In this document: positions 1 through 64,000 of the stretch, piece after piece | Numbering within the stretch: position 1 is the stretch's first letter | Layout of the letters: every line of letters begins with the position of its first letter | The notes under the pieces: generated by a model | What the model was told of the DNA's origin: nothing | The model's database searches: none | The model's input: only the letters and a program-made list of their open reading frames with translations | Made by a program: the position numbers and the translations under genes | Source: a virus | Reading direction: 5' to 3' (one strand) | Length of the DNA stretch: 64,000 bases | Virus record (IMG/VR): IMGVR_UViG_3300025151_004231 | Coordinates: 1-64,000 of that record

Positions 1-37
1 TCGCACAGTACACCGTCGACATCAAATATATATTTTA

Positions 38-358
38 TCATACAATATACTTATCCGTTGAGTCGCCTGGTACTTTAATGCAAACAATAGTACAATCTTC
101 ATAGAAGGTTGGATCAGCAACCTCATTAGGTTCAATAATAAATGTATCACCTGCTTCTAATTCAGTATCGCAAACATTCATTTTGCCTTTTATTAGTATA
201 TTGTATTCAGTGCCAAGTTTGTGATAGTGAGCAGGCCACTGCTCACCTTTGAGATGTGTTAAAATTCCTACTTCAAAATCTTTAGTCTTTAACAGACTAG
301 GTTCAAAATCACCAATGACCCAACCTCTCGTTGTGTCTGATAATTTACCTACGATCAC
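38..358 (-). CDS. cupin-domain protein
   Basis: HYH...E cupin motif; overlaps the upstream NTP transferase. Confidence 0.6.
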   Translation of the reverse strand: MIVGKLSDTTRGWVIGDFEPSLLKTKDFEVGILTHLKGEQWPAHYHKLGTEYNILIKGKMNVCDTELEAGDTFIIEPNEVADPTFYEDCTIVCIKVPGDSTDKYIV

Positions 359-1062
359 TTTTCTAAGTATTCTGCTAAATCTTTGGGGGTGCCTATAAAT
401 GAAATATCATCAGGCATAATTTGATAGAAGCCTGCGTCTCCTTGGAACCAGTTATAAACAGGGCCTATATAGTATTCGCCTTGAGACTTGATACCTGATT
501 GCATCATTAAACGAGTGCTTACTACAAAATCTTTACCTTTCTTAAAGTAATGCAATCCAGTCAGTGCCATGTTACCTGACTGTACTTCTTTTTCAAAGAT
601 CGTACCTGATACCATATCTAAATAACTGTGTTTCGGATCATCACTTTCAATTGTGATAATGCCTGCATCATGTTCTCTTAGTTTTTCAAATACTTCATCA
701 CGTAGTTTAGGATCCCAATGCATAATCTGATCACAGTTTGCAATTAACAATTCTTCATCATTCTCAATAAAGTTTACTGCTTGAATTGCAGTTTGTGCGG
801 CTCCCTCTGTATGACCTACGACAATGAGTACTGTACAACCAGGGAACTCATCTTGTAAACGAGTACCCAAATCTCTATGGGTATCATTTATCATATCCTC
901 TGGTAGTAAAAAGATGAACTTGTTGTCTGGGTGTTCTAGCCCTAGACTTCTAGCGGCAGCCACTAACATAGGCTCGCCCTTAACATCGATTAGATTTTTA
1001 GGTTGGTCATAGTGTCCCTTAAAACGAGACCCTCTTCCTGCGGCTGGTATTAATATGTTCAT
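355..1062 (-). CDS. sugar-phosphate nucleotidyltransferase (NTP_transferase family)
   Basis: MNILIPAAGRGSRF...PKNLI and NCDQ motifs; start moved to ATG 1062. Confidence 0.8.
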   Translation of the reverse strand: MNILIPAAGRGSRFKGHYDQPKNLIDVKGEPMLVAAARSLGLEHPDNKFIFLLPEDMINDTHRDLGTRLQDEFPGCTVLIVVGHTEGAAQTAIQAVNFIENDEELLIANCDQIMHWDPKLRDEVFEKLREHDAGIITIESDDPKHSYLDMVSGTIFEKEVQSGNMALTGLHYFKKGKDFVVSTRLMMQSGIKSQGEYYIGPVYNWFQGDAGFYQIMPDDISFIGTPKDLAEYLEK

Positions 1063-1109
1063 GTATATATTTAGTAGGTTTTTAGACTGCAAAAAATTTT
1101 TAAAAAGGC

Positions 1110-1138
1110 TTGACATTTGGGTTAAAATGCCGTATAAT
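1110..1138 (+). promoter_or_regulatory. sigma70-type early promoter
   Basis: TTGACA-17 nt-TATAAT, perfect consensus with an A-rich UP element. Confidence 0.85.
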
Positions 1139-1165
1139 GATATATAGATTAAAAAGGATAGAAAA

Positions 1166-1756
1166 ATGTCTCATTTCTTTACAGCAGACTTGCATTTTGG
1201 TCACAAAAATGTGATCAACTTCACTAATCCGGATGGCACAAGATGTCGTCCGTTCGATACCGTTGAGGATATGGAAGATGCTATAATTCAAATGCATAAT
1301 GAGATTGTAAAGCCCACAGATAAAGTCTACATGCTAGGCGATATTGCTTTCAATAACAGAGGACTTGAGAAAGTCAAGCAAATGAATGGCATCAAAATAC
1401 TTGTCAAGGGTAACCACGATCAGTTAAAACTGAGCAAGTACATAGATGTGTTTAAAGATATTAGAGGTTGTCACATTACTAATGGTTTAGTGTTTACTCA
1501 CATACCAATACATGTTGATCAACTAGGTAGATTTGGATGCAACGTACATGGTCACTTACATGGTGGTAAAGTGATGCAAGGTGATAAAATTGATCCAAGA
1601 TTCTTGTGTGTATCTGTAGAACATACAGACTTGAAGCCCATATCTTTTGATGATATGGTAGATAGGATCATAGCACAAGGTGGAAAGTTGGGCATGAAAA
1701 ATGGTAACGGTCCTCAAAAACAAGTTACCCAAAATGCTTTATCTTCCGATCAATAA
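1166..1756 (+). CDS. calcineurin-like metallophosphoesterase
   Basis: DLHFGH, GD, GNHD, THIP and HGHLH motifs. Confidence 0.85.
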   Translation: MSHFFTADLHFGHKNVINFTNPDGTRCRPFDTVEDMEDAIIQMHNEIVKPTDKVYMLGDIAFNNRGLEKVKQMNGIKILVKGNHDQLKLSKYIDVFKDIRGCHITNGLVFTHIPIHVDQLGRFGCNVHGHLHGGKVMQGDKIDPRFLCVSVEHTDLKPISFDDMVDRIIAQGGKLGMKNGNGPQKQVTQNALSSDQ

Positions 1757-1773
1757 GTCATATAATATCACAC

Positions 1774-1899
1774 ATGACACAAAACGTTAAATTGCTATTG
1801 ATTGCTAAGGGTTGTGTCAAACAATTTGAGTCTCTTCAGGCGTCCGCCGAAGGGCTAGGCAAGTCTTAAGATTTGCACTGTTAGAGACTCTCTTTTTTT
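1774..1899 (+). promoter_or_regulatory. structured leader or possible attenuator upstream of the tRNA operon (31-aa uORF, stems, U-run)
   Basis: TATAAT 1761-1766; ORF 1774-1869; stems TGACACAA/TTGTGTCA and GAGTCTCT/AGAGACTC followed by T7. Confidence 0.4.
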
Positions 1900-1908
1900 A
1901 AGGAACAA

Positions 1909-2052
1909 ATGGAAGCAGTAAAAGAATCAAAGCCAACACAAAAAGGTAGATTTTGGTGTCATATCAGAAAGGACTTTTTTAGTTGGGACGAACTCATCGC
2001 ATATTACAGAATGTGCGATTTAATTGAAAAACAAAATCAAAGAAAGGGCTAA
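1909..2052 (+). CDS. small hypothetical protein (47 aa)
   Basis: AAGGAA SD plus ATG, read manually (MEAVKESKPTQKGRFWCHIRK...). Confidence 0.55.
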   Translation: MEAVKESKPTQKGRFWCHIRKDFFSWDELIAYYRMCDLIEKQNQRKG

Positions 2053-2054
2053 TT

Positions 2055-2369
2055 ATGACAATAATGACTCCGGATCAAAATTGGACTGATGAAGAATGGA
2101 ACAGTTTTAGATCACAAGTGAAAGATGTACTCGTTAAGGATATTGTAGAAGTTACTTTTACAAAAATCAACGGCGATGAACGTGTGATGACATGCACACT
2201 ACATCCTGACAATTTACCTAAGCCAGTTATCAAAGAAGGCGAAGACAAGAAAGAAAGGGTAATTAAGAATCCTGAAAACAGTCTTGCTGTATTTGATATG
2301 AAAGCAGAAGGTTGGAGAAGTTTTGTAATAAGGAATATCAAATCAGTCAATACAAGCCCGCGCCTGTAA
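2055..2369 (+). CDS. WYL-like/Sm-like SH3-fold phage protein
   Basis: VTFTKING.ERVMTCTL...VFDM...WRSF pattern typical of T4-like phages; stop codon lies inside the first tRNA. Confidence 0.7.
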   Translation: MTIMTPDQNWTDEEWNSFRSQVKDVLVKDIVEVTFTKINGDERVMTCTLHPDNLPKPVIKEGEDKKERVIKNPENSLAVFDMKAEGWRSFVIRNIKSVNTSPRL

Positions 2370-2436
2370 CTCAGTTGGATAGAGTACCTGGCTACGAACC
2401 AGGAAGTCGGAGGTTCGAATCCTTCCAGGCGCGCCA
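2360..2436 (+). tRNA. tRNA-Arg(ACG)
   Basis: acceptor GCGCCTG/CAGGCGC, anticodon arm CCTGG-CTACGAA-CCAGG, GTTCGAATC, encoded CCA. Confidence 0.95.
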
Positions 2437-2469
2437 AGTTCAATCAACGTAAGGAAACAAAAAGTTTAA

Positions 2470-2545
2470 CCGCTCTTAGTTCAGTGGATAGAACAACTGC
2501 CTTCTAAGCAGTAGGTCCCAGGTTCGAATCCTGGAGGGCGGGCCA
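2470..2545 (+). tRNA. tRNA-Arg(TCT)
   Basis: acceptor CCGCTCT/AGGGCGG, arm ACTGC-CTTCTAA-GCAGT, CCA. Confidence 0.95.
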
Positions 2546-2549
2546 GTTT

Positions 2550-2624
2550 GGGGTACGGCTAGAACAACACTAGCCTCAACCGGATGCTTGAGACATGCAA
2601 ATCCTGTCACTCTGCCCCTCCCCA
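2550..2624 (+). ncRNA. non-canonical tRNA-like RNA ending in CCA
   Basis: tRNA-sized, GC-rich, between tRNAs; stems GGCTAG/CTAGCC, TCAA/TTGA, GACA/TGTC with a TGCAAATC T-loop-like segment; GGGGTA/TGCCCC closing stem. Confidence 0.5.
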
Positions 2625-2629
2625 TAAAT

Positions 2630-2706
2630 GGGCCTATAGCATAACTGGTTAATGCAACCGACTCATAATCGGTAGAGTCTAGGTTCAAGTCCTAGTGGGC
2701 CCACCA
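2630..2706 (+). tRNA. tRNA with CAT anticodon (probably Ile2/lysidine, otherwise elongator Met)
   Basis: GGGCCTA/TGGGCCC acceptor, ACCGA-CTCATAA-TCGGT, CCA; no initiator GGG/CCC anticodon stem. Confidence 0.9.
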
Positions 2707-2713
2707 AAAAAAT

Positions 2714-2787
2714 AGGCGACTAGTGTAACGGTAGCACGGGACTCTCCAAAAGTTCTAGTCGGGGTTCAAATCCCTGGTCGTCTGCCA
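2714..2787 (+). tRNA. tRNA-Trp(CCA)
   Basis: AGGCGAC/GTCGTCT acceptor, CT-CCA-AA loop, GTTCAAATC, CCA. Confidence 0.92.
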
Positions 2788-2803
2788 ACTTTAGGAGAAG
2801 AAA

Positions 2804-2968
2804 ATGAAAATATTCAAAAGAAGGGTGTATAAATTTAGCAATCAGTGGACGCACGAAAAAACTATTTACTTGCTTCCGTCAGTCTCTATCAGTATGCATG
2901 AGTATTGCTTAGACATTTCGTTTTTGTGTTTTAAGTTTTACACATTTGTGGAGTACAAATATGGCTAA
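2804..2968 (+). CDS. small hypothetical protein (54 aa)
   Basis: AGGAGA SD plus ATG, read manually. Confidence 0.55.
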   Translation: MKIFKRRVYKFSNQWTHEKTIYLLPSVSISMHEYCLDISFLCFKFYTFVEYKYG

Positions 2969-3143
2969 GAAAAAAGAAAGGATCCCCTTGAAGGGAGGGG
3001 ACGAATTTGATGCTCTTACTACGGCTCGTAAGTATTATGTTTATCTAACTCGTTCCGGTGTTGCAAAAAAGATTAAACAGCAATACAACAAACGTTTTAG
3101 AAAGAAACAAAAACAAGACATCAAAAAAGATTTGGGCACATGA
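2961..3143 (+). CDS. small basic hypothetical phage protein
   Basis: GGAG SD before ATG 2961; Lys/Arg-rich. Confidence 0.65.
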   Translation: MAKKKERIPLKGGDEFDALTTARKYYVYLTRSGVAKKIKQQYNKRFRKKQKQDIKKDLGT

Positions 3144-3180
3144 AAATGTGTAGGTCATTGAAATCCCAATAAATATTAGT

Positions 3181-4116
3181 ATGCAAAAAGTAGAACATAT
3201 TGATATTACTAAATTGGATTTAACAGACTACGTTGAGTCGTTAAAGAACACATCTTTCTCGTCCAGAGAAATTTACAATGCTTGTCAAATCTATAAAGAT
3301 ATGATAGATGATCCTGACTGTACAATCATCTTAACGATTGCAGGATCAACGCAAGCCGCTGGTTGTCTTCAACTATACAGAGACCTAGTCAAATATAAAA
3401 TGGTTGACATTATAGTTGCAACTGGTGCTAGTGTTATTGATATGGATTTGTATGAAGCCTTAGGTTTTCATCATTACATCGGCACATCAAAAGTTGATGA
3501 CAATGAACTGAGAGAACAGGGTATTGATAGAATCTATGACACTTATATCTATGAAGAAGACTTAAAGAAAGTCGATCAATATATTTGCGACATTGCAACT
3601 GATTATGGTGAACCCAAGCCACAAAGTTCTAGTGAATTCTTGCATCTACTAGGAGAAAAGACTCCAAACAGTTTAGTAAATGAATGTTATAAAGCAAACG
3701 TACCTATCTTTTGTCCTGCTCTAAACGATAGTGCCGCAGGGTTCGGACTATTGAAACATAAAGTTGAAAATGAACGCCATGTTATTATAGATAGTGTACA
3801 AGACTTGAAAGAATTGACAGAGTTAAAGATTCAAGCAAAGAGTACAGGTCTGTTTATGATTGGCGGCGGAGTTCCAAAAAACTTTGCACAAGATATTGTA
3901 GTAGCGGCAGAAATGTTAGGGCATGACGTTCCGTTGCACAAATATGCCATACAGTTTACAGTAGCAGATGTAAGAGACGGTGCATGTAGCAGTAGTACAT
4001 TAGACGAAGCAAACAGTTGGGGTAAAGTTAGTGATCAAGCAACACAAATGGTATATGGAGAGGCCAGTAGTATCTTACCAATTGTCGCAAATTATGCATA
4101 CGTTAATAAAAAATGA
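3181..4116 (+). CDS. deoxyhypusine synthase-like protein (SpeY/homospermidine pathway)
   Basis: GIDRIYD, FCPALNDS, IGGGVPKNF, DGACSSSTLDEANSWGKV (catalytic Lys retained). Confidence 0.9.
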   Translation: MQKVEHIDITKLDLTDYVESLKNTSFSSREIYNACQIYKDMIDDPDCTIILTIAGSTQAAGCLQLYRDLVKYKMVDIIVATGASVIDMDLYEALGFHHYIGTSKVDDNELREQGIDRIYDTYIYEEDLKKVDQYICDIATDYGEPKPQSSSEFLHLLGEKTPNSLVNECYKANVPIFCPALNDSAAGFGLLKHKVENERHVIIDSVQDLKELTELKIQAKSTGLFMIGGGVPKNFAQDIVVAAEMLGHDVPLHKYAIQFTVADVRDGACSSSTLDEANSWGKVSDQATQMVYGEASSILPIVANYAYVNKK

Positions 4117-4865
4117 ACTTCTTAGGAGTTGAATCTCACTCGTATGAAGACTGCAATGTACTTGTAGTCCCGTATGGCAATGAAGATAATGTATCTTATG
4201 GTACTGGTACTTTATATGGACCTCAAGCCATTATACGTGCTAGTCAAGAGGTAGAACTACATCCGTATCCTGATAATTTAAAAATACACACGTTATCGAA
4301 AACAAACGATCTCAGTCAAACTGTTAAACAAGCAAAACAAGACGGCAAGTTTGTAATGATATTAGGCGGAGATCATAGTCTAACATCACATGCTTACCAG
4401 CATTACAACACAGATATTATACAGTTTGATGCTCATTGCGATTTAAGAGATAGTTATTTAGGTAATCCACAAAGTCATGCTTGTGCAATGCGTAGATGTA
4501 TGGAACTAAATGAAGATACAAATCTTTATAGTTTTGGTATACGCAACATGAGCAAAAGTGAAGATAAGTATATTCAACAAAACATACACAGAATATACAG
4601 AGACGTTACACCAAAAGGAAAGGAACTATATCTAACGTTTGATGTTGATGCGTTTGACGTATCAATTATGCCTGCAACAGGGACTCCAGAACCGGGAGGA
4701 TTGTTATGGGAAGAAACGATAGAATTAATTAAGGCAGTCTGTAAACAAAACACGATTGTAGCAGTAGACATAGTTGAACTTGCACCGATTAAACATATGC
4801 CGGCATATGATTTTGTTGTCGCAAAACTATGTTACACCATTTTACAAGAACTATTTAAAAGGTAA
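4113..4865 (+). CDS. speB: agmatinase/ureohydrolase
   Basis: GGDHS, DAHCD, SHA, DVDAFD, TGTPEPGG motifs. Confidence 0.9.
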   Translation: MNFLGVESHSYEDCNVLVVPYGNEDNVSYGTGTLYGPQAIIRASQEVELHPYPDNLKIHTLSKTNDLSQTVKQAKQDGKFVMILGGDHSLTSHAYQHYNTDIIQFDAHCDLRDSYLGNPQSHACAMRRCMELNEDTNLYSFGIRNMSKSEDKYIQQNIHRIYRDVTPKGKELYLTFDVDAFDVSIMPATGTPEPGGLLWEETIELIKAVCKQNTIVAVDIVELAPIKHMPAYDFVVAKLCYTILQELFKR

Positions 4866-4869
4866 AAAT

Positions 4870-5259
4870 ATGGAAAAAGTTGTTCCAGAACACAAGCACC
4901 TCATTATTCGTGCTGAAATTAAAAATGCTCCCAAAGATCCTGATTGGGTAAAAGAGTGGTTATCATCGTTAGTAGATAAAATTGATATGAAAATATGTAG
5001 TGGTCCACATACAGCATATGTAGATATTCCAGGTAACTCAGGCGTGACTGGCGTTGTAGTTATTGAAACAAGTCACATTGCAGTTCATGTATGGGACGAG
5101 CCCGACCCTGCACTATTTCAATTAGATGTTTATACATGTGGACCTTTTGATATGGATGTTATTTTTGATGACATTGATCAATTTAATCCATCTAAGGTAG
5201 AATGGAAATACTTAGATAGAGAACACGGACTGAACGAAGTGAGTAAATCTACCCAATAA
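4870..5259 (+). CDS. speD: pyruvoyl-dependent S-adenosylmethionine decarboxylase-family proenzyme
   Basis: GVTGVVVIETSHIAVHVW...LDVYTCG; start moved to ATG 4870; substrate uncertain. Confidence 0.8.
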   Translation: MEKVVPEHKHLIIRAEIKNAPKDPDWVKEWLSSLVDKIDMKICSGPHTAYVDIPGNSGVTGVVVIETSHIAVHVWDEPDPALFQLDVYTCGPFDMDVIFDDIDQFNPSKVEWKYLDREHGLNEVSKSTQ

Positions 5260-5346
5260 CTATTGAATGGCTTGAGCCTTTATAGTAAAATATTTGAAAC
5301 TGATGCGTAGAGTAAATAATATTACTCTAATGCAAAGGAGATAACT

Positions 5347-5964
5347 ATGAAGCAGACTCTAATAAAAGCCTGTGTGTTAGTTTTGATGGTATTTAGTATA
5401 TCAAAACTAATCGAACCCAACCCAGCACCTACACCCCAGGTGCAATATGTTCAACCCCAATGGTACAAAAAACCTGAAGTCGTCATTATCGAAGTTCCGG
5501 TACGTGAGTATAAGATAGTTGAAGAAGACATGAAACCTCAAGTTGTCGTTGTGGATAACTCTGAAATGGTGTATGAAGATATAGACGTATTCTGTCTAGC
5601 AAAAAATATCTTCCATGAAGCAGGTACTGAGCCAGATATTGGTAAGTATGCTGTTGCTCAAGTCACTCTTAATCGTGTAGCAAGTCGTAAATATCCCAAT
5701 ACTGTCTGTAAAGTAGTACTAGACAGATATCAGTTTTCATGGGCAAATCAAAGGAACCGACACTGGACACGCCCAAAAGGACCTAATTGGGATAGATCAT
5801 ACGAGATTGCTCAACAAGTCATGGGTGAAGGACATCGTGTAAAAGGACTAGAAAACTCCAGATATTATCACGCAGACTATGTAAATCCACATTGGAATCG
5901 CAAAATGAGGCAAGTGGCCACTGTAGGTAGGCATATTTTTTACACAAATGATGCAATCTATTGA
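5347..5964 (+). CDS. SleB-like cell wall hydrolase (Hydrolase_2) with N-terminal anchor
   Basis: CLAKNIFHEA, VAQVTLNRV, YPNTVCKVV, QFSW, YYHADYVNPHW, GRHIFY. Confidence 0.9.
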   Translation: MKQTLIKACVLVLMVFSISKLIEPNPAPTPQVQYVQPQWYKKPEVVIIEVPVREYKIVEEDMKPQVVVVDNSEMVYEDIDVFCLAKNIFHEAGTEPDIGKYAVAQVTLNRVASRKYPNTVCKVVLDRYQFSWANQRNRHWTRPKGPNWDRSYEIAQQVMGEGHRVKGLENSRYYHADYVNPHWNRKMRQVATVGRHIFYTNDAIY

Positions 5965-6005
5965 TTTATAAGAGGAAATAATTTCACTTTTTTTGCAAAA
6001 AAGGC

Positions 6006-6034
6006 TTGACATTGGGTACCCATTCCAGTATAAT
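6006..6034 (+). promoter_or_regulatory. sigma70 promoter with palindromic TGGGTACCCA in the spacer
   Basis: TTGACA-17-TATAAT. Confidence 0.85.
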
Positions 6035-6069
6035 ATGTATATATTAAACGATAAAGGAACGGGAAATCT

Positions 6070-6309
6070 ATGCAAATCAACACTCAACTAGCAAAAGCCT
6101 TCAACCGAGCAGTCACTACTGCTGAAAATATCAACGAAGATGGTTCTATTAACTGGAACTTTGTTGATGCTGACTGTTACATGGATCTCGCAGATAATTT
6201 CTACTTGGAAATTCCTGCTAACATCAATTACATTGAGCAATTCAACTATCTGGCTGATTGCTACACTGGCAAGATCACTCTTGCTGATCGTATTCAAATC
6301 CCTGCATAA
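6070..6309 (+). CDS. hypothetical early phage protein
   Basis: ORF after strong promoter; INWNFVDAD motif. Confidence 0.7.
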   Translation: MQINTQLAKAFNRAVTTAENINEDGSINWNFVDADCYMDLADNFYLEIPANINYIEQFNYLADCYTGKITLADRIQIPA

Positions 6310-6318
6310 GGACTCTTT

Positions 6319-6582
6319 ATGTCATTCTATACGCACACCGTCAATCCTATTGGCGTTTTCACTGAAAAAGATTGTGGCAACTACTTTGAGTGGTCTGTCA
6401 ATGATGATCCAATGTCTTGGTGCGAGGACTTCCCTCACAAGATTTGGGTAGGTGACACAATAGGTTCCCCATACCGATATGGTTTGGTCAAAAAGACTGT
6501 TGCGTATGTCTGTGTCGATGAAGACGAATTTGGTCTTCCAGTAGTCGAAAAATGGGCACTAAAAAAATGTCAAAAATATTGA
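6319..6582 (+). CDS. hypothetical early phage protein
   Basis: AAGGA SD, tightly packed ORF. Confidence 0.7.
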   Translation: MSFYTHTVNPIGVFTEKDCGNYFEWSVNDDPMSWCEDFPHKIWVGDTIGSPYRYGLVKKTVAYVCVDEDEFGLPVVEKWALKKCQKY

Positions 6583-6590
6583 AAAAAGGC

Positions 6591-6619
6591 TTGACATTGG
6601 GTACCCAATTTAGTATAAT
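6591..6619 (+). promoter_or_regulatory. sigma70 promoter with palindromic TTGGGTACCCAA in the spacer
   Basis: TTGACA-17-TATAAT; near copy of the promoter at 6006. Confidence 0.85.
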
Positions 6620-6649
6620 AGTTGTATAAATTAAATCAAAGGAGCGTTT

Positions 6650-6934
6650 ATGTCTATAGTTAGCAACAAAGAACTTGACAACATCAAGTCAGCAATTTCA
6701 AAAGGTCATTTTAATCTTGACCAACTGAATGATTTACGTCAGTTCATCGTTTCTGTTTCTGTTAGCAATGCTAAATCTCAAATCAAAGTTGGAGATTCAG
6801 TGTACGTTGTTCAGAAAACTAAAAAGACCCTTGGTGTTGTTACAGACATCAAAATCAAAAAGGCGATTGTCAGAATGAATGGTAGCATGTATAATGTACC
6901 TCTTTCAATGATAGAGCCGGTGGAGGAATTGTAA
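6650..6934 (+). CDS. hypothetical protein with SH3/KOW-like C-terminus
   Basis: AAGGAG SD; IKVGDSVYV...GVV...KAIV pattern. Confidence 0.65.
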   Translation: MSIVSNKELDNIKSAISKGHFNLDQLNDLRQFIVSVSVSNAKSQIKVGDSVYVVQKTKKTLGVVTDIKIKKAIVRMNGSMYNVPLSMIEPVEEL

Positions 6935-7107
6935 TGCAGGCAACAAGTAGTTATAGCAACGAGTTAGTTCAATGGTGGACTGTTGCGAACATCAACGGTT
7001 ACCCTCAAAGGGTTTACTGTACTGCGGCGAATGCGTTTGAAGCAAGTAACATCTTCAAATCACTGTACGGCAGTCAGTTAATCAACGAGTACGCCAGTAG
7101 GGTGTAA
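6934..7107 (+). CDS. small hypothetical protein (57 aa)
   Basis: GGAGG SD, TAATG overlap, read manually. Confidence 0.6.
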   Translation: MQATSSYSNELVQWWTVANINGYPQRVYCTAANAFEASNIFKSLYGSQLINEYASRV

Positions 7108-7115
7108 AGAATTTT

Positions 7116-7137
7116 GGTAGGGTTTCGGCCCTACCTT
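7116..7137 (+). terminator. stem-loop, possible terminator
   Basis: GGTAGGG-TTTCGG-CCCTACC with a short T tail. Confidence 0.55.
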
Positions 7138-7207
7138 AATAAGTGTGCAATGGGAGTTGCATGTATTTTAATGAGTTAAACTTAGTTTATATTTTAGGAG
7201 AAACATT

Positions 7208-7561
7208 ATGACAACTCAAACCTTTTCAGTAATCGGTATTACTGAGCATAACGGAAATTCAAAAGTCCGTTTCACAGATGACATGGTAAGGCGTGTCAAA
7301 CAGTTCAGCAAGGGCGGAGCGACTCGTTGTGAGTTTATCTCTCTTCCTGAAGCAATGACTAAACTAGATGGATTGGAATATATGCTTACGCATCCTTCTT
7401 TTCAATCACCTGAAGATCAGGCTACAATCTCTGATGCGATTGCTGATCGTTCTAAAACATCTGGTAAAGTAAAAGTGACCATGTCACTTGATGCTATCCG
7501 TGAACGCGGTAAGCAAGATGCTGATACACTAGAATCAGTGTTGAATGCTGTAGTTAGTTAA
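7208..7561 (+). CDS. hypothetical phage protein
   Basis: AGGAGA SD, ORF. Confidence 0.7.
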   Translation: MTTQTFSVIGITEHNGNSKVRFTDDMVRRVKQFSKGGATRCEFISLPEAMTKLDGLEYMLTHPSFQSPEDQATISDAIADRSKTSGKVKVTMSLDAIRERGKQDADTLESVLNAVVS

Positions 7562-7574
7562 TAACAACAGCCAC

Positions 7575-7601
7575 AAAAAAAGGGCTTTCGGGCCCTTTTT
7601 T
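7575..7601. terminator. bidirectional intrinsic terminator
   Basis: A7-GGGC-TTTCGG-GCCC-T6 between convergent genes. Confidence 0.85.
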
Positions 7602-7613
7602 ATTGGATAAATT

Positions 7614-8420
7614 TTATACTGTTGGTGCGGCGTTTTTATATGGGTGACTTACTGGTAAATTACTTTGTAGTCCCCACTTCCATGCTAAGTAACCTTCTGC
7701 TTTCTCTACATTAGAGACATCAGTACCACCTGTACCTGTAGGTCCTGCTACCCAAAAGAATTCAGCGGCTTTACCTTGTAATTCAACAGAGGCTCTGTTA
7801 CGCATTAATCTAAAGTCTGCTGTAGAACTCATAGAGGTATTATATGGATCACCGGCTGTTGCAACTGCCCCGTTTATTCTACCAAAGATTTCATTACCTG
7901 TTTTATTAAAAGTTGTAGAAACTATAGTCCAAGTGTTTATTGAAACCGGTACTAAAAAGTCTTGTTTTGCCTTTCCTGTTACAATCGCATTTGATCCATC
8001 ATAATCAATTTCGCCTGGCCAACTGCTACTGGAATTACTACTGCTGACTGCATACGTTCTTGTTGCATCAGCACTCCAAAAACTATCTCTTGTACTAGTG
8101 GTCACGTTAAACTGAAAAATGCCTGCGGCATAATGATTTCCGCTACTTGCATAAGGACCGTTGCCAGTACTAATAATACTTTCATTACCGTCAAAAGTTC
8201 CCGTAGTCAAGCCGTTTAGTGTTGTAAGAACACTTGGCGTACCGTTAATTGATAGAGTAAAGTTACCTGCTTTATCTGTTAGAGCAGTGATGTTGCTCCC
8301 TGCTAGAGTGTATGAAGATGCATCACCGAAGTCAACCCAGACATCAGGGTTAAGATTTTCTGGTGTTAGTAGTTCAGCACTATGCCAGGCCATTTGCGCC
8401 ATCATCATTGCGCCAGCCAT
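7614..8420 (-). CDS. LamG/concanavalin-like domain virion protein (tail-fibre tip or partner)
   Basis: W-x-D...TDKAGN N-terminus and EGYLAWKWG...LPVSHPYK C-terminus; adjacent to the fibre gene. Confidence 0.6.
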   Translation of the reverse strand: MAGAMMMAQMAWHSAELLTPENLNPDVWVDFGDASSYTLAGSNITALTDKAGNFTLSINGTPSVLTTLNGLTTGTFDGNESIISTGNGPYASSGNHYAAGIFQFNVTTSTRDSFWSADATRTYAVSSSNSSSSWPGEIDYDGSNAIVTGKAKQDFLVPVSINTWTIVSTTFNKTGNEIFGRINGAVATAGDPYNTSMSSTADFRLMRNRASVELQGKAAEFFWVAGPTGTGGTDVSNVEKAEGYLAWKWGLQSNLPVSHPYKNAAPTV

Positions 8421-10811
8421 TTAACTTACTCCAGTGCCGCTAATAAACCATGTATCAGTGTCAACTTTCATTAATGTAGCAACTCCATATGTTGAAATTA
8501 CTCTGTTTCCTGCAGTTGAATTACCTGCTTGATAAAGAGTTACACCAGAGATAGCATTAACTAGAATGTTACCTGCGGCTTGCTCAACAATACTGATTGC
8601 TGTTCCTGTTGGGAACGCAACAGTTGCGTTTGTAGGAATCGATAATGTAATGTTTCCTGCTGTTGTTGATCTGAAATGTTTACCTGAATCTTCAAGTGCG
8701 ATTGTATCATCTGCTGATAATACGACCGGGGGAATTTCTTTATAACCTATTGCAAATCCGTTTGTGTTTGCATTGATGTTTCCACCTGCAATGTTTCCTG
8801 TTACAGTTAAGTCTACTAAAGTACCGAGACTAGTAATGTTTGGCTGTGCGGCTGTTGTTACAGTACCTGCTGTTGTTGCAGTAGTTGCTGTAACTGGTCC
8901 CCATGAGCCTGTACCATCTAAATAGTTTGCTGTATTACCATCTAAGTTGACTGTTGCAATATTACCTGCACCAGATACATTTGCGATAGCAACACTATTA
9001 GCAACTGCGGCAAATCCAACTTCACCTGATACATTAGCACCGACTACGTTAGAAATGCTTCCACCGTCTCCAGCAAATACACCTGCAGAAACTGTGATGT
9101 CACCTGTGTTTGCTGTCAAGCCTACTGATACGATTGTGTTACTAACAAGTAGTTCTGATAAAGTACCAACAGATCCGATATTTGGTTGTGCTGAATTGAT
9201 TACTTCTTGTGCAAGAACTGCTGTATTAATTGTTCCAGTTACGTTAGCGCCTGCGATATTTGATAAACCGCCACCATCGCCTGTAATTAATCCAGTAGTT
9301 GTAATTGCATTTGAACCAAATGCATTTAATAAAGTAACAACGTTTGAATCACCGTATGAACCACCACCTGGTGCCGCGGCGAATACACCGTTACCATATA
9401 GTACGTTGCCGGCTGCTCCGTCAATATCGATTGACGCAATGTTACCTGCTCCTGATACGTTTGCTAAAGCAACTGAGTTAGCAACTGCGGCAAATCCGAC
9501 TTCACCACTTACGTTAGCACCTGTAATGTTTGATAATTGATAACCGTCTCCAGTTAATGCTGGACTCGTTGCGGCCGCAAACACTCCATTACCATATAAG
9601 ACATTAGCGGCATCACCGTCAATGTTAATTGTTGAAATATTACCTAAAGTAGGTGTACCTGAAACATTTGCATAAGCAACTGCGTTTGCTGTTGCGGCAA
9701 AAGTAACTTCACCAGAGACATTTGCTCCGGCTACTGAGTTAGAAACTGCTGAGAATCCGACTTCACCACTTACGTTAGCACCTGCTACTGCATTTGCTGT
9801 AGCGGCGTTTGTGACTTCTCCTGATACATTAGCACCAGCAACTGCGTTAGCAGTAGCCGCGAATGATACTTCGCCAGAGACATTAGCACCTGTAAGGTTT
9901 GCTATTTGATATCCGTCACCAGTTAATGCAGGAGATGCGGCTGCCGCAAATACTCCATTACCGTATAATACATTTGATGCCGATCCATCAATATCGAGTG
10001 TTGAAATGTTACCTAATGTAGGTGTACCTGTTACGTTTGCATATGGTACGTTTGATAGTCCGCCACCGTCAGCAGTGACTAGACCTGTTGTTGTAATTGT
10101 GTTTGATCCGAATGCATTTAATAGAGTAACAACATTGCTGTCTCCATATGCAGTATCTGAATCTGCGGCAAATGTTCCGTCTCCTCTTAGTACATTAGAG
10201 ACGTTACCGTCTAAGTTAAGAGGGGAAACATTACCTAGTGTAGGTGTACCAGTTATGTTTGCGTAAACAACGTTTGATATTCCACCTGCATCACCTGTAA
10301 TAATGCCTGTTGCATTTAATGTTCCAGTTACATTAGCACCAGTACTAGTTACGATTAATACATCTGCTGTGCCACCAACTCCTACAGTTACGTTACCATC
10401 TGTTGTGGGGATATCAACATTTGATGTACCGTCTGTAATACTTGTTGCGGCTCCTGCTGGAACGTTTGTTAAGTTTGCTCCGTCACCCGCAAAGTATGCG
10501 GCAGTAACTGCTGTAGTTGCATTGATGTTTCCTGCATCTAAGTTTCCTGTGACGTTTGCACTTGTCAGATTTCCTACTGAAGTAATGTTTGGTTGAGCGG
10601 CGTTTGTTACATCTCCTGCAAGAGTTGCAACTGCGGCTGGTACAAAGTTACTTCCACCTGCTTCTGATAGAATCAAATTTCCAAGTAATTGTACTGTTGA
10701 TTTCTTTGTTTCAGGTGTCCCATTCATGTCTACAACGGCTACTAAGTCATTGTAGGTCATGTTTGCACTTGTTATATCTGAAAGTGCTGTAATTTTGATG
10801 TTTGTTGCCAT
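8421..10811 (-). CDS. long repeat-rich tail fibre/virion structural protein
   Basis: Gly/Ala/Asn/Thr-rich; repeats GANVSGEVxFAAxANxVA, GDGGGLSN, LYGNGVFAAA, AAQPNITS; late promoter upstream. Confidence 0.7.
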   Translation of the reverse strand: MATNIKITALSDITSANMTYNDLVAVVDMNGTPETKKSTVQLLGNLILSEAGGSNFVPAAVATLAGDVTNAAQPNITSVGNLTSANVTGNLDAGNINATTAVTAAYFAGDGANLTNVPAGAATSITDGTSNVDIPTTDGNVTVGVGGTADVLIVTSTGANVTGTLNATGIITGDAGGISNVVYANITGTPTLGNVSPLNLDGNVSNVLRGDGTFAADSDTAYGDSNVVTLLNAFGSNTITTTGLVTADGGGLSNVPYANVTGTPTLGNISTLDIDGSASNVLYGNGVFAAAASPALTGDGYQIANLTGANVSGEVSFAATANAVAGANVSGEVTNAATANAVAGANVSGEVGFSAVSNSVAGANVSGEVTFAATANAVAYANVSGTPTLGNISTINIDGDAANVLYGNGVFAAATSPALTGDGYQLSNITGANVSGEVGFAAVANSVALANVSGAGNIASIDIDGAAGNVLYGNGVFAAAPGGGSYGDSNVVTLLNAFGSNAITTTGLITGDGGGLSNIAGANVTGTINTAVLAQEVINSAQPNIGSVGTLSELLVSNTIVSVGLTANTGDITVSAGVFAGDGGSISNVVGANVSGEVGFAAVANSVAIANVSGAGNIATVNLDGNTANYLDGTGSWGPVTATTATTAGTVTTAAQPNITSLGTLVDLTVTGNIAGGNINANTNGFAIGYKEIPPVVLSADDTIALEDSGKHFRSTTAGNITLSIPTNATVAFPTGTAISIVEQAAGNILVNAISGVTLYQAGNSTAGNRVISTYGVATLMKVDTDTWFISGTGVS

Positions 10812-10852
10812 GTTCTATTATCCCCTAATAGTAGTATTTATCTTTTCTCCAG

Positions 10853-11776
10853 TTAAACAGCACTATCATCACTAACATAAGACCAACGTGAGTTTGTTGT
10901 ATCCCAAAATGCCATCTTACCACCTGGTGTACTGTCACTAATTGCTATCATTTGTCCTACTACACCAGATGCTGGCTTAGTTGCTACTGTGTAGACAGGA
11001 ACTTTATTAAACTCTACATCGATTGAACCAATAGATGTGATAGGTCCACCTGTGACTGTTAATGTATCACTTGTAATACCTACACTTTGTACAGTTCCGT
11101 CTGATAGATTTGTTGAACTTACTGTAACGTTTCCGTTTGCACTACTAACTGCTATGCCTGTTCCGGCATTTAATCTTGTTACTCCAGTGTTTGTAACTGT
11201 AATGTTACCTGCACTAGTAATTGGTCCGCCTGATACTGAAATACCTGTACTTGGATCTAAGCCAACACTTGTAACCGTTCCACCAGCAGTACCATTTGCT
11301 ATAGATGTAATTCTGCCATATGCATCAACAGTAACGTTGGCTTGAGCATATGATCCTGGAACAACACCTGATGTTGCTAAGTCTAAAGCAATCGTGCCAG
11401 AAGACACTATAGGGCTTCCTGAAACAGTCAGTCTACTTGAACTAGTAGATATGCCTACACTTGTTACTGTGCCGCCACCGTTGCCCCCTCCGCCTGTAGC
11501 AGAGATCGTTATATTTCCTGTAGTGCCACTTAGTGTTACACCTGTACCTGCAATTAAACGTGCAACACCTGTATTAGTGATTGTTACTGTGCCTGTTGTC
11601 GCATTTGAAGTTACACCAATTGCATCACCTGCATTGAATGTATTGAAATTACTTGCATTAGCAAATAATGTATCAAAGTTTACGTTAGTTTTAGTCCATG
11701 CAGTATATAGTGAATCACTACCAACTGATTCGTTTGGTAGACCTACATTAATTGATTGTTTTCCTGTTATAGCCAT
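10853..11776 (-). CDS. baseplate/tail-fibre connector-like structural protein (T4 gp9/gp10-like N-terminus)
   Basis: KQSINVG...DSLYTAWTKTNVNF; GTVTSV and VTVDAYGRIT repeats. Confidence 0.6.
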   Translation of the reverse strand: MAITGKQSINVGLPNESVGSDSLYTAWTKTNVNFDTLFANASNFNTFNAGDAIGVTSNATTGTVTITNTGVARLIAGTGVTLSGTTGNITISATGGGGNGGGTVTSVGISTSSSRLTVSGSPIVSSGTIALDLATSGVVPGSYAQANVTVDAYGRITSIANGTAGGTVTSVGLDPSTGISVSGGPITSAGNITVTNTGVTRLNAGTGIAVSSANGNVTVSSTNLSDGTVQSVGITSDTLTVTGGPITSIGSIDVEFNKVPVYTVATKPASGVVGQMIAISDSTPGGKMAFWDTTNSRWSYVSDDSAV

Positions 11777-11820
11777 ACTTGTGTAAGTTCCTTATATCTT
11801 GTATTTATCAATAAGGAGAA

Positions 11821-12144
11821 TTAGTATGGTGAGAATGAACTACCGCAACCGCACGTTGTTTGTGCCATTGGATTGCTGATAGAAAAACGTGATCCTTGTA
11901 AATCATTTTTGAAGTCTACTACAGCATTTTCTAAGTACTGCATAGATAATGAGTCAACTCTGACGTTTGTTTCTCCTGCTGGGATCTCAAAATCGTCTTC
12001 GTTTTGTGTTTCTTCCATAGAGAAACCATACTGAAATCCAGAACAACCTCCACCTGTAACATACATTCTTAAAAAGGTTTCTGGACTTTCGTCTTCTAAT
12101 ACTTCTTTAATTTTTTCTTGTGCTGATTCTGTTATTTGTATCAT
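11821..12144 (-). CDS. erpA: iron-sulfur cluster insertion protein ErpA/IscA (HesB family)
   Basis: GGGCSGFQYGF and TTCGCGSSF; start moved to 12144. Confidence 0.9.
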   Translation of the reverse strand: MIQITESAQEKIKEVLEDESPETFLRMYVTGGGCSGFQYGFSMEETQNEDDFEIPAGETNVRVDSLSMQYLENAVVDFKNDLQGSRFSISNPMAQTTCGCGSSFSPY

Positions 12145-12719
12145 TTTCTTACTGATTGTCCCCAACGTGTAGAAATTACATTCCAGTTAATAATTTTCCA
12201 TGTCTCTTTAAGATACTTTTTCTTGTCTGAACCGTAATCTAAAATAAAGGCATGTTCCCACCAATCGATTAATAGCAATATATCATCTCGTACTTCATGT
12301 TCTTCGATTGTTTTAATTTTACCGTCGGTTGCTAAGTAAACCCAACCTGATCCTTCGATAGCCATTGCTTTGAATTCAACTTCTTTTTGAAAAACTTCGT
12401 ATGTGCCGAAATGCTTTTCGATGAATCCTTTCATAGGACCGTTTGGTTTGTTATTGTCTCTAACTTCTCTGAACTGAGGGAAGTAAACATTATGTAAAAA
12501 AGCACCTGCATAATTAAACTCAGGATTGCCTTCGTTGTTATTGTAACGTTTAGCATATCCCTTTGCTAACTTATCGTAATGCAAGTCTAATGTATCTCTA
12601 CTCATCACAGGCTTAACTTGTTTTGCTTCAAAGTTAAGTGGAATGATTTCTATATCTGTAGGCCTCTTTACTTTTGCTTCAGTCAGAGGTTGCTGTCTAT
12701 ACATACGTTGAATACTCAT
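12141..12719 (-). CDS. sod: Fe/Mn superoxide dismutase
   Basis: LHYDK, LHNVYF, GSGW and DWWEHA: all four metal ligands present. Confidence 0.85.
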   Translation of the reverse strand: MSIQRMYRQQPLTEAKVKRPTDIEIIPLNFEAKQVKPVMSRDTLDLHYDKLAKGYAKRYNNNEGNPEFNYAGAFLHNVYFPQFREVRDNNKPNGPMKGFIEKHFGTYEVFQKEVEFKAMAIEGSGWVYLATDGKIKTIEEHEVRDDILLLIDWWEHAFILDYGSDKKKYLKETWKIINWNVISTRWGQSVRK

Positions 12720-12727
12720 ATAGATAT

Positions 12728-13342
12728 TTATCGATCTAAGACGGCAAGTATATTTTCTGCGGTTTCTAAATGTGATTTGGGACCTGGATGACCACCGTCA
12801 GTGCCATAGTCTTTACATGAATGCCATATCATTAATGAATCCCAAGTTTGATCTACAATTTTACAATGCATCACATCTATAATTTCACCTGGTATTATTC
12901 TGTGTAGGTTATGATATGTCATTTCTCCCTTAACATATAATGCCTCATCAGCATGAACTAAAAATTCAGGGTTTGTCCAAGAACCGGCAGGACACAGATT
13001 CTTTTGTCCATGTATATCCTTCATATAACGTTGATAGATAGGCCATTCAACAACTAGACACTTAGGTTCTTTTTTAGTATGCATAAACCAAGCAAGTAGA
13101 TTATGTTCTACCGCATCGATGCCACCTCCACCTACTCCTAGATTAACTTCATCGCCCCTAAGAACTGCTGATACCAAAGTAGAGTATCGTTGATCTATGT
13201 TAACACCTACTCCTACTGTGTGACTGGACCCTAGAAACAAACAATAGTTGTCTAAATCTATCTCATCTAGTTCTTTGGGCATTCTAAACCCAGCACTATT
13301 GTATTCTGTGTTTCCTCTTTCTCCCGCTTCTACTAACTTCAT
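12728..13342 (-). CDS. SGNH-hydrolase-like hypothetical protein
   Basis: LGSSHT.GVG, NLGVGG, DGGHPG motifs. Confidence 0.5.
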   Translation of the reverse strand: MKLVEAGERGNTEYNSAGFRMPKELDEIDLDNYCLFLGSSHTVGVGVNIDQRYSTLVSAVLRGDEVNLGVGGGGIDAVEHNLLAWFMHTKKEPKCLVVEWPIYQRYMKDIHGQKNLCPAGSWTNPEFLVHADEALYVKGEMTYHNLHRIIPGEIIDVMHCKIVDQTWDSLMIWHSCKDYGTDGGHPGPKSHLETAENILAVLDR

Positions 13343-13995
13343 GCTAATAGTGCCCTACGGGCTTCTAAGAAGCCCTCAGAGACGATCTGAGCAACGTTCT
13401 CGTCATCAGAGTGATCAAGTTCTAGCACGTTTATAGAGTCTGTACGGGCTGTATATTCATCATTAGGACCCAAAATTAAGTATATAGGCACATCAATTTG
13501 GTCTAGTAACATACTGAACATACGTCTTCTTCCTATCCAATATCCAGCCTCATCTGCACGTTTGGATGCTTCTTGCGTATCTCTTTTATCATAATCTACA
13601 CCCAAAAAACTGTTAGCCCATTCACAACTCATGTAGATCATTTTGGGTTTGCTGTATACATGCAACCAATTAAATAGATTGTATCTCACACACTCAAGTC
13701 CACCATGCATGACAGCAAGATTGTAATATTGATGATTTATTTTCTTTGATAAAAGATAAGGCCAAGTTTCTTCTATAGGTTTATGCATATGCAAACATGC
13801 ATTGTCTCCTAATACTAAAAAGTATTTAGAAAATGACAGATCATCTCCTAATACTTCTTCAATTTCTTTGCATCTGTGACCACGAGAATTGAGGTCTGTT
13901 CCTGTATCGTTGAACAGAAAGCCTTCTTTAGTAGTTTTGGGTATGTCAATCGGAGCCTCATCACTGCCGTCTAAGTGTGCCAGTAATTGTGACAT
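13339..13995 (-). CDS. SGNH-like hypothetical protein (degenerate paralog of the neighbour)
   Basis: shares NS.G.R, LG, NL...GG and NL..W pattern with 12728..13342. Confidence 0.5.
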   Translation of the reverse strand: MSQLLAHLDGSDEAPIDIPKTTKEGFLFNDTGTDLNSRGHRCKEIEEVLGDDLSFSKYFLVLGDNACLHMHKPIEETWPYLLSKKINHQYYNLAVMHGGLECVRYNLFNWLHVYSKPKMIYMSCEWANSFLGVDYDKRDTQEASKRADEAGYWIGRRRMFSMLLDQIDVPIYLILGPNDEYTARTDSINVLELDHSDDENVAQIVSEGFLEARRALLA

Positions 13996-14210
13996 TAGTT
14001 TCTCCTTACTATACGGCCCTGTGTTAAATCATAAGGAGAAATTTCAACTTGTACTTCATCGCCCATAATAATTTTGATTTCAAACTTACGCATTTTACCA
14101 CCGACATAAGCATTAAGAGTGTGACCATTTTCTAACGTAACTTTAAATCTAGCATTAGGAAGTACTTGAACTACTTTCCCGGTCATTGTAATATGGTCAC
14201 CCTTGCTCAT
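13995..14210 (-). CDS. infA: translation initiation factor IF-1
   Basis: [14 protein letters not shown]...GKMR...[19 protein letters not shown]; start at ATG 14210. Confidence 0.95.
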
Positions 14211-14581
14211 TAATCTTTTAGGATATCCCACATCTTTGATTTTTCAGTCAACTCTTTTTCAAGTTCAACATAACGTTCTCTAAGTTCTTTTAATTCTGAC
14301 CACTGTTCTTCTAACTCGGGATTAGGTTGTAGAATTGCAAGTTTCTTGTTTACTTCTTCTTGCCACTCAAACAAACCTTCTAATCTTTTATCAGTATATG
14401 TTGTATCCCAATTGGAACTTAATGTAAACGAATCTGTAGTTAGACCGTCTAATATATTATTTGTACCATGCGGAGATGAAATTGTAATAGGGTCTGTGTT
14501 TACTGTAAAACTATCATTCATATCACCAAAGTCTAAAACATATTGATCATCGATAGTAATTGTATCTGAATAATTGCTCAT
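14210..14581 (-). CDS. hypothetical protein with coiled-coil C-terminus
   Basis: ORF in operon. Confidence 0.65.
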
Positions 14582-14582
14582 T

Positions 14583-14768
14583 TTAGTCTGCCTTCTTTAA
14601 AAATATGGTGCCATTCTCATTAACACCGATAGCCAGTTCAGTTTCTTCTGACCAGCCCAATGTTTTAAGTAAAGGTGCAGGTAGTGGAATAATCAAGTCA
14701 CCTGTGCCGTCATCTGCTTCTTGTGTGATTACTTCGTACCGTGCTTTATCTGTCTCTTTAGGAGTCAT
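14583..14768 (-). CDS. AbrB/MazE-like small DNA-binding protein
   Basis: GDLIIPLP..LL..LGW.E..EL pattern. Confidence 0.6.
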   Translation of the reverse strand: MTPKETDKARYEVITQEADDGTGDLIIPLPAPLLKTLGWSEETELAIGVNENGTIFLKKAD

Positions 14769-14804
14769 ACAGATATTTAGTTAGAGAAGTGTGTTCAAAT
14801 ATAT

Positions 14805-15458
14805 TTACCAGGCTCTACAAGACCAGTAACGTGCTTTCCACTTAGGTCCTGGATTGTCACAGTTATGTCTTGCTCGGAAAGATTTACGTCTTCCTGGAAT
14901 ATTCTTTTTGATCTTCATGTTCTTGTCGCCAAAGTTAACTTTAACTACGTTACCTTTTGCATTCTTAACATAAACTTTAGATTTCTTAACATCACCTTTC
15001 ATTGGCTTGTTAAGTGTAACTTTGCGTCCTTGATATTCTGCTTCATGTACTTCTACTTCAGGATCTTTTCCGGTCACATTGTCTTGTGCCATCTTTTCTG
15101 TATCGTTATAGTTAATACTACCGATTGGAGATTTAGATGCTTGATTAAAGTCACCTGGATTAGGATTCTCTGTCAAACGCATAATGTCTGCAAGATCATC
15201 TTCATAAGGTGTGTACAATGGCTTTGCATCTTCTACTATAACATCAATTTCTTCAGTGGTAATTTCATTGATAGCAAGTAGTTCTAACATTTCATCATCA
15301 CCTTCGACAATAATGCCGTCGTCGGTATAACCTACTACTCCTGTCTCAATAACAAAGTCTTCTGATAACTCAATATCAAATGAGTCATATAATAAAATAG
15401 AATCTTCATCTTGTGCAAGACCGTCAATTGCTGAAATGTAATTCTTAATATCTGTCAT
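14805..15458 (-). CDS. putative internal head protein: acidic N-region, basic conserved C-domain
   Basis: C-terminal VNFGD...RRKSFRARHNC...ARYWSC motif seen in large viruses; late promoter. Confidence 0.55.
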   Translation of the reverse strand: MTDIKNYISAIDGLAQDEDSILLYDSFDIELSEDFVIETGVVGYTDDGIIVEGDDEMLELLAINEITTEEIDVIVEDAKPLYTPYEDDLADIMRLTENPNPGDFNQASKSPIGSINYNDTEKMAQDNVTGKDPEVEVHEAEYQGRKVTLNKPMKGDVKKSKVYVKNAKGNVVKVNFGDKNMKIKKNIPGRRKSFRARHNCDNPGPKWKARYWSCRAW

Positions 15459-15468
15459 AATAATATTC

Positions 15469-16113
15469 CTAAAGTATACGTGTATTTATGTCCTTTGCAA
15501 CTATTTCATCAAAATGTTTATCAAAACTCAGTTGTATAAAGACTCTAGGTGGCGCCAAATCCATTACTCTTACGTTATGCCAATTCTGTACATTCATTAT
15601 TGTTGGATGATTTTCACTATATTGTCCTATCTGATTTGGCACGATTCCTAATGGTGTTTTTACGCCATTTGTTGGGTCTCTTAATGAGAGTGATGTAGTA
15701 GGATCTCCTGTATAACTTTTATGTTCTATTATTCTTTTTAGAATATCTTCGTCATTGTAGAAATGTACAGGTTCAAATTTATCATAATAAACAGGAATGT
15801 TTACACATGATGTTCTATATTCGTCTTTGTGTATTATGTTTAAATAAAATTTATCATTGTATTGAGTATCAGAGTATCCAGGTAAAGATCGATCATGTAA
15901 TTGTATAATATACTGTGTGGGTTCTTCACCTATTACATTTTGTATATCTAATAATAAGTGTTGAAAGTATGCAGTAAAAAAATCTAGTTCAACATAATTA
16001 CGTTTACCCCATTCATAATCATCTCCAACAAAGGCTACTTGTTCAGCCCATGCCGCACGTAAACTTTCTATGTTTATACTTACATCTAAGAGTTCTGCTA
16101 AATTATTTCTCAT
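15469..16113 (-). CDS. 2OG-Fe(II) oxygenase-like protein
   Basis: HKD...WHNV...R.FIQLSF; start moved to 16113. Confidence 0.55.
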   Translation of the reverse strand: MRNNLAELLDVSINIESLRAAWAEQVAFVGDDYEWGKRNYVELDFFTAYFQHLLLDIQNVIGEEPTQYIIQLHDRSLPGYSDTQYNDKFYLNIIHKDEYRTSCVNIPVYYDKFEPVHFYNDEDILKRIIEHKSYTGDPTTSLSLRDPTNGVKTPLGIVPNQIGQYSENHPTIMNVQNWHNVRVMDLAPPRVFIQLSFDKHFDEIVAKDINTRIL

Positions 16114-16714
16114 ACCAAGACATTCCCATAAACATTCTAGTTGGACAATCTTTGACAATAGGAGTCATCCAATGTGGATGATGACGATTCCAAATAATAA
16201 AACTATTTGGATCTGGATTTTGTATTGTTGTTTCTGTTCCGTCCATAGATTCTACGTTAAATATTCCGCCCCACTCATTATCCCATTTAGGATGAGTAAA
16301 GATCATTGAAGTAAAACAATTCTCATCAGTGGCGTTATGTATTGTGCCGTCACTGTGTCTGTGCATTTGAGTTTCACTGTCACCATATTGAAACCAAACG
16401 TTGCTCAGTTTAATATTTTCCCAGCCCTTATCAATCATATAGTATTTAACTTGTAATAATATTTTCCCAACATCTGGACCAAAGAAATCAGTTGTTTCTT
16501 CCATAACATCATCACCATTACAATAAAATCTAAATCTCATTGCTCGTTGATGTGATACATTTTTATCATATATGCCTCGATCAGGATCTATATCATCTCT
16601 CACAACTTCCATTGCAGTGTCTTCTAGTTTAGACATTTTATATAATCTTTCAGACTTCAATGAGACTATCTCAAACAAATCATCACTTAAAAAATTGCTT
16701 TCTCTAAAAATCAT
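16103..16714 (-). CDS. 2OG-Fe(II) oxygenase (prolyl-hydroxylase-like)
   Basis: HSD, WDNEWGG, H...R. Confidence 0.8.
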   Translation of the reverse strand: MIFRESNFLSDDLFEIVSLKSERLYKMSKLEDTAMEVVRDDIDPDRGIYDKNVSHQRAMRFRFYCNGDDVMEETTDFFGPDVGKILLQVKYYMIDKGWENIKLSNVWFQYGDSETQMHRHSDGTIHNATDENCFTSMIFTHPKWDNEWGGIFNVESMDGTETTIQNPDPNSFIIWNRHHPHWMTPIVKDCPTRMFMGMSWYEK

Positions 16715-17340
16715 CTAGCATCTCCTTTAAAAGATGCAAAATCATCTACTGAACTCCAGCCGGTAGCAAAGAAACTTCTAACATAATTTGGATCAGGGTG
16801 CGTAACTTTTTGTACAGCATGCCACTCATCTCTGCTCCATATTAACATTCTGTTTTGTTTAGGTTCTATTGTATGTGTAAGATTTTTTAATCCAACTGCT
16901 TTGGCTGAAACGTCTGGATTCCATATAGGCTCTCCTACAATAAATTCTCCTCCCCATCCTGGCTGCCATTCACTTGTATATAAGATAGCAGTGTATGTAT
17001 GTTCTTCACTGCTTTTACGCAAATTTGCATCTTTGTGTGCAGGCAGTGTCATAGAACTAATAATATATTGAAACCATACAGACCAGTTTTTTAAATCTTT
17101 TGCACCCATATCATGTTCTAAAGACTCAATCATTTTTTCAATTGCTGGACGACACTCATGTCCGAAAAAGTTTAATGCTTCTGTCCAATCACCACTTGAA
17201 TCGTGCCATGTTACTCGACAAGGCTCATCAGTGTCTGGTTGTAAGTCGTATCCATTACCGGTACCATATCTGCTGTCAACTCTTTTCTTCAAAGCATCAA
17301 ATTGATCTTGTGGTAAAAAATTGTCTACGTAATGTATCAT
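16711..17340 (-). CDS. 2OG-Fe(II) oxygenase
   Basis: DNFL, HKD, WQPGWGGE, WHAV...R. Confidence 0.85.
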   Translation of the reverse strand: MIHYVDNFLPQDQFDALKKRVDSRYGTGNGYDLQPDTDEPCRVTWHDSSGDWTEALNFFGHECRPAIEKMIESLEHDMGAKDLKNWSVWFQYIISSMTLPAHKDANLRKSSEEHTYTAILYTSEWQPGWGGEFIVGEPIWNPDVSAKAVGLKNLTHTIEPKQNRMLIWSRDEWHAVQKVTHPDPNYVRSFFATGWSSVDDFASFKGDAR

Positions 17341-17993
17341 GTTTCTGCTGTAAAATAAAAACGTTGAAATGGATTTTGATCATGTTCTTTAGATTCTATA
17401 GAACTCCAACTAGTACCAAAAAATGATCTAACATAATTTGGATCATTGACTGTTAAAGCATTGACCATGTGCCATTCTTCCCTACTCCATACTACCATAC
17501 GATTTGGCTTAGGTTCTATTATATGCGTAAAGTCAGTTAAAGATTCGACAAACCCATCACTATTAAATACTGGTGAGCCTACTACAAATTCTCCTCCCCA
17601 ATTGGGTTTCCAATCACTAGTATAGATAACAGCAGTGTATGTGTCTTTAGGTAAACTTTTTCTTACTGCTTGATCTCTATGAGGTGGAAGTGACATAGTA
17701 TCGACTGAATATTGAAACCAAGAAGACCAATTCTTTAATTCTTGTACACCTTGATTAATTAATGTTTCTTCCATTTTCTTTAAAGCAGGAATGCATTGGG
17801 GTGCATTTGGAATGCAACTGTCAAGCCAGTCACCTGATCTTGCTATAGGAAGAATGTATTTGTCTGGTTCGTTTTTAAAATCGTAGTTGTCAAACAACTC
17901 TCTAGGTTCTATAGGACTATAGTGTGATTCGACTTTGTTTTTTAATGCTGTGAATTGTTCTTCTGTTAAAAAGTCATCTTCGATATAAATCAT
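17337..17993 (-). CDS. 2OG-Fe(II) oxygenase (close paralog of the neighbour)
   Basis: HRD, WKPNWGGE, WHMV, DPNYVRSFF shared with 16711..17340. Confidence 0.85.
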   Translation of the reverse strand: MIYIEDDFLTEEQFTALKNKVESHYSPIEPRELFDNYDFKNEPDKYILPIARSGDWLDSCIPNAPQCIPALKKMEETLINQGVQELKNWSSWFQYSVDTMSLPPHRDQAVRKSLPKDTYTAVIYTSDWKPNWGGEFVVGSPVFNSDGFVESLTDFTHIIEPKPNRMVVWSREEWHMVNALTVNDPNYVRSFFGTSWSSIESKEHDQNPFQRFYFTAET

Positions 17994-19093
17994 TTCACAC
18001 CTATTTTCATAAATCTTTCGTATTCAGTTTCTGGATCTTCCAACTCAACTTCATCTAAGAAATATGTTTTTCTAAGTGGATATGCTTTATCAAATTCTTC
18101 TAGTGTTCCATGTCTACCCTGCATTGCTACTAATGTACCTTTGGGTATATTTTTTAACCAATCATCTCCGTTGATGTCATTAGTTGATGTATTGATGACT
18201 AATCCAGGTTGTTTAAGTTGTCTGTAGTCTAAAGTATTGACATCTTTATTCATATGTTCTACTTTATCTGATATACCTAATTTGTCTAACAGTTTCTTTC
18301 CTGTTAATAAAGTATTTTTGTCTATATCTACATTAATTAATTTGTCAAAGCCTAGTTTGTTTGCAACTAAAAACAATCCCATATTGCTATACCAACTACC
18401 TAAGTTATAGATAGTATCTAGTTTTTTCAGTTTTGCTTTCTTTAGTATTTTCTGTACTTCATCTAGTAACCAAACTTTGCTGTACTGTAGATCAGGAGTA
18501 AAACTGCCCTGTAGAGTGTTTGGACTTGCTTCATCTATTTCGTCTTTTGGGAAGTAAATCTTTTCTAGTGCGGCTATTGTTGGGCCTTCGTCAAATGGGT
18601 CATGTTTGATTGCTATGCCCCCTGCGTTGTCCCAGGGTATCGTATTCTTGCCAAAATCATCGATTAGAACGTTCGGACGACCTTTGCTGTCAGTAGCATA
18701 CTTGGTCTTATTAGATGCGAATATGGCGCTCTGAGACGCTCCTACGTGGTGTTTATCTAGCCATTCTTTCTTACCCATGATGCTGGCCTGATGCTCATAT
18801 CTAAGCGGAGCAGACAGTATTGTGTAGGGTATATCATGCTCTTGTAGCCAGTCAATGACTCTTAGGCCGCCCCTGAGGGTGTCTAAATCGCGGAAAAAGC
18901 GGTATATGAACTCGGGTCCGTTAGATGCTAGTTTTTCGATAGAGGCCTCAGTGTCTTGTATGTCTTTATAGTCTGCGACACCGGCAAATTTAGCCCAAGA
19001 TTTGAAGAAATCCGCTTGGACGCCGTCCATATCTAGGTATAGATGTGGCTTGCGTTGAGAATCGTTCTCAGTTAGAAATTCCTTCGTTTTCAT
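17990..19093 (-). CDS. HAD 5'(3')-deoxyribonucleotidase-like domain fused to a class I SAM-methyltransferase-like domain
   Basis: YLDMDGV and LIDD motifs; C-terminal NLGSWY, NVDID, INTS. Confidence 0.75.
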   Translation of the reverse strand: MKTKEFLTENDSQRKPHLYLDMDGVQADFFKSWAKFAGVADYKDIQDTEASIEKLASNGPEFIYRFFRDLDTLRGGLRVIDWLQEHDIPYTILSAPLRYEHQASIMGKKEWLDKHHVGASQSAIFASNKTKYATDSKGRPNVLIDDFGKNTIPWDNAGGIAIKHDPFDEGPTIAALEKIYFPKDEIDEASPNTLQGSFTPDLQYSKVWLLDEVQKILKKAKLKKLDTIYNLGSWYSNMGLFLVANKLGFDKLINVDIDKNTLLTGKKLLDKLGISDKVEHMNKDVNTLDYRQLKQPGLVINTSTNDINGDDWLKNIPKGTLVAMQGRHGTLEEFDKAYPLRKTYFLDEVELEDPETEYERFMKIGVK

Positions 19094-19277
19094 AATTTGC
19101 TACATTCTTAAGTACCCAGTCATCTGCGTATAACTCTGCGGCACTCTCGTTTAATACCTCTTTAGCATGTGACAACTTATCGTCCTCAAATGCTTCAACG
19201 ACCCATTTATTAGGCCATATCGCAAAAACATCTGCTTTGCGATTTTCATGTTCAAATGTGTGATATTTCTCTTTCAT
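19068..19277 (-). CDS. hypothetical protein
   Basis: ORF; AELYADDWV C-motif resembles 62852..63022. Confidence 0.6.
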   Translation of the reverse strand: MKEKYHTFEHENRKADVFAIWPNKWVVEAFEDDKLSHAKEVLNESAAELYADDWVLKNVANYENEGISN

Positions 19278-19287
19278 AGTATTTATT

Positions 19288-19827
19288 TTAACCTCCTCCG
19301 GTTACTTGTTGAAATATTTTTATATAATGTTCTTCACCATCAGCAATATTTGCTAACCAGTCTAGGTCTGCTCCGTCATCTGCTTTATCACTTACATACT
19401 TAAAACATCTAAAGTCTACATGTTGATTAAGACATGCTTTGGCAATTGCATATGCTTCCATGTCAACAACATGTGCTGGGTCTTCTAAACTGTCAGGGTC
19501 TGTGACAAAGTTATCACCAGTAGAACATGTATATCCCATACCCCATGATATGGTCTTTGGATCAGTTGGTAACACAAGTTCCATAGACTCAGGGCATTTA
19601 CCTTTGTCACGTTCAACAAAGTTTTTCATTTCATGGCAACCTTCATGTAGTTTAATCCCACCTGCTGTACCAAAGTTCCATACAGTTCTTGGTTGATATC
19701 TTTCAATCAATTTTCCTGCTGTTAAAGCGGCATTCACTTTACCTACGCCTGAGAAGAATACATTCTCCCACTTAGACATCTTGGGTGCTTCGTGTTCTAA
19801 TGCCATAATAATTATATCTTTCATCAT
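19288..19827 (-). CDS. mtnN: 5'-methylthioadenosine/SAH nucleosidase (PNP_UDP_1 family)
   Basis: GVGKVNAA, NFGTAGG, TGDNFV, DMEAYA, VSDKAD. Confidence 0.85.
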   Translation of the reverse strand: MMKDIIIMALEHEAPKMSKWENVFFSGVGKVNAALTAGKLIERYQPRTVWNFGTAGGIKLHEGCHEMKNFVERDKGKCPESMELVLPTDPKTISWGMGYTCSTGDNFVTDPDSLEDPAHVVDMEAYAIAKACLNQHVDFRCFKYVSDKADDGADLDWLANIADGEEHYIKIFQQVTGGG

Positions 19828-19832
19828 ATTGT

Positions 19833-19991
19833 TCACCAGTTGTGTATGTTTCCTGCTATAATAAAGAAACAAGTGATAAAGTTTACGCCTACAATAACTG
19901 TTCTAATCATTGCTATCTTGTCTGCTTCTTTATCAGTTGTCCCCTCTTTTTCTCCTATTGCTTTGGCCCATAGTCGCCAATACTTTTTCAT
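19833..19991 (-). CDS. small membrane protein (52 aa)
   Basis: MKKYWRLWAKAIGEK...FIIAGNIHNW, read manually. Confidence 0.6.
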   Translation of the reverse strand: MKKYWRLWAKAIGEKEGTTDKEADKIAMIRTVIVGVNFITCFFIIAGNIHNW

Positions 19992-20518
19992 TATTCACCC
20001 TCAAAATCTACTAATGTTTTTACATTATAGCCTTGTTCTTTTATTAAGTTACTTCCACCTAAGTCAGGCAAGTCTATAACGGCTAGAATTAAAATATCTT
20101 CTTTAGGGATATTCCAATTCTCATGTACTAAATCTGCACAGGCTAATGCTGTTCCACCTGTAGCAATCAAGTCATCAACGATCACAACTTTCCCTATGAT
20201 CGGAGAGATTTCTTGTAAGTGGATTTCAGTTTCACCATATTCTAATTTAAATGCTTTGCTTACTGTTTTGTTAGGAAGTTTGCCTGGCTTACGTGCCATT
20301 ATAAAAGGTACGTCTAAATCAAAGGCTATAGGAGAACCGAAGACAAAGCCTCTGCTTTCGACTCCTATAACACTTTGACCTTTAAACTGCAATGTTGCTG
20401 ACGTTAATTGAACGATAGCATCTTTAAATGCATTTGTATCTTCTAACAAGCCAGTGATATCTCTGAATTGTATACCCTCAATAGGGAAGTCTTTGACTGT
20501 TCTAATTGATAATTTCAC
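19991..20518 (-). CDS. apt: adenine phosphoribosyltransferase
   Basis: DFPIEGIQFRDI, ESRGF, RKPGKLP, LEYG, VDDLIATGGT. Confidence 0.95.
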   Translation of the reverse strand: MKLSIRTVKDFPIEGIQFRDITGLLEDTNAFKDAIVQLTSATLQFKGQSVIGVESRGFVFGSPIAFDLDVPFIMARKPGKLPNKTVSKAFKLEYGETEIHLQEISPIIGKVVIVDDLIATGGTALACADLVHENWNIPKEDILILAVIDLPDLGGSNLIKEQGYNVKTLVDFEGE

Positions 20519-20814
20519 GCCACTAATCCTTTTATTAGAGTTTGTAGCATAATAATTAGTCCAACACCATTTAACAATACTAAGGCTCTATCTTTCCATA
20601 GAATACCTACTGTTAACCAGCCAGTCACACCGATTATACTTAGCATCAAATCATAATTCTGTAAACCTTCTACACCTCTGATGCTCATACTTGCAAGAAT
20701 AAAAATACTTGCAGTCCATTTAATCCACCAACTAATATCATATTTTGGTGTAGCAGATTTATAAATTCTTTTAGAATTTTCTAATTCTTCTGGTGTAAAC
20801 TTTTTATCAGTCAT
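20515..20814 (-). CDS. small multi-pass membrane protein
   Basis: WWIKW...W.DRAL..LN, three hydrophobic segments. Confidence 0.65.
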   Translation of the reverse strand: MTDKKFTPEELENSKRIYKSATPKYDISWWIKWTASIFILASMSIRGVEGLQNYDLMLSIIGVTGWLTVGILWKDRALVLLNGVGLIIMLQTLIKGLVA

Positions 20815-21158
20815 GTTTTTATTCCTAAACTTTCTTTAATCAAATCTTCTTCTTTAATAAAAACTCCGTCTCTCATTTGTCCCTTACGATCTTTGATATC
20901 GTCCCATGCTTTGCGTACACATTCAGTAAGTGATAAACCATTGCGTTCTGCTATGTTAATCAGAACTACAATCATGTCTCCAATGTCATCTGAGATATCT
21001 TTATTCTTGCAGATGTTGTCTGACAATTCTCCTGCTTCTTGTATCAACTTAGCAAACTGTGACTTATCATCACTGCCATCAATTAAGTTGCGGTCATGAT
21101 GCCAACGTTTAATGTTATTGACATCTTCGATTAGAGATTGTGTTTCACCTACGTTCAT
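20811..21158 (-). CDS. MazG-like nucleotide pyrophosphohydrolase
   Basis: KLIQEAGEL...DDIGD...IKDRKG. Confidence 0.85.
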   Translation of the reverse strand: MNVGETQSLIEDVNNIKRWHHDRNLIDGSDDKSQFAKLIQEAGELSDNICKNKDISDDIGDMIVVLINIAERNGLSLTECVRKAWDDIKDRKGQMRDGVFIKEEDLIKESLGIKT

Positions 21159-21303
21159 TTTCTTTTTCCTTAAGTTTTTGGTACCATTTTAAACTGCATT
21201 CTGCATCGCAGAAGACCGCAGTTCGTTCAGCATTATGATATTTTACATCATATGGATCAACATTGCAAGAGCAAACGGAACATTTTAATTCTGGTATGTT
21301 CAT
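21145..21303 (-). CDS. small Cys-rich (zinc-binding) protein
   Basis: CSVC...FCDAEC, read manually. Confidence 0.5.
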   Translation of the reverse strand: MNIPELKCSVCSCNVDPYDVKYHNAERTAVFCDAECSLKWYQKLKEKENERR

Positions 21304-21306
21304 TAA

Positions 21307-21468
21307 TTATAATAATATTCTAGTAAGATGTGGCTCATAACCTTTCTTTATCATACCACATTGAAAAAGAATGGCTTCAGATATTTTATCAAAAGTGTAT
21401 TCAATGACTTTGACATTTTTATCTTGGAATGTTACTTTATAAGCCGCTTTCTTTTCAGTATCACTCAT
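21307..21468 (-). CDS. small hypothetical protein (53 aa)
   Basis: fills the gap, overlaps the upstream stop; read manually. Confidence 0.5.
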   Translation of the reverse strand: MSDTEKKAAYKVTFQDKNVKVIEYTFDKISEAILFQCGMIKKGYEPHLTRILL

Positions 21469-21887
21469 AGAGGTACCTTACCAGTATCATAGTGATGTAC
21501 ATTAACACCACCTAGTTTTAAAAATTTAACTCCAGCATCGGATCTGTAATCATTGCGATAATACATAGTTTCTATCCCTGATTGATAGATTAGTTTTGCA
21601 CAATCAATACAAGGAGCATGTGTACAAAATAAAGTTGCACCTTTAGATGATTCTGTGCTTTGTGCTACCTTTGCAATAGCATTTGTTTCTGCATGTAAAA
21701 CTTCAGGTTTTGTTACACCATCAACTTCACATTCATTATCCCAATCTGTAGGCATACCATTATAACCTGTACCTATAATACGATTGCCTTGAACAATTAG
21801 TGCACCTACTTGTAAACGATTTGCATAACTAAGTGAAGCAGTTAGTTCTGCTACTTCCATAAAGTAATCAATGAATTTCTTCTTCAT
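21465..21887 (-). CDS. dCMP deaminase
   Basis: GYNG, HAETNAI, PCIDC. Confidence 0.92.
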   Translation of the reverse strand: MKKKFIDYFMEVAELTASLSYANRLQVGALIVQGNRIIGTGYNGMPTDWDNECEVDGVTKPEVLHAETNAIAKVAQSTESSKGATLFCTHAPCIDCAKLIYQSGIETMYYRNDYRSDAGVKFLKLGGVNVHHYDTGKVPL

Positions 21888-22459
21888 ACTCTATCCGCAT
21901 ACTTGTGATTAACTTGACTGTGATGCAATTCATCTGCTCTCACGCATTTAATAAGATCAGTTAACCTTGCAGTTTTTTCTAAATTGTAATATTCGATTGC
22001 TAGTTCAGGTGCAGGAACATTTGGAACTTCTCCGTTCTCTACCATAGCAAGATAATCGGTATAACTTCTAACTGCTTCTTCTTCAAAGTAAGCAATCATT
22101 CTATGTGCTAGTCTATAACTAACCACGTAGATGATAAAGTAAAAGATCATAAAAATAAACTGTGCTACTAAAACTAAAAATCTTTCAAACCAATTAGGCT
22201 TTGCAATTTCTATAAAAAACATTAAATGCATTCTTTCGTTTTCTGCTTCTGCTAACATTTCTCTGATATCAGGACCGTATCCTGTTTTCATTTTGCGTAG
22301 ACTTTTAAAGTGTAGCCACATACCTGCTACCATACCCGGCACACCAGCAACAGTTTCTAATACTACTGCTCTGTGTCCGTAACGTTTTGCAAAGAATGTG
22401 TCTGCAAAGAATCTAAAGAATTTAGTCATAGCCATTGCTATAGCATTTCTGATTTTCAA
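21884..22459 (-). CDS. aox: alternative oxidase (ubiquinol oxidase, di-iron)
   Basis: LETVAGVPGMV, EAENERMHL, YFEEEA, VRADELHH. Confidence 0.93.
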   Translation of the reverse strand: MKIRNAIAMAMTKFFRFFADTFFAKRYGHRAVVLETVAGVPGMVAGMWLHFKSLRKMKTGYGPDIREMLAEAENERMHLMFFIEIAKPNWFERFLVLVAQFIFMIFYFIIYVVSYRLAHRMIAYFEEEAVRSYTDYLAMVENGEVPNVPAPELAIEYYNLEKTARLTDLIKCVRADELHHSQVNHKYADRV

Positions 22460-22881
22460 ACTGTAGAGAGCCTCTGTCTAGTTGAACGTGCAAGATCAAA
22501 CATACTTACATAAAGTAGTGTTCCTGCGAGATATTTTAGGTCCCATAACAATGCGGGTGCAGAGAAGGGAGGGAAGTCAAGTCCCCAGTTAACTAATACA
22601 TGCCATGTTAAAAAGCCTGTGAATGTAGCAACATACATGTTTAGTTTAGTTGCTAAGAATGTGTTAAACATCAAACAACCATATACCATTGGAAACAACA
22701 TACTCGACATATAAAAGTCAGTAATGAACATAATAGATGCAGGTAATAGATAACCTATGTATCTATTTGTAGTAATAGAAGGCATTAAGATTGCAAGAGC
22801 AAAAAAAGGTGTCCAAATAGGATCGATGCCAATTAGTCTACTTCCTACTAAGACTGATATTAATATAATTAATTCTTTCAT
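22456..22881 (-). CDS. integral membrane protein (possible transporter substrate-binding component)
   Basis: 4-5 hydrophobic helices; SRL...WTP..ALA motif. Confidence 0.55.
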   Translation of the reverse strand: MKELIILISVLVGSRLIGIDPIWTPFFALAILMPSITTNRYIGYLLPASIMFITDFYMSSMLFPMVYGCLMFNTFLATKLNMYVATFTGFLTWHVLVNWGLDFPPFSAPALLWDLKYLAGTLLYVSMFDLARSTRQRLSTV

Positions 22882-23105
22882 TTGATTGTTACCTCTGCTT
22901 CTGTTTCTATTACTACTCTTGCTCCGCAAGGTAGAAGTGGCTTATCATTGCCACCGTATAATACTTTACTTGGTCCATGTATTTCTACTTCGTGACCATA
23001 TGTGTTTTTTCTGCCTTCTTTAACTGTAATGACTGCTTCGTTTGTCCCATGCTTTTTGTTTGCTCTAATCTTGTGCATGTTTACGTGGATAAACTTTTTA
23101 CTCAT
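22878..23105 (-). CDS. conserved phage hypothetical protein
   Basis: IHVN.H.IRAN...LPCGARV.IET. Confidence 0.7.
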
Positions 23106-23458
23106 TCTATCTCCAACAATGGTATCTTTTCACCAATTGGTTTGTTTTGCCATTCAGCATAATCTTCGGGAGGGTCTTTCTTATCTGTAATGACATTATC
23201 TTCCCACTTTTCAGCAAGACGACCGTTGAGTTCTACCCAGAACTCCATGTCTTTACCTGTCTTCTCTACTATTTTCTTTTCTGTATCAGCAAAGATAGCA
23301 TCTTCAGGACATTCAGGAATACATACTCCGCAATCAATACATTCATCTGGATTGATTGTAAGAAAGTTTGGTCCTTCGTAGAAACAATCTACTGGACAGA
23401 CAATCACGCAATCAGTGTGTTTACATTTTATACATGCTTCAGTTACTACGTGTGTCAA
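23102..23458 (-). CDS. fdxA: 7Fe ferredoxin (FdxA type)
   Basis: [20 protein letters not shown]...CIDCGVC.PECP. Confidence 0.92.
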
Positions 23459-23510
23459 TCAAGTCTCCCTTATATACGTATATTTATTTTTATTTTTGAT
23501 ATGCAATAAT

Positions 23511-24167
23511 TTAAATGCTAGGTTTACACAAAGTACACCAACCTTCATACTCTGAATCTTCCAGATCAGTTTTACTCACATAGGGTTCTACTTGTTCAAC
23601 AATAAATCCTTGTGTAGCAGTGTCCCAATGAAGTTCCATGTTGTAAAATTCGCCATCAATTGTTATTTTCTGTAGCAACAAGGCATTCTTCGCCATATGA
23701 AAAAGATCCATAGTTTTAAAGTTTATTTTGCTAGAGTCAGAAATAAAGTTGCCCCCGGGCACTTTCTCTACACAAAACTTACCTGTTACTGAGTTATATC
23801 TACCTGCTGTAGTGTATGCTACCACTTCTAAAGTATGATATCCTTCAGCAAAGTCTTTAAAGTTAATAGTTTGTGCCCACCCAGAGTATTCAGAGTTTAA
23901 TGCAGTAGGATATGCATTGTACACATCAGTTCTCTTACCACCAACTGGCACTTCTGACCATAGTTCACCGTCAATATAAATTTCAACAACATCCATATAC
24001 TGAGTAGGGTGGAATGCCCAGCCACGAACTGAACCAATCTGTCCAATATGATGATCGTATTGAGGCGATTCTAAAGTAATCTTAATTCTTTCGTCAAGTA
24101 TTTGTGCATTACTAGAGACTGAAAAAACTAAACTGCCTGCAATTAAGAATGTTCTAAAGATATTCAT
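23511..24167 (-). CDS. secreted protein with an Ig-like domain
   Basis: signal peptide; GWAF...VEIYIDG...R.DV...SGW...G.HTLEV. Confidence 0.55.
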   Translation of the reverse strand: MNIFRTFLIAGSLVFSVSSNAQILDERIKITLESPQYDHHIGQIGSVRGWAFHPTQYMDVVEIYIDGELWSEVPVGGKRTDVYNAYPTALNSEYSGWAQTINFKDFAEGYHTLEVVAYTTAGRYNSVTGKFCVEKVPGGNFISDSSKINFKTMDLFHMAKNALLLQKITIDGEFYNMELHWDTATQGFIVEQVEPYVSKTDLEDSEYEGWCTLCKPSI

Positions 24168-24536
24168 TTATTCCGTAATCTCCTTTACCTTGCCATCTGC
24201 AAACCACATGGCTTTGTCTTTGGCTTTGACTAAAACTGTGTCAAAACGATCTTTGCATAGTTCTGCGAGTTCTTCATATGAACTGCCCTGACATACAAAT
24301 TCTTCTGTGTCTCTATTGTATAGAAGATAATCAGTTTCATCATGTTTTTCAACATAACAGATAGGTAAACGGAGATGAACTTCATCAACAATCTTTTGAT
24401 TAATGCGTTCTTCTTCTAACTCAACCTTTTCGATAATCATCTTTACTGTTTGTTGATCTCGGTAGTTACGATAGAGACGTTGTGCTTCCCAACCGATCCA
24501 TATCAACATTCCCATTTCCAGATTACTTAGTTCCAT
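24168..24536 (-). CDS. hypothetical protein
   Basis: AAGGAG SD before ATG 24536. Confidence 0.65.
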   Translation of the reverse strand: MELSNLEMGMLIWIGWEAQRLYRNYRDQQTVKMIIEKVELEEERINQKIVDEVHLRLPICYVEKHDETDYLLYNRDTEEFVCQGSSYEELAELCKDRFDTVLVKAKDKAMWFADGKVKEITE

Positions 24537-24948
24537 ATAAAAACTCCTTGTAATGTATCCATTCTCCATTACTATTTAAAAAACCCCACTCTCTTTTTTG
24601 TGGGCCCATAAAAAACAACGTGGTGACAGGCTTCTCATCATCTAATTCTAACCAATGAAAGTCCTGAGCACCACGTCTAATTACACTCCCAGGACCTTTC
24701 CAAGTCCTCCCCTTGGGAGTGTTTTCCCAGTAACCACCCTTTAGAATTATGGTCATGTATGGCCACGGGTGATCATGTAAAAACGGTTCATCACTTTTAA
24801 CTATTTTGTGAAGTGTGACATTGAAGGGAAATTTTGTTCTATCTTTAAGAAAGAGATAGTAACGATGCATGTAGTCTGCACCTGTCAAACGATCAGGTAT
24901 CAATCTGTACCTGTCTAGTTTGTTCATTAAACTGTGAAATAGTTTCAT
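24523..24948 (-). CDS. cupin-fold protein
   Basis: LHDHPW...GGYWE...H. Confidence 0.7.
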   Translation of the reverse strand: MKLFHSLMNKLDRYRLIPDRLTGADYMHRYYLFLKDRTKFPFNVTLHKIVKSDEPFLHDHPWPYMTIILKGGYWENTPKGRTWKGPGSVIRRGAQDFHWLELDDEKPVTTLFFMGPQKREWGFLNSNGEWIHYKEFLYGTK

Positions 24949-25009
24949 AAAGTATTACCGGGGAAAGTAAAGTGGGGGAATTTAGGCTCCCCCGAACCTG
25001 ATACCTAAG

Positions 25010-25270
25010 TTAGGATGCTTTGTTGGCAGCCATTGCTCTGTAGCCTGCGGCTACTACTGCTCTAGTTGGCGTACCTAAACGATATCTTGTAACACCTGTT
25101 TTAGTAGGGTTAGCATAGATAGCATATCCGCCTCTTAGACGTAGATCACTAACTGTTGCAGTTGGGTTACCAATGCCGAAACGTGCGGCAATTTGCTTTG
25201 CTGTGAGTTCTTCACCTGCTTGTAAAGCGGCTAAGAATTTCGCAGACTTTGATGCTGTTGCATTTGTCAT
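25010..25270 (-). CDS. winged-HTH DNA-binding protein
   Basis: LTAKQIAARFGIGNPTATVSDLR..GY.IY. Confidence 0.7.
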   Translation of the reverse strand: MTNATASKSAKFLAALQAGEELTAKQIAARFGIGNPTATVSDLRLRGGYAIYANPTKTGVTRYRLGTPTRAVVAAGYRAMAANKAS

Positions 25271-25436
25271 ATATTTTTCCTCTTAGATTATATATTCACT
25301 GGGCAATACCATATTGCTCAATGTATTACTATAATACAACAATACAGGATTGTATGCAATGTAAATGGGCAAATACGAAACCTATCGCATTTGGGAGATC
25401 CTATAAACATTTGTCGTATCATGTAATTCTTTGTAG

Positions 25437-25865
25437 TCAAGTACCTATTAATACTTCAACTAAATTCATTAAAACAGAAGTTCCAGTAATTGCACTACCA
25501 ATCATAATGGCTTTGTCATTCCAACAATGACCTACATAGATCCATGCTATTGCTGAAATTGCATATGCAATTTGTCCTTCTGTTGTTAGCCCTGCACTCA
25601 TTATGAATACTCCAACTACAGCAAATGTAGTTGCTACCCACTTAATATAACTATCAATAGTTCCTGTTGGAGTTGCAGGTCTTAAATCTTCTACTTCAAT
25701 TTGCAGTTCGTCCATTTCTTGTTTTAGACGTTTTCGTTCTGCATTTAACTCCATAGCAAGTTTAGCACCCTTGCTCATAGTGGAGTCTTTGTACTGTTCT
25801 TGTACTTCCTGACTTAGTTTTGCTTCAACTCTGTCAGCATTAAAATCTGTTTCAGTCTGTGTCAA
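25437..25865 (-). CDS. coiled-coil plus membrane protein
   Basis: GAGGAGG SD plus TTG start; IKW...WNDKAI C-domain resembles 20515..20814. Confidence 0.6.
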   Translation of the reverse strand: MTQTETDFNADRVEAKLSQEVQEQYKDSTMSKGAKLAMELNAERKRLKQEMDELQIEVEDLRPATPTGTIDSYIKWVATTFAVVGVFIMSAGLTTEGQIAYAISAIAWIYVGHCWNDKAIMIGSAITGTSVLMNLVEVLIGT

Positions 25866-25878
25866 AGAAATAATCCTC

Positions 25879-26022
25879 CTCAAGTTTTTTTACCATATCT
25901 ATACAACTTGAGAAACAAGTGGGACAAAAAGCAACAGGGAGAATACCGAAGTGTCCTTCGATACCTCCCTCTGATTCAGTGTAGATGCAATTGCAGATGC
26001 TACACTTATGCCCCCTCTCCTG
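25879..26022 (-). ncRNA. GC-rich structured intergenic RNA or leader
   Basis: three hairpins and a possible closing stem in an AT-rich genome. Confidence 0.4.
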
Positions 26023-26024
26023 AC

Positions 26025-26249
26025 TCATCTATAAGATCCTACTGTTTTTGGACCTTTAGAAATAAACTCTAAACCTCCCATAGAACCGACGTATATTTTA
26101 CCCAAGTCCTGATACTGCAAACTAACTTTTACAGTATTCATAACAACCGAAAGATACTTACCGGGTTGAAAACTGTCTACGTCAGCAGTTATTGATTTAC
26201 CATTGTCAGTACATTCTACTAACGTTTCTTGGGCATATACTTCTTTCAT
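26025..26249 (-). CDS. hypothetical protein
   Basis: AAGGAG SD. Confidence 0.65.
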   Translation of the reverse strand: MKEVYAQETLVECTDNGKSITADVDSFQPGKYLSVVMNTVKVSLQYQDLGKIYVGSMGGLEFISKGPKTVGSYR

Positions 26250-26334
26250 AAGGTCTCCTTTATAGTATAATACATTGCTAAATTAATAAGTCCTAACCAG
26301 AAAAAATAAGGAAGAGCAAGTAAAATGTCAGTCA

Positions 26335-26814
26335 TTATCTACGCATCCTTGCAATATCTTTTGCTTGATCAGTGCCTTTCATAACTGGTACTGCGTTTGA
26401 CTTGTGCATTGTAGCAATGCCAGTAATAAGATCGCCTGTGTACTTCTGAGGCTCTTGCTTAGTGCCACCGCCCTTACCACCTTTCATAAAGGAACCATCT
26501 TTCATACCCTCTTCCATAGCAGAAGGATACTTCTGACGATGTTCTGCATCTAACTCAGCACGCCAGTTACGTTGTTGCTTGATCGGCTTGAATGTAGAAC
26601 GATCACGTGGGTCAGCCTTTTTCTTAAGACCATAACAATAATCGATGTAAGCCTCTAGTGTGTCATAGCGGAACTGATGCATATGATTGCGTTTCATAGT
26701 CCTGTTATGCTCACGCCATCTGAGTTCTAGTTCTTTGAGTTTACCCTTAGTCAATTTTAACTTGCGTTTGCGAGTATTGAGTGAGGACAAACGGACATCT
26801 AAGTGCATAGTCAT
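26335..26814 (-). CDS. conserved phage hypothetical protein
   Basis: YTG.LI.GIATMHKSNAVPV C-terminal motif. Confidence 0.7.
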   Translation of the reverse strand: MTMHLDVRLSSLNTRKRKLKLTKGKLKELELRWREHNRTMKRNHMHQFRYDTLEAYIDYCYGLKKKADPRDRSTFKPIKQQRNWRAELDAEHRQKYPSAMEEGMKDGSFMKGGKGGGTKQEPQKYTGDLITGIATMHKSNAVPVMKGTDQAKDIARMRR

Positions 26815-26858
26815 AAGATGATTATACTCCCTTGAATATGAAAAGCAAACAAATTGGG

Positions 26859-27173
26859 TTAAGCAACGGCCTTAACATGTTTGCAAGTACCACGATATGT
26901 GAAGCCTGGGCATGAACATTTGCCATCTTCGATTGTGTAAGTGTTACCCTTAGACCCTTGGACTATGATAACATTAGAAGTTTTGGGCAGAGACAAATCT
27001 TCATACTGATCAATCTTGTTGAATTTGCGACCACGTTTGTCAAAGCCTTTGATTGGAGACTTGAATTTCTTGTCATTGTGCTGAACCAAATGACCTGATG
27101 CATTGACATGATAGATGCCGTTTGCAACAGGAGCATCGCCCCAATCAGTTGTTTCTTGCAATACTTCAATCAT
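26859..27173 (-). CDS. SWIM zinc-finger protein
   Basis: CSCPGF..RG.CKH. Confidence 0.75.
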   Translation of the reverse strand: MIEVLQETTDWGDAPVANGIYHVNASGHLVQHNDKKFKSPIKGFDKRGRKFNKIDQYEDLSLPKTSNVIIVQGSKGNTYTIEDGKCSCPGFTYRGTCKHVKAVA

Positions 27174-27197
27174 AACAAATCTCCTAAATATGCGTAT

Positions 27198-27226
27198 ATT
27201 ATACTACCAATGACAAGTGATGTCAA
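27198..27226 (-). promoter_or_regulatory. sigma70 promoter
   Basis: TTGACA-17-TATAAT on the minus strand. Confidence 0.8.
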
Positions 27227-27669
27227 CCGATTTTTTGCAGATATTTGTCTGGGTCATGGTCTAAATTAACTTTAGTTATATCAGACTTAGAGTAATAGTT
27301 CTTAAATGGGGCATAGATATCAGCAAGTTTTCTGACATCTGGCATTGGGTGTCCTTTGATTTTGTCATCGATTAGTTGTTCTAATGCTTGACATGACTTT
27401 TTATGCTTTGGGTCAAACCATTCTAGTTTCCAACTACCATTTATGTCCAATCTATATGGCATCCATTCGTTTTTGATGTATGTCTCTAAGGCATCGATGT
27501 CAGACTTAGGACCGTAGTACAGTTGATAGAACTCTTGCTTAGCCGCACTATGTGCCACATAGTCTTGTAAACGTCTCTGAGGGTTCGTAGCAACACCAAA
27601 TCCTAACGTGTTGCTATGTGACGTTTGAATGATGTAAAGAAATCTAGTACTATGCTGAATCTTTTCCAT
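27223..27669 (-). CDS. GIY-YIG/T5orf172-like protein
   Basis: FLYII...GFGVATNPQRRLQDY...LE..IK...EWF. Confidence 0.55.
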   Translation of the reverse strand: MEKIQHSTRFLYIIQTSHSNTLGFGVATNPQRRLQDYVAHSAAKQEFYQLYYGPKSDIDALETYIKNEWMPYRLDINGSWKLEWFDPKHKKSCQALEQLIDDKIKGHPMPDVRKLADIYAPFKNYYSKSDITKVNLDHDPDKYLQKIG

Positions 27670-28831
27670 CTTTGATTACCTTGTTGATTTTCTTTTTGAT
27701 GCTAGGGCTAATGTAGTTGTACAAGTCCTTACCATTGTCTTTATGAGACAATACGATATCAGGGACAGAGAACGTACCACCCAACTTCTGATAGACTTTA
27801 AGAACGATATTCAGAGCGGCTGTGTCATGTACAGACTTAGAAGCACCAAACACATCTTTAGAGTATCCAGAGTAGGCATCACTAGCAATTGTTCTTAACT
27901 GAGCAGGATTAGTAAAGAATGTCTTAATGATTGCATTGATATGATCTAAGAATTCTTCATACTCAGGAGTATCAGTTGGAGTGTTTGCTTTCTGATATAA
28001 CAATCGGCTTATACCCATTTCACCAGCATCGACAACTTCTGACTTCCAATACTTGTCGTGGAAGTTAACCATGAACGTCAGACATTCGGGCTTGATAGTT
28101 TTGATTGCGTTCAAATGAGTCAATGTACCTGGGATGCCTGAGTTTTGTTGATCATCTGCTTTGATAGGATATACACCTGCATCTTCACAGATTGTCTGCT
28201 TATCAGCGGCCAGTGCATACTCTTGCTTGTTGTTATTGTCTAAACGATAACTCAACACACGTTGTTTGTGGTTGTCGTATTCGTCTATTTTCTTCTTACC
28301 AACGCCGTTGATAAACGCAAAGTGTTCACGTGCAAACGACCTATCATCTGTTTCAACATAAAGAACATCAACTTCCATTTCGTCCCAGTCTTCATGTTCT
28401 ACTTCATCAATCAAATCTGCTTGTGCTAGTTTGGCTAGAGTCACTACAGTATGCTGACCGTCAGTACAATGATAAACTTCTTCATTGGGCTCTTTAACTG
28501 CAAAGATTGGATTGACTCGTCTTGGGTCAAATCCTTTTACAATGTTAGTGATATGCATGGTATCCATTTCACGTTGGATATCTTCGTCAATTAAGATGTT
28601 CTTAATTGGAACCATTTTATGCTGGGGCAATTGCTTGATAGAAAAACTAGTACCCAACTTGTAATAGTCTTCGACTGCATCATGTATGCCTTGATTATTA
28701 GGCTTGTTGACTTCTTCAAGTCGATCTGCAATCGTTTTGACATAGAACTCGTTTGGATCTCTGTCTAACTGATTAACAACTTTCCTAGTCTGTTTAGTTG
28801 TACTAGGTACCCATTCAATTGGAAAATTCAT
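27650..28831 (-). CDS. ParB/Srx-like (DGQH motif) protein
   Basis: IDEDIQR...FDP...DGQHT...F..IN. Confidence 0.6.
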   Translation of the reverse strand: MNFPIEWVPSTTKQTRKVVNQLDRDPNEFYVKTIADRLEEVNKPNNQGIHDAVEDYYKLGTSFSIKQLPQHKMVPIKNILIDEDIQREMDTMHITNIVKGFDPRRVNPIFAVKEPNEEVYHCTDGQHTVVTLAKLAQADLIDEVEHEDWDEMEVDVLYVETDDRSFAREHFAFINGVGKKKIDEYDNHKQRVLSYRLDNNNKQEYALAADKQTICEDAGVYPIKADDQQNSGIPGTLTHLNAIKTIKPECLTFMVNFHDKYWKSEVVDAGEMGISRLLYQKANTPTDTPEYEEFLDHINAIIKTFFTNPAQLRTIASDAYSGYSKDVFGASKSVHDTAALNIVLKVYQKLGGTFSVPDIVLSHKDNGKDLYNYISPSIKKKINKVIKDGKDSA

Positions 28832-28857
28832 TTTCGCTCCTGTGTGTGTATTCTTTT

Positions 28858-28885
28858 ATTATACTGCCTTTGGTTTCTTTGTCAA
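28858..28885 (-). promoter_or_regulatory. sigma70 promoter
   Basis: TTGACA-16-TATAAT. Confidence 0.7.
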
Positions 28886-29116
28886 GTCTTTTTTCTTATT
28901 CTTTTTATCAAAATAGACTCTAACATAATATTTTCTTGTAACTGCAATCCAAAACAGAATGAAAGTATTAGTGATTGATACCCCAAAAGGACCAAACAAA
29001 AATACAGTCATTGTCAAATAATTAAGTGCCCAAATCAACGGAAAGTTGATCAAAGTAGCAAGTATAGTGTCCCCAATTGATTCTTTGAGGGCTTGATGAT
29101 TGAGACCTAATCGCAT
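28859..29116 (-). CDS. small membrane protein
   Basis: two TM segments; R.Y.VR..F. Confidence 0.6.
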   Translation of the reverse strand: MRLGLNHQALKESIGDTILATLINFPLIWALNYLTMTVFLFGPFGVSITNTFILFWIAVTRKYYVRVYFDKKNKKKDLTKKPKAV

Positions 29117-29442
29117 TACTTGTCAGCACCAACAGGACTTTCCCCAGCAACAAATGCCGCTAACTCGTCATAAGGTGGAAGACTTTCTGCATACACCATT
29201 AACTTAAGAACTTCAGAGGGAGACATGTAACCTTGTACATCATCACCTTGATATTGAACAAACCCGTCTTTAGTCATCAAAGCCGTTTCTGCTGTATCAC
29301 TTGCTGGTACAGCCTGACCCCAATCCTCAAAAGGTAAGTCTCGGTTCGTGCAATAGTTGCCACCACCAAACTGAACGGATACTGTGTACCCGTTCTTGTA
29401 AGTGATTTTAAAACCTTTTTGGTTATCGATTTGAAAACTCAT
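29116..29442 (-). CDS. hypothetical phage protein
   Basis: KGF..T..NGYTVSVQFG.GNYC. Confidence 0.7.
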   Translation of the reverse strand: MSFQIDNQKGFKITYKNGYTVSVQFGGGNYCTNRDLPFEDWGQAVPASDTAETALMTKDGFVQYQGDDVQGYMSPSEVLKLMVYAESLPPYDELAAFVAGESPVGADK

Positions 29443-29858
29443 TAAACAGCCTCTGCAATTTTAGCAAGCCTTTCGTCTCTGTAATCCAGAGCACCTTCGC
29501 CTAAGTAGATGTTACCATCTTCTGCTCTGTAAAGATTATCCAATGATGCTGAATCATCTTTTTGTCTTTGAAGAACAGAGAACTCAGCCTGTTCAAAAGT
29601 GATAGCACCAATTTGAACAAAGTCCAACAGCATGTCTGCAAAAGGAATAGCACCGTTTGATTTCCAAACAGTTAGACCATCTACTTGAGCAGTATCTTCA
29701 AACTTCTCCTCGATGCTTTTTGAGAAGTTGTTACCTTTCTGTGATGTGAAAAGAACATCGCCTGTAAAAGTTTTGTTCTCATCGTTTATAGATGCAAGTC
29801 CAAAACGTTCTTTTCTTACTGTTTCGCCTGCGATTTCTACTGTGTTTTCTAATATCAT
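29442..29858 (-). CDS. hypothetical early phage protein
   Basis: ORF after strong promoter. Confidence 0.65.
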   Translation of the reverse strand: MILENTVEIAGETVRKERFGLASINDENKTFTGDVLFTSQKGNNFSKSIEEKFEDTAQVDGLTVWKSNGAIPFADMLLDFVQIGAITFEQAEFSVLQRQKDDSASLDNLYRAEDGNIYLGEGALDYRDERLAKIAEAV

Positions 29859-29896
29859 AAAATTACCTGTTGTTAATTGTTCAAAGTATACATACT

Positions 29897-29925
29897 ATTA
29901 TACGGTATTTCGACCCAAATGTCAA
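29897..29925 (-). promoter_or_regulatory. sigma70 promoter (same family as 1110, 6006, 6591)
   Basis: AAAAAGGCTTGACATTTGGGT...TATAAT on the minus strand. Confidence 0.85.
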
Positions 29926-30007
29926 GCCTTTTTACCCATTATTTCGCCTAATAAAATCAATAACTTAGAAAAAAGTTTTACAAGGTGTAACAGGGCATAA
30001 GTAATAT

Positions 30008-30123
30008 TGTATGCGATAGTCTTCAAAAGTGCTTGGCTATGTGCCTTGTGTACAAGTGAGACAGTAGCAGAGAAAAATTATCTGCATAAGATACAACCCG
30101 GACAGCACGGGCTATCCCATACA
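30008..30123 (+). ncRNA. structured 5' leader or ncRNA with long-range closing stem
   Basis: TGTATGCGATAG/CTATCCCATACA closes several internal hairpins. Confidence 0.45.
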
Positions 30124-30155
30124 CTTTACACATACATACACAAAAGGAGAATATT

Positions 30156-30368
30156 ATGTCTAAATCAGGATTTGAAATCAGAGCGGATTTGCTCAACCAA
30201 GCACAAGGTATCTTAGAGTGCAATCTACAAAGAAAAATACAATCAGCCCAAGAGTGGAATGCCTATCATCAGGATGATCAACGAGAGGTTCCTAGTGATG
30301 AAATTAGCACTGCTGATGTTATTAAGGCTGCCAAAGAACTTTACGAGTTCGTAAACGACAAACAGTAA
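30156..30368 (+). CDS. conserved phage hypothetical protein
   Basis: AAGGAGA SD; GFEIRADLL...VIKAAKELYEFV. Confidence 0.75.
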   Translation: MSKSGFEIRADLLNQAQGILECNLQRKIQSAQEWNAYHQDDQREVPSDEISTADVIKAAKELYEFVNDKQ

Positions 30369-30383
30369 CAATTAGTACAAAAG

Positions 30384-30410
30384 AAAAAAGGGACTTAAGT
30401 CCCTTTTTTT
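30384..30410 (+). terminator. intrinsic terminator
   Basis: AAAAAAGGGAC-TTAA-GTCCC-T7. Confidence 0.85.
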
Positions 30411-30421
30411 ATACACATGAG

Positions 30422-30509
30422 TATAAATACTTATGTGTTGCATATTGCAATATGTAACGAAATAATCGAAAGTTCAATCGCACTAGGGATCGACCATTGA
30501 TCCCTTTTT
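30422..30509 (+). ncRNA. candidate late small RNA (promoter, hairpin, terminator)
   Basis: TATAAATA 30422-30429; palindrome GTTGCATATTGCAATATGTAAC; AGGGATC/GATCCCT plus T-run. Confidence 0.45.
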
Positions 30510-30512
30510 ATT

Positions 30513-31109
30513 TTAACTGTCGTCTCTGTTCTTAACAATCTCGTCAACTAGCCCATACTCTAATGCTTCTTGGGCATTCATAAATCTATCTCTTTCCATA
30601 TCAGCAGATAGTTCTTCAAATGTTTTGCCTTTAGAGTTATGCTCAACATAAATCTCAGTTAGATACTTCTTCATTTCTAAGATTTCTTTAACTTGGATTT
30701 CCATATCAGTTGCTTGACCTCTTGCACCACCTGAAGGTTGATGAATCATGTGTCTAGCCCTAGGAAGCATTTTACGTTTGCCGGCAGTACCTGCTTGTGC
30801 TAACAGACTGCCCATAGACGCGGCTTGTCCCATAACAATTGTATTAATGTCTGGCTTGATAAATTGCATTGTATCATAGATAGCCATACCTGCTGTAACA
30901 CTACCGCCTGGAGAATTAATATAGACATTAATATCTGCTTCACTATTCTCACTTTCTAAGTAGAGTAATTGTGCTACAATTAAGTTAGCCATAGTATCAT
31001 GTACTTCACCTTCTAACAGAATAACACGATCACGTAGTAATCTACTATAAATGTCGTAACTACGTTCACCACGACTTGTTTGTTCTAAAACCATTGGTAC
31101 TAATGCCAT
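30513..31109 (-). CDS. clpP: ATP-dependent Clp protease proteolytic subunit
   Basis: [30 protein letters not shown]: catalytic triad intact. Confidence 0.97.
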
Positions 31110-31179
31110 AAAATTTCCTCTAATTGTTTCGTAAAGTATGCATTATACTTGTTTTGTATATTATATGCAACACTTTTGG

Positions 31180-32085
31180 CTATGTTAATGTTACCGAACT
31201 TACAAATTGTCTCTTTTGTATTTCAGTTACTACTTGTTCAGGCGACAAATGTGTTTGCAGTTTTGCTAACGGAATGTTTCCTGGTCTATTGTATATATGA
31301 CCGTAATCATATCTACTATCATAAAATTCTTTATTTTCATCGTAATGTTTTTTGTACATCTTACGAAAGTTATTGACAGTTTCAGTTTTTGTGCCAAAGT
31401 ATCTGATAACAAAATCACTTGCGTAATGTCTAAAGGGTTTGTATGCTTCGTCACCGATATGATGATCGTCATCAATGGCCATGTCTTGTAAGGTCTTTCC
31501 TATCTCTACATATAACAAATATACAGTTCCAAATTCAACATGATCTGTAAAGTGTTCATAGTCATCATCTTCTAATGTTCTAATGCCTGGACCTCTTGGT
31601 TGATCATAATAAGTTACTAAATGCGTTGGCATCATTTTTCTAACAGTTCCCTCAGCCATTGCTTCACATCTATGTACTTCTAAATTTAATTGTCCTAATG
31701 CTCGTTGAACATTTACTGGTGCTGAGATAAAGAACTCATGCGGCTCATTAAGCATTCCGTGATAGACTTCAAAGATATGATGTAAGTAATTAAGGTCGTC
31801 TTGTATCAACTCAGGCGTCATTCTGCGTTCTACAAAGCCCGGTCTATACTCGTTAATAGTATCTACGCATTGATTGATTGCATTGACTGCTTTTATGCGT
31901 TCTATTTCTAATGTATCAAACCCATACATTCTTTCAGGATTATCTATTGTATATTTTTTACTAGCCTCATCTAACAATTTAGCCCATCGTTGTGCAATAG
32001 GAGTCTCATTGATATTGTAATCTAATGTGAGATCGTGTCGCCAAGATTTTGATTGTGAGTATGTTACATGTAATTTTTTATACAT
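31180..32085 (-). CDS. hypothetical protein
   Basis: long ORF; LNYLHHIFE and VHRCE motifs; late promoter. Confidence 0.7.
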   Translation of the reverse strand: MYKKLHVTYSQSKSWRHDLTLDYNINETPIAQRWAKLLDEASKKYTIDNPERMYGFDTLEIERIKAVNAINQCVDTINEYRPGFVERRMTPELIQDDLNYLHHIFEVYHGMLNEPHEFFISAPVNVQRALGQLNLEVHRCEAMAEGTVRKMMPTHLVTYYDQPRGPGIRTLEDDDYEHFTDHVEFGTVYLLYVEIGKTLQDMAIDDDHHIGDEAYKPFRHYASDFVIRYFGTKTETVNNFRKMYKKHYDENKEFYDSRYDYGHIYNRPGNIPLAKLQTHLSPEQVVTEIQKRQFVSSVTLT

Positions 32086-32108
32086 GCATATATTTAATTG
32101 CTGTCAGG

Positions 32109-32567
32109 CTATAGAGAATCTTTTGGCAGTTCCCAAGGACCATATGTGCCTTGATCCAATGAGATGTCAACCATATCTTTAAAACTATATGTCTTGTATT
32201 CGTCTGAATTACTAGGATCAACATTGCCAACAGCATAATAGATTTGTTTGGGCATTTCAATAGTACGACCATTTGAATAGTCTAAGACAGTATCTCCTAT
32301 CTCTACCCATGCATGACCATGTTGTACTCCCTTGATCGGCCCCTGACCTGTTACAATTGCATGTACAAGTTTGGCTTCAGGATGCTCTTTAAAAACTTCA
32401 TAGAGTTTCTTATACGCCGCTTCAAAACAGTCACCAACAGGTGCTTCAAACTGATCATCAACTTCTAATAGTTGCCAGTTATCTCCGGTGTATTTTTCTG
32501 TCAGAAACTCTACTGCTCTCATCTTATGTCCAAGACTTCTTTTTGCCTCCGTCATACTCTCTTGCAT
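32109..32567 (-). CDS. hypothetical protein with transglutaminase/papain-like C-H-D pattern
   Basis: GDCFEAA...GHAWVE...LD. Confidence 0.5.
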   Translation of the reverse strand: MQESMTEAKRSLGHKMRAVEFLTEKYTGDNWQLLEVDDQFEAPVGDCFEAAYKKLYEVFKEHPEAKLVHAIVTGQGPIKGVQHGHAWVEIGDTVLDYSNGRTIEMPKQIYYAVGNVDPSNSDEYKTYSFKDMVDISLDQGTYGPWELPKDSL

Positions 32568-32940
32568 GACCTTCTTCCATTAGCATTTGACATATATCTC
32601 TACCGTCAAACGTATATGGAATGCCTAAGATTCTACCATATTTGCCTTTACCTAATGATTGTATCTTAAACTTTTTGTTTTCTTCGCAGATTTCTTTCAG
32701 TCTTGCTTTAGCGGCGAGACCTAAAACTTTTTCTTCTTTGTTTCTAGTTCTGCTTTCTGGTGTATCGATTCCTGCTAATCTAACTCTTTGGTTATATAAT
32801 AGTACATTGAATCCTAGGTCCAATGTTACATCGATTGTGTCTCCGTCTACTACCTTAACAAGTGTACATTCATACACAAATGGTTCGACTTGTTTATTCT
32901 GTACATTGATAGGCGTTTTTGATTTTTTTGCTTTTGCCAT
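32524..32940 (-). CDS. thermonuclease (SNase family)
   Basis: VVDGDTI, VRLAGIDTPE, KYGRILG. Confidence 0.9.
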   Translation of the reverse strand: MAKAKKSKTPINVQNKQVEPFVYECTLVKVVDGDTIDVTLDLGFNVLLYNQRVRLAGIDTPESRTRNKEEKVLGLAAKARLKEICEENKKFKIQSLGKGKYGRILGIPYTFDGRDICQMLMEEGHAREYDGGKKKSWT

Positions 32941-34493
32941 TATCTTTTATTCCTTCCGACACCTTTAGTTGGTTGTCGTTTCTTAAATATATCAGTAACA
33001 TCTTTGCTACCGCCCTTTGTTATTGCTTTAGTATCTTTTGCAAAGTCTTTTGGTGTGTCATTCATTTTAACTTCTTCACCATCACCTTCACTTGGTTCGT
33101 CAATGACAGTTTTAGGTGGTGTGTTTGCTAGTTTAAATGAGAATCCACCCTTAGTAGGATCAGTTGCACCTGACTTAGATTCTAATGATACTTTACCTTC
33201 TAGTTTTGCAGGCCACTGAGTAGCAAATGTCATAACTTTAGGACCCTTTTTAGTACTTACATCAGCATATTGCTGAATAAAGTTCATATCTAAAATCTCA
33301 AGTATCACTTGCTGAAACTCTGGGAATGCTCCTCCCTCGTTTACTGCTTCCATGACTGCTTTCTTAACTACATAAGTAAGTTTACCTCCATCAGAGGAAG
33401 GCTTTTTAAATTCTGTATCTGCCCATAGACTTTCATATTCTTCCATTTCAATTGGATTCTGTGTCTTAAATGCTTTAACACTTTCTGATGCTTCATCAAT
33501 CGTTTGATCATTGAAAGGCAAGAAAGGTTTGAATTTATCTGGTATTGCATCAGGTTTATATCTTGCTAGTACGTTCATAGCATAGAATACTGAAGAAACT
33601 GTCTTAGGCGTTGGTATAGGGGCATCTGATTGACATATTTCAATGAACTTCATCGATGCTTCAAATGCAGGATTTTCTTTTATACTGTCTGGTATCTTTA
33701 ATCCGCTGATACTAGGTGGTGCACCTCCCCCTTTGCCTTTACTAGAAATATTAATTGTGTGATTTGTAGTTGCGTTTTTAATCGCCGCAAAACTGTCAGC
33801 AATATTTGTGTTAGCCGCACTCGGAAAGTTAATAATTAAATCACTAACACTACCACCTAACCATTCTTCAAAACTTCTACGTCTTGGAAAACGTGATGTA
33901 CCTTCAATTAATGCTAGTACTCCCAAATACTCTCCTGCATAATCATGTATAGATGCTCTAATCTTAGGAGGAACGTCATCAGGTATAATTGGATTCTTGC
34001 CTTCCATAATATCAATAGCCATCTGTACTACAACTTTACCGTACTCAGTAGAGTTTAGTGAGTCATTAGTAACGATTTCTTGACCTAATTTATTTGCTGG
34101 AATATCTTTATCTGTAATACCAATCTGAGATGGTTTGAGTACTGCTGTTTCTTTACCTACTTCTGTAGTAGATTCACCTTCATCTTGTCCAACGATTGCT
34201 TGTCCACCTAAGTCTGGTGTCTTTAATAATTTGCTAATAGGTAACTCTTCACCAGTTTCTAGTTTAAGTTTAATCGCACCTTTAAACTGATCTTCGTCTT
34301 TTAATCCTTGCAATCTATCTGCTTCACTAGGTTCTGCAATTACTGCTTCTCTATCTACAGTATAAAAGGCCATACCCGTACGAATCATCTCAATAAATTT
34401 GTCAAATCTTTCCTGATACTTATTGATTTGACTGGCACTGAGAGTTACATCTTCGTTGATTAAATCTAATGTGTTAAGTAATGAGTCATGCAT
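32940..34493 (-). CDS. large late hypothetical protein (possible internal virion protein)
   Basis: start moved to ATG 34493, 5 nt after TAAATA; N-terminal ...LINE motif. Confidence 0.65.
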   Translation of the reverse strand: MHDSLLNTLDLINEDVTLSASQINKYQERFDKFIEMIRTGMAFYTVDREAVIAEPSEADRLQGLKDEDQFKGAIKLKLETGEELPISKLLKTPDLGGQAIVGQDEGESTTEVGKETAVLKPSQIGITDKDIPANKLGQEIVTNDSLNSTEYGKVVVQMAIDIMEGKNPIIPDDVPPKIRASIHDYAGEYLGVLALIEGTSRFPRRRSFEEWLGGSVSDLIINFPSAANTNIADSFAAIKNATTNHTINISSKGKGGGAPPSISGLKIPDSIKENPAFEASMKFIEICQSDAPIPTPKTVSSVFYAMNVLARYKPDAIPDKFKPFLPFNDQTIDEASESVKAFKTQNPIEMEEYESLWADTEFKKPSSDGGKLTYVVKKAVMEAVNEGGAFPEFQQVILEILDMNFIQQYADVSTKKGPKVMTFATQWPAKLEGKVSLESKSGATDPTKGGFSFKLANTPPKTVIDEPSEGDGEEVKMNDTPKDFAKDTKAITKGGSKDVTDIFKKRQPTKGVGRNKR

Positions 34494-34504
34494 GATAGTA
34501 TTTA

Positions 34505-35008
34505 TCAGCATTTCTTTAAACACTGATGCTCAAACCATTTGGCTTGCTTATGTACAGTTTTTAATGACAAGCCATAACTGTTGATTTTTTCTCTGTGTTT
34601 AAAAAATGAAGGTCCGTGAGACATAATAGGCTCCCAACCTTTTTTGACTCGTTTGACTCCATCGATGTCCCATTGATATTGATGTGCCATTTCATGTGCA
34701 AGTGTATCGATAAACCACAGTCTACAAAACCACTTATCACTAAGTTGTATTTCGCAACATGATGTAGTCTTTAATGGACGAGGTCTTCCTGCGTCACTAC
34801 AACACATTGCCCACCATGACTGTCTAGCATGAAATGAAAACTTTGGCATGTTAAGTTCGTTATTAAAACATGTAGCATTTAATACTCTCCATGTTTTACG
34901 TGCTACCCATTGATTAGGTCTGAAAGGCAATCTCTTTTGCTGAGAGATTGTAGGTAGTTTTTCGTTTATCCAAAAGTTAAGAAGACGTTCTGCTTTTTCC
35001 TTTTGCAT
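34505..35008 (-). CDS. SprT-like zinc metalloprotease
   Basis: TLAHEMAHQ...HGPSF. Confidence 0.8.
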   Translation of the reverse strand: MQKEKAERLLNFWINEKLPTISQQKRLPFRPNQWVARKTWRVLNATCFNNELNMPKFSFHARQSWWAMCCSDAGRPRPLKTTSCCEIQLSDKWFCRLWFIDTLAHEMAHQYQWDIDGVKRVKKGWEPIMSHGPSFFKHREKINSYGLSLKTVHKQAKWFEHQCLKKC

Positions 35009-35075
35009 ATCTGTTGCTCCTCTGTGTATTAAATTATTTATAAATTTGTTAGGGTAAAATAAAAAACATACGGTG

Positions 35076-35104
35076 TTGACTTACTCATAAATACAATGTA
35101 GAAT
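35076..35104 (+). promoter_or_regulatory. overlapping sigma70 and late promoters
   Basis: TTGACT-17-TAGAAT with CATAAATA in the spacer. Confidence 0.6.
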
Positions 35105-35125
35105 GTAATCCAAAAGGAGATAAAA

Positions 35126-35425
35126 ATGGAAAATGAAATTTCAGTCCTATTAGGCGTAGCAGTTGTTGCCGCTGTCTTTTATTTTTATAGTAAAAGAGAT
35201 AAAAAGTCTGGTACTACACCGACTACAGTAACAACTCCTAAGACTCCTGCTAAACCAAGAGCAAAAGCGGCTCCTAGAAAAAAGGCTCCTGCTAAAACTG
35301 CTCCTAAGAAAGCGGCACCTAAGAAGACTACTGCTAAGAAAGCGGCACCTAAGAAGGCAGCACCTAAGAAGGCTGGCCCGAAAAGAGGTTCTGCAAAAGC
35401 AAAGCCTAACTTGCAAGTAAAGTAA
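35126..35425 (+). CDS. membrane-anchored histone H1-like Lys/Ala/Pro-rich protein
   Basis: N-terminal TM helix, then repeated AAPKK/APKK. Confidence 0.7.
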   Translation: MENEISVLLGVAVVAAVFYFYSKRDKKSGTTPTTVTTPKTPAKPRAKAAPRKKAPAKTAPKKAAPKKTTAKKAAPKKAAPKKAGPKRGSAKAKPNLQVK

Positions 35426-35435
35426 GGCATAGTAC

Positions 35436-36167
35436 ATGATCGATATCGGGTTTGATGTAATCAGTGATCTGAATTTAGAACCTAATGACTCTTTTAATTG
35501 GCATGATAAGCCTACAAGTTTATATTGCATATTAACAGGAAACATTAGTTCTGACATGAGAACAGTAACACAAACCCTGGTGCACCTAAGCCAGCAATAT
35601 CAAGGTGTCTTTTATACACCCGGCATGCTGGAATATGATGAGTGCGATGGTGATATAAATCATAGAACTTCTCAATTAGTAACAATAGCACAAAAGGTCC
35701 CTAATATTGTTATCTTACATCACAACATAGTGATTATAGATGGCGTTGCTGTTATTGGTAGTAACTGTTGGGAAACTGCACATGAGCCCGGTAAATCTAT
35801 ATCAATCGATGATTTAAAGTATAATCAATATCGTTTAGATGATATGGGCTTTTTGCACAAAACTATAGAAAAACTTCAACGTCATTTAGATGTTAAAAAG
35901 ATTGTAATTGTAACGAACGGTGTCCCTAATGAAAACTGTTACTTTGGTCAAGTGCCTGAGTATGTTGAAACTCAAACACCACTAGATACTATTTTAAATG
36001 CAGATAGTGAAAGTAAAGTTACTCATTGGATCTATGGATCATATGATAAACCTGTTGAAGCAACTTTAATACTTCCCCGTAAATCTGATATTCAGTGCGT
36101 GAGCAATCCCCTAGAAGGGAAGAATGTCAAACAATTCAACCCTAAAAGAATTTCTGTTTTAGTTTAA
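35436..36167 (+). CDS. degenerate (probably inactive) metallophosphoesterase-fold protein
   Basis: ISDLNL, TGNI, PGMLEY, TNGVP, WIYGSY in place of DxH/GD/GNHE/THH/HGH. Confidence 0.6.
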   Translation: MIDIGFDVISDLNLEPNDSFNWHDKPTSLYCILTGNISSDMRTVTQTLVHLSQQYQGVFYTPGMLEYDECDGDINHRTSQLVTIAQKVPNIVILHHNIVIIDGVAVIGSNCWETAHEPGKSISIDDLKYNQYRLDDMGFLHKTIEKLQRHLDVKKIVIVTNGVPNENCYFGQVPEYVETQTPLDTILNADSESKVTHWIYGSYDKPVEATLILPRKSDIQCVSNPLEGKNVKQFNPKRISVLV

Positions 36168-36478
36168 GATTCTGCTTCTACTTTGATTTGAAGTGGGTAA
36201 CCCTTTGAACGTGCTTCCAGTGTGACTTCGATGCCTTTTTGTTCTGCAATTTCATAAGGTAAAACTGCTACCGTTGCCGCGCCGTCTCTATGAATGTCGG
36301 CTGTGATATTAGATGCGGTATCTGGATTGTAAGAAAAATAGTCAACTAATGTGTCAACAACAAACTCCATTGTAGTTACTTCATCATTGATGTAAATAAC
36401 TTTAAACAAAGGTGGTTCCTGCAAAGCATGATTTGGCTTAATTTTGCTTTCTGTCGTTGTATCAAATTCTTGTGTCAT
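36164..36478 (-). CDS. clpS: Clp protease adaptor ClpS
   Basis: FKVIYINDEVTTMEFVV...IH..G...YEIAEQK...GYPL. Confidence 0.92.
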   Translation of the reverse strand: MTQEFDTTTESKIKPNHALQEPPLFKVIYINDEVTTMEFVVDTLVDYFSYNPDTASNITADIHRDGAATVAVLPYEIAEQKGIEVTLEARSKGYPLQIKVEAES

Positions 36479-36506
36479 AATCGTTCCTTGGTCTTAGAGT
36501 TAAATG

Positions 36507-36530
36507 TGTGCGTAGCCGAAACTACGCACA
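36507..36530. terminator. stem-loop between hsp20 and clpS
   Basis: TGTGCGTAG-CCGAAA-CTACGCACA. Confidence 0.55.
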
Positions 36531-36546
36531 ACATACCTCTATTATA

Positions 36547-37005
36547 TTATTTATCAGAGGAGATGTCAATAGTTCTGGGTTTGAGTTCCTCAGGTAATTG
36601 ACGTTCTAAGATAACTTTTAAGATTCCATCTGTCATCTTAGCATCTTTCACGTAAACGTGATCTGCTAATGTAAATGATCTCTCAAAGTGTCTTGCACTG
36701 ATTCCTCTGTGCAAATACTCCAGTTCATCATCGACATCTTCTTTTACTTTAGATGCGATTTTTAACTGATTTTGATCTACTTCAATAGAAATACTGTCTT
36801 TACTAAACCCTGCGACTGCAAGTTCGATAACATAATTGTCATCGTCATGCTTAACTACATTGTAGGGTGGATAGTTATCCTTCCCAGCAACTGCGGCTAG
36901 TCTATTAAGGTCATTAAAGATCGAATCGAAACCGATTCCAAATTTATGTATTGAGGGTATATCTAAAGATTTTAGATGTAGGGCGGTTGGTATATTGCTT
37001 GTCAT
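36547..37005 (-). CDS. small heat shock protein (IbpA-like Hsp20)
   Basis: NYPPYN, IELAVAGF, YLHRGIS.R.FERSFTL, DGIL, PEELKPR.I. Confidence 0.95.
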   Translation of the reverse strand: MTSNIPTALHLKSLDIPSIHKFGIGFDSIFNDLNRLAAVAGKDNYPPYNVVKHDDDNYVIELAVAGFSKDSISIEVDQNQLKIASKVKEDVDDELEYLHRGISARHFERSFTLADHVYVKDAKMTDGILKVILERQLPEELKPRTIDISSDK

Positions 37006-37060
37006 AATATTCTCCTTTTTAAAGCAAGATTAAAGTTTGGACCCTTTCGGCATCCATGTG
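37006..37060 (-). promoter_or_regulatory. ROSE-like RNA thermometer in the hsp20 5' UTR
   Basis: mRNA reads UGGAUGCCGAAAGGGUCCA...UCUUGCU-UUAAAA-AGGAGA-N6-AUG; UUGCU can pair with the SD. Confidence 0.6.
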
Positions 37061-37137
37061 AATAAGAAACCTATCTTTTTCACATATGTATTTATCATTA
37101 TATAATGATAAAAAAGTATTTTTCAAGTAATTTTGGG

Positions 37138-37434
37138 TTAATATTTTCGACTTCTAGGACCACGTGATCCTAACTCAGTGGCTTGTCTTTTCTTTTCACG
37201 TTTGATAGCCATTGCCTTTTTGATTTTTCTTTTGTTTGTTGGCTTTTCATAAAACTCATTCTTTTTTATGTCATCTATTAAGCCAGAGTTTGAAACTTTC
37301 TTTTTGAATTTACGTAATGCTTGATCTACGTTGCCGTCTACAACAATAACTTTATTGCCTAGAGGTTGTTGAACGAATTTCTTCTTATCGTTAAATCTTT
37401 TTCCTTTATGTTTATTATTTCTATTATATGTCAT
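37138..37434 (-). CDS. rpsU: 30S ribosomal protein bS21 with N-terminal extension
   Basis: NVDQALRKFKKKV..SG......EFYEKPT.KR. Confidence 0.9.
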   Translation of the reverse strand: MTYNRNNKHKGKRFNDKKKFVQQPLGNKVIVVDGNVDQALRKFKKKVSNSGLIDDIKKNEFYEKPTNKRKIKKAMAIKREKKRQATELGSRGPRSRKY

Positions 37435-38636
37435 TTAATTGGTTGTGGGTTGATTATTAATTCCTTGTCTATATTTAGTTCAGTTATACCTTTCTTTTTA
37501 TATTTTCCTGAATTGAACATATGAGGTCTTAAAACTCTTTCTACTTCTGTTTGTAAGCCACGTGCACCTGTTTTTTGTTGCATACAATTAATTACTATTT
37601 CTTCAATCGCATCGTCAGTAAAAGACAGATCAATCTCATCAATTGAAAAAAGATAGGTATATTGATCAATAAAGTTATTCTTAACTGTAGTCAATACTTT
37701 GATTAGTTCTTGTTTAGATAATTCTTCTACATTAATTGTTGTAGGGAATCTTCCAATAAATTCAGGAATCATTCCAAACTTCATTAAGTCATCTGCTTTT
37801 ACATCTTTAAAATGTCCAGACTTCACTTCGTCTTTTAATTCACTACCGAAACCTATATTTGTACCAGTCGTTCTAGCCTTCACAACGTCTAGTAGACCAT
37901 CGAAGGCGCCACCTGCGATAAAAAGTATGTCTTTAGTATTAACTTCAATGAGGGGCTCCTGTGGGTGCTTACGTTTGCCGTGTTGAGCAACACGACATGT
38001 TGTACCCTCTACTATCTTTAAAAGTGCTTGTTGAACGCCCTCTCCGCTTACGTCACGTGTGATAGAAACGTTCTCACTCTTACGTGCTATTTTATCTATC
38101 TCGTCAATAAAGATAATACCACGTTCTGCTTTTTCTACGTCACCGTCGGCTCTGGCTAACAACACACTTATCATGCTGTCTACGTCTTCACCTACATACC
38201 CTGCTTCTGTCAAGTTAGTTGCATCAGCAACAATAAATGGAACGTTAAGATATTTTGCTACTGTTTGAGCAAGTAAAGTTTTACCGCACCCTGTTGGTCC
38301 TAATAATAAAACATTACCTTTAGCAATTTCTAAACCTTTTGGTGGAGGATTGAATACACGTTTGTAATGATTTGTGATTGCTACTGCTAATACTTCTTTG
38401 GCAGATTGTTGACCGACTACCCACTTATTCAAATGTCTTAAAATAGCATATGGTTCAACTTTTTCAATAACATCTGACTGTTCATTTTTGTTCTCGACCT
38501 TTTCTTCTTCTATTAAAGTTTGGCACAGTACAACACAATCCGAACATATGGCAACACTTTCTCCTACAATTAATTTTTGGACACTGTCCTTGTGAGTGCC
38601 ACAAAAAGAACAATGAAACTCTGCTTTATCAGTCAT
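37431..38636 (-). CDS. clpX: ATP-dependent Clp protease ATP-binding subunit ClpX
   Basis: CSFC/CSDC zinc domain, GPTGCGKT, GYVG, DEIDK, RKH, IGF loop, GARGL. Confidence 0.97.
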   Translation of the reverse strand: MTDKAEFHCSFCGTHKDSVQKLIVGESVAICSDCVVLCQTLIEEEKVENKNEQSDVIEKVEPYAILRHLNKWVVGQQSAKEVLAVAITNHYKRVFNPPPKGLEIAKGNVLLLGPTGCGKTLLAQTVAKYLNVPFIVADATNLTEAGYVGEDVDSMISVLLARADGDVEKAERGIIFIDEIDKIARKSENVSITRDVSGEGVQQALLKIVEGTTCRVAQHGKRKHPQEPLIEVNTKDILFIAGGAFDGLLDVVKARTTGTNIGFGSELKDEVKSGHFKDVKADDLMKFGMIPEFIGRFPTTINVEELSKQELIKVLTTVKNNFIDQYTYLFSIDEIDLSFTDDAIEEIVINCMQQKTGARGLQTEVERVLRPHMFNSGKYKKKGITELNIDKELIINPQPIK

Positions 38637-38645
38637 ATATTCTAC

Positions 38646-39611
38646 TTATCTTATTGAATTTTCTGGACAATTCTTTGCTGAGGACACTGCCAAAGTAAGT
38701 TCAGTTGTTCCCTGAAAATTATGTAAATCTTGTTCATTTATAGGGTGCATTATAAAACTGCTAGTTTCTTTATCAGTGTGAAATGTCAAACCCCCGCCTG
38801 TGTACGTATATAATGCTCTTCCACTATCCCAAGATTTACCAGGGGTATACCTTATACTTTGTACACATGTATTTATAGAAGGGTCTCCAAGTAATGAATT
38901 AATACTTAATGACACATAATCGTTTCGTCCAAACACTTTGCGTAGTTTTCTGTACAACATTTGGTCAGTAATGTAGACACGTTCATCACCAAATGTGATA
39001 TATGTACGACCTCCCCTGTCACCCTCAAATAAAGTTAAAAGTTCTTGTAGTGCTACCAAATATTTTTGGTTCCATGATACCGTAAAAGGAACATGTAAAT
39101 AATGTTTGTTAGGATTATGATAATCAGCAACCACATTGAAATCGTGAGGTGTTATATTGATAGCCTCACTAGGAAAATACTTTAGAGTATTGTCAAGTAA
39201 CTTTTGTCCATCTACATAACCTTCTTTGTATAATCGTATTTGGGCTTTGATGTTATCAACATTAAAACTTAATGGATTGTGATTGCTACTCAATAGAAAG
39301 TTCTTTAACTTAGAACTGGCTACAGAAACATTCACTACAACTTTATGTAAGTTTAAGTCTCTAATGTAGATATGATGTTGAATTTGATATGTATTAATGT
39401 ATCCTGCACTATATGATAAGATTTGATTATGCACTATCTCACCATTCTGCAAGTGACGTTCAGTATCTAATATGACACCTACTTCGTTGTCAATTGCTAC
39501 TTTAAATGCATTATTAAGTGCTATCTCTAATGTGGGACCTTCTCCCTCGACTTGCATTGCATATGCCGCGGGAGAAGTAAGTATGAATAAGACCGCGAGA
39601 ACTAGTCTCAT
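38646..39611 (-). CDS. exported protein with LPP20/FlgT-like N-domain
   Basis: signal peptide; G.G.T...AL.NA...AI...G pattern. Confidence 0.5.
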   Translation of the reverse strand: MRLVLAVLFILTSPAAYAMQVEGEGPTLEIALNNAFKVAIDNEVGVILDTERHLQNGEIVHNQILSYSAGYINTYQIQHHIYIRDLNLHKVVVNVSVASSKLKNFLLSSNHNPLSFNVDNIKAQIRLYKEGYVDGQKLLDNTLKYFPSEAINITPHDFNVVADYHNPNKHYLHVPFTVSWNQKYLVALQELLTLFEGDRGGRTYITFGDERVYITDQMLYRKLRKVFGRNDYVSLSINSLLGDPSINTCVQSIRYTPGKSWDSGRALYTYTGGGLTFHTDKETSSFIMHPINEQDLHNFQGTTELTLAVSSAKNCPENSIR

Positions 39612-39621
39612 ATAATAACTC

Positions 39622-40350
39622 CTAGTTGAAATAAGGTGCTATATCGTTTTGAATTGTTTCTGCTCGTTCTCTATGCCATGTTGCAGTGATTTGAATCAAT
39701 TGATCATCTTTCTGATCAACTTCAAAAACTGTTCCTCGCATGATTGCTTGTGCGTTCCCTCTGACTACTGTGTTGAGTTCCCTCACAGTGTCGTTAATAT
39801 TAGAACGAACAGCAAAGTTCATGTTTGGAGAATTAGGATCTCTTGGTGCCATCGGCTCACTGCTCGTAATGCCAACAACTGCTGGTAGTCTTGGAGCATT
39901 TACATTGTTTTGCCCTGTACCTTTGATTGGATTACGATAAGTGTCATCTGCTTTTTCAACATTTTGAGCCATAAGAGTTACTACTCTTTCAGTAGTAATA
40001 TCTTCGTTGATGAATCTAGCAATCATTGCCATTGATTCAAGTTGACCTATCTGATTTGCAGACTGACCATTAAAATTAGTGCCACCGTTTGATGGAATAG
40101 TAATGGTTGCTTCAATCGATTTGATCTCGGATTCTTTACATGTAAGATTAAGAGTCCAACCGTTTCTGTCAATACATTCCCAGTTGACTCTGATACCATC
40201 GTCTTCAAAGAATGTGCTGAGTTTTTGCTGAGTGACTGCTGTAGTCTTAGGGACTTCAACGTTGTCTGCTTTTTTGCCACCGAACATTGAACAACCCGTT
40301 GTGGTTACAATCAATGCTGATAACAATACTACATTTGAAATGTTTTTCAT
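39622..40350 (-). CDS. lipoprotein
   Basis: lipobox TTGC after a hydrophobic stretch. Confidence 0.65.
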   Translation of the reverse strand: MKNISNVVLLSALIVTTTGCSMFGGKKADNVEVPKTTAVTQQKLSTFFEDDGIRVNWECIDRNGWTLNLTCKESEIKSIEATITIPSNGGTNFNGQSANQIGQLESMAMIARFINEDITTERVVTLMAQNVEKADDTYRNPIKGTGQNNVNAPRLPAVVGITSSEPMAPRDPNSPNMNFAVRSNINDTVRELNTVVRGNAQAIMRGTVFEVDQKDDQLIQITATWHRERAETIQNDIAPYFN

Positions 40351-40441
40351 ACTTACCCTCCTAACTTGGGCGTTATTAATTTAACTTACTTTCTATTATA
40401 TGAAATTGAAAAGGATTATGCAATACTTTTGGGTAATTGAT

Positions 40442-42478
40442 TTACCCAGAATTTTTTGTAAGATAAATCTCTACTTGGACACGTTCTGCTTCTGATAATA
40501 AATCAATGTCATACTCGCCTGTTTTAATTTGAGCAATTATGTATTTGATATATTCTTCATCAAACGTATATGAATCTGTCGAATCTTTATCGATCTCCAT
40601 CCAATCCTTGCCTTCAAACTTAAAGACACGATTTGGCATCTGATCAACTCTTACAAAGATATCGCCTTTGACTGCGATAATTGGGAATGTGGTTCCGAAA
40701 CTAGTTCCTGCTTGTCTTGCGCCACTGTCTTCTTGTAATTGCAATTCAGGGTGCATTTCTTTAATAGCATTCTCATGTATTTGTTTGCCTTCAGGGTCAA
40801 TATAATACTCACTGTCTCTTACTTTTTCATATGTGACACCTTGTGAAACTCTAGGACCACCGTCTTCAGTTGGTGTTTCTACTACCTTGTTGCCTTCATA
40901 CTCTTTAAATGCTTGTTTTGTTTCGTCTATCTTTGCTTGTAACTCTGGGTCTTCTGTTATCACTTCAGGTTCTTCTAAGACAGGCTCGGGTACAGGCTCA
41001 CTCACCTGATCGTTTTCAACCGAGACTTCTTCTTCTAACTTTTTGTGAAATCGACTGAGTTCCCAGTTATCAAAAGCCTCTTTTGCTTCTTCAACACTGG
41101 GTTCTAGTTTTGTGAAATCTAAATCAAACCCTGACATGACATTTGCGGCATCTTCTACAGCACTAGGCGGACTGCTTGCCTTAGAATGCATATCTTCTTG
41201 CATTTTGTCATAGTCTTCTAGGGCATCTTTTGGAAAATCATTTTTGCTTTTTAACATATGCTGACGCCCATGTTCCGAACCAAAAGGTTCCATATCAAAC
41301 CCGCTTCCTAAGGGTTCAGGATCTGGATCATCGGAGGGTTCAGGCTTTTCCAGGCTTTCTTTTTCCTTCCTGCGTTGTTCAAATGTGTATTGTGATGCAA
41401 TCAACAATAGAACTGCTAAAGGATCAAATACAAAAATGATAACCATAATCAACCACGATACTGCGGTTTCTAATAGATTATTATCTGCTTCTTCTGTGCC
41501 AGTAAAAAACTCTGCGATATATCGAATAGGTCCTACTTCACTTTCTACTAATCTAACTGCTTGTTCAGACTCAAACTTTTCGTCTTTTAGTTGGTCGATT
41601 ACATCGTAGATATTATCTATATCTGCATTCCATTCATCAATCTGATTCAAATCATCGTCCTGTGATGATGTAGATTGATCTCTTAAACGATTAATTTCTG
41701 CGTTAGCATCGTTTATTGTCGTCTGTGCTTGTGCCCTGTATCTGTCGATGTTTGCTTGTTGTGTTGCAATATCATCTGCAATTGACTCACGTTGTGGTGT
41801 TTGCTGTACATAGAGGGCTTCTGCTTGAGCCACATAGTCGATTGTTTCAGTCTCTGCTCGTCTAAACGTTCCACCTTCGTCTGTAGTAATTACTTCTACA
41901 CCTCTGTTTCTGAGGTCATTTACTGCTTCATCTAATACTGCTAATTGATCTCTAAGTCTGTCTATCTGACCCTGTGCATAATCAATGTCACCTTGTACTC
42001 GTTCCCATGCACCGTCTCTGATTGTTTCTTGTTGGGCAACAGATGCAGACACATCAAACCCTTCTCCAGATTGCAGACTTGCAATACGTTCTTCTAATAT
42101 TGTAATTCTGTTTTCTTCTCTTGCAATCTGTCCGTCAATACGTTCTACAGTTGCAATGGCTTCTGTTGCGTTTCCAGATGCAGTATCATGTGCTTTAGAC
42201 AAGAATCCAAAAATACCGATTGATGTAATCAACATCAAAACCAGTACGGCAATACTGAGGTAAGTCTTTAACCACCACGTGGCTAGGCCCCAATATCTAT
42301 GTAACCAAACTGCTGTAACGAGTTTGCTTACTTCTAATACCCCTCCCATAATTATAATAGGGATAACTGCCGCAGAGAAAATAGCGGCAAGACCTGACAC
42401 TGAATAATAAATTGCAACACCACTGATAGTAAGTGCTGTAAATAAAGTCAGCCAGGCTATAAAGATGCTTGTCTTCAT
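40442..42478 (-). CDS. membrane-anchored long coiled-coil protein
   Basis: three N-terminal TMs, coiled coil, EVGPIRYIA and VFDPLAVLLL, acidic tail. Confidence 0.7.
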   Translation of the reverse strand: MKTSIFIAWLTLFTALTISGVAIYYSVSGLAAIFSAAVIPIIIMGGVLEVSKLVTAVWLHRYWGLATWWLKTYLSIAVLVLMLITSIGIFGFLSKAHDTASGNATEAIATVERIDGQIAREENRITILEERIASLQSGEGFDVSASVAQQETIRDGAWERVQGDIDYAQGQIDRLRDQLAVLDEAVNDLRNRGVEVITTDEGGTFRRAETETIDYVAQAEALYVQQTPQRESIADDIATQQANIDRYRAQAQTTINDANAEINRLRDQSTSSQDDDLNQIDEWNADIDNIYDVIDQLKDEKFESEQAVRLVESEVGPIRYIAEFFTGTEEADNNLLETAVSWLIMVIIFVFDPLAVLLLIASQYTFEQRRKEKESLEKPEPSDDPDPEPLGSGFDMEPFGSEHGRQHMLKSKNDFPKDALEDYDKMQEDMHSKASSPPSAVEDAANVMSGFDLDFTKLEPSVEEAKEAFDNWELSRFHKKLEEEVSVENDQVSEPVPEPVLEEPEVITEDPELQAKIDETKQAFKEYEGNKVVETPTEDGGPRVSQGVTYEKVRDSEYYIDPEGKQIHENAIKEMHPELQLQEDSGARQAGTSFGTTFPIIAVKGDIFVRVDQMPNRVFKFEGKDWMEIDKDSTDSYTFDEEYIKYIIAQIKTGEYDIDLLSEAERVQVEIYLTKNSG

Positions 42479-42535
42479 ATAATAGGTGTCCTTTGCGTTA
42501 TCGTACATAGTATTTAGTACGATTTTGCACGTTTT

Positions 42536-42835
42536 TTAATTAGTATTTTCTCTTCCAAGTTCTTTTGCAAATAAATGACCATATGTGTCAATAAATTCTT
42601 GGTAAAACATAGTCAACTGTCTAGGAATGCCTGGACCTTGTTGTATGTGATATTTGATACAAGGTGCGATGCCATCTTCTCCTTTACCTTCGATACCCTT
42701 ATCTCTAAGTTTAACTTCAACGATTTGTAAATAGTCACCGTCTGGAAAGGTATATTTTGCGCCAACTAGTTTATGTAGTTTTAACTTTATAATATCTTCG
42801 GGCCAATCTTGAGGCGTTTGATTAATGTCAGACAT
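42536..42835 (-). CDS. hypothetical protein
   Basis: ORF in operon. Confidence 0.6.
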   Translation of the reverse strand: MSDINQTPQDWPEDIIKLKLHKLVGAKYTFPDGDYLQIVEVKLRDKGIEGKGEDGIAPCIKYHIQQGPGIPRQLTMFYQEFIDTYGHLFAKELGRENTN

Positions 42836-43142
42836 CCTTTTCAATTACCTCCATGTCGTAAGTGACATCGAATCCGCCCTTTCTCATAGTCCACCAATCG
42901 TCTTCATCTAGGTAGTCCCAATCGATTCCGTAAAACTTGTCATAACCATTTTCCTCGTAACCCATTTCTTCTAGGTCATCAACAAGTAAATCTCCTGATA
43001 TAAGATCATCAAAAATTTGTTGAACTTCTTTATCAGACTTATCTGGAAAAATATCTTTAAGATATGCTATATCAATTTCTAATTGATATTTTCGTTGGAC
43101 TTGATGCCACTCAGACATCGTTGCTACAATTACTTTTGACAT
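42828..43142 (-). CDS. hypothetical acidic protein
   Basis: ORF in operon. Confidence 0.6.
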   Translation of the reverse strand: MSKVIVATMSEWHQVQRKYQLEIDIAYLKDIFPDKSDKEVQQIFDDLISGDLLVDDLEEMGYEENGYDKFYGIDWDYLDEDDWWTMRKGGFDVTYDMEVIEKDV

Positions 43143-43343
43143 TTAATAACCTGATGTCCAGTGAGCATATTCTTGGTCACAATTGTACTCACCACAGCAA
43201 CATTGACCGTTATCACTATCGATGTAATCATCATCACCTGGTTGTGCTGGAAGCATATCTGCTAATGTATGCAAGTTGCCTTCAGTGTCTGTAAACTCAT
43301 ACTTAGTATGAGATTGCGGCGCTTTTATTTTTTCTATTGCCAT
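43143..43343 (-). CDS. small hypothetical protein
   Basis: AGGAGA SD; CCCG...C...H. Confidence 0.6.
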   Translation of the reverse strand: MAIEKIKAPQSHTKYEFTDTEGNLHTLADMLPAQPGDDDYIDSDNGQCCCGEYNCDQEYAHWTSGY

Positions 43344-43352
43344 ATCTTTCTC

Positions 43353-44789
43353 CTATTTGTCGTCCCTAAATCTGACAAATCTAGGGAATCTTAAACTGTA
43401 TGAACCGTCCTGATTTTGAGATACTGCATCACATAATATTTCAGCAGTCTCACCTATAACGTCATCCGATGCTGACCAGAACTCGTCTCGTTGTTCGTCT
43501 GAAAATCCAGACCCAACATTTACTTTGATAAGTTTGCCATCGTCTGTACCCTGACAAACTAATGCACCCAGTCTACCTTCATTACGACCAGTACCCTGTT
43601 CTAATTCGATGACTTCTAAGTCTACAGTAATAGTAGGCTTCCATTTCATCCAGAAGAGGTTACGTTTACATTCGTAAGGAGCCTCTAATTCTTTGATCAT
43701 AATGCCCTCAAATCCTGCATTGACCATATCGTTAGAGTATGTCTTAAGTTCTTGCTTACCTTCATCGGTGTCTAAGTCAACAATGATGTGCGACATAGTT
43801 TCTAGTGAACTAAGATCAGCAAACAAGGGTGCTAAGTTATTCATTGCAGTAACACGTTTTCTAAATTGTGCGTTGCAATGTCCACGTTGAAAGTCTGCTA
43901 GTGGCATGACATCAAATACATGAAATACTGTATCATCAGCCTTAGCATCAGTTTTTCTACGTGCTTGTGTCATCAATTCATTGAATGATGCACCAACTAC
44001 TTCACCATCGAACACAAATCCATTTCTGCAATTCCCGATATCCTTGCCTAACAAGGTAATTATTTTTCTTACATTACTAATTACTTGTGCTTCAATGTGA
44101 GTGAAGTTCTCAAATACTTTTCCGTTACGACTGTAACATGTTGCAATCGGCTCAGGATGATCATACATGCCTGGCTCAAATGATACTACCATCAGAACTC
44201 TGACACCATCTAATTTTGGTTCCAGTCTTTTAGTGCCTGACATTTCAGGGCGACCTTCTGAGTTAGTAGCAAGTTGACATTTGAAAACTGGTACTTCGTA
44301 GTCAGTTTTTTTGCAAACTTTGTTAATTGTAGCAACAGAAAATCCTGCACGTAAATCTCTGCGAATGACTGGAGCACAAAAGTTATTCCATTCATCATCA
44401 GTAAATCGTACAGCCATTTCTTCTACTGCTTCGACAGCGGCATTACCAGTTAACTTGCGTTCTTTAAGTTCTTCTAGTAATGCAATAAAGTCTTCCCAAG
44501 GATTCTCCTCAGCAAAACAATTATCTTCTGCTTCAGTAGGACGTTGAATTGAGACTTGTCGTTGACCTGTCTCAGGATCTTCGATTACTTCAGTAGTAGT
44601 TGAAGTCTTAGAAGGAACCTTACGCACACCAAATGTAACGTAAGGATTGTAGCACATGCCTGCAAGTTTTAGAAACGTATCTGCATTGTCACTACCTAAT
44701 ACGGCGGCCTCTAATGCTTGTTTCAAAACATCCTGTTTATGAAGTTTTGAATTAGATTCGTTAAGTTTATGTATCCAACTTGCACTCAT
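43353..44789 (-). CDS. lig: ATP-dependent DNA ligase
   Basis: EPKLDGVR, FDGE, FDV, EGIMIK, KWKP, SLRFPRF. Confidence 0.95.
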   Translation of the reverse strand: MSASWIHKLNESNSKLHKQDVLKQALEAAVLGSDNADTFLKLAGMCYNPYVTFGVRKVPSKTSTTTEVIEDPETGQRQVSIQRPTEAEDNCFAEENPWEDFIALLEELKERKLTGNAAVEAVEEMAVRFTDDEWNNFCAPVIRRDLRAGFSVATINKVCKKTDYEVPVFKCQLATNSEGRPEMSGTKRLEPKLDGVRVLMVVSFEPGMYDHPEPIATCYSRNGKVFENFTHIEAQVISNVRKIITLLGKDIGNCRNGFVFDGEVVGASFNELMTQARRKTDAKADDTVFHVFDVMPLADFQRGHCNAQFRKRVTAMNNLAPLFADLSSLETMSHIIVDLDTDEGKQELKTYSNDMVNAGFEGIMIKELEAPYECKRNLFWMKWKPTITVDLEVIELEQGTGRNEGRLGALVCQGTDDGKLIKVNVGSGFSDEQRDEFWSASDDVIGETAEILCDAVSQNQDGSYSLRFPRFVRFRDDK

Positions 44790-44821
44790 ATGCTTCTCCT
44801 AATTATTGATAATATGCTACT

Positions 44822-44850
44822 ATTATACATCCAAACTGTTTGAATGTCAA
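44822..44850 (-). promoter_or_regulatory. sigma70 promoter
   Basis: TTGACA-17-TATAAT. Confidence 0.8.
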
Positions 44851-45005
44851 CCCCTAGGTTGATTAAAAGCGGCAACTGCTTGGTCCCACCATATGGATAG
44901 TTGAGTGACTCCTGCGGTCACAACGTCTCCAACGGCACCTGCTCCGCCGTACATAAATGTACAAAGTAGATATCCTACGACAAAGCCTATTGCTAGATTT
45001 TTCAT
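44847..45005 (-). CDS. small membrane protein (52 aa)
   Basis: GGAGG SD; MKNLAIGFVVGYLL..., read manually. Confidence 0.55.
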   Translation of the reverse strand: MKNLAIGFVVGYLLCTFMYGGAGAVGDVVTAGVTQLSIWWDQAVAAFNQPRG

Positions 45006-45679
45006 TTTTCCTCCATTACTTTAACACGATTCAACTGGGTGGTCACTAGTCCATCATCGTCAGTGCGATGACCTTTGACTGTGCCCTTAATTCTAAGTTC
45101 AGTGTCTACTGCTGGATGCAAAGTAGAAGAGGCAAAAAATACTACGTCACCAGTGCTAGTCTTAGCAGTGATAAAGTAGCAATTATACCTGTGTGACAGA
45201 ATGGTTCTAAGGATAGTAACATCCAACTCTATTCTGTCTTTGATTTTACCGATAGCAGTAGAAGTCTTAGACTCCTCAGCAATTCGGTCCTCTTGACCTT
45301 TTTTAACAATAGCACGGTCATATGCTTTTGGAAGACTTGCGATCATACCGAAATCACTTGAATTGGTGATCGTGTCTTTATCTGCTAATGCCATAGCAGA
45401 CTTATCAAAATCTGACATCCAACCACCTTGCAACATTTTAAATGTCAAGGCTTTGTAATGTTGACGAACTTGAACACCAAGATTCTTGGTAGTAGCATCA
45501 ACACCCTTAAGGTTGTTCTCCAAAAGGTCGAACATGATATCACGGTTGGATTTTACTTTGTCAGAGCCCTCATGTGCCTTCACATAAGTCTTGCCGTTAA
45601 GCAAGTATGCTTTCGCAGAAGCGGCCCAAACATCGTTGGCTGAATATTCGATTCTGTTTTTACGCATAGTCTTATACAT
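45002..45679 (-). CDS. hypothetical protein with C-terminal OB-fold
   Basis: IKGTVK.H...TQLNRVK. Confidence 0.6.
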   Translation of the reverse strand: MYKTMRKNRIEYSANDVWAASAKAYLLNGKTYVKAHEGSDKVKSNRDIMFDLLENNLKGVDATTKNLGVQVRQHYKALTFKMLQGGWMSDFDKSAMALADKDTITNSSDFGMIASLPKAYDRAIVKKGQEDRIAEESKTSTAIGKIKDRIELDVTILRTILSHRYNCYFITAKTSTGDVVFFASSTLHPAVDTELRIKGTVKGHRTDDDGLVTTQLNRVKVMEEK

Positions 45680-45682
45680 TCC

Positions 45683-46096
45683 TTACATACTCCAGTATGT
45701 TTCAGTTAAAGGGTCAGTGCAACCACCTACTTGACTTTGAGGTAGAGTGATTGTTATTTTCTTACCAGTGCCAGGAGCAACTCCTGTTCTAGTGATCATT
45801 GGCTCAACATAATCTTCGACTGCGACAATTGAATAAGACGATGCAAACTGTTTGTGAACACGACCCAATTGTTGCTCAGTAGCATCACGGTATGCGTTGT
45901 ACATCGGAGCATAATACTCAGGGTCACCATTAGCAACACATTCAGCAACTTGCTGATATGCTTTTTCGTAATACTTTACAGTACGAGTGATACCTGCTTT
46001 AGCGGCACCTTGAGTCTTGTATTCCTTACTTGAATAAGAACGTCTAGTTGGCTCTTTGTGAATTGAATTGTCAGAATTGTCGATGATTAAATACAT
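45683..46096 (-). CDS. hypothetical early phage protein
   Basis: AAGGAGAAGG SD; YKT..AAKAGITR...DPLTETYWSM. Confidence 0.7.
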   Translation of the reverse strand: MYLIIDNSDNSIHKEPTRRSYSSKEYKTQGAAKAGITRTVKYYEKAYQQVAECVANGDPEYYAPMYNAYRDATEQQLGRVHKQFASSYSIVAVEDYVEPMITRTGVAPGTGKKITITLPQSQVGGCTDPLTETYWSM

Positions 46097-46128
46097 ACCT
46101 TCTCCTTGATTTTTCATAATATACATAT

Positions 46129-46157
46129 ATTATACGCAAAATATTACCCAAAGTCAA
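46129..46157 (-). promoter_or_regulatory. sigma70 promoter with TTGGGTAA in the spacer
   Basis: AAAAGGCTTGACT-TTGGGTAATATTTTGCG-TATAAT. Confidence 0.8.
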
Positions 46158-46206
46158 GCCTTTTATCCAATTATTTTCACTTTTTTCTTGTAATATAATC
46201 AATAAC

Positions 46207-46491
46207 TTACTCAGTTTCATCGTCTCTAACGATACGTAAGAACGGTTTTTGACGGATAACTGGTCCTTGAACTGGCTTAGGTTCCGCATATTCAGCACCC
46301 TCAACTTTGGGTTCAATTGTCTTGCTCAAATGCTGAGTCATTTGTGCTAACATAAGAACGATATCGTCCTTGTCCTCTTGCTCATCTAGTGTGTTTAACC
46401 AGTTTTCTAGTTCTTTAACTCCACCGTTAAAGAGTAACTGTGCTACCCATTTTATATTAGTAGCATATCTACCTTCATTCCAAATACTCAT
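46207..46491 (-). CDS. hypothetical protein with SspB-like C-terminal tail (KPFLRIVRD)
   Basis: ORF; tail resembles the ClpX-binding RPALRVVK tail of SspB. Confidence 0.55.
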   Translation of the reverse strand: MSIWNEGRYATNIKWVAQLLFNGGVKELENWLNTLDEQEDKDDIVLMLAQMTQHLSKTIEPKVEGAEYAEPKPVQGPVIRQKPFLRIVRDDETE

Positions 46492-46823
46492 TAGTGATTT
46501 CTTCCTCCGTCAAATACACAAACAAAATACAAACCGAAGACTCCTGTGTTGAAGACTCTGTGAAACTCTCCATCATTGATGCAAACTACATCTCCTTCTT
46601 TAACGGGAAATCGTTCGCCGTCTATTTCCATTTCACCTTTACCTTTGTGAAAGAAATAAACTTCTTCTTGACCTGCATGTGTATGGCCATTTGTACTTTG
46701 ATTTGCTCTCAGCATTGTACTACTAAGTATTAAGTTATCACCAAATGCATTATCTTTTAATACATATTGGGCATTATCTTTAATTACCTTTCCACCAATG
46801 TCTTCCATTTTTACTTTTTTCAT
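46491..46823 (-). CDS. cupin-domain protein
   Basis: GHTH...EEVY...G.G...GD.V.I..G.FH. Confidence 0.8.
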   Translation of the reverse strand: MKKVKMEDIGGKVIKDNAQYVLKDNAFGDNLILSSTMLRANQSTNGHTHAGQEEVYFFHKGKGEMEIDGERFPVKEGDVVCINDGEFHRVFNTGVFGLYFVCVFDGGRNH

Positions 46824-48529
46824 TAATCGTACTCCGGGGTATATGGTTCATATTCGCCTGTATACCAATGTTTAATAATTTTTTCTGCTGGCTTGCCCCT
46901 CACTGATTGAGAGATATTTGGGAAGCCTTCTATTCCGTCACCAAGTCTTTCACCACTGTTAGGAATTAGTGTATCTGACAACCAGTACGCAGTACTTGCC
47001 GTAGTTCCTTTTGTATTGAACCAAGGTTGTTTATCAACTGCTCTTAACATACCTTCTATATACATTGCTTGTGCTGAGAAATCAGTTGGGATAGACCATT
47101 GCATACATCGACCTTCATATGATACGCCATCATATGTGCCTTCAGTACAGAAGCCGTCTTCATACCAACCTCTACTTAAAAACATTTTATGACTTTGAGC
47201 AAACAGATTCCAAATTACTGGGGGAATATCATATGTAGTATATTCCCCACACGGGTGACCATCATTACAAGTCCATTCATTATACCTATCAGAAATATAA
47301 GTTGCTATTCGTTCTTCTACTTGCTCTACAGTAGCACTATCTTCTTCGCCAGGAAAGAACAGAGTAGGTAAAGAAAAGGTCCACGCATCTATCTGGTCCA
47401 TTACACGTGAATCATTCCACACCATGCCCTCACCCATGAACACTTCGCCATCAAATCGGACTTTAATTTCAGATATGATACTAGCCATTCTTTCCATATA
47501 ATAATTTTCGAGGTATACTCTTTCTTCCTGTGATGCTTCATTTTGTAGACCACAGAAGCATATCCACATAGCACTCCAATCTGCTGACATAGATGATGCT
47601 CCCACTGATTGCAGTCTCTCTGCTTCCCAAATCATGTGTTTTTCATGGGTATCCATAATTCTTTTTAATAATGCTCGGTCAACATAAGCCATGCCATCAA
47701 AGGGAAACAGCATTGTATTAGTATCATCCAATACTAAAAACTGCCATGCATAGTGCATTTTCATTCCTAACTCTTTGGCAGTTTCGGCGATGAATTCTAT
47801 TTGCGAATCAGTTATATGTTTACGACCGTGATTGATAGTCCATGTTTCTTCTGTGTGATCGTTCCAGTAACCAAAGTTATATACCCATGCAGTTTCTACA
47901 CCGTGTTCTTTTAGTCGGCGTAATGTCGTTCTATACATTAATTTGATATACTGATCTTTAGTACAATGGTTTACTAAATTGGTTTTGTTTTTATAGTTTT
48001 CATAAACCCATTGAACACCGTAATCTTTAAAGCCGATTGCTTTAAAATGTCCTTCTCCGAATGAATTCTGCGGCATAGGTATATCAAATTCACCTAAGTA
48101 TTCTTCTTTGATTTTTGAACTGTGTGGGTTTGTACAAGAGCCTTCACTGTCTTCGTCATTAACGGTAACATCTACACTTGCAGTACCACCTGAACAATTG
48201 ATAGAGAACGTGTGATCACCATAACTATCCATTGTAAAATTCTCACTGCCACTCAATGACTTGCTACCTGACCAATAACCAGATGCTGTACATGAGGATG
48301 CATTTGAACTAGACCAAGTTATTGTAATAGGGTCACCAACTACAACACTTGTTTTACTTGCAGTCATTGATACGGATGCATTAGAATTGTTGCCACCGCT
48401 ACTACTATTACCACCACTGATTGTGCCACCGATGATTGCTCCTGCAGTGTCTCCTCCACCTCCACCGCCACCACATGCAGTGATGATTGCTAGTAAAGGG
48501 ACGATAGTAATATGTCTATAAAATGTCAT
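46823..48529 (-). CDS. lipoprotein with Ig/PKD-like domain and possible glycoside-hydrolase TIM barrel
   Basis: ITAC-G7 lipobox; ITWSSSNASSCTASG.WSG; C-terminal SVRGKPAEKIIK.WY. Confidence 0.55.
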   Translation of the reverse strand: MTFYRHITIVPLLAIITACGGGGGGGDTAGAIIGGTISGGNSSSGGNNSNASVSMTASKTSVVVGDPITITWSSSNASSCTASGYWSGSKSLSGSENFTMDSYGDHTFSINCSGGTASVDVTVNDEDSEGSCTNPHSSKIKEEYLGEFDIPMPQNSFGEGHFKAIGFKDYGVQWVYENYKNKTNLVNHCTKDQYIKLMYRTTLRRLKEHGVETAWVYNFGYWNDHTEETWTINHGRKHITDSQIEFIAETAKELGMKMHYAWQFLVLDDTNTMLFPFDGMAYVDRALLKRIMDTHEKHMIWEAERLQSVGASSMSADWSAMWICFCGLQNEASQEERVYLENYYMERMASIISEIKVRFDGEVFMGEGMVWNDSRVMDQIDAWTFSLPTLFFPGEEDSATVEQVEERIATYISDRYNEWTCNDGHPCGEYTTYDIPPVIWNLFAQSHKMFLSRGWYEDGFCTEGTYDGVSYEGRCMQWSIPTDFSAQAMYIEGMLRAVDKQPWFNTKGTTASTAYWLSDTLIPNSGERLGDGIEGFPNISQSVRGKPAEKIIKHWYTGEYEPYTPEYD

Positions 48530-48561
48530 TCTGTGTACCTATATGTGTCAAGTGTTTATAC

Positions 48562-48590
48562 AGTATACATAAAATGGTGACCAAAGTCAA
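48562..48590 (-). promoter_or_regulatory. sigma70 promoter
   Basis: TTGACT-17-TATACT; spacer holds TGGTCACCA. Confidence 0.65.
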
Positions 48591-48593
48591 TAG

Positions 48594-48627
48594 AAAAATG
48601 CCCAAATCTTGCGAAATGGGCATTTTT
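48594..48627. terminator. intrinsic terminator
   Basis: AAAAATGCCCA...TGGGCATTTTT. Confidence 0.75.
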
Positions 48628-48666
48628 GTTTTTTAAGTCTTTCTTTGAGGAACTGATATTAGATTT

Positions 48667-48789
48667 TTAAATGCTAATTTGCCCAATTGAGTGAATCATA
48701 ATCCAAGTCGTTGTTATAAATAACATGACTTCTCCTACTACTTCGCCTCTGGGCATCCAGTGTTGCGTTGTGCAAAAGAATTTCTTCAA
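48667..48789 (-). CDS. small single-TM protein (40 aa)
   Basis: GGAGA SD plus TTG; MKKFFCTTQHWMPRGEVVGEVMLFITTTWIMIHSIGQISI. Confidence 0.45.
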   Translation of the reverse strand: MKKFFCTTQHWMPRGEVVGEVMLFITTTWIMIHSIGQISI

Positions 48790-48935
48790 TGTCGTCTCCG
48801 TGTGTGTAATGCAAAGGAGTAGTTTTTTCTAACATCTAAAAACGGTTTTTTCAAATGTGTAAAAAATGCTACTATGTAGGACCCTCCTACAATTCTATTT
48901 ATACCTAATGTTCGATAATGCTACTTTTCGTAGCA

Positions 48936-49018
48936 AGTGTCATAAAGTGTCATACCGCGGAAGCAATATGGGGTACAGATAATTTTAGTTACCTTCTAAA
49001 GTGTCATAGAGTGTCATA
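48936..49018. repeat. four AGTGTCATA direct repeats in two 10-bp-period pairs
   Basis: copies start at 48936, 48946, 49000 and 49010. Confidence 0.85.
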
Positions 49019-49433
49019 CTTTAGAGTCTAAATATTCTTTTAAGTTGCCATGCAATGTAATCATCATAGCAGTTTTATGTTCGTAAACCCTGATAAAAGG
49101 TTGTCCTTTCTTGCCCCTTAGTTTATGTACGCCGAGGTAATATGGACATTTAATCTTTTTTATAATTTCTTGGATAAATGCCTCTGGAGCAACAATTCTT
49201 CTCTTGTGCATTCCTTTAGGGTCAAGTCCTAACTCAAAATCATAATGTTCAAGTTTTGCTAATTTGAATAATCTGAGCCCTTCTTCACTGAGTCTTAGAC
49301 CTTGTCCGCCTCGACCTGTCAACCACATTTTGAATATGACATCGCCTAAAGGCATATTGGGAGGTATAATACCTTCGGGTATCTCCTTTAGTATTGCTTC
49401 TGTGATTTTTTCTTTGCTTCTAGGAAATTTCAT
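49014..49433 (-). CDS. hypothetical protein
   Basis: GLRLSEEG...CPYY. Confidence 0.7.
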   Translation of the reverse strand: MKFPRSKEKITEAILKEIPEGIIPPNMPLGDVIFKMWLTGRGGQGLRLSEEGLRLFKLAKLEHYDFELGLDPKGMHKRRIVAPEAFIQEIIKKIKCPYYLGVHKLRGKKGQPFIRVYEHKTAMMITLHGNLKEYLDSKV

Positions 49434-49719
49434 CCGGGTAAACTGTGCGTCCTGAGTTTAGGAATACGACAGTAAACTTGTCAGTTTTAAATTGTGCATT
49501 TAATTTTCTACACAGATTTCTAGCATGTCCTGGATTAGAGAAACTAGTTTTTTTGTACTTTGGAGCCGCATCGCCGTTTAGATAATGTGATGATTTTAGA
49601 TTGATAGGTTGATCATCATAGTAGACAGCCCAAATACCGGACGCCTCAATGATTTGGTCACACTTGTATGTGTCTTTATCAACATACTCTAAAATTACAT
49701 GTGGCTGATTTCTACTCAC
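49420..49719 (-). CDS. conserved phage hypothetical protein
   Basis: KYKKTSFSNPGHA.NL. Confidence 0.7.
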   Translation of the reverse strand: MSRNQPHVILEYVDKDTYKCDQIIEASGIWAVYYDDQPINLKSSHYLNGDAAPKYKKTSFSNPGHARNLCRKLNAQFKTDKFTVVFLNSGRTVYPDEIS

Positions 49720-49916
49720 TTGAACGAGCCGCCTTTAACTTGTACATCAATTGTTTCTTCATTATCTTTTTCCTTTTTCAACTCATTCAATTCTGCTAAC
49801 AACATAACTAAATCGTCTCGCAAACCTCTGGCTTGATCAATTGGGAGAACAACAGTTGTACTTCTCTTGCTCTCTCCTAATGATACTTTGTTCACAAAAT
49901 CTTTTATGTGTAACAT
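49716..49916 (-). CDS. hypothetical protein
   Basis: ORF in operon after a late box. Confidence 0.65.
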   Translation of the reverse strand: MLHIKDFVNKVSLGESKRSTTVVLPIDQARGLRDDLVMLLAELNELKKEKDNEETIDVQVKGGSFK

Positions 49917-49923
49917 AATATGC

Positions 49924-50391
49924 TTATATATTTATCAGATTTTTTGCTTCTTCCCTTGTTTTAAAAGGACCTTGATAAGGATATCTTTGAATAAAGATGT
50001 ATTTTGGGCAAAATATAACTTGGTCGATTCCGTTATGTTGCACTACAAAGTAGCCTGCGGCATGAAAGCATTTTGATTTTTTAGTCTTAGTAAAAACATG
50101 AAGACCGCGTTTGACATCATAAACAGAATTATATGTCCTAGCAGTTGTAGGAAATTCCGGGTACGGAGTATCTACATTTGCCTTCGATTCTTTGGGTGCT
50201 ACAAACTTAATTTTAGTATTTTTTTGAATCTTTTTGATAGACTCAAATTCAAATACTTCGTCTTGTAAAGTAACGTTAAATGTTCCTACATTGTTTGCAC
50301 AAACATTACCGACTTTTCTTTCGCCGTCTTTTAAAATCCAAAACTCATCATCTTTGATGGGCTTTGCAGTCAATTCTACATCTAATATCAT
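49924..50391 (-). CDS. hypothetical protein
   Basis: GGAGA SD; FCPK...RYPYQGPFKT. Confidence 0.7.
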   Translation of the reverse strand: MILDVELTAKPIKDDEFWILKDGERKVGNVCANNVGTFNVTLQDEVFEFESIKKIQKNTKIKFVAPKESKANVDTPYPEFPTTARTYNSVYDVKRGLHVFTKTKKSKCFHAAGYFVVQHNGIDQVIFCPKYIFIQRYPYQGPFKTREEAKNLINI

Positions 50392-50434
50392 CTTTTCTCC
50401 ATTAAGTTCGTAAACGTAAATTTTGCTTTCAGTT

Positions 50435-51442
50435 TTAACCATCTACTAGTTTCCCTGAATATGGTGAGTTCAACCATTTAGAATAACTATCTGCTTGATC
50501 ACTGATTCTGTTAAGTTCATACTTACCACAAAAACGCATAAAGTGTACACCTACTTGAGGGACTTCTTTCTTTTCACTTACGCCATTTTTGATATTAGTA
50601 TCAACTTGATTTCTGATAGCCTCGGGTTGTGCTGTCAAGTCAATCAAAACACGATTACGTTCATAATCATCACGCACTCTGTGTTCTACATCATTATGAT
50701 CAGTCCAACGTTGCAACATGATGTTATTCCAGTTGAATCCGCCCTTGTCTTTATCTGCATATGCTTCTAGCAAACCTGTTTTGTTTTTAGTACCCTTCTT
50801 ACGTACACCTGGATATGCACTAAACACATTGTCAGTAGTGTCACCACGCATACATTTTTCAAAGAGTAGATAAGCAGGGTCTTCAAGTAACTTGGGCTCA
50901 CCTGTCTTTTTGTCTTTGATTGGACGATCCTTGTCATCAAAGTAACCATCTAAACAGATAAACTGATTTGACACACCGTTGTACTGATGTACATTCTCTG
51001 CGATAAGTTGAACATAATCTGAGTCACTAGATATAATGACATGCTCATCATCAGGATGTAATGCAATGAAACGAGCAATCAAATCGTCAGCCTCAGCATT
51101 GGGATCTCGTAAGACACTACAGTTAGTCTTGTCTTTGAGATACGTTGTAAATGTTTCATAAGTCTCCCAGAACATTTCATTTTCTTCTTGCTCTGCTTCA
51201 GTCAATGACTGAGCCGCAACCTTACGATTTGCTTTGTAAGGTGTGTAAAACTCTTTACGCCATGAACGACCCTCTAAACAGAATACGACATGATCGATAC
51301 CGAATCTACGCACAGCCTGATTGGCAGATGCTAACTGTAGATGCAGTGCCATGCCTATCTTTTCCCAAGTATTTGAGTTACGACTTGCGACATGACGGGC
51401 ACGAAAGAACGTGTTTGCTGTGTCTATAAGGGCATATTTCAT
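50435..51442 (-). CDS. rnh: T4-type RNase H / 5'-3' exonuclease
   Basis: LID, SWRK..Y..YKANR, EADDLI, SSDSDYVQL, GDTTDNV. Confidence 0.9.
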   Translation of the reverse strand: MKYALIDTANTFFRARHVASRNSNTWEKIGMALHLQLASANQAVRRFGIDHVVFCLEGRSWRKEFYTPYKANRKVAAQSLTEAEQEENEMFWETYETFTTYLKDKTNCSVLRDPNAEADDLIARFIALHPDDEHVIISSDSDYVQLIAENVHQYNGVSNQFICLDGYFDDKDRPIKDKKTGEPKLLEDPAYLLFEKCMRGDTTDNVFSAYPGVRKKGTKNKTGLLEAYADKDKGGFNWNNIMLQRWTDHNDVEHRVRDDYERNRVLIDLTAQPEAIRNQVDTNIKNGVSEKKEVPQVGVHFMRFCGKYELNRISDQADSYSKWLNSPYSGKLVDG

Positions 51443-51475
51443 ACGAGTCTCTTATTTATCATTTAATAATATACT

Positions 51476-51504
51476 ATTATACGCAAAATATACGCATATT
51501 GCAA
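51476..51504 (-). promoter_or_regulatory. sigma70 promoter flanked by two TGGGTAAA boxes
   Basis: TTGCAA-17-TATAAT; ATGGGTAAAATGGGTAAA at 51511-51528. Confidence 0.7.
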
Positions 51505-51528
51505 GCCTTTATGGGTAAAATGGGTAAA

Positions 51529-53004
51529 TTAATCTGCGTTGTGATCGCCGATCATAAATCGGAAACTTTGCGAACATCTTCCGTTCTGGGCAATAAGATA
51601 ATTAAAGTTGTGTTCTAGTCTAGGAAGAAGTTCTTTTTGGGCTTCTAACCACCATTCATCAGTCTGACTACATAACCTTTCGATTTCTTCAGCAATTGCA
51701 ACTGCTCTATCTTCGTCATTTTCGATCAAGTCATATGCTTCATTAATCCATGGCGAAAAGGTCTTATATCCTGTTTCTCTTAACACTGCTAAAGAACCGG
51801 GCATACCACACAAAACAAAAGGAACTTTTGCTAAGATAAATTTATATGTTTTTTCGGTAAATGTAATACAGTCTATAAAGTTAGTATCTATATTGATTGG
51901 AAATTCATACTCTAACTCACTAAATTTATAATCCTTATCATATATTTCAGGGTGAGTTTTATTAGTTATATCTTGCAAGTATTTCGTTTCAGTAATAATA
52001 GCAAAATAACATTTACTAACATGATCTATAGTATCTTCACCTAAAGATATCCATTGATCTTGGTCCATAAAAAAATTATTTAAATCAAAATTCTGAGCAG
52101 TATCACCTTGGTAATCTCTGCTTCCTAGACCTTTTAAACTTAAAGTTAAGTCTTTATTGTTAACTAATGCTTGAAAAATTTCTTGTCCCGTTTCAGGATA
52201 ATGGGTCTGGGTAAAAGGATTATTAGGATCAGCAAACTGTTCAACAGAACCACTCCAATCTTCTTCTTTAAGGTTCAACGACATTAGTCCATGTGGATGC
52301 AAATCTCGTCTGATTATTTGTCCTACAAAATAAACTCTGTTTATTTTAGGATGATTGTTGTAGAATAAAAATTTATAGGGTTTAATTTTTGGTTTACTGT
52401 TTAGTTTTCTTAATGCTTTTTGTTCCCCTTCATCGGCCCTAGACCATTGACTATTAAGGGTGTCTTCTAATCCATTGGAACATATCTGAGACATCCACAT
52501 CATTAATTTATATTTTTTGGTGTGTTCTATCATATATCGATAGTTTTTAGTATGAGGAGCACATGCCCAAATCATCGCAAAATGATTGGGAGTTACTACA
52601 GGATTATCCGGGTCTGATAAGTAACCATGATTTATGTAATTAAACACATCAGACCAAAATTTCAAATCTAAAAAGGTATAACCTTCTGAGGCTTGTTTTA
52701 AAACAAACTTGTTTTTACCTCTTTCTTGTGCTTTTTCCCATATATAATCGCCTATAGTGGTAACTAGGTGAGTGTATTGTGCATCTCCTTCCCAAATTCT
52801 ACCAGGTCCCAATGATGGTATATGCGAAAATTCATATCCTAGAATTACAAAATAATCCTCATATGCGTCTGCACCGAGTAGTATTGAAGTATGCATAGTT
52901 TTTTCAAAGGATCGTTCTTCATCTAGTTCTGTAGACAAAGGCTTAGTGATGTGGTCTAAAGGAATAGTCCACCTGTTTTTATTTTCAGGATTATGCTCAG
53001 ACAT
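51529..53004 (-). CDS. glycosyltransferase-like hypothetical protein
   Basis: IITET...TEKTYK...PFV..G....LR..GYKTF...INEAYD C-domain. Confidence 0.5.
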   Translation of the reverse strand: MSEHNPENKNRWTIPLDHITKPLSTELDEERSFEKTMHTSILLGADAYEDYFVILGYEFSHIPSLGPGRIWEGDAQYTHLVTTIGDYIWEKAQERGKNKFVLKQASEGYTFLDLKFWSDVFNYINHGYLSDPDNPVVTPNHFAMIWACAPHTKNYRYMIEHTKKYKLMMWMSQICSNGLEDTLNSQWSRADEGEQKALRKLNSKPKIKPYKFLFYNNHPKINRVYFVGQIIRRDLHPHGLMSLNLKEEDWSGSVEQFADPNNPFTQTHYPETGQEIFQALVNNKDLTLSLKGLGSRDYQGDTAQNFDLNNFFMDQDQWISLGEDTIDHVSKCYFAIITETKYLQDITNKTHPEIYDKDYKFSELEYEFPINIDTNFIDCITFTEKTYKFILAKVPFVLCGMPGSLAVLRETGYKTFSPWINEAYDLIENDEDRAVAIAEEIERLCSQTDEWWLEAQKELLPRLEHNFNYLIAQNGRCSQSFRFMIGDHNAD

Positions 53005-53017
53005 GCACAATATTTAT

Positions 53018-53341
53018 CTAGTCAGATAAAGGGGGAGGGGGTTGATAAGACTGGACTGCATTATCAAGTGTTTTGCTTGGCTCTACAAAACCTTCTGCTT
53101 GTGCTACTTCTTTATTATCAAAAAACTTGTGCATTTCTTCAATAAGGAATGTTCTGTTTTCAGCAACAGATAAGTCTAATCTGCGTTCATTAATAAGAGT
53201 AGTCTGATGAAGTTTCCATGCATCAAAGGCTTTTTGAGATACAGTTGCCATTAAATCTTTACCGGCTTGACCTGGTAAAGGTGGAAACGACATTGCTGGA
53301 AGTTCCTCTTGATATTTCTTACAAAATACAACTGCTTCCAT
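53018..53341 (-). CDS. yggX: Fe(II)-trafficking / oxidative damage protection protein YggX
   Basis: VFCKK...PPLPG..GK...VSQKAF..W..HQT.LINE.RL. Confidence 0.9.
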   Translation of the reverse strand: MEAVVFCKKYQEELPAMSFPPLPGQAGKDLMATVSQKAFDAWKLHQTTLINERRLDLSVAENRTFLIEEMHKFFDNKEVAQAEGFVEPSKTLDNAVQSYQPPPPLSD

Positions 53342-53752
53342 TTAACTTACCTCTGATCTTCCGTCACCTATGTCTTTACTACTGACAACTCTCATGTCTG
53401 CACCAGTGATAGGATCTTTATCTTTTCTATTATAAGGGTCTGCTTGATCTTGCTCATATACTTCTAGTGCAATATTACGACAAACTTGTTGAAACCATCT
53501 GTCTACGATTTCTTCATCGGTGTCATCATCTGCTTGTTTGTAACCTGCTTTGATAAGGTTCAATACGAACTTATCATTCCAATCCATTTCAAACGCACCG
53601 TTATTGATATCCATTTCATCTATGTCTACGTTTAAAATAGATACCCAAGGTTCGCCGGCTCTAGTTGCTTTTTCTTTTTCACTGAGTTTCGGTGATGCTT
53701 TCTTTTTAGGTTCGGGCTTTTTACCGAACATGTTTTTAATCTTGTCTAACAT
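53342..53752 (-). CDS. conserved phage hypothetical protein
   Basis: GEPWV...FEMDWN..FV..L. Confidence 0.7.
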   Translation of the reverse strand: MLDKIKNMFGKKPEPKKKASPKLSEKEKATRAGEPWVSILNVDIDEMDINNGAFEMDWNDKFVLNLIKAGYKQADDDTDEEIVDRWFQQVCRNIALEVYEQDQADPYNRKDKDPITGADMRVVSSKDIGDGRSEVS

Positions 53753-54775
53753 TTAAGTCCTCTCTATATACTTATCATGCAATTGGAAGGACGCAAGATT
53801 TTTTGCTTTAGACTCACACATAATGTCAGCCCATGATAGATGTTCGATAGCCCAGTCGTTGACAGCATTGTTCCAGTAGTAGTCAGAATGTGCCCTGAGT
53901 TTTTGTTTCTTGTGCCCTGACTCTAGTAGAGTGTCTAAGTCGGGTAATTGATCAATATTGTGACCTACAAGATAATCCTCACGTGATACAGAGTAATGAA
54001 TCACAGGACGCACACCTCGCCAAGAATCAATTATACGTTTACATCGATCATCTGTTGGTAGAATATATTCTCCTTCTTTGACCCAGTGATGGTGTATGTC
54101 CAATACGAGTGCAAGATGATCGGCGAGTTCGAGGCTGGCGTCGAGTCCCCATGACATTTCATCGTTTTCGATTGTGATTGTGTTTCGTGCCTCGGGTGAG
54201 AGTCTGGGTAAGATATCGATGATACCTTGGGGACCGCGACGTCCTGAGATGTGTACGTTGATTTTGAAATCCTGAAAGGACTTACCGTAACCCATTGCCC
54301 TTGCCATATCCACATGATATTCAAACTCCTCTATACTATTATCGACAATACTGTCAGTTTCTGAAGCAAGAACAGTAAACTGACCTGGATGAAATGATAG
54401 TCTGACATTGTTTGCACGTGCAACGTCACCGATTGGCGAACATAGTTGCTCCATGCGATTGATGACATCAGCACGTTTGTAGAAGTATGAGAACTCCGGA
54501 TGTGTGTAACCAGTCATCATATCACTAGTTAGACGTACCATACGTAATGATTGGGGCAATGTAGCAACTTTAGATACAAGATTGTATGTATTAGTCAAGT
54601 TGCGTTCCATAACTTCCCACATCTTGTCTTCTGCTTTGTCAGGATTATTACGCAACCACGTTAGTGTAGTGCCACCTGTATTGAGTCCCTCAGTAGAAAC
54701 TAGTTGATCTTTGTCATTGATCTCAGACCATTTGCAGGCGAAACCTATACGTTTAATATTATTATCTGTAAACAT
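53753..54775 (-). CDS. uvsE: UV damage endonuclease UvsE/UVDE
   Basis: IGFAC, RLSFHPGQF, INVH, IENDE, LDIHHH, AHSD, ESKAK. Confidence 0.92.
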   Translation of the reverse strand: MFTDNNIKRIGFACKWSEINDKDQLVSTEGLNTGGTTLTWLRNNPDKAEDKMWEVMERNLTNTYNLVSKVATLPQSLRMVRLTSDMMTGYTHPEFSYFYKRADVINRMEQLCSPIGDVARANNVRLSFHPGQFTVLASETDSIVDNSIEEFEYHVDMARAMGYGKSFQDFKINVHISGRRGPQGIIDILPRLSPEARNTITIENDEMSWGLDASLELADHLALVLDIHHHWVKEGEYILPTDDRCKRIIDSWRGVRPVIHYSVSREDYLVGHNIDQLPDLDTLLESGHKKQKLRAHSDYYWNNAVNDWAIEHLSWADIMCESKAKNLASFQLHDKYIERT

Positions 54776-54813
54776 TGATAAATACTCTTATAAAGTGATG
54801 GAAAAATGAACCT

Positions 54814-56721
54814 ATGAGTGATATACGAAACATACTAGATATGATACAGGAAAATGAGAAGGATGTCAAGCCTCATTTACCCGAATCTAATCCTGGAGAA
54901 ACGTCAGATTTCGTCAAAAATAATGCAAGATTTGCCGCTCACGCCGAAGAAACATTAGAAGCAATGGTCGATAAATTCGAGGTAGAAACTTTACCCGAAT
55001 TTTTACGTGACGAAGGTGTTGCAGTTCCAAATAGAGAAGTAGACGAAAATATCTCTGACAACAAATTACCAACTATCGACCAAGAAATGGATTCATATTT
55101 TGGATCTAAGCCAGGTGAATTAGAAGAAGACGAATTAAACGAGTATAAATGGCAACCACGTGCTGATGGTAGCACTAGAATAGAAGTTGCTAAAGTATAT
55201 CAATGTAATCAATGTGATGGAGACGGTACAGTAGTTGATGAAACTGAAGACGATGCCGAAGTTGTTACATGTAGACAATGTTTAGGTACAGGTCACGTTG
55301 ATGCTGAAGGTAATCCAGTAAGAATTGGATTTGGTCCTAGAGAAGATGAAGTCGTTACAGGTAGAGAAGAAGAATTAGAAACTGACGACACTATGTTTGA
55401 AGAACTAGGTAAAGATGGTAAAAAACCAGCAGTACCTTACAGCAAATCTACAGAAAAAGATTTAGCAGATAGAATGCTAAAAGCAACTCCCCCTAAGACA
55501 GACTCCAGAGATCATAATAAATCAGACGAAGGTGAATGGGCTAGAGAACTTAGACATATCAAACAGTTAGGTGGACAGACTGGAAAACATGTTGCTGATG
55601 CAGATAAAGAAGTCGATGAAGCAATTGATGCACCTACAAGAGTCATTAAAGATAAAGAATTAAACGACTACTTAGACAGAGTTCTATCAAAAGATAAGAA
55701 GAAAACTGACAAGTACAAGTTGCCTTATGTGCATAGATCAAACGTTAAGAACTATATTCCGATTGTAGATCCAGAAGGAAAACGATTTGATTTAGATAAG
55801 TTGGCCGCAGATATTACTGAAAGGCCTAAAACGTTACTTAAACAAAACGAAAAAATGCAACATAGTGACGGCACAACTAGTATCTTCTATAACATAGGTC
55901 TTCCTGCTTTAACAGGATTGGGTTATGATGAAGAAAAGAAAGAGTTTGTAATCATTAATACATGCCCGGGAGCAGGCGAATGTAAGACATTCTGCTATGC
56001 ATTAAAAGGTGGTTATGTACAATGGGCTCCAGTATCACTTAGTCAAACAAGAATTTTAAACTATTTGTATAATGATCCAAGTGGTTTCTTTGATCAATTA
56101 AATGCAGAAATTGATGAACAAAAACGTAAAGGTGATGCTAAACAAGAAAAACATAAAGTTACTGTACGTTGGCATGATGCAGGAGACTTCTTTTCTGACG
56201 AATACTTAGATTTAGCATACAAACTAGCCGCTACACATCCTACTGTAGACTTCTACGCATACACTAAAAGAGCAGATGTATCGGGTGCTACTCAAAATAG
56301 ACCGCCCAACTTTATGATTAACTTCTCAATGGGTGCTAGAAAAGCAGAAGAAAAACGTGTAGACTTCGGTATTACTAAACATTCGACTGTTGTACCAAAA
56401 GACTTGTTTGGTGATCTACTCAAAAAAGATGGAAACAGATTAGTAAAAGGTCCTGATGGTGAATGGCAATGGAACAGTCCTAAAGACTATGAAACATTCA
56501 AAGAACGTATGGCTGCCAAATATTCTATCGATCCTAAGTCAATCATCACTTATGATGAAATGATGAAAACACCATACGGTGGTGGTGGAGTAGGTGGCGG
56601 TGTAGCAGACGGAGATAGATCATTCAAAAGAGGAATTTATAACGTTATTGTCAAACCGGGAGACGGTGATGACTCAGCCAATCGTGCTGACGTTTTAGGT
56701 ACTTACTTGTTAATGCACTAA
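54814..56721 (+). CDS. multidomain late protein: acidic region, DnaJ-type Zn finger, Gp88-like (radical-SAM-related) domain
   Basis: CNQCDGDG...CRQCLGTG; TCPGAGECKTFCYA; RWHDAGDF; YAYTK. Confidence 0.65.
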   Translation: MSDIRNILDMIQENEKDVKPHLPESNPGETSDFVKNNARFAAHAEETLEAMVDKFEVETLPEFLRDEGVAVPNREVDENISDNKLPTIDQEMDSYFGSKPGELEEDELNEYKWQPRADGSTRIEVAKVYQCNQCDGDGTVVDETEDDAEVVTCRQCLGTGHVDAEGNPVRIGFGPREDEVVTGREEELETDDTMFEELGKDGKKPAVPYSKSTEKDLADRMLKATPPKTDSRDHNKSDEGEWARELRHIKQLGGQTGKHVADADKEVDEAIDAPTRVIKDKELNDYLDRVLSKDKKKTDKYKLPYVHRSNVKNYIPIVDPEGKRFDLDKLAADITERPKTLLKQNEKMQHSDGTTSIFYNIGLPALTGLGYDEEKKEFVIINTCPGAGECKTFCYALKGGYVQWAPVSLSQTRILNYLYNDPSGFFDQLNAEIDEQKRKGDAKQEKHKVTVRWHDAGDFFSDEYLDLAYKLAATHPTVDFYAYTKRADVSGATQNRPPNFMINFSMGARKAEEKRVDFGITKHSTVVPKDLFGDLLKKDGNRLVKGPDGEWQWNSPKDYETFKERMAAKYSIDPKSIITYDEMMKTPYGGGGVGGGVADGDRSFKRGIYNVIVKPGDGDDSANRADVLGTYLLMH

Positions 56722-57557
56722 TCCTTTACTACTTTAAGTAATTCTTCTAAACTGTACAATTCTTGCATATAATCTGACTTATCTTTCAACACAGTTTTAG
56801 GTAAGTCACCTTCTCTACGTGTTGAGTATACAACGTTAAAGTCTATATTATTGACTTGTTTAAATGTTTCGACCATTTCTTTAACACTGTGTCCTTTACC
56901 ATGACCTAAACATTCAATCTTGTTTGTTGGCCTTTCGATTGCTGTTTTAAGTCCTGCACAAACTTCATTAACGTGTATATAATCTCTTACGCATGTGCCG
57001 TCGGGTGTGTCATAATCATCACCGAATATAGTAAACTGTCCTTTACCTGGAGCCATTAGCAGATTTGCCATTAGTCCGTCTGGATTAGTCGGAGTAAATC
57101 CGTCGACCCCTGCTACATTGTAAAATCTAAAAATAGTAAAGTCTTTTTTGCTCTGCGTAGTACAATACTCAGTTATGACATCTTCTGCCGCTTTCTTAGA
57201 TGTGCCATATGGATCATAACAGAACTCAGCAACACCTGTCGATGCAAATATAAAGTTGTTAGTTTTGATCTTTGCCAATACATTCATCGTACCATTAAGG
57301 TTAGTGATGTAATATTGAATTGGTACTTGTTTACTCTCGTTAACTCTGACTCTAGCCGCTAAATGTATCACTGCATCAAATTCTTCTGGAAACTCTCCGA
57401 AAGGATGATTGATGTCATGTTGTATAAACTGATTCTCTTTAATCTCTGCTTTAGGAGGAAGTATATCTAGTCCCCATATATCGTAATCATGTTTTAAATA
57501 ATTAACTAAATGCGAACCTATGTAACCCGAACATCCTGTTATTAATACTTTTTTCAT
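56718..57557 (-). CDS. galE: UDP-glucose 4-epimerase-like NAD-dependent epimerase
   Basis: TGCSGYIGSH, YGTSK, RFYNVAG, DGTCVRDYIHV. Confidence 0.85.
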   Translation of the reverse strand: MKKVLITGCSGYIGSHLVNYLKHDYDIWGLDILPPKAEIKENQFIQHDINHPFGEFPEEFDAVIHLAARVRVNESKQVPIQYYITNLNGTMNVLAKIKTNNFIFASTGVAEFCYDPYGTSKKAAEDVITEYCTTQSKKDFTIFRFYNVAGVDGFTPTNPDGLMANLLMAPGKGQFTIFGDDYDTPDGTCVRDYIHVNEVCAGLKTAIERPTNKIECLGHGKGHSVKEMVETFKQVNNIDFNVVYSTRREGDLPKTVLKDKSDYMQELYSLEELLKVVKD

Positions 57558-57781
57558 AATTTTATTGCCAATAATGTTAGTATTGAAATTAACAATACGT
57601 TAGTAAGAAAGATGCCTATGGCTAATATTGTGTGATACCATATCCATCTAGTTTTATATGCGTTTTCAATCGTTATTTCATCAGGATCTACATCATCCTT
57701 CATCATGTCTATAACGACTGTTTCTTTTTTAATCTCTATTGGTTCTGGCTTCTTCCAGAATTTTGTAAACCATTCGCCCAT
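57554..57781 (-). CDS. small membrane protein
   Basis: C-terminal TM helix. Confidence 0.6.
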   Translation of the reverse strand: MGEWFTKFWKKPEPIEIKKETVVIDMMKDDVDPDEITIENAYKTRWIWYHTILAIGIFLTNVLLISILTLLAIKL

Positions 57782-59133
57782 TATAATCCTTCAAATAATT
57801 GTGCTGATTGTGTACTTGATACAGTTTCAGGTGGTTGAAAATACGGATCAGTTGTCAACCAAGTGTCAGTATCTGTGTAACATACTATAAACTTATGCCT
57901 ATTAGTCAATACACTTCGTACATCATCAATACATATTGTACTTCTGTTCAGACTACTAATGTAATCTGCGTGACTTGTTGTGGTATGCTGTAATATACCT
58001 GCAGTCGAATTATTAGACTTTTTGCTAACAAAACTGTTAAAACAGTTTATCCACTTCTGAGCAATCAGTTGTTCTTGTGTATTATAATGTTCTAATGCAC
58101 CTAACTTATAATAAGACTCTGCTGTAGGATATTCTTCATAAAGCACGGAGATAATATCTGCTACGTTACTTTTGTCTCCTACATAATAATACTTATCATC
58201 GAAATTCTTTAGCCAACGTTTTCCTTCATATGCCACAGTTGGCAACTGAATGTGTTGTTCTAAAAATGCAATACCATAACTCTCAACAGTGCTTGGATTG
58301 AATGCTACCCTTGCACCAGTAATAAAGTTAACCTTTTCTTGTCCTATAATACCTGACTTAATTTCATAGTCTACGCCTAACTCTTTTAATCGTGCTTCAA
58401 ACTTCTTAGCACCATTTGCGTTAGTCATAACTTTAGCAGGCAATTTAGTCTGCTCAATAACTTTCAAAAAGTCTTCAGGACCTTTTCCTTCTTCCCATCT
58501 ACCTATATAAAGTACACCTGTTCTTTCTTTGTGATGTTCTTCTAATAGACTAGGTTCGGGTAATGGTATAGGTAAATGTACTCCTTTAAGTGTACCAAGT
58601 ATCTGAGCATTAAACTCACTTTGCGTACCGATAGTTGTATTAGAGATTTGCATTTGTAATCTCATTGAATGATTCACGTTGTCTAAGAAAGGATTCTTTG
58701 TATTCTCAAATAACTGACTTTCTAAATGTGTGTAGTTGATAATCTGAATACAATCTTCTAATCCGATCTCAGACATTAAACGTGAAGTTTCGTAAGTATT
58801 ACAAACAATAGAATCATACAGATTAGACTCTAAGGCTTTGATCACTGAGTTTCTAAAGTTAATCATACGTTCTAAACAGTAACTATCGCCATACATGAAG
58901 ATACCTTGATGTTTAGAATAAGACAAAGGATTGTCTGTGTAGATAAATCTAGCACCGTCGTTCTGCAAAGTCTTAGTAAACTCTGTATGCTTGTCAAACT
59001 TGTCTGTAATGATATCAACCTTGATATTATTATCCTTCATTTGCTTTACGAAACTTAAAGCAAACTGTCCTATGCCCCCATGGGGAATAAGATGTTGATA
59101 TGACATTAAGAATGCTATGCGTTTATTGTACAT
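57781..59133 (-). CDS. GT-B glycosyltransferase (GT4-like)
   Basis: HGGIG, YIGRWEEGKG, PSTVESYGIAFLE; start moved to 59133. Confidence 0.85.
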   Translation of the reverse strand: MYNKRIAFLMSYQHLIPHGGIGQFALSFVKQMKDNNIKVDIITDKFDKHTEFTKTLQNDGARFIYTDNPLSYSKHQGIFMYGDSYCLERMINFRNSVIKALESNLYDSIVCNTYETSRLMSEIGLEDCIQIINYTHLESQLFENTKNPFLDNVNHSMRLQMQISNTTIGTQSEFNAQILGTLKGVHLPIPLPEPSLLEEHHKERTGVLYIGRWEEGKGPEDFLKVIEQTKLPAKVMTNANGAKKFEARLKELGVDYEIKSGIIGQEKVNFITGARVAFNPSTVESYGIAFLEQHIQLPTVAYEGKRWLKNFDDKYYYVGDKSNVADIISVLYEEYPTAESYYKLGALEHYNTQEQLIAQKWINCFNSFVSKKSNNSTAGILQHTTTSHADYISSLNRSTICIDDVRSVLTNRHKFIVCYTDTDTWLTTDPYFQPPETVSSTQSAQLFEGL

Positions 59134-59413
59134 TTCTCTCCCACAACCAAGCACCGGCACCAAGATACTTAACCTTTTTGCCACCTGCTTTTTCTGTGTA
59201 TTCGTCTTGTACGTCTACACCTATTCTGAAAAAGTCTCTGTCTGTTTTGCTAGGATTATCTGCAAGCCATAATTGCTTTGCATCTAGCATTAAGTAATAT
59301 CCATCATTAGCATTCATGTAACTATTATACTTCCTCTTAAAATCAATGTCAACATCTTTTATACCCAAAAAGGAAGGACCTTTCGATCCTTCGTGTTTTT
59401 CATTAATCATCAT
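59123..59413 (-). CDS. hypothetical protein
   Basis: ORF overlapping the glycosyltransferase start. Confidence 0.55.
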   Translation of the reverse strand: MMINEKHEGSKGPSFLGIKDVDIDFKRKYNSYMNANDGYYLMLDAKQLWLADNPSKTDRDFFRIGVDVQDEYTEKAGGKKVKYLGAGAWLWERNVQ

Positions 59414-59541
59414 ATATTGTTTAGTATTGTTCGGCCCATATTTTTTATTCTAAATGTCCTGTACTCGGCTGGGAATTCCCGTCAGGTGTGTAGTCACCAT
59501 GTCACTTAGTCTCCTCTAAATCAATCGTTACAGTAATTATA

Positions 59542-60078
59542 TTACTTTTCACTATCTAATGTCAAGGGATTTTTAATTTTATTTTCCCAAATCTTTTTGA
59601 CAATAAAAGACATTACTACATTCTTTGTAAGATAGTATTTTTGTTTAGATTTGGATAGATGTTTAAAGTCTCCTATTGTCTTTCTGCATGTTTTGTCTTC
59701 ACAATTACACATCATCATAAATTCAGAGCCGTCTTCTTCAAAATCTTCACTGATCGTAGTAGAATAATCGTAGAAGATTTCTTCTCCTTCTTCGATATCT
59801 CTCAATGCTACTATGTAAACATCACTGCGTATTCCGCAATTCGGATTGCAATGATGATTGATTAGTAGTCCAGGTTCTTCTAAGTCTACATATACCTCAT
59901 CGGCTATTTGCAATGGGTTACATTGCTTGTCGCCTTTGAGATATACATCTTGTAGTGATATAACAGGTCCAGTAAGATTTAATATTACTTCGCCTTCGGA
60001 GATTGCTTGAGTAGCAAAAACTCCTTTACCAAACTTCGATTCGTCTATACGATACTGTTCGGTTCTTTCGTTGTCCAA
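59542..60078 (-). CDS. SET-domain lysine methyltransferase with post-SET cysteines
   Basis: GKGVFA, INHHCNPN, EEIFYDY, CNC....CR. Confidence 0.9.
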   Translation of the reverse strand: MDNERTEQYRIDESKFGKGVFATQAISEGEVILNLTGPVISLQDVYLKGDKQCNPLQIADEVYVDLEEPGLLINHHCNPNCGIRSDVYIVALRDIEEGEEIFYDYSTTISEDFEEDGSEFMMMCNCEDKTCRKTIGDFKHLSKSKQKYYLTKNVVMSFIVKKIWENKIKNPLTLDSEK

Positions 60079-60266
60079 ACTATTTTAACTCCTCTACGAT
60101 CAAGTTCATTTCTGCATTTTTGCTTGATTTTAGGCCTACCATTACTGCTATTGATATAATCAATAAGTTCTTGTTTAGGAGTATTTTTAATATAGTAGTG
60201 AGTTGTAGTTACTACTTTAGTACCTCTTTGTACTGTTTTTTGTGATGGTTTAAATTTAATTGGCAT
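60045..60266 (-). CDS. small basic hypothetical protein
   Basis: PKIKQKCRNEL.RRG. Confidence 0.65.
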   Translation of the reverse strand: MPIKFKPSQKTVQRGTKVVTTTHYYIKNTPKQELIDYINSSNGRPKIKQKCRNELDRRGVKIVWTTKEPNSIV

Positions 60267-60433
60267 TATCCTTGACCTCTATTAATAGACATTGAACGTT
60301 TCTTTGCCTTATTCATTGTACTCATCGCAATCTTTACTCTGCGACCCCTTCCACCAACACCCGTTGATGTGCATTTTTTACCTGAACCGTTAATTAACGA
60401 CTTGTGTTTTATTTTTCTACTTGCTTTAGCCAT
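60266..60433 (-). CDS. very basic 55-aa peptide ending RGQG
   Basis: AAGGAA SD, TATAAATA upstream; read manually. Confidence 0.65.
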   Translation of the reverse strand: MAKASRKIKHKSLINGSGKKCTSTGVGGRGRRVKIAMSTMNKAKKRSMSINRGQG

Positions 60434-60476
60434 TGTTCCTTTTAGTTTGTATATTTATAATTAAATATGGGTTGTA

Positions 60477-60968
60477 TTAAATTTCTACTGTGGTAGTAGG
60501 TTCTTCTATTTGAAGTAATCCAGAAGGGGGATTGTTATGTCCCATCATACTATCACTACTTCCAATAAATTCTTCTCGTTTCTCGTCCCAGTTTTTAAGG
60601 GCGTCTTTAATACTTGCTTCGGCTAATACACTACAATGCAATTTAATAGGGGGCAATTCTAATGCGGCGGCTATGTCTCTGTCTTTAATTTCTTGTGCTT
60701 CTTCGACTGTCTTTCCCATTAGCATTTCAACAAACATAGTTGAACTTGCTATTGCTGAACCACAGCCATAAGTTTTAAACTTTACATCGATGATCTTTTC
60801 ATTCTCATCTAGTTTGAGTTGCAATTTCATTACATCTCCACATGCAGGTGCCCCTGTCATTCCAGTTGCTACATCAGGATCGTTTGGATCAAATCTTCCT
60901 ACTGCATGTTTTTGAGGATTGTTAAGGACATCCTCGAACCTTTTTACTACTTTATCTGAATATGCCAT
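60477..60968 (-). CDS. iscU: Fe-S cluster scaffold IscU
   Basis: MAYS.KV, GAPACGDVM, KTYGCGSAIASS, LPPIKLHCSVLA. Confidence 0.95.
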   Translation of the reverse strand: MAYSDKVVKRFEDVLNNPQKHAVGRFDPNDPDVATGMTGAPACGDVMKLQLKLDENEKIIDVKFKTYGCGSAIASSTMFVEMLMGKTVEEAQEIKDRDIAAALELPPIKLHCSVLAEASIKDALKNWDEKREEFIGSSDSMMGHNNPPSGLLQIEEPTTTVEI

Positions 60969-60974
60969 ACTACT

Positions 60975-61169
60975 TTAAAAATGTTTGCGAATTGTTTCTA
61001 TCTTCTCCTCTGCGTTTGCTATTGCTTCAATCTGTGATTCAACTGCTTGGACAACATCAGGATGCTCTCCGATACCAGCAGGGTTATTAATGTAAACTTC
61101 AATATTGGCTTTTGCCATTGCAATCTCGCCTTCAAGTTTTTTAATTAATGCTTCTAATAGATAATTCAT
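60975..61169 (-). CDS. conserved small phage protein
   Basis: NIEVY..NPAGIGEHPD. Confidence 0.7.
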   Translation of the reverse strand: MNYLLEALIKKLEGEIAMAKANIEVYINNPAGIGEHPDVVQAVESQIEAIANAEEKIETIRKHF

Positions 61170-61240
61170 TGTTGTTTCCTTAGGGTTTATACATCAGTAT
61201 TTATCACGTAATTCATTGATTTGCAAGAAATTAATGATTC

Positions 61241-62125
61241 TCATTTGCCTATTGCATTACCATAGATATGTACATGGACTCTGCTTGTATAATAATAACC
61301 TCGTCTGATTGCTTCATCTGCAATACTTGCTTCAGTTTGTACTAAGCCTTCAAACGTTCCACCTACACCCATAATCCATACAGGATAATTACACCCTGCT
61401 TCTCTGAATAGTTTAGTGTTTTCTTCTACTTCACGCCAACTCTCGTCTGTGCCATTGACAACATACTTTAGTTGACCTACAGGACTAACTTCAGCATATC
61501 TACCTACTACTTCAGGTTTGATTGCTTTCTTAGATTGTTCACCTGCTGTTGACCATAGTTTAGGACTGATCGACCAATACCACTCTTTTTCATTCCAAGT
61601 ATATTCTCGTTTTATCCATTCAGCAAATTCATCTGTAATCGGCTTAGTCCCATTTGTTTCTACAGTTACATTTGAAGGTTGATTATTTCTGCGTTTAAAT
61701 TCTTCTATAACTTCAATCATGCCGGGCTGTGTGTTTTTCAACATCGGCTCGCCGCCTGTAAACACCATGTGTATTTCTTGTTGTGTTTGTGGGTGTATAA
61801 ACTTACCATGCGGTAGAAGTGCTGTAAGTTCGTCTACTGCTTCTGTCACAGTCTTATCTGTGATAAGATGTTTAAACTTCTTACTCCATGTGTATGAACT
61901 GTCACAACCTTTATCAAATACAGGAAGATCAAATACACTATCGATATTTGTAAGGTCAATCTTTTCATAAGGCAAGTCGTATGTACTAGGATCAGTTGGA
62001 TCCTTCTGACCAAAGCCATTACATTGTAAATTACATAAAAAGAAACGCATCCATAATGACGGGATGCCTACGTATTGACCTTCACCTTGTGCTGAAAAGA
62101 ATGTTTCACTATACTTTAGTGTCAT
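61241..62125 (-). CDS. queE: 7-carboxy-7-deazaguanine synthase (radical SAM)
   Basis: E.FFS.QGEG..VG, CNLQC...GCDS, TGGEP, ETNGT, SPKL, R.H..I.GN. Confidence 0.88.
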   Translation of the reverse strand: MTLKYSETFFSAQGEGQYVGIPSLWMRFFLCNLQCNGFGQKDPTDPSTYDLPYEKIDLTNIDSVFDLPVFDKGCDSSYTWSKKFKHLITDKTVTEAVDELTALLPHGKFIHPQTQQEIHMVFTGGEPMLKNTQPGMIEVIEEFKRRNNQPSNVTVETNGTKPITDEFAEWIKREYTWNEKEWYWSISPKLWSTAGEQSKKAIKPEVVGRYAEVSPVGQLKYVVNGTDESWREVEENTKLFREAGCNYPVWIMGVGGTFEGLVQTEASIADEAIRRGYYYTSRVHVHIYGNAIGK

Positions 62126-62273
62126 CTACGTCCTCAATAGGGTTATCATAATAGTCATGTGTACCTGCTCTATACCTTGCTTTCTTTTCTGATACCATTA
62201 CACTACTCATGTAGGCAAAGTAGCCTGCAATTACTGTAACTAAAAGTGCAATCATAAAATTTAGTATTTCCAT
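62109..62273 (-). CDS. small membrane protein (54 aa)
   Basis: read manually; N-terminal TM helix; promoter TTGACT-17-TATAAT at 62280-62308. Confidence 0.5.
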   Translation of the reverse strand: MEILNFMIALLVTVIAGYFAYMSSVMVSEKKARYRAGTHDYYDNPIEDVDDTKV

Positions 62274-62310
62274 TATCATATTATATCACCTATTGATAGT
62301 AAAGTCAACA

Positions 62311-62868
62311 CTAATCTAACCACCAACTTTCCCAGGGAAAGTCTAGCCAAAGATCGGGTGTTTCTAATCGATTAATCGATTCATATTGATAGTCAACTCC
62401 ATCGAATTGACTTGCTTCATTGTTTACGAGTACAGCAAACTTAATGTTTTGCTTCCAAACAACGTCCCATGTATTTCTTTCTTGAGGAAAACAAGATTGT
62501 TCCCAATCTTCTTTGATCCAATTAAGAGTTGCACCAGAATCATTGATGTCTTCTACAATGAGAATATTTTTACGTTTAGTTGCGTCCCATCTGTTTTTAA
62601 ATACTGGAACATCATCTGGATTGACTACGCCAAATGCTTCACAAGGCATCCATAGATTACTCTCTGGTCCTCCTTGAACATTATCACGTAATGATATGTC
62701 TAAAGTATGCATGGGAACTTTAAGATAATGTGATATCATCTTAGCAGGCAGTAAACCACCTCTTGTTATTCCAACTACGTAGTCAGGTCTAAAATTATCT
62801 AAGTGCATCTGCCTTAGGATTTCTTGTACGGCGTTCTTTACGTCACCGATACTAAGCCGTTTGTTCAT
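62311..62868 (-). CDS. type I phosphoribosyltransferase (xanthine/guanine-PRT-like)
   Basis: GITRGGLLPA, LIVEDINDSGAT, FPWE. Confidence 0.85.
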   Translation of the reverse strand: MNKRLSIGDVKNAVQEILRQMHLDNFRPDYVVGITRGGLLPAKMISHYLKVPMHTLDISLRDNVQGGPESNLWMPCEAFGVVNPDDVPVFKNRWDATKRKNILIVEDINDSGATLNWIKEDWEQSCFPQERNTWDVVWKQNIKFAVLVNNEASQFDGVDYQYESINRLETPDLWLDFPWESWWLD

Positions 62869-63022
62869 TTGCTTCCTTTATAACGCCATTGGTCCAATTT
62901 TTAGCACAGTCTTCTGCATAAAACTTTGACTTGCCAGGAAGGTACCTTCTTTCCTTTACTACGCCATCTTCGATAAGTTCAACTACGTAAACTTCTTCAG
63001 TGACTACTTTTGATTCTCTCAT
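62852..63022 (-). CDS. hypothetical protein
   Basis: AAGGGAGA SD; YAEDCAKNW. Confidence 0.6.
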   Translation of the reverse strand: MRESKVVTEEVYVVELIEDGVVKERRYLPGKSKFYAEDCAKNWTNGVIKEANEQTA

Positions 63023-63204
63023 ATTTTCTCCCTTATTACTGGTCTTTGACAAGGCTCTAGTTCGCCTGCCAATGTTTCATGTGGTATATAATCAGTATCA
63101 GCAATAATCTGCTTTAACTTTTTATTAAATTTGCTACCATCATTTAAGAGTTCGTTACTATAAGGAACCTCTACTGTGATTGTTGCTCTTATTAATTTAT
63201 CCAC
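63019..63204 (-). CDS. hypothetical protein
   Basis: ORF in operon. Confidence 0.5.
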   Translation of the reverse strand: MDKLIRATITVEVPYSNELLNDGSKFNKKLKQIIADTDYIPHETLAGELEPCQRPVIREKI

Positions 63205-63550
63205 TAATCTTTTTGTTAATTGCTTTTAGAATCTTATCTGCGTGTTTGTTACCGTCAAGTTCTTTTTCATCTACATGACCATCACCGTCTACGTCATAAT
63301 TGACTTTAGCCCAGTTACCATACGCAATAGTTATACATCTTTCACGTTCGGCTTGATCTTTCTCAAATGAATAATCACTGATAAGTTGTTGCATTTTATG
63401 TGCAACTACTTCATCCTTTTTACAAATCTTCAATAATTCATCAAAAGGAAAAGTATCTAAAGTTAATTTTTTAGATTTTTTAGCAACAGTTTTTTTAGCA
63501 ACCGGCTTTTTAGCAGGTGCTTTCTTTTTTGTTGTTTTTTTCTCTGCCAT
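63197..63550 (-). CDS. protein with H1-like Lys-rich N-terminus and EF-hand-like loop
   Basis: KKKAPAKKPVAKKTVAKK; DVDGDGHVDEKE. Confidence 0.65.
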   Translation of the reverse strand: MAEKKTTKKKAPAKKPVAKKTVAKKSKKLTLDTFPFDELLKICKKDEVVAHKMQQLISDYSFEKDQAERERCITIAYGNWAKVNYDVDGDGHVDEKELDGNKHADKILKAINKKISG

Positions 63551-63585
63551 TTTTCTTCTCCTATAATATGCTACTATTATATTTA

Positions 63586-63729
63586 TTAGTTAAAAAGCAA
63601 GGCCATCAAAATTAAAAAGAATGATAAGCCTATTATAATAACTGAAAATTTAAATACTGCTTCAAGTATCTCTGGAAAGAACTTGATAACAAGATATGCT
63701 ATAGTAAAAAAGCCTATAATTTCTAACAT
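63586..63729 (-). CDS. small hydrophobic protein (47 aa)
   Basis: two TM segments, TAATG overlap; read manually. Confidence 0.5.
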   Translation of the reverse strand: MLEIIGFFTIAYLVIKFFPEILEAVFKFSVIIIGLSFFLILMALLFN

Positions 63730-63983
63730 TATAAACCTAAAATACCTATCGCACTAGACAATCCTGCATTATGCAGTTCAATATAATCGTCTAAATCTTT
63801 TAAAATTCTTTGTGTATCATCAATACCTTGATCTGTCAATCGTTCTATAAGGCGCTCTCTGGAGATCTGAGGGTGTGTTCTTAAGATATCTTCAAATACA
63901 TCTGCTTTGTTTGAACTCTGACAGATAGATACAAGTCTATCTCTGGGTATAGTAGCAAATGACATTGTTTGTCCTATTGCCAT
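63729..63983 (-). CDS. hypothetical protein
   Basis: GAGG SD, ORF. Confidence 0.55.
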   Translation of the reverse strand: MAIGQTMSFATIPRDRLVSICQSSNKADVFEDILRTHPQISRERLIERLTDQGIDDTQRILKDLDDYIELHNAGLSSAIGILGL

Positions 63984-64000
63984 ATTAAAACCTCGGCCTG

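What the first reader, a model, noticed from the sequence alone, without database searches (positions are those of the whole stretch)
2550..2624. Non-canonical tRNA-like RNA embedded in the tRNA array
Seen: a 75-nt GC-rich element between tRNA-Arg(TCT) and tRNA-CAT, spaced like a tRNA (4-5 nt gaps) and ending in CCA. It folds into a cloverleaf-like shape: closing stem GGGGTA/TGCCCC, a 6-bp arm GGCTAG/CTAGCC, an arm (C)TCAA/TTGA(G) with an 8-nt loop CCGGATGC, and GACA/TGTC around TGCAAATCC. It lacks the D-loop GG, U33 and the TTC motif. Inference: a tRNA mimic released by tRNA processing, perhaps a decoy for anticodon nucleases or a Y-RNA/T4 species-I-like stable RNA.
Basis: partly seen in the sequence, partly recalled or inferred. 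Interest (0 to 1): 0.7.

Follow-up and report, generated by a model that had tools for sequence, protein, structure and literature searches.

The report
Conserved non-tRNA RNA in phage tRNA row
A 74-base folded RNA gene that is not a tRNA sits in one slot of this large marine phage's tRNA row; it belongs to an uncatalogued RNA family of large uncultured phages and resembles the long-unexplained "stable RNAs" of phage T4 and T5 tRNA clusters.

Summary
The element is real. It lies at 2550-2623 (+), 4 nt after tRNA-Arg(UCU) and 6 nt before tRNA-Met. ARAGORN and Rfam at E<=10 call nothing there.

It is not a decayed tRNA. Pattern scans plus a covariance model found homologs in uncultured phage and metagenome contigs, giving 18 distinct sequences.
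- Three helices keep pairing through many double changes: the closing stem, a variable hairpin that mostly ends in a GNRA tetraloop, and a 4-bp stem with a conserved 9-nt loop.
A 2-bp helix that stacks the closing stem on the last arm fits better.
- The terminal CCA is not conserved (10 of 22 rows).
- Diverged members lie outside tRNA arrays.

There is one copy per record. None was found in cultured phages or in 80 bacterial loci. RNA-library contigs from three studies bridge tRNA-Arg, the element and tRNA-Met.

Best reading: a discrete, non-decoding stable small RNA, cut out with the tRNAs, whose partner is unknown. It is a positional analogue of T4 RNAD/RNAC. The decoy and ribozyme readings remain untested.

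The parts
2470..2545 (+). tRNA-Arg(TCT), the upstream neighbour. The element follows it after 4 nt in every array-borne copy.
   Evidence: ARAGORN, Rfam tRNA 70.2 bits, rows.
2550..2623 (+). The whole element ('X'), a 74-nt structured RNA gene with no tRNA call.
   Evidence: Covariance model R1 scores 106.6 bits here, and this is the only match in the 128-kb record. No ARAGORN or Rfam call.
2550..2555 (+). P1, 5' strand of the closing stem (GGGGTA). It pairs with 2613-2618.
   Evidence: 6 pairs, 100% of cells paired, 3 pairs with double-sided changes. Seven different stem versions are seen.
2557..2575 (+). P2, a variable hairpin. Here it is a 6-bp stem with a 7-nt A-rich loop.
   Evidence: 4 of 6 pairs have double-sided changes. 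8 of 9 distinct versions are longer and end in a GNRA tetraloop.
2576..2589 (+). A conserved 14-nt joining region that contains CGGATGC.
   Evidence: The P3 pair at alignment columns 50-61 is broken in 7 of 18, and P3 has no double-sided change. The sequence is nearly invariant, although part of that invariance is imposed by the search patterns used.
2590..2591 (+). Ha, a 2-bp helix (GA) pairing with 2611-2612 (TC). It would stack P1 on P4.
   Evidence: Columns 63-83 are A-U in 12 rows and G-C in 6. Columns 62-84 are G-C in all 18. Cells are 100% paired.
2592..2608 (+). P4, a 4-bp stem (GACA/TGTC) with a conserved 9-nt loop (TGCAAATCC, 2596-2604).
   Evidence: 3 of 4 pairs have double-sided changes, in three stem versions.
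2609..2612 (+). Linker ACTC between P4 and P1. In the alternative model this is a 2-nt bulge (2609-2610) followed by the 3' strand of Ha.
2613..2618 (+). P1, 3' strand (TGCCCC).
2619..2623 (+). A C-rich 3' tail (TCCCC). I infer that it marks the mature 3' end.
   Evidence: A C-run follows P1 in all 22 complete close-group rows and in 4 of 7 diverged lineages. U-rich tracts follow P1 in the other three.
2630..2706 (+). tRNA-Met(CAT), the downstream neighbour in this phage.

Best explanation
X is the gene of a discrete, non-decoding, tRNA-sized stable RNA. It belongs to an RNA family of large uncultured phages that is not in Rfam.

Its fold is a junction of three helices:
- a closing stem, P1;
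- a variable hairpin, P2, usually capped by a GNRA tetraloop;
- a short stem, P4, capped by a conserved 9-nt loop.
These are joined by a conserved 14-nt strand. P1, a 2-bp helix (Ha) and P4 probably stack into a helix of about 12 bp.

In this phage X occupies one slot of the tRNA array and is transcribed with the tRNAs. I infer that the host's tRNA-maturation enzymes free it. RNase P would cut at its 5' G and at the next tRNA, and 3' trimming would stop in the C-run just after P1. In other lineages a promoter or a U-rich tract sets the ends instead.

The nearly invariant junction and loop point to binding of a specific conserved partner, protein or RNA, rather than to decoding. The partner and the biological effect are unknown. 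X is the counterpart, by position and kind, of T4 RNAD/RNAC.

Shown here: the structure, the strand, the conservation, the copy number, the contexts, and the presence of the element in RNA-library contigs. Inferred: the processing route, the stability of the RNA, and the existence of a partner.
For: Not a tRNA:
- Default ARAGORN of 18 distinct members.
- No Rfam family reaches E<=10, or E<=5 for five diverged loci.

Structure under selection:
- 99.4% of cells pair, 12 pairs have double-sided changes, and 0 of 500 shuffles reach the covariation score.
- 18 cells are G-U pairs, which would be A-C on the other strand.

Constraint beyond the helices:
- In contig L027 the only similarity to this genome is 160 nt of tRNA-Arg plus X.
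- Within that stretch X is 69/74 identical, while the tRNA is only 58/79 identical.
- In L040 the 5' half is 15/30 identical, but the core is 36/37.

A self-contained module:
- There is one copy per record.
- Contexts vary: tRNA arrays, just after a stop codon, or just after a promoter-like site.
- P1 is always followed by a C-run or a U-rich tract.

Expression:
- Contigs from RNA libraries of three studies bridge tRNA-Arg, X and tRNA-Met (records 5, 13 and 21), or bridge tRNA-Arg and X (record 26). Their depth is 11-34.

Precedent:
- In T4, tRNA-Arg is followed 1 nt later by rnaD and then rnaC.
- The T5 tRNA region has 8 annotated stable RNAs of unknown function.
- Passages in PMC3014915 and PMC9697503 state that the roles of T4 RNAC and RNAD are unknown.
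Against: - No RNA ends were seen. The RNA evidence consists of assembled contigs, which cannot show ends, strand or level, and RNA libraries can contain DNA.
- The bridging contigs show an uncut precursor or DNA, not a released RNA.
- RNase P cleavage and the trimming stop rest on recalled enzymology, not on any call.
- The base before P1 is U in the close group but C or A in four diverged lineages.
- No sequence or model similarity to T4 RNAC/RNAD or to the T5 stable RNAs was found, so that analogy is positional only.
- Two close relatives (L005, L006) lack X at this site, and it was not found elsewhere in their held contigs. It is therefore dispensable or replaceable.
- The invariance of two core blocks is partly imposed by my search patterns.
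Confidence: 0.5

Rival explanations
1. A new small self-cleaving ribozyme, or another catalytic RNA, that processes phage transcripts, as theta (HDV-like) ribozymes do beside phage tRNAs.
For: - The architecture is what small ribozymes show: covarying stems around nearly invariant junction and loop nucleotides, with a GNRA-capped peripheral hairpin.
- Its genomic contexts in phages are scattered, including a tRNA array.
- Theta ribozymes are known next to phage tRNAs (PMC10879173, passages read).
Against: - No known ribozyme family matches at E<=10.
- The covariation-supported topology, with the 5' end paired to the 3' end and enclosing two hairpins, is not the nested double pseudoknot of HDV-like ribozymes (checked by hand). 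It is also not hatchet's four stems, which the paper describes as linked by bulges (PMC4604424, passages).
- RNA-library contigs span both borders of X uncut, although this is weak evidence.
- No cleavage test was possible.
Confidence: 0.12
2. A cis-acting transcript element: a structured terminator or anti-terminator, a 3'-end stabiliser, or a riboswitch-like leader.
For: - In diverged members P1 is followed by U-rich tracts (L065, L077, L076, L060), and then by a promoter-like site or by a ribosome-binding site and ATG.
- In L070 a promoter-like site ends a few bases before P1, and an ORF starts about 27 nt after the element.
Against: - In the close group it sits between tRNAs with no U-tract.
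- The flanking genes differ from lineage to lineage, which does not fit a riboswitch.
- A single copy per record and a nearly invariant 37-nt core are more than a terminator needs.
Confidence: 0.15
3. A tRNA mimic that acts as a decoy or competitor for a tRNA-binding factor, such as an anticodon nuclease, RNase P, the CCA-adding enzyme or a modification enzyme.
For: - P1, Ha and P4 can stack to about 12 bp, the length of the acceptor/T-arm helix. This is inferred.
- The 9-nt loop begins with a U..A pentamer that fits the T-loop motif as I recall it.
- With filters off, the model's only weak hits in T4 and T5 are real tRNAs, at 6-14 bits.
Against: - There is no conserved anticodon-like loop, since the arm in question lacks support.
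- The CCA is not conserved.
- No tRNA model hit was obtained.
- Similarity to the neighbouring tRNAs is not significant (p >= 0.076).
- Relaxed ARAGORN calls disagree with one another in strand and anticodon.
Confidence: 0.1
4. A decayed or highly unusual tRNA gene: a pseudo-tRNA, or an aminoacylated non-canonical tRNA.
For: - It has the size and spacing of a tRNA and sits in an array slot.
- It is gained and lost like the neighbouring tRNA cassettes.
Against: - It is more conserved than the adjacent tRNA.
- The family extends outside tRNA arrays.
- The P2 loop varies from 4 to 7 nt.
- It lacks U33, a 7-nt anticodon loop, GG, TTC and a conserved CCA.
- ARAGORN of 18 members.
Confidence: 0.03
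5. A DNA-level element, such as an attachment or recombination site, or a miniature mobile element with inverted ends.
For: - Precise presence/absence variants exist. L005 and L006 lack it, and one RNA-run contig joins 2545 to 2630 with 5 other letters in between.
- Short ATT repeats flank it in some rows.
Against: - It is single-copy.
- G-U pairs make the structure strand-specific.
- Covariation maintains helices rather than sequence.
- None was found in 80 bacterial loci, and the exact 20-mer has 0 matches in genome contigs.
Confidence: 0.03

Closest known systems
Phage T4 stable RNAs RNAD (species 2, 119 nt) and RNAC (species 1, 139 nt)
   Same: - They lie in the tRNA region of a T4-type phage, directly 3' of tRNA-Arg. 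In T4 the gap is 1 nt and here it is 4 nt.
- They are small and non-decoding.
- Their function is unknown (PMC3014915 and PMC9697503, passages).
   Different: - No sequence similarity was found (local alignment p = 0.72 and 0.076), and there is no covariance-model hit.
- The lengths differ.
- RNAC carries a canonical T arm (seen), which X does not.
- X also occurs outside tRNA clusters.
Phage T5 stable RNAs of the tRNA region (RNA1, RNA2, RNA3, RNAI, RNAIII, RNAIV, RNA2H, RNAX)
   Same: They are annotated as stable or tRNA-like RNAs of unknown function, interleaved with tRNA genes. RNA3 is 73 nt and abuts tRNA-Asn.
   Different: No model match to any of them was found. With filters off, only real tRNAs score, and weakly. 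The phage group is also different.
tRNA (Rfam RF00005)
   Same: It has the size, the array slot, the spacing and a closing stem. The RNAalifold consensus has four helices like a cloverleaf.
   Different: - It has no D-loop GG, no U33 or 7-nt anticodon loop, no TTC and no conserved CCA.
- The 4-nt linker lies after the last arm instead of before it.
- There is no Rfam or default ARAGORN call.
Theta (minimal HDV-like) ribozymes beside phage tRNAs
   Same: They are small structured RNAs lying within a few nucleotides of phage tRNA genes (PMC10879173, passages).
   Different: X lacks the nested double-pseudoknot order of strands, because its 5' end pairs with its 3' end. No HDV-family Rfam hit was obtained. 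Cleavage was not tested.

Membership tests
tRNA | Detected by tRNA finders or by the Rfam tRNA model. | tested here: not met
   ARAGORN at default calls nothing at 2546-2629 and 0 of 18 family members. Rfam RF00005 gives no hit at E<=10.
tRNA | An anticodon arm with a 5-bp stem and a 7-nt loop containing U33. | tested here: not met
   The candidate arm has an 8-nt loop without U33. Its stem has a pair broken in 7 of 18 members and no compensatory change.
tRNA | A conserved 3' NCCA end, either encoded as in the four neighbouring tRNAs or added later. | tested here: not met
   CCA follows the tail in 10 of 22 complete close-group rows and in none of the diverged tails. Post-transcriptional addition is not testable here.
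tRNA | D-loop GG and a T-loop TTC closed by a G-C pair. | tested here: not met
   The first arm's loop is AACAACA here and a GNRA tetraloop in 8 of 9 distinct versions. The last loop is 9 nt and begins TGC.
T4 RNAC/RNAD | Sequence or structure homology to rnaC or rnaD. | tested here: not met
   No R1 hit on the T4 region at the rnaC or rnaD coordinates. Alignment scores lie within the shuffled range.
T4 RNAC/RNAD | Position directly downstream of tRNA-Arg in the tRNA cluster. | tested here: met
   In T4 the order on one strand is tRNA-Arg 71173-71247, rnaD 71053-71171, rnaC 70908-71046. Here tRNA-Arg ends at 2545 and X starts at 2550.
T4 RNAC/RNAD | A stable RNA species processed out of the tRNA precursor. 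| not testable with these tools
   Only assembled RNA-library contigs were available. They bridge the borders of X but cannot show ends.
HDV-like / theta ribozyme | A nested double pseudoknot, in which the P1 3' strand directly follows P3 and the P2 3' strand lies at the 3' end. | tested here: not met
   Covariation pairs the 5' end with the 3' end around two hairpins. No HDV-family hit was obtained.
Known small self-cleaving ribozymes (hammerhead, twister, twister-sister, pistol, hatchet) | A match to the family's Rfam covariance model. | tested here: not met
   No such hit at E<=10 on the window element or on L048, and none at E<=5 on five diverged loci.
Y RNA / YrlA | A Ro60 (TROVE) partner gene and the Y-RNA fold. 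| tested here: inconclusive
   No TROVE match in the 128-kb record, which is estimated to be 37% complete. No Rfam Y-RNA hit.

The most novel reading that the evidence does not exclude
X is the founding member of a new class of compact functional RNA of large marine phages. It could be a new small self-cleaving ribozyme. Alternatively it could be a mimic of the tRNA 'top half', made of a helix of about 12 bp with a T-loop-like cap and a GG-bearing strand, that captures a conserved host tRNA-handling or defence factor. If so, it would give a first mechanistic handle on the decades-old puzzle of the stable RNAs in T4 and T5 tRNA clusters.
Probability: 0.15. Interest if true: 0.85.

Novelty: new variant of a known kind. 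Interest (0 to 1): 0.5.

Why it matters
Non-tRNA stable RNAs inside phage tRNA clusters have been known in T4 and T5 for about fifty years without a function. That dating is my recollection.

This family is small, at about 74 nt. It has a clear covariation-supported architecture and a sharply conserved core, and it is spread over several lineages of large uncultured phages. That makes it a tractable object for in-vitro tests, such as RNase P cleavage, self-cleavage and protein pull-down.

It also shows that a slot in a phage tRNA array can hold an RNA that is under stronger constraint than the tRNA beside it. Annotation pipelines skip such slots.

I found no description of it in print in my searches. 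It may be one of the 8,495 unnamed IMG/VR candidates of PMC10690425, whose supplementary tables I could not open.

Tried and rejected
**Ideas dropped**
- The second C-run as an alternative partner for the 5' G-run. It looked conserved in the close group and in L040, but diverged members lack it.
- Trans-antisense target in the phage's own genome. The longest complement to the 37-nt core is 11 nt, which is the mode among 200 shuffles. The host is unknown, so host targets could not be tested. A duplex-energy scan timed out.
- tRNA origin. A 9-mer and a 7-mer are shared with tRNA-Arg(TCT), but alignment scores are not above shuffles (p = 0.076).
- Minus-strand suppressor tRNA (TCA). It is called only at a 60-80% ARAGORN threshold, with mismatches and no U33. 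The TCA is absent in diverged members.
- Micro-ORF. One frame is open across X here, but P2 indels shift the frame, and the substitutions follow pairing rather than codons.
- Resemblances that I noticed and did not pursue as evidence, all resting on recalled motifs and seen only in some lineages: the two loop halves to a tRNA-Cys anticodon stem-loop, a MotA-box-like TGCTT, a CsrA-like GGA loop, and an 8-mer shared with 16S rRNA.

**Searches that found nothing**
- A loop-loop pairing (GGAT with AYCC) cannot be tested, because both blocks were fixed by my patterns. The majority C at the Y position would give an A-C mismatch.
- RNA-repair or partner genes (TROVE, RtcB, CCA-adding enzyme, RNA ligase): none in the 128-kb fragment. 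This is not informative at 37% completeness.
- Cultured phages: no match for X or for three diverged members.
- Bacterial genomes: 0 exact 20-mers, and 0 of 80 pattern loci fit the model.
- Pattern hits L031, L046, L051, L052, 34 of the 42 loci scanned, and all 80 loci are chance matches and were dropped.

**Other**
- Parts of 2000-3200 that are not covered in some RNA runs are not interpreted.
- The column pair 61-81 (U-A in 13, C-G in 5) covaries but cannot sit in the same helix as Ha. It remains unexplained and may reflect a single evolutionary event.

Full report
**1. The observation**

The window is the first half of a 128-kb IMG/VR virus record that CheckV estimates to be 37% complete.
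- ARAGORN finds four tRNA genes on the + strand: Arg(ACG) 2360-2436, Arg(TCT) 2470-2545, Met(CAT) 2630-2706 and Trp(CCA) 2714-2787. These are the only tRNAs in the whole record.
  - G-rich 5' end at 2550.
  - Closing stem 2550-2555 with 2613-2618.
  - A 6-bp arm, 2557-2562 with 2570-2575.
  - TCAA/TTGA, 2576-2579 with 2588-2591, around an 8-nt loop.
  - GACA/TGTC, 2592-2595 with 2605-2608, around a 9-nt loop.
  - CCA at 2622-2624.
- The element's G+C is 56.8%, against 37.1% for the window.
- No Rfam family matches it at E<=10, although the four tRNAs score 55-72 bits in the same search.
- Thermodynamics alone says little. The + strand folds at -22.1 kcal/mol with z = -1.85. The - strand folds at -30.1 kcal/mol with z = -2.71.
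- With thresholds lowered to 60%, ARAGORN proposes a minus-strand tRNA with anticodon TCA. That call has acceptor mismatches and no U33.

**2. Homologs**

- *Close relatives.* The protein encoded just upstream (2055-2369) retrieved 23 related IMG/VR loci. Of the five close relatives, L002-L004 carry the element after tRNA-Arg(TCT), and L005 and L006 end the array at that tRNA.
- *Exact sub-strings.* Four exact or near-exact sub-string patterns each hit the same five IMG/VR contigs. A fifth pattern hit those five plus two chance loci, L051 and L052.
- *Metagenomes.* A 20-mer found 21 metagenome loci, of which 19 are true and 2 are chance. Two of the true ones are informative. L039 and L040 (identical to L048) keep the 3' half almost unchanged but have a completely different first arm. 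L040 also has a changed closing stem.
- *Looser pattern.* A pattern that fixes only the two conserved loop blocks gave 44 IMG/VR stretches. I built a covariance model from 12 sequences. It accepted 8 of the 42 new loci at E<=1e-5: L065 (identical to L071), L076, L060, L078 (identical to L089), L070 and L077.
- *Bacterial genomes.* The same pattern was run against bacterial genomes, and none of the 80 loci listed there fits the model. The exact 20-mer has no match there either.
- *Cultured phages.* No match was found for the window element or for three diverged members.
- *Final alignment.* The final model-fitted alignment has 20 rows, of which 18 are distinct.

**3. Structure**

I then counted pairs on the 18 distinct rows.

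| Helix | Cells paired | Pairs with double-sided changes | Versions seen |
|---|---|---|---|
| P1, closing stem | 100% | 3 of 6 | 7 |
| P2, first arm | 98.1% | 4 of 6 | 9 distinct |
| P4, last arm | 100% | 3 of 4 | 3 |

- P3 has one pair broken in 7 of 18 rows.
- I replaced P3 with a 2-bp helix, Ha (2590-2591 with 2611-2612). This gave 99.4% of cells paired and one compensatory pair, A-U in 12 rows and G-C in 6.
- In both models none of 500 shuffles reaches the covariation score. Structures slid by 1-3 columns pair in only 27-49% of cells.
- These counts come from an alignment fitted to the model, which favours the model's own helices. The Ha columns contain no gaps.
- With Ha, helices P1, Ha and P4 can stack into about 12 bp, interrupted by a 2-nt bulge. 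This stacking is an inference.
- P2 is peripheral. Eight of its nine distinct versions are 5-9-bp hairpins ending in GNRA (GUAA six times, GCAA once, GUGA once). The window's group instead has a 6-bp stem with a 7-nt A-rich loop.
- Eighteen cells are G-U pairs, which would be A-C on the other strand. The element also always lies in the orientation of the neighbouring genes or tRNAs. The + strand RNA is therefore the functional form.
- One further column pair covaries: 61-81, U-A in 13 rows and C-G in 5. It cannot be placed in the same helix as Ha, and I leave it unexplained.

**4. It is neither a tRNA nor a decayed one**

- Default ARAGORN of the 18 members. The relaxed calls disagree with one another in strand and anticodon.
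- CCA follows the tail in only 10 of the 22 complete rows of the close group.
- Similarity to the four neighbouring tRNAs is within the shuffled range.
- The element is under stronger constraint than a tRNA. Contig L027 shares nothing with this genome at the DNA level except 160 nt of tRNA-Arg plus the element. Within that stretch the element is 69/74 identical, and the tRNA is only 58/79 identical.
- In L040 the 5' half is 15/30 identical, while the 37-column core is 36/37.
- Part of the core's invariance in the more distant members was imposed by my search patterns. The positions outside those blocks are free, and they are still conserved or covary.

**5. Contexts**

- In the close group the element always follows tRNA-Arg(TCT) by 4 nt. 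It is itself followed by tRNA-Met, by tRNA-Trp or by non-tRNA sequence.
- The seven diverged lineages carry it without any adjacent tRNA.
  - In L048 it lies 6 nt after the stop codon of a 48-codon ORF.
  - In L076 it lies just after a stop codon and just before a DnaB-like helicase gene.
  - In L070 it lies a few bases after a promoter-like site and about 27 nt before an ORF.
  - In L060 and L078 it lies just before a promoter-like site.
  - In L065 and L077 it is followed at once by a run of T.
- P1 is always followed either by a C-run or by a U-rich tract. All 22 close-group rows, L040, L060, L078 and L070 have the C-run. L065, L077 and L076 have the U-rich tract.
- I read this as two ways of fixing a 3' end just past P1. 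A U-rich tract would do it by termination. A C-run would stop 3' exonuclease trimming, as I recall for RNase T. Both points rest on recalled enzymology and were not tested.
- There is one copy per record: the own record, three other holders and six more.
- Among 20 records related through the upstream protein, none has the element. Among 22 unrelated phage records, none has a true match.
- By their CheckV completeness, the holders are fragments of large genomes.

**6. Expression**

- Twenty public runs hold part of 2000-3200, and six of them are on record as RNA.
- I laid the Logan contigs of four RNA runs on the stretch. These come from three studies.
  - Three contigs bridge tRNA-Arg, the element and tRNA-Met: 2494-2678 at depth 26, 2485-2707 at depth 17, and 2516-2687 at depth 11.
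  - One contig covers 2507-2618 at depth 34.
- This fits co-transcription. However, contigs cannot show ends or strand, and RNA libraries can contain DNA.
- One contig joins 2545 to 2630 with five other letters in between. That is a variant without the element.

**7. What it most likely is**

- The best-supported reading is a discrete, non-decoding stable RNA gene. It occupies a tRNA slot in this lineage, is transcribed with the tRNAs, and is freed by the tRNA-maturation machinery. Its conserved junction and loop would bind a specific partner.
- The closest precedent is phage T4. There tRNA-Arg is followed 1 nt later by rnaD and then rnaC, whose roles are still unknown (PMC3014915 and PMC9697503, passages).
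- The T5 tRNA region carries eight annotated stable RNAs of unknown function.
- There is no sequence or model homology to any of these, so the relation is one of kind and position, not of family.
- With filters off, the only weak matches of my model in T4 and T5 are real tRNAs, at 6-14 bits. This is a faint sign that the overall shape is tRNA-like.

**8. Rivals**

- *New self-cleaving ribozyme.* The architecture suits this reading. No known class matches, and the topology excludes HDV-like and hatchet folds. No cleavage test was possible.
- *Cis-regulatory or terminator role.* This fits some diverged contexts but not the tRNA-array copies.
- *DNA-level element.* The G-U pairs and the single-copy status argue against this.

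**9. A lead for a partner**

- The upstream ORF is a Pfam WYL_2 protein with an Sm-like SH3 barrel fold.
- A WYL_2 gene lies in 7 of the 14 element-bearing records searched, plus 1 weak match. In the lineages where I located both, it lies within 0.2-2.3 kb of the element. None was found in 22 unrelated records.
- However, 20 WYL_2-bearing relatives lack the element, and the unrelated records are not a fair control. This is therefore only a lead.

**10. Novelty**

- I found no description of this RNA in my literature searches. It is not in Rfam 15.
- A 2023 catalogue of 8,495 unnamed IMG/VR candidate RNAs (PMC10690425, passages read) may include it.
- Earlier notes of this scan describe other non-decoding RNAs in phage tRNA rows. 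They are different sequences (one search found no look-alike), and I used them only as context.

Noticed in passing
window 2055-2369 (+): The ORF directly upstream of the tRNA array is a Pfam WYL_2 protein with an Sm-like SH3 barrel fold (42.8 bits). A WYL_2 gene lies in 7 of 14 element-bearing records, plus 1 weak match, and in 0 of 22 unrelated phage records. However, 20 WYL_2 relatives lack the element. It is a possible RNA-binding partner, and this was not tested.
   Followed up: partly
window 3181-5259 (+): Three adjacent polyamine-pathway genes: a deoxyhypusine-synthase family gene (297.7 bits), an arginase/agmatinase family gene (160.4 bits) and an S-adenosylmethionine decarboxylase (57 bits). 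Together they look like an auxiliary metabolic cluster in a phage.
   Followed up: partly
window 2360-2790; L002-L006, L003:3300-3560: The tRNA array evolves by gain and loss of cassettes. Met is present or absent, Trp is present or absent, the element is present or absent, and L003 has a partial tandem duplication of tRNA-Arg(ACG). RNA-run contigs show variants that skip 2546-2629 or 2708-2789.
   Followed up: partly
L039:1-140 (-): In one low-coverage metagenome contig the element is preceded by a remnant of tRNA-Arg(ACG). The remnant keeps only the two acceptor strands around a short loop, forming a minihelix that ends in CCA. This may be an assembly artefact.
   Followed up: no
window 8421-10811 (-): A 796-aa ORF built of many near-repeats of a motif of about 20-30 residues (GANVSGEV...FAA...), presumably a fibre protein. 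It was not analysed.
   Followed up: no
L065:3905-4025 (+): In the L065 lineage a promoter-like site and an 80-nt hairpin-rich leader precede the element, and a run of six T followed by a ribosome-binding site and ATG come after it. This arrangement resembles an attenuator.
   Followed up: no
alignment A5, columns 61 and 81 (window 2589 and 2609): These two positions covary perfectly, U-A in 13 rows and C-G in 5, yet they cannot be placed in one helix together with the neighbouring supported pairs. This could be a tertiary contact or a single phylogenetic event.
   Followed up: partly
window 5347-5964; L027:5550-6113; L078 (2883-3383, -): A cell-wall hydrolase (Pfam Hydrolase_2, PHROG endolysin) lies about 2.5-2.8 kb downstream of the element in three otherwise divergent lineages. 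This suggests a conserved neighbourhood.
   Followed up: partly
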